Shown here: positions 1-64,000 of the stretch, piece after piece
Layout: the number at the start of each line of letters is the position of its first letter
Position numbering within the stretch: the stretch's first letter is position 1
Assembly: GCA_964016885.1 (NCBI GenBank)
Contig: OZ024758.1
Coordinates: forward strand, 24,738,001 to 24,802,000
Origin: Eledone cirrhosa
Lineage: Eukaryota
Direction of reading: 5' to 3'
Length of the DNA stretch: 64,000 nucleotides
Program-made: the position numbers and the translations under genes
The notes under the pieces: model-generated
Databases searched by the model: none
What the model was told of the DNA's origin: nothing
Seen by the model: the letters and a program-made list of their open reading frames with translations, nothing else

Positions 1-13729: not shown

Positions 13730-14588
13730 AGATAATTATGTGAGGTAAAACCTTTACTGTGAAAATACAATAGTATATATAGAGTAATGTAAATGTTATG
13801 TGAGATATTATGTGAGGTAAAGCCTTTACCATGAAAATATAATAGTATATATAGAGTAATGTAAATGTTATGTGAGATATTATGTGAGGTAAAGCCTTTA
13901 CTGTGAAAATATAATAGTATATATAGAGTAATGTAAATATTATGTGAGATATTATGTGAGGTAAAGCCTTTACTGTGAAAATATAATAGTATATATAGAG
14001 TAATGTAAATGTTATGTGGGATGTTATGTGAGATATGTGAGGTAAATACTTTACTGTGAAAATACAATAGTATATATAGAGTAATGTAAATGATATGAGA
14101 TATTATGTGAGGTAAAGCCTTTACTGTGAAAATACAATAGTATATATAGAGTAATGTAAATGATATGCGAGATATTATGTGAGGTAAAGCCTTTACTGTG
14201 AAAATACATTAGTATATATAGAGTAATATAAATGATAGGTGAGATATTATGTGAGGTAAAGCCTTTACTGTGAAAATACAATAGTATATATAGAGTAATG
14301 TAAATGTTATGTGAGATATTATGTGAGGTAAAGCCTTTACTGTGAAAATATAATAGTATATATAGATAAATGTAAATGTTATGTGGGATGTTATGTGAGA
14401 TATGTGAGGTAAATACTTTACTGTGAAAATACAATAGTATATATAGAGTAATGTAAATGATATGTGAGATATTATGTGAGGTAAAGCCTTTACTGTGAAA
14501 ATACATTAGTATATATAGAGTAATGTGAATGATAGGTGAGATATTATGTGAGGTAAAGCCTTTACTGTGAAAATACAATAGTATATAT
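13730..14588. repeat. ~72-bp tandem array, about 12 units
   Basis: Unit TATTATGTGAGGTAAAGCCTTTACTGTGAAAATACAATAGTATATATAGAGTAATGTAAATGTTATGTGAGA. TGTGAGGT occurs at 13811 and 13883. Confidence 0.95.
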
Positions 14589-14872
14589 CTTGGTTGTCCG
14601 TCGTGAACGATGATGACATCTTCTTTATTTTAGTTCCCGTCTGCCGTGGCTACGAAGGAGGCTGTGGAGGTCGATCCTTGACTTGCTGGTCCGGGGACAG
14701 GGGGGGGGGGGGGGCAGGGGAAGCGACCGGAGTCGCTTGAGGCAGCTGTTGATGCCTTTCTCCTCCTTTCACGGGCCTCAGTGACCTCTGTCCGACTCTT
14801 CTCTTCAAAAGCGTCCCTGGCGCGTCTGGTAAGGGCCCGCCACTCTGTCCAGTCCTGAGCATGGAACTCGAG
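14589..14872 (-). mobile_element. 5'-truncated RTE LINE 3' end with 10-bp TSD
   Basis: Minus strand reads AQDWTEWRALTRRARDAFEEK...RERRRK...RFPCP..CPRTSKSRIDLHS.LRSH. TAGTATATAT is duplicated at 14579-14588 and 14873-14882. Confidence 0.85.
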
Positions 14873-16120
14873 TAGTATATATAGAGTAATGTAAATGGTA
14901 AAGGGTTAAAAGGGAGCCGGAAATAAAAAGGACGGAGGTTATTAAAGGGGAAATTATGTTGAATGTTGGGTTCTTTCTTCATATATTTATGTCTGGACTT
15001 GTTAAACGAGTAAATATAACTATACTAAAACAACCACATACTAGTTCTAGAAACTACTTGTAGTACTACTGTGTGTGTGTGTGTGTGTCCAGTGATGGTT
15101 TGTATATTTGTGTAAGTTATAGGGTATGTGTCTGTCTCTATGTGTGTCTGTGTGTCTGTGTCTGTATTTATTTAAGTTATAGTGTGTGTATGTTAGTGTG
15201 TATATTAGTGTGTGTGTGTGTGTGTGTGTATGTTAGTGTGTATGTGAGTGAGAGAAAGGAGATAGAGAGAGAGAGAGACATTATGTGCGAAAATATATTT
15301 ATGAGTCTGGATGTATATACCTATACATACATTTACGTGTATATATGTGTGTATAGATGTGTGTGTATATATGCGTGTGTGTGGCCATATGTATAAACAT
15401 TTATATACAAGCCTAGGTATGTATTTATCTTTCCATATGAACACACACACACATATCTATATACACACACATATCTATATACACATATACATATATATAT
15501 ATACACACACACACACACATATACACACACATATATACACACACACACACACATATATACACACACATACATATATATACACACACACACATATATATAC
15601 ACACACATATATATACACACACATACACACACACACATATACACACACACACATATATATATATATACATACACACACACATAACTGGTCGATAAGCACT
15701 CAGATAGAAACCATGGTGGTGAAGGTGGTGGTGGGTGGTATTTGGTATGGGAGAAGGAGAGTGGGAAAGTTATAGCAACACACACACACACACACACACA
15801 CATACACACACACACACACACTCACTCACTCACTCACTCACTCTCTCTCTCTCTCTCCAGCGGTGAGGTATCTCTCCAGAGGTGATAGCCAGTGATACAC
15901 TTTAAAGAAAGATCACAGAAGCCAGATGCTTTGACTGCTTTTCACTACCAGAGCCTAAAGATACTATAGTCACTCAGTGTTATATTTTACTCAAATTGCC
16001 GACCATTCGACATGGCGGCATATTAAACTAATGTTTCAGTACATTCACCACTAGTCTAGTATTTAGTATACGACTTTAAATAAAAACGAGGGACGCGGGT
16101 TTAAATATATATATATATAT

Positions 16121-16761
16121 ATCCGGATAAGTTAATTTAGTTATCGCTCGCACTGATTTTAGTCTTTAATGCGAAGAAATACCAGAGAATCAGCAGACTA
16201 CTGATGACGGACTTTTCCTGTTTCTCGGTCCATTTTTATTCATATGTTCAGATTCGTAACAACGCAGCACGCCATTTTTCATTCACATATATTTTCCCTT
16301 CGCTGTGGTTCGTATTTTTTCTGTTACCTTACTGCTTTCCTCTTTCTCTCTCCCCCTTACCCCTTGCTTTCCTCCATTCCCGCTGCTGGTCACACACTCT
16401 CAGCTGGCCCCTTCCTCACACTTTCACTCACTCTCTGTCTCTCTGCTACTCCACCTCTCTCACTTTCTCCCGTCTGACCTGCGTTAATTCTTTCCTCTCT
16501 CACTTTTTTCGTGGCTCGGACTTCTCTGTTTTCTTCTCGTCATTTGATTTGTCGGACTTAAGCCCACAAAATTCATTGACTTGTCCCCCTTTTCCTCTCT
16601 TTACGTTGCATTACTTCCATGGTGTTTGTTCACTTTCCTCTGTCCCGATATCTTAATGTAGTTATCGCTCGCACCGATTTTAGGTATCTAGTCTTTAATG
16701 CGAAGAAATACCAATGAGACTCAGCAGACTACTGATGAAGGACTTTTCCTGTTTCTCGGTC

Positions 16762-16772
<11 letters not shown>
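16121..16772 (+). mobile_element. ~520-bp pyrimidine-rich unit bounded by ~100-bp direct repeats carrying rearranged hammerhead-like motifs (retrozyme/pseudo-LTR-like)
   Basis: AGTTATCGCTCGCAC...ATTTTTATT repeated at ~16139-16240 and ~16660-16772. The body is homologous to ~56910-57355. Flanked by (TA)n. Confidence 0.7.
16668..16750 (+). ncRNA. Candidate non-circularly permuted hammerhead ribozyme (intact copy B)
   Basis: GGTA-T-C (16683-88) | TAGTCT ... GAAA-TACC (16705-12) ... AGACTA-CTGATGA (16726-38)-AGGA-CTTT-TCCT. Stems I and III pair perfectly, but in pseudoknotted order. Confidence 0.6.
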
Positions 16773-16793
<21 letters not shown>

Positions 16794-17179
16794 AGTGGAA
16801 GCTTAGTAAAATCGAAGCTTTGGCTGCGCCCAAGCAAAGCGACCTACCATTAGGAATGAGTAGCAAAGCACTCAATAAGGTCGGGCCTTAGAGTAATAAT
16901 ATACGTTTAGACAGCTTGACAAATTGAAAATTGCGGCAGGTAAACCCAGCCATACGATACCAAAACAACAAAAAAAATACTCAGGTTAGACAACAGACCT
17001 GGACAAATCGAATGATATTCTGCAATACGTTCGATATGTTTCTATGAATCCGAAATCATCACTCCAACTTACGTAAGCTTGTGGTATTCTATGATCGAAC
17101 AGGGAAATCACGTCATCGACAGGTATTTCGTTCTATATATAAGGAAACGAGGTGATTGTTGTCAGATCGGACCAAGGAA

Positions 17180-17326
17180 ATAATTGTTTCTACTTTAGGC
17201 ACAAGGCCAGCAATTATCCAGTGCATTACTGGTACTTTATTTTATCGACCCCGTAAGGATGAAAGGCAAAGTCAACCTCGGATTTGAACTCAGATCGTAA
17301 AGGGACGTAACTATGCTGGAAAGCAA
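17180..17326 (-). mobile_element. SINE family A
   Basis: Core and tail on the minus strand. Confidence 0.85.
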
Positions 17327-17467
17327 GGAAATAATGTTTCCATTGGCCTCTCTGTCGGTCATAACTCCTGGCAGAAGGAGCAGCGGGAAAGTAATTTGCT
17401 CAAAGTTATAAAGTTAACACATCGCCTGATCCTGGAATCGAACCTAAGACCTTACCATCGTAAGTAA

Positions 17468-17811
17468 AGGGTAAAGACCCCCATTGTGTCATGAATGACG
17501 ATGAGATTTGCACCTAGAAAGTTTCCCTCCAAAGCACAAGTCCGGGCGAGGTTGTTTGTGGAAGACCAGCAATCAGCCATGCATACCCCTTCCCCACTCC
17601 ACTCCACGCCATCGATGTTGTCCAAGGGAAAGGCAATGGCTGATACAGCTTCACACCAGTGGCGTTGCAACTAATTTCTACAGCTGAGTGAACTGGAGCA
17701 ACGTGAAATAAAGTGTCTTGCTCAAGAACACAACGCAATACCTGGTCCGAGAATCGAACTTACAACCTCATGATTGTAAGCCCGACGATATAACCACTAA
17801 GCCTTGCGCCT
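17468..17811 (-). mobile_element. tRNA-derived SINE family B, full length
   Basis: Minus strand GGCGCAAGGCTTAGTGGTT...AAGTTCGATTCTC (A/B boxes), TTCTTGAGCAAGACACTT core and ~200-bp tail. Confidence 0.8.
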
Positions 17812-18102
17812 ATACGACTTTGCTTATCATAAATGTGTGTATATGTTTTGTTAACCATCTGAAATCACAAGAGCCGAGGGAGAAATCGAGCCGATTCTCT
17901 TTTCTATGATAGTGCCAGGTCCACCAAAGTCTTATGTTTGAAATGCACTCATGCAAGATTTCACAGTTCTAGCACCAACCCTTCATAATCAGCCTATAAA
18001 CCTTTCGGCCTGCTCCAGTATAAGCGAGCAAAAACATTAGAAAAAAATAAGACATCACCAAATATATTGGTTTCTGGTTTGGAGGAAGAGAAAGTCGATT
18101 AA

Positions 18103-18307
18103 TCCTTTAGCATTTAGTTTACTCTATATTTACTATTGTATCAGAGTAAAGTCTTTACCTCACATAATATTGAATCTACGGGATTTTGATGTTATTTATC
18201 TTGAGAAGAATACCTTGACATTGGTAATAGCGACCGATTATGGATGGTTAAAACAAAAAGAGGTAAGAGAATTCTGACCAGAAACAGCCGGTTTAAATGC
18301 TAAAGGG
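18103..18307. mobile_element. piggyBac-like MITE, degenerate
   Basis: TTAA|TCCTTT ... AAAGGG|ATAA. Reverse-complement homology to 13597-14905 with a single copy of the minisatellite unit. Confidence 0.7.
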
Positions 18308-18330
18308 ATAAAGATAAATCGAAATTTATA

Positions 18331-18448
18331 TGTCGATAAAATAAAGTACCAGTAATACACTGGTATTACTGGTACTTTATTTTATCGACACCGTAAGCAT
18401 AGCTAAACTCGGCAGGATTTGAATTCAGATCGTAACTATGCATTAAAG
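18331..18448. mobile_element. SINE family A core as a foldback
   Basis: TGTCGATAAAATAAAGTACCAGTAATAC-ACTG-GTATTACTGGTACTTTATTTTATCGACA is a perfect 28-bp inverted repeat. Confidence 0.8.
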
Positions 18449-18878
18449 CAGTGGGCAGATAATAGCTGAAAATGATGATGATGATGGTGAAAAAGGTGCT
18501 TAATATTTTATATGCACGCATGCGCATGCGTGTGCATTTATGCGTGATATTTTCGTGCGTGTGTCAGCATACGTGTAATTTTACAACACATATCTTTAGT
18601 TGTATCTATTTGTGCTGAATATGCCAAGTGTTCGTGTTGGGATTATTTATTTAATAGGGTGGGGTGGGGGGGGGGGGCTTCTAATGCATTTATATGAGTA
18701 TTTTCAAGTGCATGTATTTAAACACACGCAATCCTTACACACACACACAAACGTGTGTGAGTGCGTGCATGTATGTATGTAAGTAAGTATATATATCTCC
18801 CTCTCTATTTATATATATAGATATGTATATGTATGTATGTATATATTTATATATATATGAATATATATATATATATTC

Positions 18879-19288
18879 CCGGGAGAGATGACCCCTTAGC
18901 CTTTGTAAAGGCAGAATTCTAGGAGAAGGAAAACTCTGATATAACACCTGCAACTCTGATGGTATCCAATGATGTTGACTTGTTCTTCTTTTTGGTAAAT
19001 ATCATCTTGGTTAAGAGAGTGGGACTGGCTTTGTGCAGTGCCTTTGCTCACTATAAAAGCTTCACGGCACAGGCATTGCTTTATATCTGGAGATCTCTCT
19101 GCACTTGTCGTCACATGGTACCATGGGCCCAGCACTATGTGTCAGTAATTGTCACAGGTGTAGTGTTTGTACCAGAGTTTTCAAGTCACTGGCTGGACTA
19201 AAGTCACATTCGTTCAGCGCATCGGTAGGAGTTCTCCTACATGGATATAAAGTAGTGGCCGTACTCGAAAACGAGTTGGCAGCCACAA
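18879..19288 (+). mobile_element. RTE-tailed non-autonomous element, 5'-truncated
   Basis: Reverse complement of ~2581-2990. Begins CCGGGAGAGATGACCCC. Confidence 0.85.
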
Positions 19289-20421
<1,133 letters not shown>

Positions 20422-20438
20422 GAAACGAAACGAAATAT

Positions 20439-20593
20439 GAAACGAAATTTCATTTGCCACTCTTAGTACGGCTGTTACTTAAATATAAGTATGTACACGT
20501 ACATACATATATGTATACAGACGTACAGTAGTATGTATATATATATATATATATATATACATACATACATATATGTATACAGACGTACAGGAG

Positions 20594-20629
<36 letters not shown>

Positions 20630-21240
20630 CATACATGCACACATATATATATGTACGTATGGATTCACCGAACATTTATTATATTTATTATAATGCTCGG
20701 TGTGTTTGTAAACAAACATCCCGTATTAAGCCGTAGTGTCTAGCAACCATCGCTGCTCGTTTGTTCAACACTGACAAAGGAACGCTGTACTAGTTTCAAG
20801 CTTATTAGCTATCGTCAGCAACGTATACCTTCCTGCCAGATTGTTGAACGTATATACTGACCTTATGCACATTAACGGCTGAGTAGCCCAATTTGCAAAT
20901 CGAGTGGGTTAATCGGCCGGGTGCACCGAAAACGATAAACGGAAAAATTGAAACGAAATTTCATTTCCCGCTCTTCGTATCGCTGTTACTCAAATATATG
21001 TATGTACACGTACATACATATATGTATACAGACGTACAGTAGTATATATATATATATATGAGTACGTACACGTACATACATATATGTATACAGACGTACA
21101 GTAGTATATATATATATATATATACATACATGCACACATATATATATGTACGTATGGATTCACCGAACATTTATTATAATGCTCGGTGTGTTTATAAACA
21201 AACATCCCGTATTAAGCCGTAGTGTCCAGCAACCATCGTT
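20439..21240 (-). mobile_element. ~510-bp unit in partial tandem (1.5-mer) containing a hammerhead; Penelope pseudo-LTR/retrozyme-like
   Basis: GAAACGAAATTTCATTT...GCAACCATCG occurs at ~20440-20751 and ~20950-21238. A hammerhead lies in the unique middle part. Confidence 0.7.
20782..20824 (-). ncRNA. Minimal type I hammerhead ribozyme
   Basis: Minus strand ACGTTG-CTGACGA-T-AGCT-AATA-AGCT-T-GAA-ACTAGT-A-CAGCGT: 6-bp stem I, intact core, 4-bp stem II, palindromic stem III and a GUA site. Confidence 0.85.
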
Positions 21241-26558
<5,318 letters not shown>

Positions 26559-26659
26559 TGGTGGCTGCCAACTCGTTTTCGAGTACGGCCACTACTTTAT
26601 ATCCATGTAGGAGAAGCCCTACCAATGCGTTGAACGAATGTGACTTTTTAGTCCAGCCA
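26559..26659 (-). mobile_element. 3' tail of RTE-tailed element
   Basis: Matches ~2581-2678. Confidence 0.85.
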
Positions 26660-26838
26660 TACATATATACATATACATATACACATATATATATATATAC
26701 ATATATATACATATACATATATATACATATACATATATACATATACACATATATATATATATACATATATATATATACATATACATATATATACATATAC
26801 ATATATATACATATACATATATACATATACATATACAC

Positions 26839-26869
<31 letters not shown>

Positions 26870-26933
26870 CATATATACATATACATATACACACATATAT
26901 ATATATACATATATATATACATATACACACATA

Positions 26934-26967
<34 letters not shown>

Positions 26968-27066
26968 TATACATATATATATATACATATACATATATAT
27001 ATACATATACATATACATATATATATACATATACATATACATGTATATGTATATATATATATATAA

Positions 27067-27587
27067 GGGCAATCACGAAAAAGATAGATGGCACGTCAGA
27101 CCTTGACTGCTGGGGTCGACTAGAAAACCTGAAACTTTACTCACTCCAACGTCGCCGTGAGCGTTATATTATCTGCATGATGTGGAAAATGTTCCATCAT
27201 CACTGCCCAAATGATGTTGGCATCGCCTTCAAGATACACCCAAGGCTTGGGCCCCGTGCTATCCGTCCCATTCAAAAATCTAAATCGCAACTCATAACAA
27301 CAATACGGCACAATTATTTCACCTCAATCGGCCCTGCTCTCTTCAACATCACACCAGGACACGTCAAAACAGAAACTGACCACACAAAATTCAAGAAGTC
27401 TTTGGGCAAATTCCTCCAAGTAATCCCGGACAAACCAGCCACACCCGGATATGTCTCCGCAAACAGTAATTCTCTTCTCGAATGGGCCATGGTGCCCAAA
27501 TCCTGAATCGCCAGGTGGTGCTATTAAGTAAGACATGGCCTGGGCCAATACTGGCCAAAACATTTCAAAGTTATTCAAAGTTAAGTT
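27067..27587 (+). mobile_element. CR1/Jockey-group LINE 3' end (ORF2 C-terminus plus 3' UTR)
   Basis: [24 protein letters not shown]...[13 protein letters not shown]...[16 protein letters not shown]...NSNSLLEW matches the L.L.SL..RR.R / F......L(W/F)N.LP / FK..L pattern. Confidence 0.85.
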
Positions 27588-30136
<2,549 letters not shown>

Positions 30137-31114
30137 TTTCGTTTCTGAATTTGTTTAGCAAGATTCTTTATCTGAAATCGTGTGTTGTGTATGTATTTAT
30201 TTATCTTATTTTATTTTATTTAATTTACTTATTTATTTATACTTCTCTTAGGTCAGTGTTGTTTGTTTGGGTGTTGTTGTTGTTCCACTCATTCTTTCTG
30301 TTTAGCTTTGGTCTTCTAATTTCTATTTCACTGGCCTCTCTGATTTGCCTATCTGCTGGGTCATTCCTATGTTTAGATATTATTCTAATTTCTATGTTGA
30401 AATAGAAATTAGAATAAATTAGAAATTAGAATAAATTAGAATAATATCTAAACATAGGAATGACCCAGCAGATAGGCAAATCAGAGAGGCCAGTGAAATA
30501 GAAATTAGAAGACCAAAGCTAAACAGAAAGAATGAGTGGAACAACAACAACACCCAAACAAACAACACTGACCTAAGAGAAGTATAAATAAATAAGTAAA
30601 TTAAATAAAATAAAATAAGATAAATAAATACATACACAAGCACATAAACACACACTAGTCACCCAGCAGACACAACATTATACACACTAGTCACACATCA
30701 CACATAACACTATACACACACGCAAACGCATGCGCAAAGAAGACAAAATAAAATAAGATAAACAAACAAGCAAATAAATAAATAAATATATAGACAGACT
30801 GAACAAAAAAATGGCGTAGACATACAACACAACAGGAGGAACAATGAATATAACACCACTGACGATGTTGCAGATGTGCAACGAAAGATTTATGTAAATT
30901 ATGTAAACTATATATATATGTGTTTGTCTATATTGTATCTGTATTATTTTTGACCGCCGGTCAGTCAATGGCAACATTGAGGACCGAGTAAGTTAGATCG
31001 CAGATATATATATATAAAAGACAGCGAGAAGCGAAAACCAACCAAACAGTGAGTGTGTTCTGTTATTAATTCTGGCAATATTACGCAAATATGACCCTCC
31101 CCAAATATAACAAT
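30137..31114 (+). mobile_element. Penelope-like element 3' end/pseudo-LTR with an inverted ~220-bp duplication
   Basis: ~30186-30395 is the reverse complement of ~30435-30640, which encodes [31 protein letters not shown] (GIY-YIG C-terminus). Partial hammerhead CTGACGA-T-GTTGCA-GATG-TGCAAC-GAAA at 30859-30886. Homologous to 54531-55460. Confidence 0.8.
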
Positions 31115-31198
31115 ATATATATATACATATATATATATACATATACATATATATATACATATATATATATACATATATATACATATATACACATATAC

Positions 31199-31232
<34 letters not shown>

Positions 31233-31382
31233 ACACATATATATATACATATACATATATATACACATATATATATACATATATATATATACATATACAT
31301 ATATATACACATATATATATACATATACATATATATACACATATATATATACATATACATATATATACACATATATATACAC

Positions 31383-31415
<33 letters not shown>

Positions 31416-31471
31416 CATATATACATATATATATACATATATATACACATATATATATATATATATACACA

Positions 31472-31539
<68 letters not shown>

Positions 31540-31736
31540 TACATATATATACATATATATACATATATATACATATATACACATATATACACATATATAC
31601 ATATATATACATATATATACATATATATACATATATATACATATATATACATATACATATATATACATATACATATATATATATACATATATACATATAT
31701 ATATACATATATATACATATATACATATATATATAC

Positions 31737-31767
<31 letters not shown>

Positions 31768-32200
31768 CATATATATACATATATATACATATATATACAT
31801 ATATATACATATACATATATATACATATATACACATATATACACATATATATATATATACACATATATATACACATATATATATATACATATATATATAC
31901 ATATATATACATATATATATACATATATATATACATATATATACACATATATATACATATATATATACATATATATACATATATATACATATATACATAC
32001 ATATATATACATATATATACATATATACATACATATATATACATATATACATACATATACATACATATATATACATATATACATACATATATACATATAT
32101 ATATACATATATATATACATATATACATATATATATACATATATATATACATATATATATATACATATATACATATATATATACATATATACATATATAT

Positions 32201-32231
<31 letters not shown>

Positions 32232-32367
32232 TACATATATATATACATATATATATACATATATATATACATATATATATACATATATATATATGTATAT
32301 ATGTATATATATGTATATATATGTATATATGTATATATATATATATGTATATATATGTATATATATG

Positions 32368-32424
<57 letters not shown>

Positions 32425-32560
32425 TTATATTTATGTGTATATATATATATATTTATGTGTATATATATATATATATATATATTTATGTGTATATATATAT
32501 ATATATGTATGTATATATATATGTGTATATATATATGTATATATATATATATATATGTAT
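31115..32560. repeat. (TA)n microsatellite switching from TACA to TATG polarity near 32292
   Basis: Simple repeat. Confidence 0.95.
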
Positions 32561-32779
32561 ATTTCGTTTCTGAATTTGTTTAGCAAGATTCTTTATCTGA
32601 AATCGTGTGTTAAAACCGATATTGTTATACTTTAGGAGGGTCATGTTGCCAATAAGAAACACACGCACCAGTTGCTTTCACTTCAATTTATTATATATTT
32701 ATAAATTTACAAATTTACAAACTTATAAATTTCTGGTTGGTTGGTTGGTTCCACAACCAGATAGTTGTTTATATATATC

Positions 32780-32820
32780 GTCATAGCCCTTTCGTCACAC
32801 TCTGTGACCTCTTCAGTGAC
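32780..32820 (-). ncRNA. Minimal type I hammerhead ribozyme
   Basis: Minus strand GTCA-CTGAAGA-G-GTCAC-AGAGT-GTGAC-GAAA-GGGC-T-A-TGAC. Confidence 0.8.
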
Positions 32821-33089
32821 TGGGGATTCCTTTCTTCGTTTCTGTGCCTTTCCTTTCTTCTATCCTACGCCATTTTGTTTCAGTGTGTGTGGGTGTCTGT
32901 GTGTGTTTGTGTTCATTTTTTATTTTTCTATTTATATATATTTATATATATATATTTATATATAACACAAACACACACAGACACCCGGATGTGGCGCATG
33001 CGCAAATTGAGCAGGCAACACACAGACAGAAACAAAATGGCGTAGGATAGAAGAAAGGAAAGGCACAGAAACGAAGATAGGAATCCCCA

Positions 33090-33132
33090 GTCACTGAAGA
33101 GGTCACAGAGTGTGTGACGAAAGGGCTATGAC
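33090..33132 (+). ncRNA. Minimal type I hammerhead ribozyme
   Basis: GTCA-CTGAAGA-G-GTCAC-AGAGTGT-GTGAC-GAAA-GGGC-T-A-TGAC: stem I GTCA/TGAC, 5-bp stem II, very short stem III and a CUA site. Confidence 0.8.
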
Positions 33133-33296
33133 GATATATATAAACAACTATCTGGTTGTGGAACCAACCAACCAACCAGAAATTTATAAGTTTGTATATT
33201 AGTAAATTTGTAAATTTATAAATATATAATAAATTGAAGTGAAAGCAACTGGTGCGTGTGTTTCTTATTGGCAACATGACCCTCCCAAAGTATAAC

Positions 33297-33371
<75 letters not shown>

Positions 33372-33394
33372 GTATATATATATATATCTATATG

Positions 33395-33513
<119 letters not shown>

Positions 33514-33514
33514 G

Positions 33515-33559
<45 letters not shown>

Positions 33560-33562
33560 ATA

Positions 33563-33673
<111 letters not shown>

Positions 33674-34267
33674 GTGTATATATATATATATATATGTGTA
33701 TATATATATATATATGTGTATATATATGTATATATATATATATGTATATATATATGTATATATATATATGTATATATATATATGTATATATATATGTATA
33801 TATATGTATATATATGTATATATATGTATATGTGTGTATACATATAGAAATATATATATATGTATGTACGTATGTGTGTGTATGTGTGCGTGCATATATA
33901 TACATATGTATGTATCTGTATATATACATATGTATGTATATGTATATATATATGTGTGTGTGTACGTCTATGCGTAATTCAGAAAAATAAAAAATACATT
34001 TGTAAATCCAAAAGGAAAATATAGAAAGAAAAAAGGTAACAAAACAAATTAAAGTCTATTTTTGAAAGATTTTTTTCCAAAAGATTTGATATGGGTGGAG
34101 AGAAAATAGGAAAATGCCCTGATTTAGTGAAAAGGTGTTTTCCAGGACGACATTTTAATTAATTTAGTGCCGGGTAGATGGAGCTGTTAACAAATGTACT
34201 GTAAATATTTGCTGACAAATAGGGAAAAAGATATAACTTTCACTAACTACTCCTATTTCTACCACCC

Positions 34268-34298
<31 letters not shown>

Positions 34299-34314
34299 CC
34301 CCCTATATATATAT

Positions 34315-34369
<55 letters not shown>

Positions 34370-34512
34370 TTATATATATATATATATATATATATCCTTC
34401 CCAAGACTGCACCAAACAACATGGACAGTCGATCATTCTTACTAAATTGAAAATTAAAATTATTTCATTTCTATTACTTTTCTACTTTATACACATTCAC
34501 ATTTATCACTTA

Positions 34513-46795: not shown

Positions 46796-48051
46796 CCATA
46801 CATACATAGATATATACATACATACATACATACATACATACATACGTACGCGCGCGCGTGTGTGCATGCGTGCGCGTGTGCGCGTGCGTGTGCGCGTGTG
46901 TGTGATACAGGGCTTAACTTTATTTACAAACAGAGAAGTTGTAAATTAGATAATAAAATAGAGCTTCCGCCATATTTTATTTTATTTTTTTTTTGACTAA
47001 GGAAATTAGCCTAATAACTCCAACACACATATGCATATATGCATATATGAGTGTGTATATATATGTGTGCATATGCATACATTTATATGTATGAGTATAT
47101 AAATATAAACGTGCAAATAGACACACAAAAATACACACTCAAACATACATTCACACACACACACAGCATAACAAATAGAACGCCAGCCACTATTTTGCTA
47201 TAGATTTTTCACCATCACCTTCCTTCCTCTGACATACACATACATTCATACAAGCAGCAGACGTAAAAGGAGAGGAGTAGTGTGTGACAGAATCCCAGAA
47301 ATTTATATATAGATAGATTGCTCTTTTTTTTTTCAAGAAACAAATTATTTTATTTTCATCATAGCAGTGTGAATTGAAATAACTTTAAACTGATATAAAA
47401 AAAAAAAACCTTTCTGTTGCTTCATAGTTTAACTCTTCGTCTGTGAGGTTTACAACAAATTATTTTGGTGTTTATTTATGCAATTGTTTTTAGTCAAAAC
47501 CAGAAAAGGTCAAGGTAACTTTTTTGCGCTAAATGGTTAACGTATTTATTTCATTATTAAAGTATAGCAAATATCTAAATATAGCTGTAAGGCACAACTT
47601 TGAAACGAGGATACTCTTGTCAAGTTCTAATGTACCACACTCTCTAAATATAACTCTCCGAAACATCATCTCAAAACCAGGATTCTCTAGTGAAGTGAAT
47701 ATCACGGCGCAAGAAAATAAATTCTTAGTAAATGTGTCATATATCTGATGGTTATTACAGTTAGAAAAATAACAGCTGTACAATCGACACCATTTGATTT
47801 TGCTGACACAACGACACGATTTAAAGTTGTACTGTTTCAAATGAGCTGGAATGAACGGGAGACAATTTACGATGATCGTGCTTGAACAAATAAATAACAT
47901 TGAAACCAACATATGCCTTATTTAGTCTGTGCTCGAGTGTTCATTCTAGACCCACTTTCTCTTTACAATAATTTACAGTTTCTTTCAGTTACAGGGAGAA
48001 GTAATAGTAGATATTATAGAATACAGTGCATAATAGGGTTAAGATGGCTGG

Positions 48052-48145
<94 letters not shown>

Positions 48146-48146
48146 T

Positions 48147-49740
48147 CTTTCTTTATTTGCTACAGGGGCGTACAAAAATGGGACATTACAAGACGTGACA
48201 GCGAGGTTTTTACATAAAAATAACTTTAACATTAATAAATAACAATAAACTATATATAATAAAATAACAATTGCAGGGTTCTTTTACACCCCGGTGGATA
48301 GAACAACCCTCAACACCAGGAACACGTTTTGTAGGTGTTCCTGTCTTCCCTCTGTTTATCTTCCTCAACCTACAGGTTTATATACAGAGAAGGCCCATTC
48401 ACTCGGGCCATTTTCGCCACATTCACCCACCTTTCAGCGAATTTACTGGGGAGACAGATAGATAGATATACAGATAAATTTCTTTATTAGCCACAAGGGC
48501 ACAAAAGAAGGGGACAAATACAAATGGGGAGTTTACATACAGGTATATGAAAATAAAACTATTAATAAAATAACAAATAACAATTGATATCCCCAATAGG
48601 GGGAGGTGTTACACAGGGGTTGTACACACCCCAAAACATGTACAACCCTCATCTCTTTTTCCTCAACCTACAGGCTTATATAGAGAGAAGGCACAACCAC
48701 TCGGGCCATCTTTGCCACATTCACCCACCTTTTATAAAATTTTCTCGGGTACAGCACCTCTCTCTCCATCCTGATTCTTCTTCCAAAATGATATTTGAAA
48801 AAACGAATCAGTTGCTCGCCGGTGTCTGACTTCAGCCCTTTTAACCTCGTCCACCATATAACCTTTTACCATAGCCATAACACACAGGAAAACCGCCTCT
48901 CCCTTGTTTTTGAAGGAGGGTGGCGGTTTGATCATGACAAAGGACTCGGTGGTCAACTGGATTGGTTCCACCCGCGACAATAGTCGTTCTACATAGCCCC
49001 ACAGGTCGGTAACGCCCGGGCAGTGTACAAATGCGTGCGCGACGGTTTCCTCGTCGCGCACGCATCTCGGACAGATCTTTTTCGAAGGGTCCCTACCCGG
49101 GCGCCCGTGTCTGTAGAGCTTGTCTCGAACTGGTAGAGCTCCTCGGTAGCACTGCCAGGCCAGGAACTTTTGGAAGTTGTCCATTGGTTCCGGGCGGAAG
49201 GTCCTACCGAACAGACTGGCCAGTTCGTCTTCCTCTACGCCTAGATTTTCTCCGAGCGTGTCATCGCAGCTGCTGCGGACCAACCCTCTATAGAATATCG
49301 AAGTGGAGTCTCCACTGATTGCCGGGTCCGTTTGCCAGAGGACTGTGAGCGCCTGAGCACATTCGATGTGCCAGTCGCCCATTTTCCTCGGTCTTTGCTT
49401 GACCTAGGACTGCAGCTCGGTCAGCGAGACGAGTCGTGGGAAGGCTCGCCACACCGGTTGTCTGGTGAGGAATACGTGGAGGTGCCGCAGCCTGAGCGCG
49501 TGTTTGCGCATCGTCAGCCACGGCATCCCCAGCCCTCCGTTTGAAGGGTGTTGGCAGCAGATGGATCTTTAAATAGATATACAGATAGGTAGATAAATAG
49601 ATAGATATATAGACAGATAGATAGATGGATAAATAGATAGATATATAGACAGATACATAGATAGATATATAGATATGTTTCTTTATTAGCCACAGGGGCA
49701 CAAAAGAAGGGGACAATACAAAGGGGGAAGTTTACATACA
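48147..49740 (-). mobile_element. Tandem Tx1/L1-clade LINE 3' fragments separated by (GATA)n
   Basis: ORF 48732-49382 has WQCYRGALPVRDKL...CPRC..DEETVAHAFVHCP...LW (zf-RVT-type C-terminus). Three 3' ends (~48147, ~48479, ~49678) each carry AATAAA or a variant and abut (TATC)n on the minus strand. Confidence 0.85.
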
Positions 49741-49859
49741 ATAGACAGATAGATATATAGATAGACAGATATATAGATATATAGATAGACAGATATATAG
49801 ATATATAGATATACAGATAGACAGATAGACGGATAGATGGCTATAAATAAAAGAAAGTA

Positions 49860-50450
49860 TGGGAGAAGAAAGAAAGAAAGAAAGAAGGGAAAAAGAAGAG
49901 AGATTTAGAACATTGCAACTACAGATTTGGAAAGAAAAGAAATATTTTGTTGAAGGATTGAGAAGACTCAGAGAGACGGAGACAAATGAATAAAGGGAAA
50001 AGAAAGGAAAAAGAAAAGAAAAAGAAAGAAAAAAGAAAGGAAAAGGGAAGGAAAGAAAGGAAAAGGGAAGGAAAGAAAGGAAAGGGAAGGAAAAAAGGGA
50101 AAAGAAAGGGAAAAGGAAGGAAAAGGGAAAGGAAAATAGAAAGCAAAAAGGAAGGGAAAAAGAGAAGAAAAGGAAAAGAAAAGGGAAAGAAAGAAAAAAA
50201 GACAAAAAGAAAGAAAAAGGAAGGAAAATGATGGAAAAAGGAAGGGAAAAAGAAAGGAAAAAAGAAAGGAAAAAAGAAAGGAAAAAGGAAAGGAAAAAAG
50301 AAAGGAAAAGGGAAGAAAAAAGGAAGGGAAAAGGAAAGGAAAGGGGAAAAAGAAAGGAAAAAGAACGGGGGAAAAGGGAAGGTAAAAAAGAAAGAAAAAG
50401 GAAAGAAAAAGGAAAGAAAAAGGCAAAAAAAGAATTGAAAAGGAGATAGA
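49860..50450. repeat. Polypurine (GAAA/GGAA) low-complexity tract
   Basis: Almost purely A/G. Confidence 0.95.
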
Positions 50451-50844
50451 GGTAAAGGGTGAAGACAAATAGAGAAAAATATGTTGAGATAGAAATATGT
50501 TTGGTAAGTTGAGTTTAAAGACAGTAATGAGATGCAAGCTTGAAGTGACAAAATGATGGTACGCTTTGACCTTGTCTACTTGTATAACATTACAGCAGAC
50601 ATATGAAAGGGTGTCTGTGCATAAGGTACAATTCAGTTCAACATTACCTAACGAGGCTGCTTACATAGGGATGTATAGATAGATGTATATAATGTATGCA
50701 ACTTTCTCGTTGGTTAGATGCAGCCAAATATCCGGGATACTTAACTTTTATTTGTTGGAAGTCAGTAATGAAGCCGTAACAAAAATAGAAAGACAAGGCT
50801 TCTTCCTCTGCTGACGAAGAAGAGTTTTTCCCTGCGTACGAAAG

Positions 50845-51741
50845 GCCGGTTATATGATGCCTGTGTGAGGAGCGCGATGCTGCATGGTAGTGAGACTTGG
50901 GTAGTGACAGGATATGCGACGGCTGAAGAGAAATGAAGCAAGCATGCTCCATTGGATGTGCAATGTCAATGTGCGTGAACGACCCAGCATGGATGTGTTG
51001 AGAGAGAAACTGTGTGTGAGAGAGGAGACTGAGAGGGATAGAATGTAGTGTGTGAGAGAGGAGACTGAGGTGGTATGGACATGTGATGTGTTGAGAGAGA
51101 AACTGTGTCAGAGGGATAGAATGTAGTGTGTGAGAGAGGAGACTGAGGTGGTATGGACATGTGATGTGTTGAGAGAGAAACTGTGTCTGAGAGGGATAGA
51201 ATGTAGTGTGCGAGAGAGGAGACTGAGGTGGTATGAACATGTGATGTGTTGAGAGAGAAACTGTGTCTGAGAGGGATAGAATGTAGTGTGTGAGAGAGGA
51301 GACTGAGGTGGTATGGACATGTGATGTGTTGAGAGAGAAACTGTGTCTGAGAGGGATAAAATGTAGTGTGTGAGAGAGGAGACTGAGGTGGTATGGACAT
51401 GTGATGTGTTGAGAGAGAAACTGTGTCTGAGAGGGATAGAATGTAGTGTGTGAGAGAGGAGACTGAGGTGGTATGGACATGTGATGTGTTGAGAGAGAAA
51501 CTGTGTCTGAGAGGGATAGAATGTAGTGTGTGAGAGAGGAGACTGAGGTGGTATGGACATGTGATGTGTTGAGAGAGAAACTGTGTCTGAGAGGGATAGA
51601 ATGTAGTGTGTGAGAGAGGAGACTTAGGTGGTATGGACATGTGATGTGTTGAGAGAGAAACTGTGTCTGAGAGGGATAGAATGTAGTGTGCGAGAGAGGT
51701 GACTGAGGTGGTATGGCCATGTGATGTGTTGAGAGAGAAAC

Positions 51742-51748
<7 letters not shown>
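50845..51748 (+). repeat. RTE ORF fragment whose 3' part is amplified into an 80-bp tandem array (about 9 units, ~50996-51748)
   Basis: Unique part encodes LHGSETW...MRRLKRNEASMLHWMCNV. The unit encodes VLREKLCLRGIECSV(R/*)ERRLRWYGHVM. Period 80 (51166, 51246, 51326 ...). Confidence 0.9.
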
Positions 51749-51785
<37 letters not shown>

Positions 51786-51868
51786 CAAAGAGCTCTGTGC
51801 TATACATAGAGCACTCTTCTTTCCATTACCTTTTCTGCGAAAATACTGGAAATACTTAACATACACAC

Positions 51869-51913
<45 letters not shown>

Positions 51914-52029
51914 GAATTTAGGCCTTGATATCAAGTATCTAACTTTTAGTGAGTGAGGGTAGGAAAATGGTCTTAAAAAGTCTAAAGTCTGTCTCGAATC
52001 CAGAGACTCATTACACCGGTGAGTATACG

Positions 52030-52238
52030 GGTCACTGTGACGTGAAGCGATTGAGATTATACGACGCCAGTCCATCACAGGGTTAAACCCCCCAGCTATT
52101 GCTGGTACTCATTTTCAGCTGAGTATACTGGAGCAGCATAAAATGAAGTGTTTTGCTCAAGAACACAACACACAACCCAATCCAGGAATCGAACCCACGA
52201 CATTATGAAAGTAAGTCCAACACCCTTACCACTAGGCC
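52030..52238 (-). mobile_element. tRNA-derived SINE (family B-related)
   Basis: Minus strand GGCCTAGTGGT...GGTTCGATTCC boxes, TTCTTGAGCAAAACACTT core and AACCCTGTGATGGACTGGCGTC domain. Confidence 0.8.
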
Positions 52239-52389
52239 AAAATCCATATAATTTCTGTGGATAATGGTGGGATTGTTAAACAGCTCAACTGGCCATTATA
52301 AACACATGTTGAGAATATGAAAGCCGATCCTAAGATAGTAAATTCTCGACAATTCACTACCTCACAAAGATGGCGGCCAGTAAGTAGTA

Positions 52390-52617
52390 TAACTGTTTCT
52401 ACTTTTGGCACAAGGCCAGCAATTACCCAGTGCATTTATAATTGTTTCTACTTTAGGCAATTATCCAGTACATTACTGGTACTTTATTTTATCGACCCCG
52501 TAAGGATGAAAGGCAAAGTTAACCTCGACGGGATTTGAACTCAGACCATAAAGGGACGTAACTATGCTAGAAAGCATGACGTCCAACCCTCTACCGATAC
52601 TGCCAATTCACCGCCCT
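52390..52617 (-). mobile_element. SINE family A with duplicated tail
   Basis: Head, core and two tails on the minus strand. Confidence 0.85.
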
Positions 52618-53215
52618 ACTGTGCATTTATAATGAAATGCAATTTGTATTTTCAATGTCCATTTGTCAAAATTATTAGCTATATTTTATAGAGTATTAAA
52701 ATTTTTAAATGAGATTTTGGTATATTGCTCGTGACTTCAAAGAATCCATTTTGTTGTCTGAATTCTCGTCAGCTACGTCGAGTACATCTATAAATCCTTG
52801 TAATTTATTAGATGTCTATAGTCAAGAGCAGCCGATAATGTTTATGTGAAGAAATATCTCAATTCGTATTTTGAGCAACCCTTGAGAGTGCTATAAAGTA
52901 CAAGAAAAATGATTAAATCTTGAGAGAAAATTTTTAATTTTTCAGTGAATTTTTTTTTGTGGGTCATTATTTATGCCATTGGTTTGTGTAAGGCTTCTTT
53001 TTTTTTTGCATTTTTTTTCCCCTTGAAGTTAAAAGTTGTGTCGTCGTTTCAGAAGTGGCGGGTTAATGTAGTTAGCTCCAAACTGAGGATGGTGATGTTG
53101 AGGAGGAAAGACTTAAATGTAATTTCCTGAATAATCTGAATCCCAATTTTAAAAGCAATATGTTTATTATTTTGTTTTCTTTCTTGATGAAAGCAACTAT
53201 GTGAGAAAGAATTTT

Positions 53216-53249
<34 letters not shown>

Positions 53250-53252
53250 AAA

Positions 53253-53283
<31 letters not shown>

Positions 53284-53807
53284 TTGAAATAAACTATCCG
53301 GAAGCCATTTGTGTAATGTTTACATTACATTGACTTGCCAGGGCCTTGAAGTTTAGTATAACAGTTTCATCATCATTTGAATAAGGTGTTTCATAACAAA
53401 TAAATCACGCCATGAACTAGACGCAAACTTAAAATGTTTCCAACATAACATACCCAAGCAATGCTCATTTACAGATTTCACTTTGCTCGAGTGTATATGT
53501 TTCCACATTCCTCTCGATTCGTCAGTAACATCTGTTATATTTTTCTTCACATAATTATGTGTCTGTGAGTGTGTCTGTGTGCGTGTGCGTGTGCGTGTGC
53601 GTGTGCGCGTGCGCGTGTGTGTGTGCGTGCGTGTCTGTCTGTGTGTGTCTGTGTGTGTCTGTGTCTGTGTGTGTCTGTGTGTGTGTGTCTGTGTGTGTCT
53701 GTGTGTGTGTCTGTGTGTGTGTGTGTCTATGTGTCTGTGTGTGTGTCTGTGTGTGTGTAAAGTTATATAACGATATATGCCCATAAATATAGATACTTTG
53801 GAGAATC

Positions 53808-53873
<66 letters not shown>

Positions 53874-54056
53874 GCATGGCATATATATATTGAGCGTGTG
53901 TGTGTGTGTGAGTGTGTGAGTGTGTGAGTATGTGTGTGTGTGTAAAATATCTGAAAAATAACGTTCATGGATATATATATATATATGGCAACATGAATCT
54001 AAAAACATGTTTTCCTATTCCACCCGCCTCTTCAATCTTTCTAATTTCTCATTCTT

Positions 54057-54092
54057 TCTTCTGATGAAGGACTAGCGTCCGAAACGTTAAGA
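54057..54092 (+). ncRNA. Minimal type I hammerhead ribozyme
   Basis: TCTT-CTGATGA-A-GGAC-TAGC-GTCC-GAA-ACGT-T-AAGA: stem I TCTT/AAGA, 4-bp stem II, palindromic ACGT stem III (dimer-dependent) and a GUU site. Confidence 0.75.
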
Positions 54093-54423
54093 CACTCTTC
54101 CTGCTATTTTAAGCGTTAACCTAATATATCCTTCCATATACAGTACCGATTGTGTTGTTATTTCTGTTTACCTTTTACACAAAGAGAGAGAGAGAGAGAT
54201 AGAGAGAGAGTCTGTGGTGCTGTAACCGAGGAGACCACTATTTATGGGAGTACATGGGGAGAGTGGGTATAGAGATATTATATAACATCCCGACTGCGAC
54301 GTTATGTGGTTTCGGCTTGTGTGTTCAAAAAACCCCCCTCACACAAGCCAAAACCGCATGGCACCACGGTCGGGATTTTACATGTGTCTCTCTCTCTCTC
54401 TCTCGTATATATATATATATATA

Positions 54424-54505
54424 TACATGGCACTGTAGACTGACACCTTACCCGTTAAGGCTGAAAGCAGCGATTCTTGGCTTAAACTGTAATCTGTTAT
54501 TTTAA
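54424..54505. repeat. Dispersed ~85-bp repeat (reverse-complement copies at ~11178-11233 and ~56784-56870)
   Basis: CCCGTTAAGG.TGAAAGCAGCGATTCTT.GCTTAAACT.TAATCTGTTATTTTA occurs in three places, each beside (TA)n. Confidence 0.8.
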
Positions 54506-54530
54506 TATATAAATATATATATATATATAT

Positions 54531-55460
54531 GGGGAGGGTCATATTTGTGTAATAATATTGCCAGAATTAATAACAGAACACACTCACTGTTTGGTTGGTT
54601 TTCGCTTCTGTGTCTTTTATATCGGTTAATTTAATTTATTCGGTCCTCAATGTTACCATTGACTGACCAACGGTCAAAAATACAGATATAATATAGACAC
54701 AAACACATATATAGTCTAACAAAGTTCTTTCGTTGCACATCTGCAACATCGTACTATACGAACATGCCAGACAACAATACGGCGGTAACATAGACAATAT
54801 AGAAATTAGAATAATATCTAAACATAGAAATGACCCAGCAGATAGGCAAATCAGAGAGGCCAGCGAAATAGAACTTAGAAGGCCAAGGCTAAACAGAAAA
54901 AAATGGATGGAACAACAACAACACCCAAACAAACAATACTGACCTAAGAGGAGTATAAATAAATAAATACATACACAAGCACAACAACAACAAACATACA
55001 TAAACACACACTAGTAAACTAAGATAGAATACAATAACCAACACACAGTCGTCACCCAAACACGAACACACATCAAACACTATACACACACGCAAACGCA
55101 TGCGCAGAGAAGACAAATAAATTAATAAATAAACAGACAAAATAAAGATGGCGTAGGTATACAATACAACGGGAGGAAACAATGTTGCAGATGTGCAACG
55201 AAAGAACTTTGTTAAACTATATATATGTGTTTGTGCCTATATTATATCTGTATTTTTGACCGTTGGTCAGTCAATGGTAACATTGGGGACCGAATAAATT
55301 AAATTAACCGATATAAAAGACACAGAAGCGAAAACCAACCAAACAGTGAGTGTGTTCTGTTATTAATTCTGGCAATATTATTACACAAATATGACCCTCC
55401 CCAAGTATAACAATATTTGTTTCGACACACGATTTCATATCAAAAACCTCGCAAAACTAA
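54531..55460 (+). mobile_element. Penelope-like element 3' end with inverted pseudo-LTR
   Basis: ~54531-54749 is the reverse complement of ~55182-55402. The centre encodes [48 protein letters not shown] (GIY-YIG C-terminus). Confidence 0.85.
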
Positions 55461-55572
55461 TATATATATATATAAATGAAAGGTATAGAAAATATTGTAG
55501 CAAAAGCCAACAGTATTCCATAATATATAAGTGACTATAGCGTGAAAATGGGAAAAATAGTTAACGTAAGAT

Positions 55573-56264
55573 ATATCATAGATTGAGTTAGAAGCTCAAA
55601 ATAGTCTTCCGATATAGGTTTGTTATTTTTATTGATTTATTACTTTAAATCGAGTCAGGCAAACCATATTGTTTTAAATTAGTATTTTCTCAACCTAGCT
55701 AACTTGGTCATTTGCAATTAGAACACATGTATTTTTATATCTGTGTTCATCCCTCACATATATCTAATTATATTACACGGCTCGGAAAGATTCTCTTCTT
55801 TGAGCTATTTAATTGTAAAAGACTATTTTGAGTTTATAACTCAATCTATGATATTCTCGGCTCCTTACGTAGAGCTAACTTTAGTCTCATAAACCCGGCT
55901 GCTATTTTTAGCGGCATGAGTATGAGACGCGTTAGGCGCTGCGACATGTGCTTTTATATCAGCATATCGTTCAGTCTTCTTAGATCCTTTGAAATGAAAG
56001 GTACGAATTTTCCTAGATACCCGCTGAAGAGCACAGGAATTGTGGCTTTCACTTAATAATTCTTGTGAAACAGATTTAGGTCTGTCTGGGTATCAAAGGC
56101 TGTTGCCCGATATAGGTTTGTTATTTTTATTGATTTATTACTTTAAATCGAGTCAGGCAAACCATATTGTTTTAAATTAGTATTTTTTTCAACCTAGCTA
56201 ACTTGGTCATTTGCAATTGGAACACATGTAAACTTATATCTGTGTTCACCCCTCACATATATCC

Positions 56265-56272
<8 letters not shown>
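55573..56272 (+). mobile_element. ~500-bp hammerhead-containing unit in partial tandem with a short 5' inversion
   Basis: ~165-bp direct repeat at ~55609-55773 and ~56107-56272. 55573-55608 is an imperfect reverse complement of ~55819-55854. Confidence 0.75.
56016..56094 (+). ncRNA. Type I hammerhead ribozyme with long stems
   Basis: GATACCCG-CTGAAGA-GC-ACAGGAATT...AATTCTTGT-GAA-ACAGA-TTTAGG-TCTGT-C-TGGGTATC: 8-bp stem I, 9-bp stem II, 5-bp stem III and a GUC site (cleavage predicted after 56086). Confidence 0.85.
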
Positions 56273-56300
<28 letters not shown>

Positions 56301-56306
<6 letters not shown>

Positions 56307-56423
56307 TAATAAAATAATGAATAAACAAAGAAACAGTTCCTTATATTAAAAAATTCATCAAAATTATGAATTTTTTAATATAAGGAACTGTTTCTTTGTT
56401 TATTCATTATTTTATTAATTTAT
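56301..56423. repeat. Perfect AT-rich inverted repeat (~57-bp arms)
   Basis: ATAAATTAATAAAATAATG...AAAATTCAT-CAAAATT-ATGAATTTT...CATTATTTTATTAATTTAT. Confidence 0.9.
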
Positions 56424-56627
56424 CTTGACTCTGTTTTCCGTTATTTTTCACCGAAAATTTTTTTTGAATACATCTCTTTTCATGATATTCGGATTACATT
56501 GAGTTCTTCATACGGATTGGACACTACCGTACATTTTGGTAGATTTATCTATATATATAAGTGGTTACACAACAGTTAGTTGGGCATGGTAGTAGGGACA
56601 TGTTATGTTCCTAAAACCATGCCCATT

Positions 56628-56667
56628 CCGAGCTGATGATCTGCTAAGGTGAAACAATTGTTCTCGG
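56628..56667 (+). ncRNA. Minimal hammerhead enclosed in a larger structured RNA (56559-56697)
   Basis: CCGAG-CTGATGA-TCTGCTAAGGT-GAA-ACAATTGT-T-CTCGG: perfect 5-bp stem I, palindromic stem III and weak stem II. Confidence 0.7.
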
Positions 56668-57251
56668 TATGGCGAACTAACTGTTGTGTAACCACTTCAA
56701 CCTAACTCGTCCCATGTACTGAGTGCTCTACCACTACGGATATTACCTTCCAATGTCCCACCACTATATATATATATATACATATTAAAATAACAGATTA
56801 CAGTTTAAGCAAAGAATCGCTGCTTTCACCCTTAACGGGTAAGGTGTCAGAGCCTACAGTTTCCATGTATGTGCCACAGAGTGCAAGTATTTGTCACAAG
56901 CTGTGACCTGTCTTTTTCTCTTCCCTTACTGCTATCCTCTTTCTCTCTCTCCTCCTCTTTCACTCACCCCCTCGGTTAGCCTCTTCCTCACACTTTCACT
57001 CACTATCTGCTACTCACCCTCTCTGTCACTTCCTCCATCGTCCCACACCGTGCGAAATTCTTACCGCACTTACTTTCGCATGGTTAAGGAGTGTCTTTCG
57101 TCTTCTCGTCAATATTCGCAAGCTCTTATGTTCAAATGAATCATTAACTTGATTTTCTAAATTTTTCCTCTCTTTACGTTGCCTCACCATTCGTGTCTGT
57201 TTACCTGTCTCTCTTTCTCCACCCAACTCTTTATTTTATTTAGTTATTGCA

Positions 57252-57331
57252 TCGCCCTAGCTTGAGGTATATTGTCTGTAATGCGAAGAAATACCTATGA
57301 TGGCTAGTAGACAACTGATGATGGATAGTCC
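57252..57331 (+). ncRNA. Candidate non-circularly permuted hammerhead (copy C) at the end of a unit homologous to 16240-16772
   Basis: AGGTA-T-A (57265-71) | TTGTCT ... GAAA-TACCT (57288-96) ... AGACAA-CTGATGA (57309-21)-T-GGA-TAG-TCC. Confidence 0.6.
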
Positions 57332-57511
57332 TGGCTTCTATTTCTAATTCTTTATTTTATATATATACAGACACACACATAAATATACACACACACATAT
57401 ATACACACACACTCACATATATATACTCACACTCACACATTATATATACACACATATATATACACACACACGCACATACACATATACACACACACACACA
57501 CATATACACAC

Positions 57512-57544
<33 letters not shown>

Positions 57545-57637
57545 TATATATACACATACATATAGACAGAGAGAGAGAAAGAGAGAGAGCTAGAGAGAGA
57601 GAGAGAGAGAGAGAGCTAGAGCGAGAGAGAGAGCTAG

Positions 57638-57685
<48 letters not shown>

Positions 57686-57974
57686 TGACAAAATTAACTA
57701 TGTGCAGATTCCTAGCAGAGTAACCTAAAATATGTCTGCCCCCAAAAAATAGGTTTCGATTATGAGGAAGCGACGAAAGAATCTATGGTTGAAGCTAACA
57801 GAGTTTTATTTGGATTTTTCAGAAATTATTCCTACAATAAAATCTATGCCACTTTCAAGAAACACAGTAGTTTACAGAATAGGAACTATACCCCAAAATA
57901 CAATTTGATTTGGAAAAATGAATTTTAATAAATTTACTTATAATTATTTTATTATTATTTTCTGAGTATTTTTG

Positions 57975-58550
57975 GCGAGGAATTCTTAAATCTCTTTCCT
58001 CAAAATGGAAAAACGTATGTGAAGTTGTTATTTATCAAGCTTTCAAGAATTTTCTTCGTGAAAATGATATGTCTCTTAAAAAAATTAGTCTCAATTACAA
58101 CAGATGGCACTCCAGTAATTATAAGAAAACGTGTGTTTTGTTAGTCTTCATAAGATGGATGGAGCTTTTCTAAGTTACCACTGCATCAATCATCAGTAAG
58201 TTTTAAACCCCAAAGTCTAATATGAGGATCACCTTAAAGTCATTAAACGAGGGTTATTGTTAAAATCATAATTTCAATTTGAACCAAGTCTCTGAAGAAG
58301 AGAATGTTTAAGGGTCTTTTAGAAGAGGTATTTGTTGAGAATAATGACCTCATTTCACGTGCAGAAAGAAGTCTGTGAATGAAGTAAAAGCAACGTAATT
58401 TGTAGATTTGAAATGTTTGTTTTCCCGAAGTTAAAGACCTCTTCCTAACAACATGGTGGATTTCATGAAGAGTTATGTGAACCACACCAGTTAATTTATT
58501 TATTGTTTATAAACAACATCACAACAAAGCTTAATAATCTTGATCTCGAA
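57975..58550 (+). pseudogene. hAT (Charlie/SPIN-like) transposase relic
   Basis: Frameshifted EEFLNL, IYQAFKNFLRENDM, LVSITTDGTP, SYHCINHQ and VIVKII...RMFKGLLEE match the hAT TDGAP / HC.IHQ motifs. Confidence 0.75.
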
Positions 58551-58694
58551 CCTCAAAGAGTAGTAAAAAGAAAAAAAAAAAAAAAAAAAAAAAAACTATT
58601 TTACAGATGGTGAGTTAAAGGATTACTTTTACTGTCAGATTAAAGTTGTGAAAATCTCAGATATACAAACATTTTCAACAATATCCGAGTTTAA

Positions 58695-58837
58695 CCCTTT
58701 ACCATTTACATTACTCCATATTTACTTTCATATTTTCACGGTAAAGGCTTTACCGCACATAATATTGAATCTATGAGATTTTGAGAACAATATCTTAACA
58801 TCAGTATCAGTGGCCGGTTACAGCCGGTTTAAATGGG
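58695..58837. mobile_element. piggyBac-like MITE, internally deleted
   Basis: TTAA|CCCTTTACCATTTACATTACTC ... GGG|TTAA. Reverse-complement match to the 14905 end. Confidence 0.75.
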
Positions 58838-59058
58838 TTAAATGACTGACTGCACTAAATGATTGTTGTCACTTTTAACGCAAATCAATATAAGATGACC
58901 CCCAAAACATTACTGATAACTTCCAGGGTAGATTTTCTGATTTTACTTCCGTTATCGATCCACCCACATGTATCGTGAACCCATCTATGAAACAAGATAT
59001 GTGATGTATTGTTTCTTTTTAAAATAAACCCAGTTCAGATACAAAAGGAAATTATTAT

Positions 59059-59193
59059 TACGGCCCTTGCCATTCTGAGTTCAAATCCCGCCGAGGTTAA
59101 CTTTGCCTTTCATCCTTACGGGGTCGATAAAATAAAGTACCAGTAATACACTTGTGTAATTGCTGGCCTTGTGCCTAACGTAGAAACAATTAT
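59059..59193 (+). mobile_element. SINE family A
   Basis: Core and tail. Confidence 0.85.
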
Positions 59194-59229
59194 TTTACAG
59201 AGTAGAAAACCATGATTATAGACATTAGT

Positions 59230-59500
59230 TCTTCGTCTTTATCCACGTATTCCCGAGATGGTCACGGGAGTGAAGTCCTCAGATTCTCCTTCCAGTGGGT
59301 CTTGCCAGAAGCAACCGTCTCCAACTGATCCGACTGGATCCCCAGGCGTGACCATCCAAGCTCGTGACCATCCAAGCTCATGTTATGTTATCTACCCATC
59401 TTGCTCGGGGTCTACCCCTGGGTCTCCTGCCCGTTGGTTTCACCCGTAAAATCTACCCAGTGATTCTTTCCTGAGACATTCTAACCACATGTCCATATTA
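59230..59500 (-). mobile_element. RTE (Expander/Rex3-like) LINE 3' end
   Basis: Minus strand YGHVVRMSQERITG*ILRVKPTGRRPRGRPRARWVDNIT. Confidence 0.85.
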
Positions 59501-59619
59501 TCAGGTTATTTCTTTAAACTCTGTTCTCTAGTTCACATCGCCTTTCATCATTTCTGGATCGATAAATAAAATGCTTGGCCAGGGGTGAGATGGATTGACG
59601 GAATTGTTAAAGCACAGGG

Positions 59620-60565
59620 GGAGTAGCAGCTCTATCTGGAATGACTCCAGCGATTCCTTCCTGAGACAGTCTAACCACATATCCATAGTATCGGAGCTGT
59701 GATCTCTCAATTAGGAGAAGTAGCGGCTCTACCTGGAGTGACTATCCAGTGATTCTTTCCTGAGACAGTCTAACCACATATCCATAGTATCGGAGCTGTG
59801 ATCTCTCAATTCGGAGAAGTAGCGGCTCTACCTGGAGTGACTATCCAGTGATTCTTTCCTGAGACAGTCTAACCACATATCCATAGTATCGGAGCTGTGA
59901 TCTCTCAATTCGGAGAAGTAGCGGCTCTACCTGGAGTGACTATCCAGTGATTCTTTCCTGAGACAGTCTAACCACATATCCATAGTATCGGAGCTGTGAT
60001 CTCTCAATTCGGAGAAGTAGCGGCTCTACCTGGAGTGACTATCCAGTGATTCTTTCCTGAGACAGTCTAACCACATATCCATAGTATCGGAGCTGTGATC
60101 TCTCAATTCGGAGAAGTAGCGGCTCTACCTGGAGTGACTATCCAGTGATTCTTTCCTGAGACAGTCTAACCACATATCCATAGTATCGGAGCTGTGATCT
60201 CTCAATTCGGAGAAGTAGCGGCTCTACCTGGAGTGACTATCCAGTGATTCTTTCCTGAGACAGTCTAACCACATATCCATAGTATCGGAGCTGTGATCTC
60301 TCAATTCGGAGAAGTAGCGGCTCTACCTGGAGTAACTCCAGCGATTCTTTCCTGAGACAGTCTAACCACATATCCATAGTATCGGAGCTGTGATCTCTAA
60401 ATTCGGAGAAGTAGCGGCTCTACCTGGAGTGACACTCCAGTGATTCTTTCCTGAGACATTCTAACGACTCCTGCGGTTCTTTCCTGAGACATTCTAACCA
60501 CATATCCATAGTATCAAGCTGTGATCACTCAATTCAGAGAAGTAGCGGCTCAACCTGCAGTGACT
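59620..60565 (-). repeat. 99-bp tandem array (about 9 units) derived from the RTE ORF
   Basis: Period 99 (GATTCTTTCC at 59751 and 59850). The minus-strand unit reads SLQVEPLLLRIERSQLRYYGYVVRLSQERITG*. Confidence 0.92.
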
Positions 60566-61002
60566 CTCTGATCAACATTAGTTGATACAGAAAATTTTCT
60601 CTGCTTGAAAGAAACCAACTGACGATTAAACTCATCAATCATGACTTCGACAATGTAGATTTGAAAGTCAAATTGGTGATCTCGACTCACGGATGCTGAT
60701 GTTAATAACAGCACAAGAATGTCAATAATAAACAGCAAACAGCTAACATTAAAAATATTGCCATAGAAATGCAGCCCAAAGAACCTCATTAAAATATTTC
60801 CTCAACTTATATTTATAAGTAAGAACACATTGGATGATTGTGTACTCATATGTCGTCTTTTCTGTAATTACATGTTTTAGTATATTAGTCTCTCTCTCTC
60901 TCTCTCTCTTCCTGTCTCCTTCTTTCTCATGTGTGTGTGTGTCGGGTTCAATCGGGGGTAACCACAGTAAGTAAGGTACTCAATACATGGGAGACTATAA
61001 AT

Positions 61003-61128
61003 ATTTAATATAGAAATGGCTTCTACAGGACTAGAACTGTTTCATTCGAAGGTAATCATCAGGAAATCCCTGATGATTTCCTTCGAATGAAACAGTTCTA
61101 GTCCTGTAGAACTATTTCTATATTAAAT
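61003..61128. ncRNA. Foldback of two back-to-back hammerhead-like motifs (61020-61066 minus, 61070-61111 plus)
   Basis: ~60-bp arms. Minus strand TTTC-CTGATGA-TTACCTTCGAAT-GAA-ACAG-TTCTAGTC-CTGT-A-GAAG has stems I and III but a weak stem II. A related degenerate foldback lies at ~11314-11415. Confidence 0.6.
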
Positions 61129-61134
61129 GAATTT

Positions 61135-61557
61135 TTTTTATCTGCATAATATGCCTTGAAATTTCGGGAAAATCGGCTAGACGTAACGCCTCAAAAGAGC
61201 CCTAAAAAGCTGACAAAATGAAGTTTTTCACCTAATGCGGGCCCTAGGCCATAAAAAAGTTGGATTTTCTTTGCTCACGGTATGAAGAAGAGACTGAATA
61301 ATACATAGTTACAATTTCAAGGAAATCGGTCTGACGTAACGCCTCAAAAAAACCCTAAAAAGCTTAAAAACGCAGTTTTTCACCTAATGCGCACCCTAGA
61401 AGATCAAAAATTTGAATTTATGTGCATAACACTCCCTGAAACATAAGTAATACACATGTAAAGTTTGAAAAATATCGGTTGGGGACTTCTCGAGTTTTAG
61501 GGATTCAAACTCACAGACACACACACACACAGACATCCTCAGTTTTATATATATAGA
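61135..61557 (-). mobile_element. Non-autonomous Helitron 5' part
   Basis: Minus strand A|TCTATATATATAAAACTGAGGATGTCTG. Near-identical to ~34730-35143. Confidence 0.8.
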
Positions 61558-61685
61558 TGAGGTGAAGTCCACAACACAGTAAAGGTTGAACACTTTATGG
61601 TCCAGAATCTACACACCGCATATATCCTCAAAATGGCCTCCGCAATCACACAAAGAAAAGACACGAACTCATGATTGGAGAGTTG

Positions 61686-62090
61686 AGAGGTCAGCCTAGA
61701 GTATAGACTCTAGGCTGACCTCTCACCCTCCCCCCTTGACCTCTCTCACATCCTCCCCCCTTGACCCCTCTCACCCTCTTCCTCGACTTCTCTCACCCCC
61801 CCTCCCTCACCCTCTTCCTCGACCTCTCTCACATCCTCCCCCCTTTGACCTCCCTCATCCTCTTCCTCGACCTCTTACATCCTCCCCCCTTGACCTCTCA
61901 TTCTCCTTTGACCTCTCATCCTCCTCCCTTGACCTCTCCCATCCCCCCTGACCTCTCACCCTCTTCATTGACCTCACATCCTCCTCCCTTGACCTCTCTT
62001 CCTCCTCTTTGACCTCCATTTCTCTCTCTCCCTCCCTTGACCTCCATCGCTCTTCCCTGACCTCTCACCCGCCTCCCTTAACCTCCATAT
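61686..62090. repeat. Palindrome GAGAGGTCAGCCTAGAGT-ATAG-ACTCTAGGCTGACCTCTC followed by a degenerate ~20-bp C/T-rich minisatellite (CCCTTGACCTCTCA...)
   Basis: Directly visible. Confidence 0.85.
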
Positions 62091-62149
62091 CTCCCCCTCC
62101 ATCTCTGTTTATCTATCTAAAGTCTGTCTCAAGCCAGGAGGCTCACCAG

Positions 62150-63576
62150 ATCGGTGTTTATCCCGGTTTCCATGGCGTTAAGTGACTGAGAGTACAAGAT
62201 TTCTCCTGGACAGGACGCCAGTCCATCGGAGGGTTAAAAGTGACTGAGAGTACAAGATTTCTCCTGGACAGGACGCCAGTCCATCGGAGGGTTAAAAGTG
62301 ACTGAGAGTACAAGATTTCTCCTGGACAGGACGCCAGTCCATCGCAGGGTTAAAAGTGACCGAGAGTACAAGATTTCTCCTGGACAGGGCGCCAGTCCAT
62401 CGCAGGGTTAAAAGTGACTGAGAGTACAAGATTTCTCCTGGACAGGACGCCAGTCCATCGGAGGGTTAAAAGTGACTGAGAGTACAAGATTTCTCCTGGA
62501 CAGGACGCCAGTCCATCGGAGGGTTAAAAGTGACTGAGAGTACAAGATTTCTCCTGGACAGGACGCCAGTCCATCGGAGGGTTAAAAGTGACTGAGAGTA
62601 CAAGATTTCTCCTGGACAGGACGCCAGTCCATCGCAGGGTTAAAAGTGACCGAGAGTACAAGATTACTCCTGGACAGGACGCCAGTCCATCGCAGGGTTA
62701 AAAGTGACCGAGAGTACAAGATTTCTCCTGGACAGGGCGCCAGTCCATCGCAGGGTTAAAAGTGACTGAGAGTACAAGATTTCTCCTGGACAGGACGCCA
62801 GTCCATCGGAGGGTTAAAAGTGACTGAGAGTACAAGATTTCTCCTGGACAGGACGCCAGTCCATCGCAGGGTTAAAAGTGACTGAGAGTACAAGATTTCT
62901 CCTGGACAGGGCGCCAGTCCATCGCAGGGTTAAAAGTGACTGAGAGTACAAGATTTCTCCTGGACAGGGCGCCAGTCCATCGCAGGTTTAAAAGTGACTG
63001 AGAGTACAAGATTTCTCCTGGACAGGACGCCAGTCCATCGGAGGGTTAAAAGTGACTGAGAGTACAAGATTTCTCCTGGACAGGACGCCAGTCCATCGGA
63101 GGGTTAAAAGTGACTGAGAGTACAAGATTTCTCCTGGACAGGGCGCCAGTCCATCGCAGGGTTAAAAGTGACTGAGAGTACAAGATTTCTCCTGGACAGG
63201 GCGCCAGTCCATCGCAGGGTTAAAAGTGACTGAGAGTACAAGATTTCTCCTGGACAGGACGCCAGTCCATCGCAGGGTTAAAAGTGACCGAGAGTACAAG
63301 ATTTCTCCTGGACAGGGCGCCAGTCCATCGCAGGGTTAAAAGTGACTGAGAGTACAAGATTTCTCCTGGACAGGGCGCCAGTCCATCGCAGGGTTAAAAG
63401 TGACTGAGAGTACAAGATTAAACCCCCCAGCTACTGTTGGCACGAATGTTCATCTGAGTATACTGGAGAGACGTAAAATGAAGTGTTTTGCTCGAGAATA
63501 CAACACAGCCCAGGAATCAAACCCATGGCCTTATGATTGCAAGTCCAACGCCCGTACCACTAGACCACGTGCCTCC
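62150..63576 (-). mobile_element. tRNA-derived SINE expanded by an internal 58-bp array
   Basis: Head and core at 63420-63576 are homologous to 52085-52238. The tail at ~62150-62180 is homologous to ~12040-12066. Confidence 0.85.
62180..63419. repeat. 58-bp tandem array, 21 full units plus a partial
   Basis: Unit AAGTGACTGAGAGTACAAGATTTCTCCTGGACAGGACGCCAGTCCATCG(G/C)AGGGTTAA starts at 62180, 62238, 62296 ... 63398. Confidence 0.97.
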
Positions 63577-64000
63577 ACTGCATGTATGTCTGTGTATATA
63601 TATGTGTGTAAGTATGTATGTGTGTGTTTATGTATGTATGTTTGTGTGTATATATATATATGCGGGTATGGTTGTATGTGTGTGTTTATGTATGTATGTT
63701 TGTGTTTATGTATGTATGTTTGTGTTTATGTATGTATGTGTGTGTTTATGTATGTTTGTTTGTGTGTATATATATATGCGTGTATGGTTGTATGTGTGTG
63801 TTTATGTATGTATGTTTGTGTTTATGTATGTATGTTTGTGTTTATGTATGTATGTTTGTGTGTATATATATATGCGTGTATGGTTGTATGTGTGTGTTTA
63901 TGTATGTTTGTGTTTATGTATGTATGTTTGTGTGTATATATATATGTGTGTAAGGTATGGTGTTCATGTAAGAGATGGGGAGGGTTAGAAAGATGGAGGC

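Follow-up and report, generated by a model that had tools for sequence, protein, structure and literature searches.

A predicted doubly pseudoknotted hammerhead in non-circular block order in a high-copy Penelope-like repeat of Eledone cirrhosa

The window analysed here, a 64,000-nucleotide stretch of contig OZ024758.1 of Eledone cirrhosa, contains a damaged, 5'-truncated copy of a non-coding repeat superfamily with units of 450–800 bp, which inserts at (TA)n and occurs in tandem and inverted arrangements. The copies carry the blocks of a hammerhead core in the non-circular order S-G-C, with pairing maintained among them. We consider it probable, at about 0.7, that the intact copies fold into a doubly pseudoknotted hammerhead that is likely self-cutting and likely copied by a Naiad-type Penelope-like retrotransposon.

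The repeat in the window and in the genome

The window holds three copies of the repeat, A, B and C (Table 1). Exact matches to GCGAAGAAATACC numbered three, with one further match at two mismatches, where 0.57 would be expected at up to two mismatches, so that the motif shared within the window exceeds chance. An earlier description made from the letters of the window alone (the sequence-only reading) had reported a rearranged-hammerhead unit and, 40 kb away, a diverged homolog with compensatory base changes. The letters that it cited were all found in place: TAATGCGAAGAAATACC begins at 16167, 16696 and 57279, and CTGATGA lies at 57315-21. Stem I, TAGTCT/AGACTA in copies A and B, is TTGTCT (57272-77) with AGACAA (57309-14) in copy C, one pair being swapped, and three pairs are swapped between CTGAT/ATCAG (16153-57/16189-93) and CTAGC/GCTAG (57257-61/57303-07). 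The cleavage triplet is AUC in copy B (16686-88) and AUA in copy C (57269-71); the AUC was assigned to copy B because copy A has lost the GGTATC cleavage block through an 8-nt deletion. The diverged homolog is real, but A/B and C represent two subfamilies of a very-high-copy repeat, not independent conserved loci.

Table 1. Features of the three repeat copies; positions are those of the window
Feature	Position	Strand	Description
Copy A	16122..16240	+	Short 3' fragment in tandem, 5' of B; cleavage block absent
Copy B	16235..16770	+	Full unit, 529-bp period, (TA)n at end
Copy B, ribozyme domain	16642-16743	+	Six helix arms all present
Copy B, IIa arms	16642-45 with 16740-43	+	GUCC with GGAC; predicted
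Copy B, cut site	after C16688	+	Predicted
Copy C	56900..57367	+	5'-truncated family M monomer, (TA)n run at end
Copy C, P0 3' arm	57242..57249	+	5' arm gone in copy C; alignment A2
Copy C, IIc upstream strand	57252..57255	+	UCGC, partner GCGA 57283-57286; predicted stem-II equivalent beside G12
Copy C, Pext 5' arm	57257..57262	+	CUAGCU, partner GGCUAG 57302-57307; predicted to join distal ends of stems I and II
Copy C, K-turn	57263..57301	+	Predicted; non-bulged UGA 57263-65; bulge UAU 57296-98; G.A, A.G, U.U 57299-57301
Copy C, block S	57266..57277	+	Stem III strand GGUAU, H17 = A57271, stem I strand UUGUCU
Copy C, cut site	between 57271 and 57272	+	Predicted; in block S
Copy C, block G	57283..57295	+	GCGA-A-GAAA-UACC; from sequence and genome-wide pattern counts
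Copy C, block C	57309..57326	+	AGACAA (stem I), CUGAUGA, one free nucleotide, GGAU (IIa 3' arm)

In BLAST comparisons, copy C was 74–82% identical to other genomic copies over 56900-57367 and 66% identical to unit B. Relative to its closest relative (L085), it shows a deletion of about 11 nt near 57234-57240, which takes out the upstream AUCC arm of helix IIa together with the 5' arm of hairpin P0; judged by its sequence, copy C itself is probably impaired as a ribozyme. The minimum-energy fold of copy B recovered IIa, P0 and IIc, and its extension helix (Pext) is partly decayed. Two contig runs of unspecified kind from one sample, compared with 16110-16790, contained many family variants and tandem joints.

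A search of the window against Rfam at the gathering threshold gave no hammerhead match; the only match was a tRNA-like sequence on the minus strand (42585-42656, 40 bits), which may form the head of a tRNA-derived repeat. An ordinary minimal type I hammerhead was found at 56627-56669 (+), in an inverted repeat about 600 nt 5' of copy C, with stem I CCGAG/CTCGG, CTGATGA, GAAA and a palindromic CAATTG stem III. It belongs to a separate repeat family, also seen in L002, L261 and other loci. About 60 nt past CUGAUGA, GCACGCCATTTT occurs at 16267-16278 (+) and is kept in many family M units; we take it to be a YY1-like site and a possible internal promoter element.

Core-intact copies number over 10,000 in the 3.0-Gb genome. 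A 17-mer gave 1,816 exact matches genome-wide and none in the reversed control, and the S-G-C core pattern (stem III - UH - GAAA - CUGANGA) gave 9,377 exact matches versus one in the reversed control. The 3' end is fixed from copy to copy and the 5' end varies, and head-to-tail or inverted pairs are frequent. Tandem spacings fell within 445–644 bp in 29 of 30 cases in family M and were about 750–800 bp in families W and Y3. A TA run lay within 130 nt in 96 of 119 family M copies, while 21 continued into a further unit and two did neither. With its 3' end fixed at microsatellites and its copies tandem, inverted or truncated at the 5' end, the repeat has the features expected of a non-autonomous Penelope-like element, and a like arrangement is described for Penelope-like elements (PMC8557442). 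No coding frame common to the repeat copies was found among those compared. Pairs of copies spaced 2.9 kb apart were considered as an autonomous form and rejected, as they proved to be duplicated loci with an inserted element. Long ORFs beside some copies (L012/L031, L082, L392, L013) were likewise rejected as partners; they belong to separate C-terminal-endonuclease elements, with type I hammerheads of their own or with microsatellite breaks separating them from the motif. Among 20 further C-terminal-endonuclease elements, none had the S-G-C motif linked to its 3' end. Two loci (L290:1412-1591 and L233) are fold-back chimeras: at a paired arm, the motif runs into a reverse-complement copy of itself, which suggests template switching on structured RNA or cDNA.

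Predicted fold and maintained pairing

Pairing within family M was analysed in an alignment (A2) of 112 copies. Of 136 candidates, 109 passed completeness filters and three were restored (two divergent copies and copy C); the 24 left out were truncated, deleted or false. Six helices were recognised, namely IIa, P0, IIc, Pext, stem I and stem III. The 5' part of the motif runs RUCC (IIa) - P0 hairpin - UCGC (IIc) - Pext - UGA - GGUAU H - stem I, and the 3' part UAA - GCGA (IIc) W GAAA UACC - NAU GA U - Pext - N - stem I CUGANGA N GGAY (IIa). The rearranged-hammerhead reading was borne out by this order, S-G-C, which is not the circular order of types I–III. The CUGANGA/GAAA/NUH core was intact in 101 of the 112 copies, a figure that is inflated because the copies were retrieved by core-containing patterns. 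Variation within the core sat at the free positions N7 (T in 103 copies, C in 8, A in 1) and H17, which was C in 56 and A in 56 and never G, only some of the copies having been selected for H. The base that follows CUGANGA takes all four letters.

Across the 112 copies, 95.1% of cells were paired, versus 22–41% in slid controls and 83.2 ± 2.2% in a tree-aware null, none of 400 nulls reaching the observed level; the null holds the tree and each column's number of changes fixed, the tree was built from the same 120 columns as the structure tests, and the tests lean toward the model because it was derived from those very sequences. The selection on RNA structure that had been proposed from the window is supported by the 112 copies, far more strongly than a pair of copies would allow, but it would have acted on the source (master) elements of the subfamilies and not on the damaged copy C.

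Taken helix by helix, the null reached the observed pairing in 0 of 400 runs for stem I and for Pext, 1 for IIa, 5 for P0 and 13 for IIc; stem III in family M was paired no better than the null (118/400), being 96% paired but invariant. Double changes occurred at 17 of the 33 model pairs, among them three in stem I, which flanks the cut site and CUGANGA as in a hammerhead, and five of the six in Pext, and 12 double compensatory changes mapped to internal branches of the family M tree. Eleven of the 33 pairs ranked among the top 32 of 6,786 column pairs, and no single pair was significant in an R-scape-like test (best E about 0.09). GGAY was fully paired with the upstream RUCC (IIa) in 100 of 112 copies, including a G-C/A-U swap, and all four IIc pairs were present in 89 of 112; no subfamily-level swap was seen in stem III or IIc within family M. 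Unguided folding found IIa in five of six intact representatives and not in copy C, and folding z-scores were unremarkable in five of seven permuted-core copies.

A single stem II running from the A9 arm to the G12 arm is not present in these copies: the two arms are not complementary, and their partners are separate segments upstream. In family M, position 11.1 (before GAAA) is as a rule unpaired. Stem III begins with A15.1-U16.1, as in hammerheads. Stems I and II are linked by 4–5 nt containing UAA, where columns 77–79 are nearly invariant, having been selected in part by the search pattern, and the linker between Pext and stem I is 1 nt.

Parts of the earlier structure had to be redrawn. 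It contained stem I and the extension, both retained here, and had overlooked the UCGC/GCGA and RUCC/GGAY helices with the hairpin between them. What it called an extension of stem III keeps its pairing but is a separate helix past a K-turn-like loop, placed like the stem I–II interaction helix of type SGC. The GGA/TCC hairpin is visible as GGA..TCC in copies B and C, but TCC is not the conserved partner of GGA: the hairpin was strict in 35 of 112 copies, with nulls of 44/400 and 13/400 in two registers, and it is kept here as a possible alternative pairing. We also rejected a partnership between column 15 and the free base that follows CUGANGA, since the partner of column 15 is column 42.

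Between stem III and Pext, the family M loop consists of a 3-nt bulge followed by G.A and A.G, between two helices, which is the sequence pattern of a K-turn. The standard pattern occurred in 79 of 112 copies, or in 94 if A.U is allowed at 2b.2n (A.U stands for A.G in the A/B subfamily), and these columns lay outside the S-G-C pattern used to retrieve family M. The 3b.3n pair was U.U in 68 of 112 copies, as in box C/D. The likeness to the box C/D kink-turn, as set out in the available parts of the reports on it, extends to the 3-nt bulge, the G.A and A.G pairs, C-G at -1 and AUGAUG opposite CUGA (PMC5061560, PMC5689011, PMC4382518). The putative K-turn described here differs from box C/D in lying within a ribozyme stem, and families W, Y2 and Y3 lack its pairs and have a bulge or larger loop instead. 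Box C/D k-turns are reported, in the accessible part of one of these sources, to require L7Ae for folding (PMC5689011).

In the fold that we propose, stems I and III would be ordinary and stem II split. One upstream strand would provide both halves, pairing as IIa with the GGAY after CUGANGA, then forming P0, then pairing as IIc with the GCGA before GAAA, and the A9/G12 end of the core would become one arm of a four-way junction. Pext would connect stems I and IIc at their far ends, and the K-turn, possibly aided by a protein of the 15.5K/L7Ae family, would bend Pext back along stem III and supply the chain reversal that the S-G-C order requires.

Related families and Naiad elements

A genome search for a different 15.2-16.2 pair yielded 388 matches versus 13 in controls, and follow-up searches for families gave 971, 63 and 35 matches with none in controls. 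In seven more families (W, Y1, Y2, Y3, X, Z and V) the block order and core persist, and stems I, III and IIc have new arms, as do IIa and Pext where readable; all catalytic positions are kept across the eight families, whose stems differ. The arms of stem III change together between families (GGUAU/AUACC, GAUGU/ACAUC, AUGGU/ACCAU, AUAGU/ACUAU), and so do those of IIc (UCGC/GCGA, GGCGC/GCGCC, ACGCA/UGCGU, GUGCA/UGCAC). Some families are young, with copies up to 99% identical. In young family W, pairing was 66/72 for IIa, 56/60 for IIc and 67/72 for stem I, and in young family Y2 it was 37/40 for IIc and 40/40 for stem I. In old families the split stem II is poorly paired (IIc of X, 74/111), and IIa of Z (31/58) and of Y1 (27/40) was paired no better than slid controls. 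A looser window-scan swap test supported stems I and III and did not single out IIc in X and Y1, nor IIa in X, Z and V. Family X lacks P0, and family W has a longer linker before stem I (6 nt). In family X (e.g., L219-L229, L251-L270), whose search constrained neither stem arm, the stretch from cut site to GAAA looks far more mutated than that from GAAA to CUGANGA.

A scan of metagenomes with the S-G-C pattern gave at least 117 matches, of which four had five or more stem I pairs and, by eye, none of these four had the flanking helices; we treated these matches as chance. Another tandem repeat of about 525 bp, antisense to an adjacent ORF (L402:2306-2828, L403:2154-2680), has GAAA 5' of CTTCC-CTGAYGA followed by UC-GGAAG and may be a further hammerhead arrangement.

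Naiads are described as lacking canonical hammerheads in the available part of Craig et al., where eight are marked 'HHR_half_core', including Naiad_Ovul and Naiad_Esco (PMC8557442); the absence has been used to suggest that such ribozymes may be dispensable or parasitic. Of the 54 consensus sequences in the supplement of that report, 53 were parsed by eye over their final ~430 nt. Eleven of the 53 3' ends (Bfor, 3_Chem, Amil, Aacu, Anas, 2_Movir, Plae, EuTe, Obim, Ovul and Esco) carry S, G and C together with Pext and the upstream stem-II strand, and they span five phyla, from a ctenophore, cnidarians, an acanthocephalan and a crustacean to cephalopods. IIa and P0 are clear in the ctenophore, the cnidarians and the crustacean, lie outside the view in Plae and fit imperfectly in the cephalopods; Esco has an imperfect IIc as well, and Bfor a stem I of only 2 bp. 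Where the motif is present, the whole arm set lies within about 110 nt. The K-turn sequence appears in both complete Octopus Naiad 3' ends, Obim and Ovul. Six nematode Naiads (1-3_Nbra, Hcon, Hpol and Asuum) showed a clean type CSG with a joining helix, and two more CSG matches are apparently Pristionchus records. SGC and CSG are rotations of one another, and rotating CSG and opening it within block C gives the octopus-type motif. The remaining 36 of the 53 ends fitted neither permuted layout within the stretch viewed. Spider and ostracod Naiads in the same supplement (Naiad_Ptep, Naiad_Smim, Naiad-1/-2/-4_Dst) have CCCC-CTGA(C/A)GA with long flanking helices, a layout that by eye matches neither SGC nor CSG.

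The repeats described here resemble Naiads, as far as the available part of that report describes them, in (TA)n insertion, in tandem, inverted and 5'-truncated copies, and in a sense-strand motif about 90–120 nt from the 3' end; with Naiad_Obim and Naiad_Ovul they share, by eye, the same helices, the TATTTT P0 loop and the K-turn (PMC8557442). Unlike Naiads, they have no ORF and are non-autonomous units of 450–800 bp. No autonomous Naiad was found in the genome among the GIY-YIG matches read, which were C-terminal-endonuclease elements (28 of the best 30 having been translated; 12 with a long frame, 11 of these with an RT-then-EN frame), and a Naiad-specific pattern gave 16 matches versus two in controls, nearly all of them family X. 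Cephalopod Naiads are described as long-inactive remnants in the part of Craig et al. available (PMC8557442). Since some of our families are young, another Penelope-like enzyme may be the present mobiliser.

On the proposed mechanism, tandem or read-through transcripts would be cut after AUH into unit-length RNAs, and about 20 base pairs (IIa, IIc, Pext and III) would keep both RNA ends together, favouring circularisation. The head-to-tail, inverted and 5'-truncated copies would then result from target-primed reverse transcription at (TA)n. Cutting of multimers and reverse transcription have been shown or proposed for type I retrozymes in the portions of two reports available to us (PMC7229834; bioRxiv 10.64898/2026.07.22.740005). 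A scrambled and likely self-cutting core in Naiad-type repeats would explain why Naiads seemed to be without ribozymes.

The fold may instead be real and no longer catalytic, a hammerhead-derived 3' recognition structure for the retrotransposon protein or for a host K-turn protein. The non-contiguous stem II, the unpaired 11.1 of family M and the many Naiads that proliferate without a visible core (the 36 ends above) fit such a structure, but it would leave unaccounted for the keeping of all catalytic positions in eight families and, by eye, in five phyla, with N7 and H17 varying only as the chemistry allows (the absence of G at H17 being in part a matter of selecting copies for H). On balance we regard loss of catalysis as unlikely.

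Another conceivable reading is that the core assembles between two copies, in adjacent tandem units or in two RNAs, rather than inside a single unit, in the manner of minimal Penelope hammerheads; dimer cleavage is reportedly known for hammerheads of Penelope-like elements. Tandem arrays are common here, several families have a near-palindrome, GGAY-N-RUCC, after CUGANGA, and the single nucleotide between Pext and stem I points the same way. Against this, the K-turn or bulge is found at precisely the point at which chain reversal is required of a monomer, family W, with no K-turn, has the 6-nt linker, and autonomous Naiads hold the full arm set in about 110 nt as judged by eye. Assembly between copies therefore seems quite improbable.

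A reading without any selection on RNA, in which the matched changes were inherited as differences between subfamilies or arose when template switching repaired DNA hairpins, is very improbable and is largely refuted by the pairing, the tree-aware null and the arm changes between families: the independent events in family M are few (the 12 noted above) and no individual pair is significant, but the two crossing (pseudoknot) helices covary as well as the nested ones, G-U pairs are tolerated, the unpaired letters of the catalytic core are fixed, and other families and phyla show the layout again with stem sequences unrelated to these.

Relation to known hammerheads and meaning

A self-cutting hammerhead within one unit, our preferred reading, has its closest counterpart in the type-SGC ribozymes (HRIMA-1 and variants), which with a contiguous stem II cleave in vitro and have been reported from metatranscriptomes, none being in genomes of known organisms (PMC10085705). 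The two share the order S-G-C with a complete core, a short stem I–II linker (4–5 nt here, typically 3 there) and an extra helix, here Pext, that joins the other sides of stems I and II (PMC10085705). The three core blocks of the hammerhead, block C among them, have been assumed to be unbreakable (PMC10085705). Unlike in type SGC, block C of the motif described here is interrupted where A9 would meet stem II, and IIa and P0 are placed at this break; the strand of stem II that faces G12 is 5' of block S; and a K-turn sequence follows stem III, in an animal chromosome at over 10,000 copies. From its sequence, the motif would work like SGC and is not a strict member of that type. The broken block C would have hidden it from the descriptor of Eckert et al.

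Metazoan non-LTR retrozymes, for which a Penelope-like origin has been proposed, are likewise non-coding, low-GC tandem repeats with one hammerhead per unit, as described in the available portions of PMC7229834 and bioRxiv 10.64898/2026.07.22.740005. Theirs are type I hammerheads in units of ~170–400 nt, found with type I descriptors, whereas the core here is non-circularly permuted, with no type I hammerhead per repeat, and the units are longer; no permuted core is described in those portions of the two reports. Minimal type I hammerheads of the Neptune/Poseidon kind occur in the same genome at the same target sites, and one such motif, CUGAUGA-A-GGAC..GUCC-GAAA, has the free base and the GGAC/GUCC pair as in IIa. 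They differ from the motif described here in their C-G-S order, hairpin stem II and tiny or palindromic stem III. At least eight type I hammerhead families were present in the loci examined. Near-complete C-terminal-endonuclease (Neptune-like) Penelope-like elements were seen at L031:3779-6140 and L386-L397, some with long open RT-EN frames and with minimal type I hammerheads in the 3' UTR. In the open literature, subscription journals and Repbase/Dfam aside, and including the available parts of PMC13725137 and PMC10162972, we found no prior description of non-circular hammerheads in animal genomes.

More broadly, it appears fairly probable that Naiads and their non-autonomous derivatives carry an overlooked clade of hammerheads in 'mirror order': those of nematodes would be type CSG, and those found from ctenophores to cephalopods a rotation with its opening inside block C and a four-way-junction stem II, the octopus type having its stem III kinked by a possibly protein-dependent K-turn. 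If so, it would add a seventh topology to the hammerheads and would be the first case of a non-circularly permuted RNA present in many copies in animal chromosomes. Non-circular hammerheads were previously known only from environmental sequences, plus one doubtful bacterial case; the repeats described here place a non-circular permutation with a broken block in an animal genome more than 10,000 times. The finding bears on an open point about Penelope-like elements, among which Naiads have been described as lacking canonical hammerheads, and it means that descriptor-based censuses of ribozymes and retrozymes overlook a whole class. If the K-turn is real, the motif would be a natural hammerhead that a host protein could turn on.
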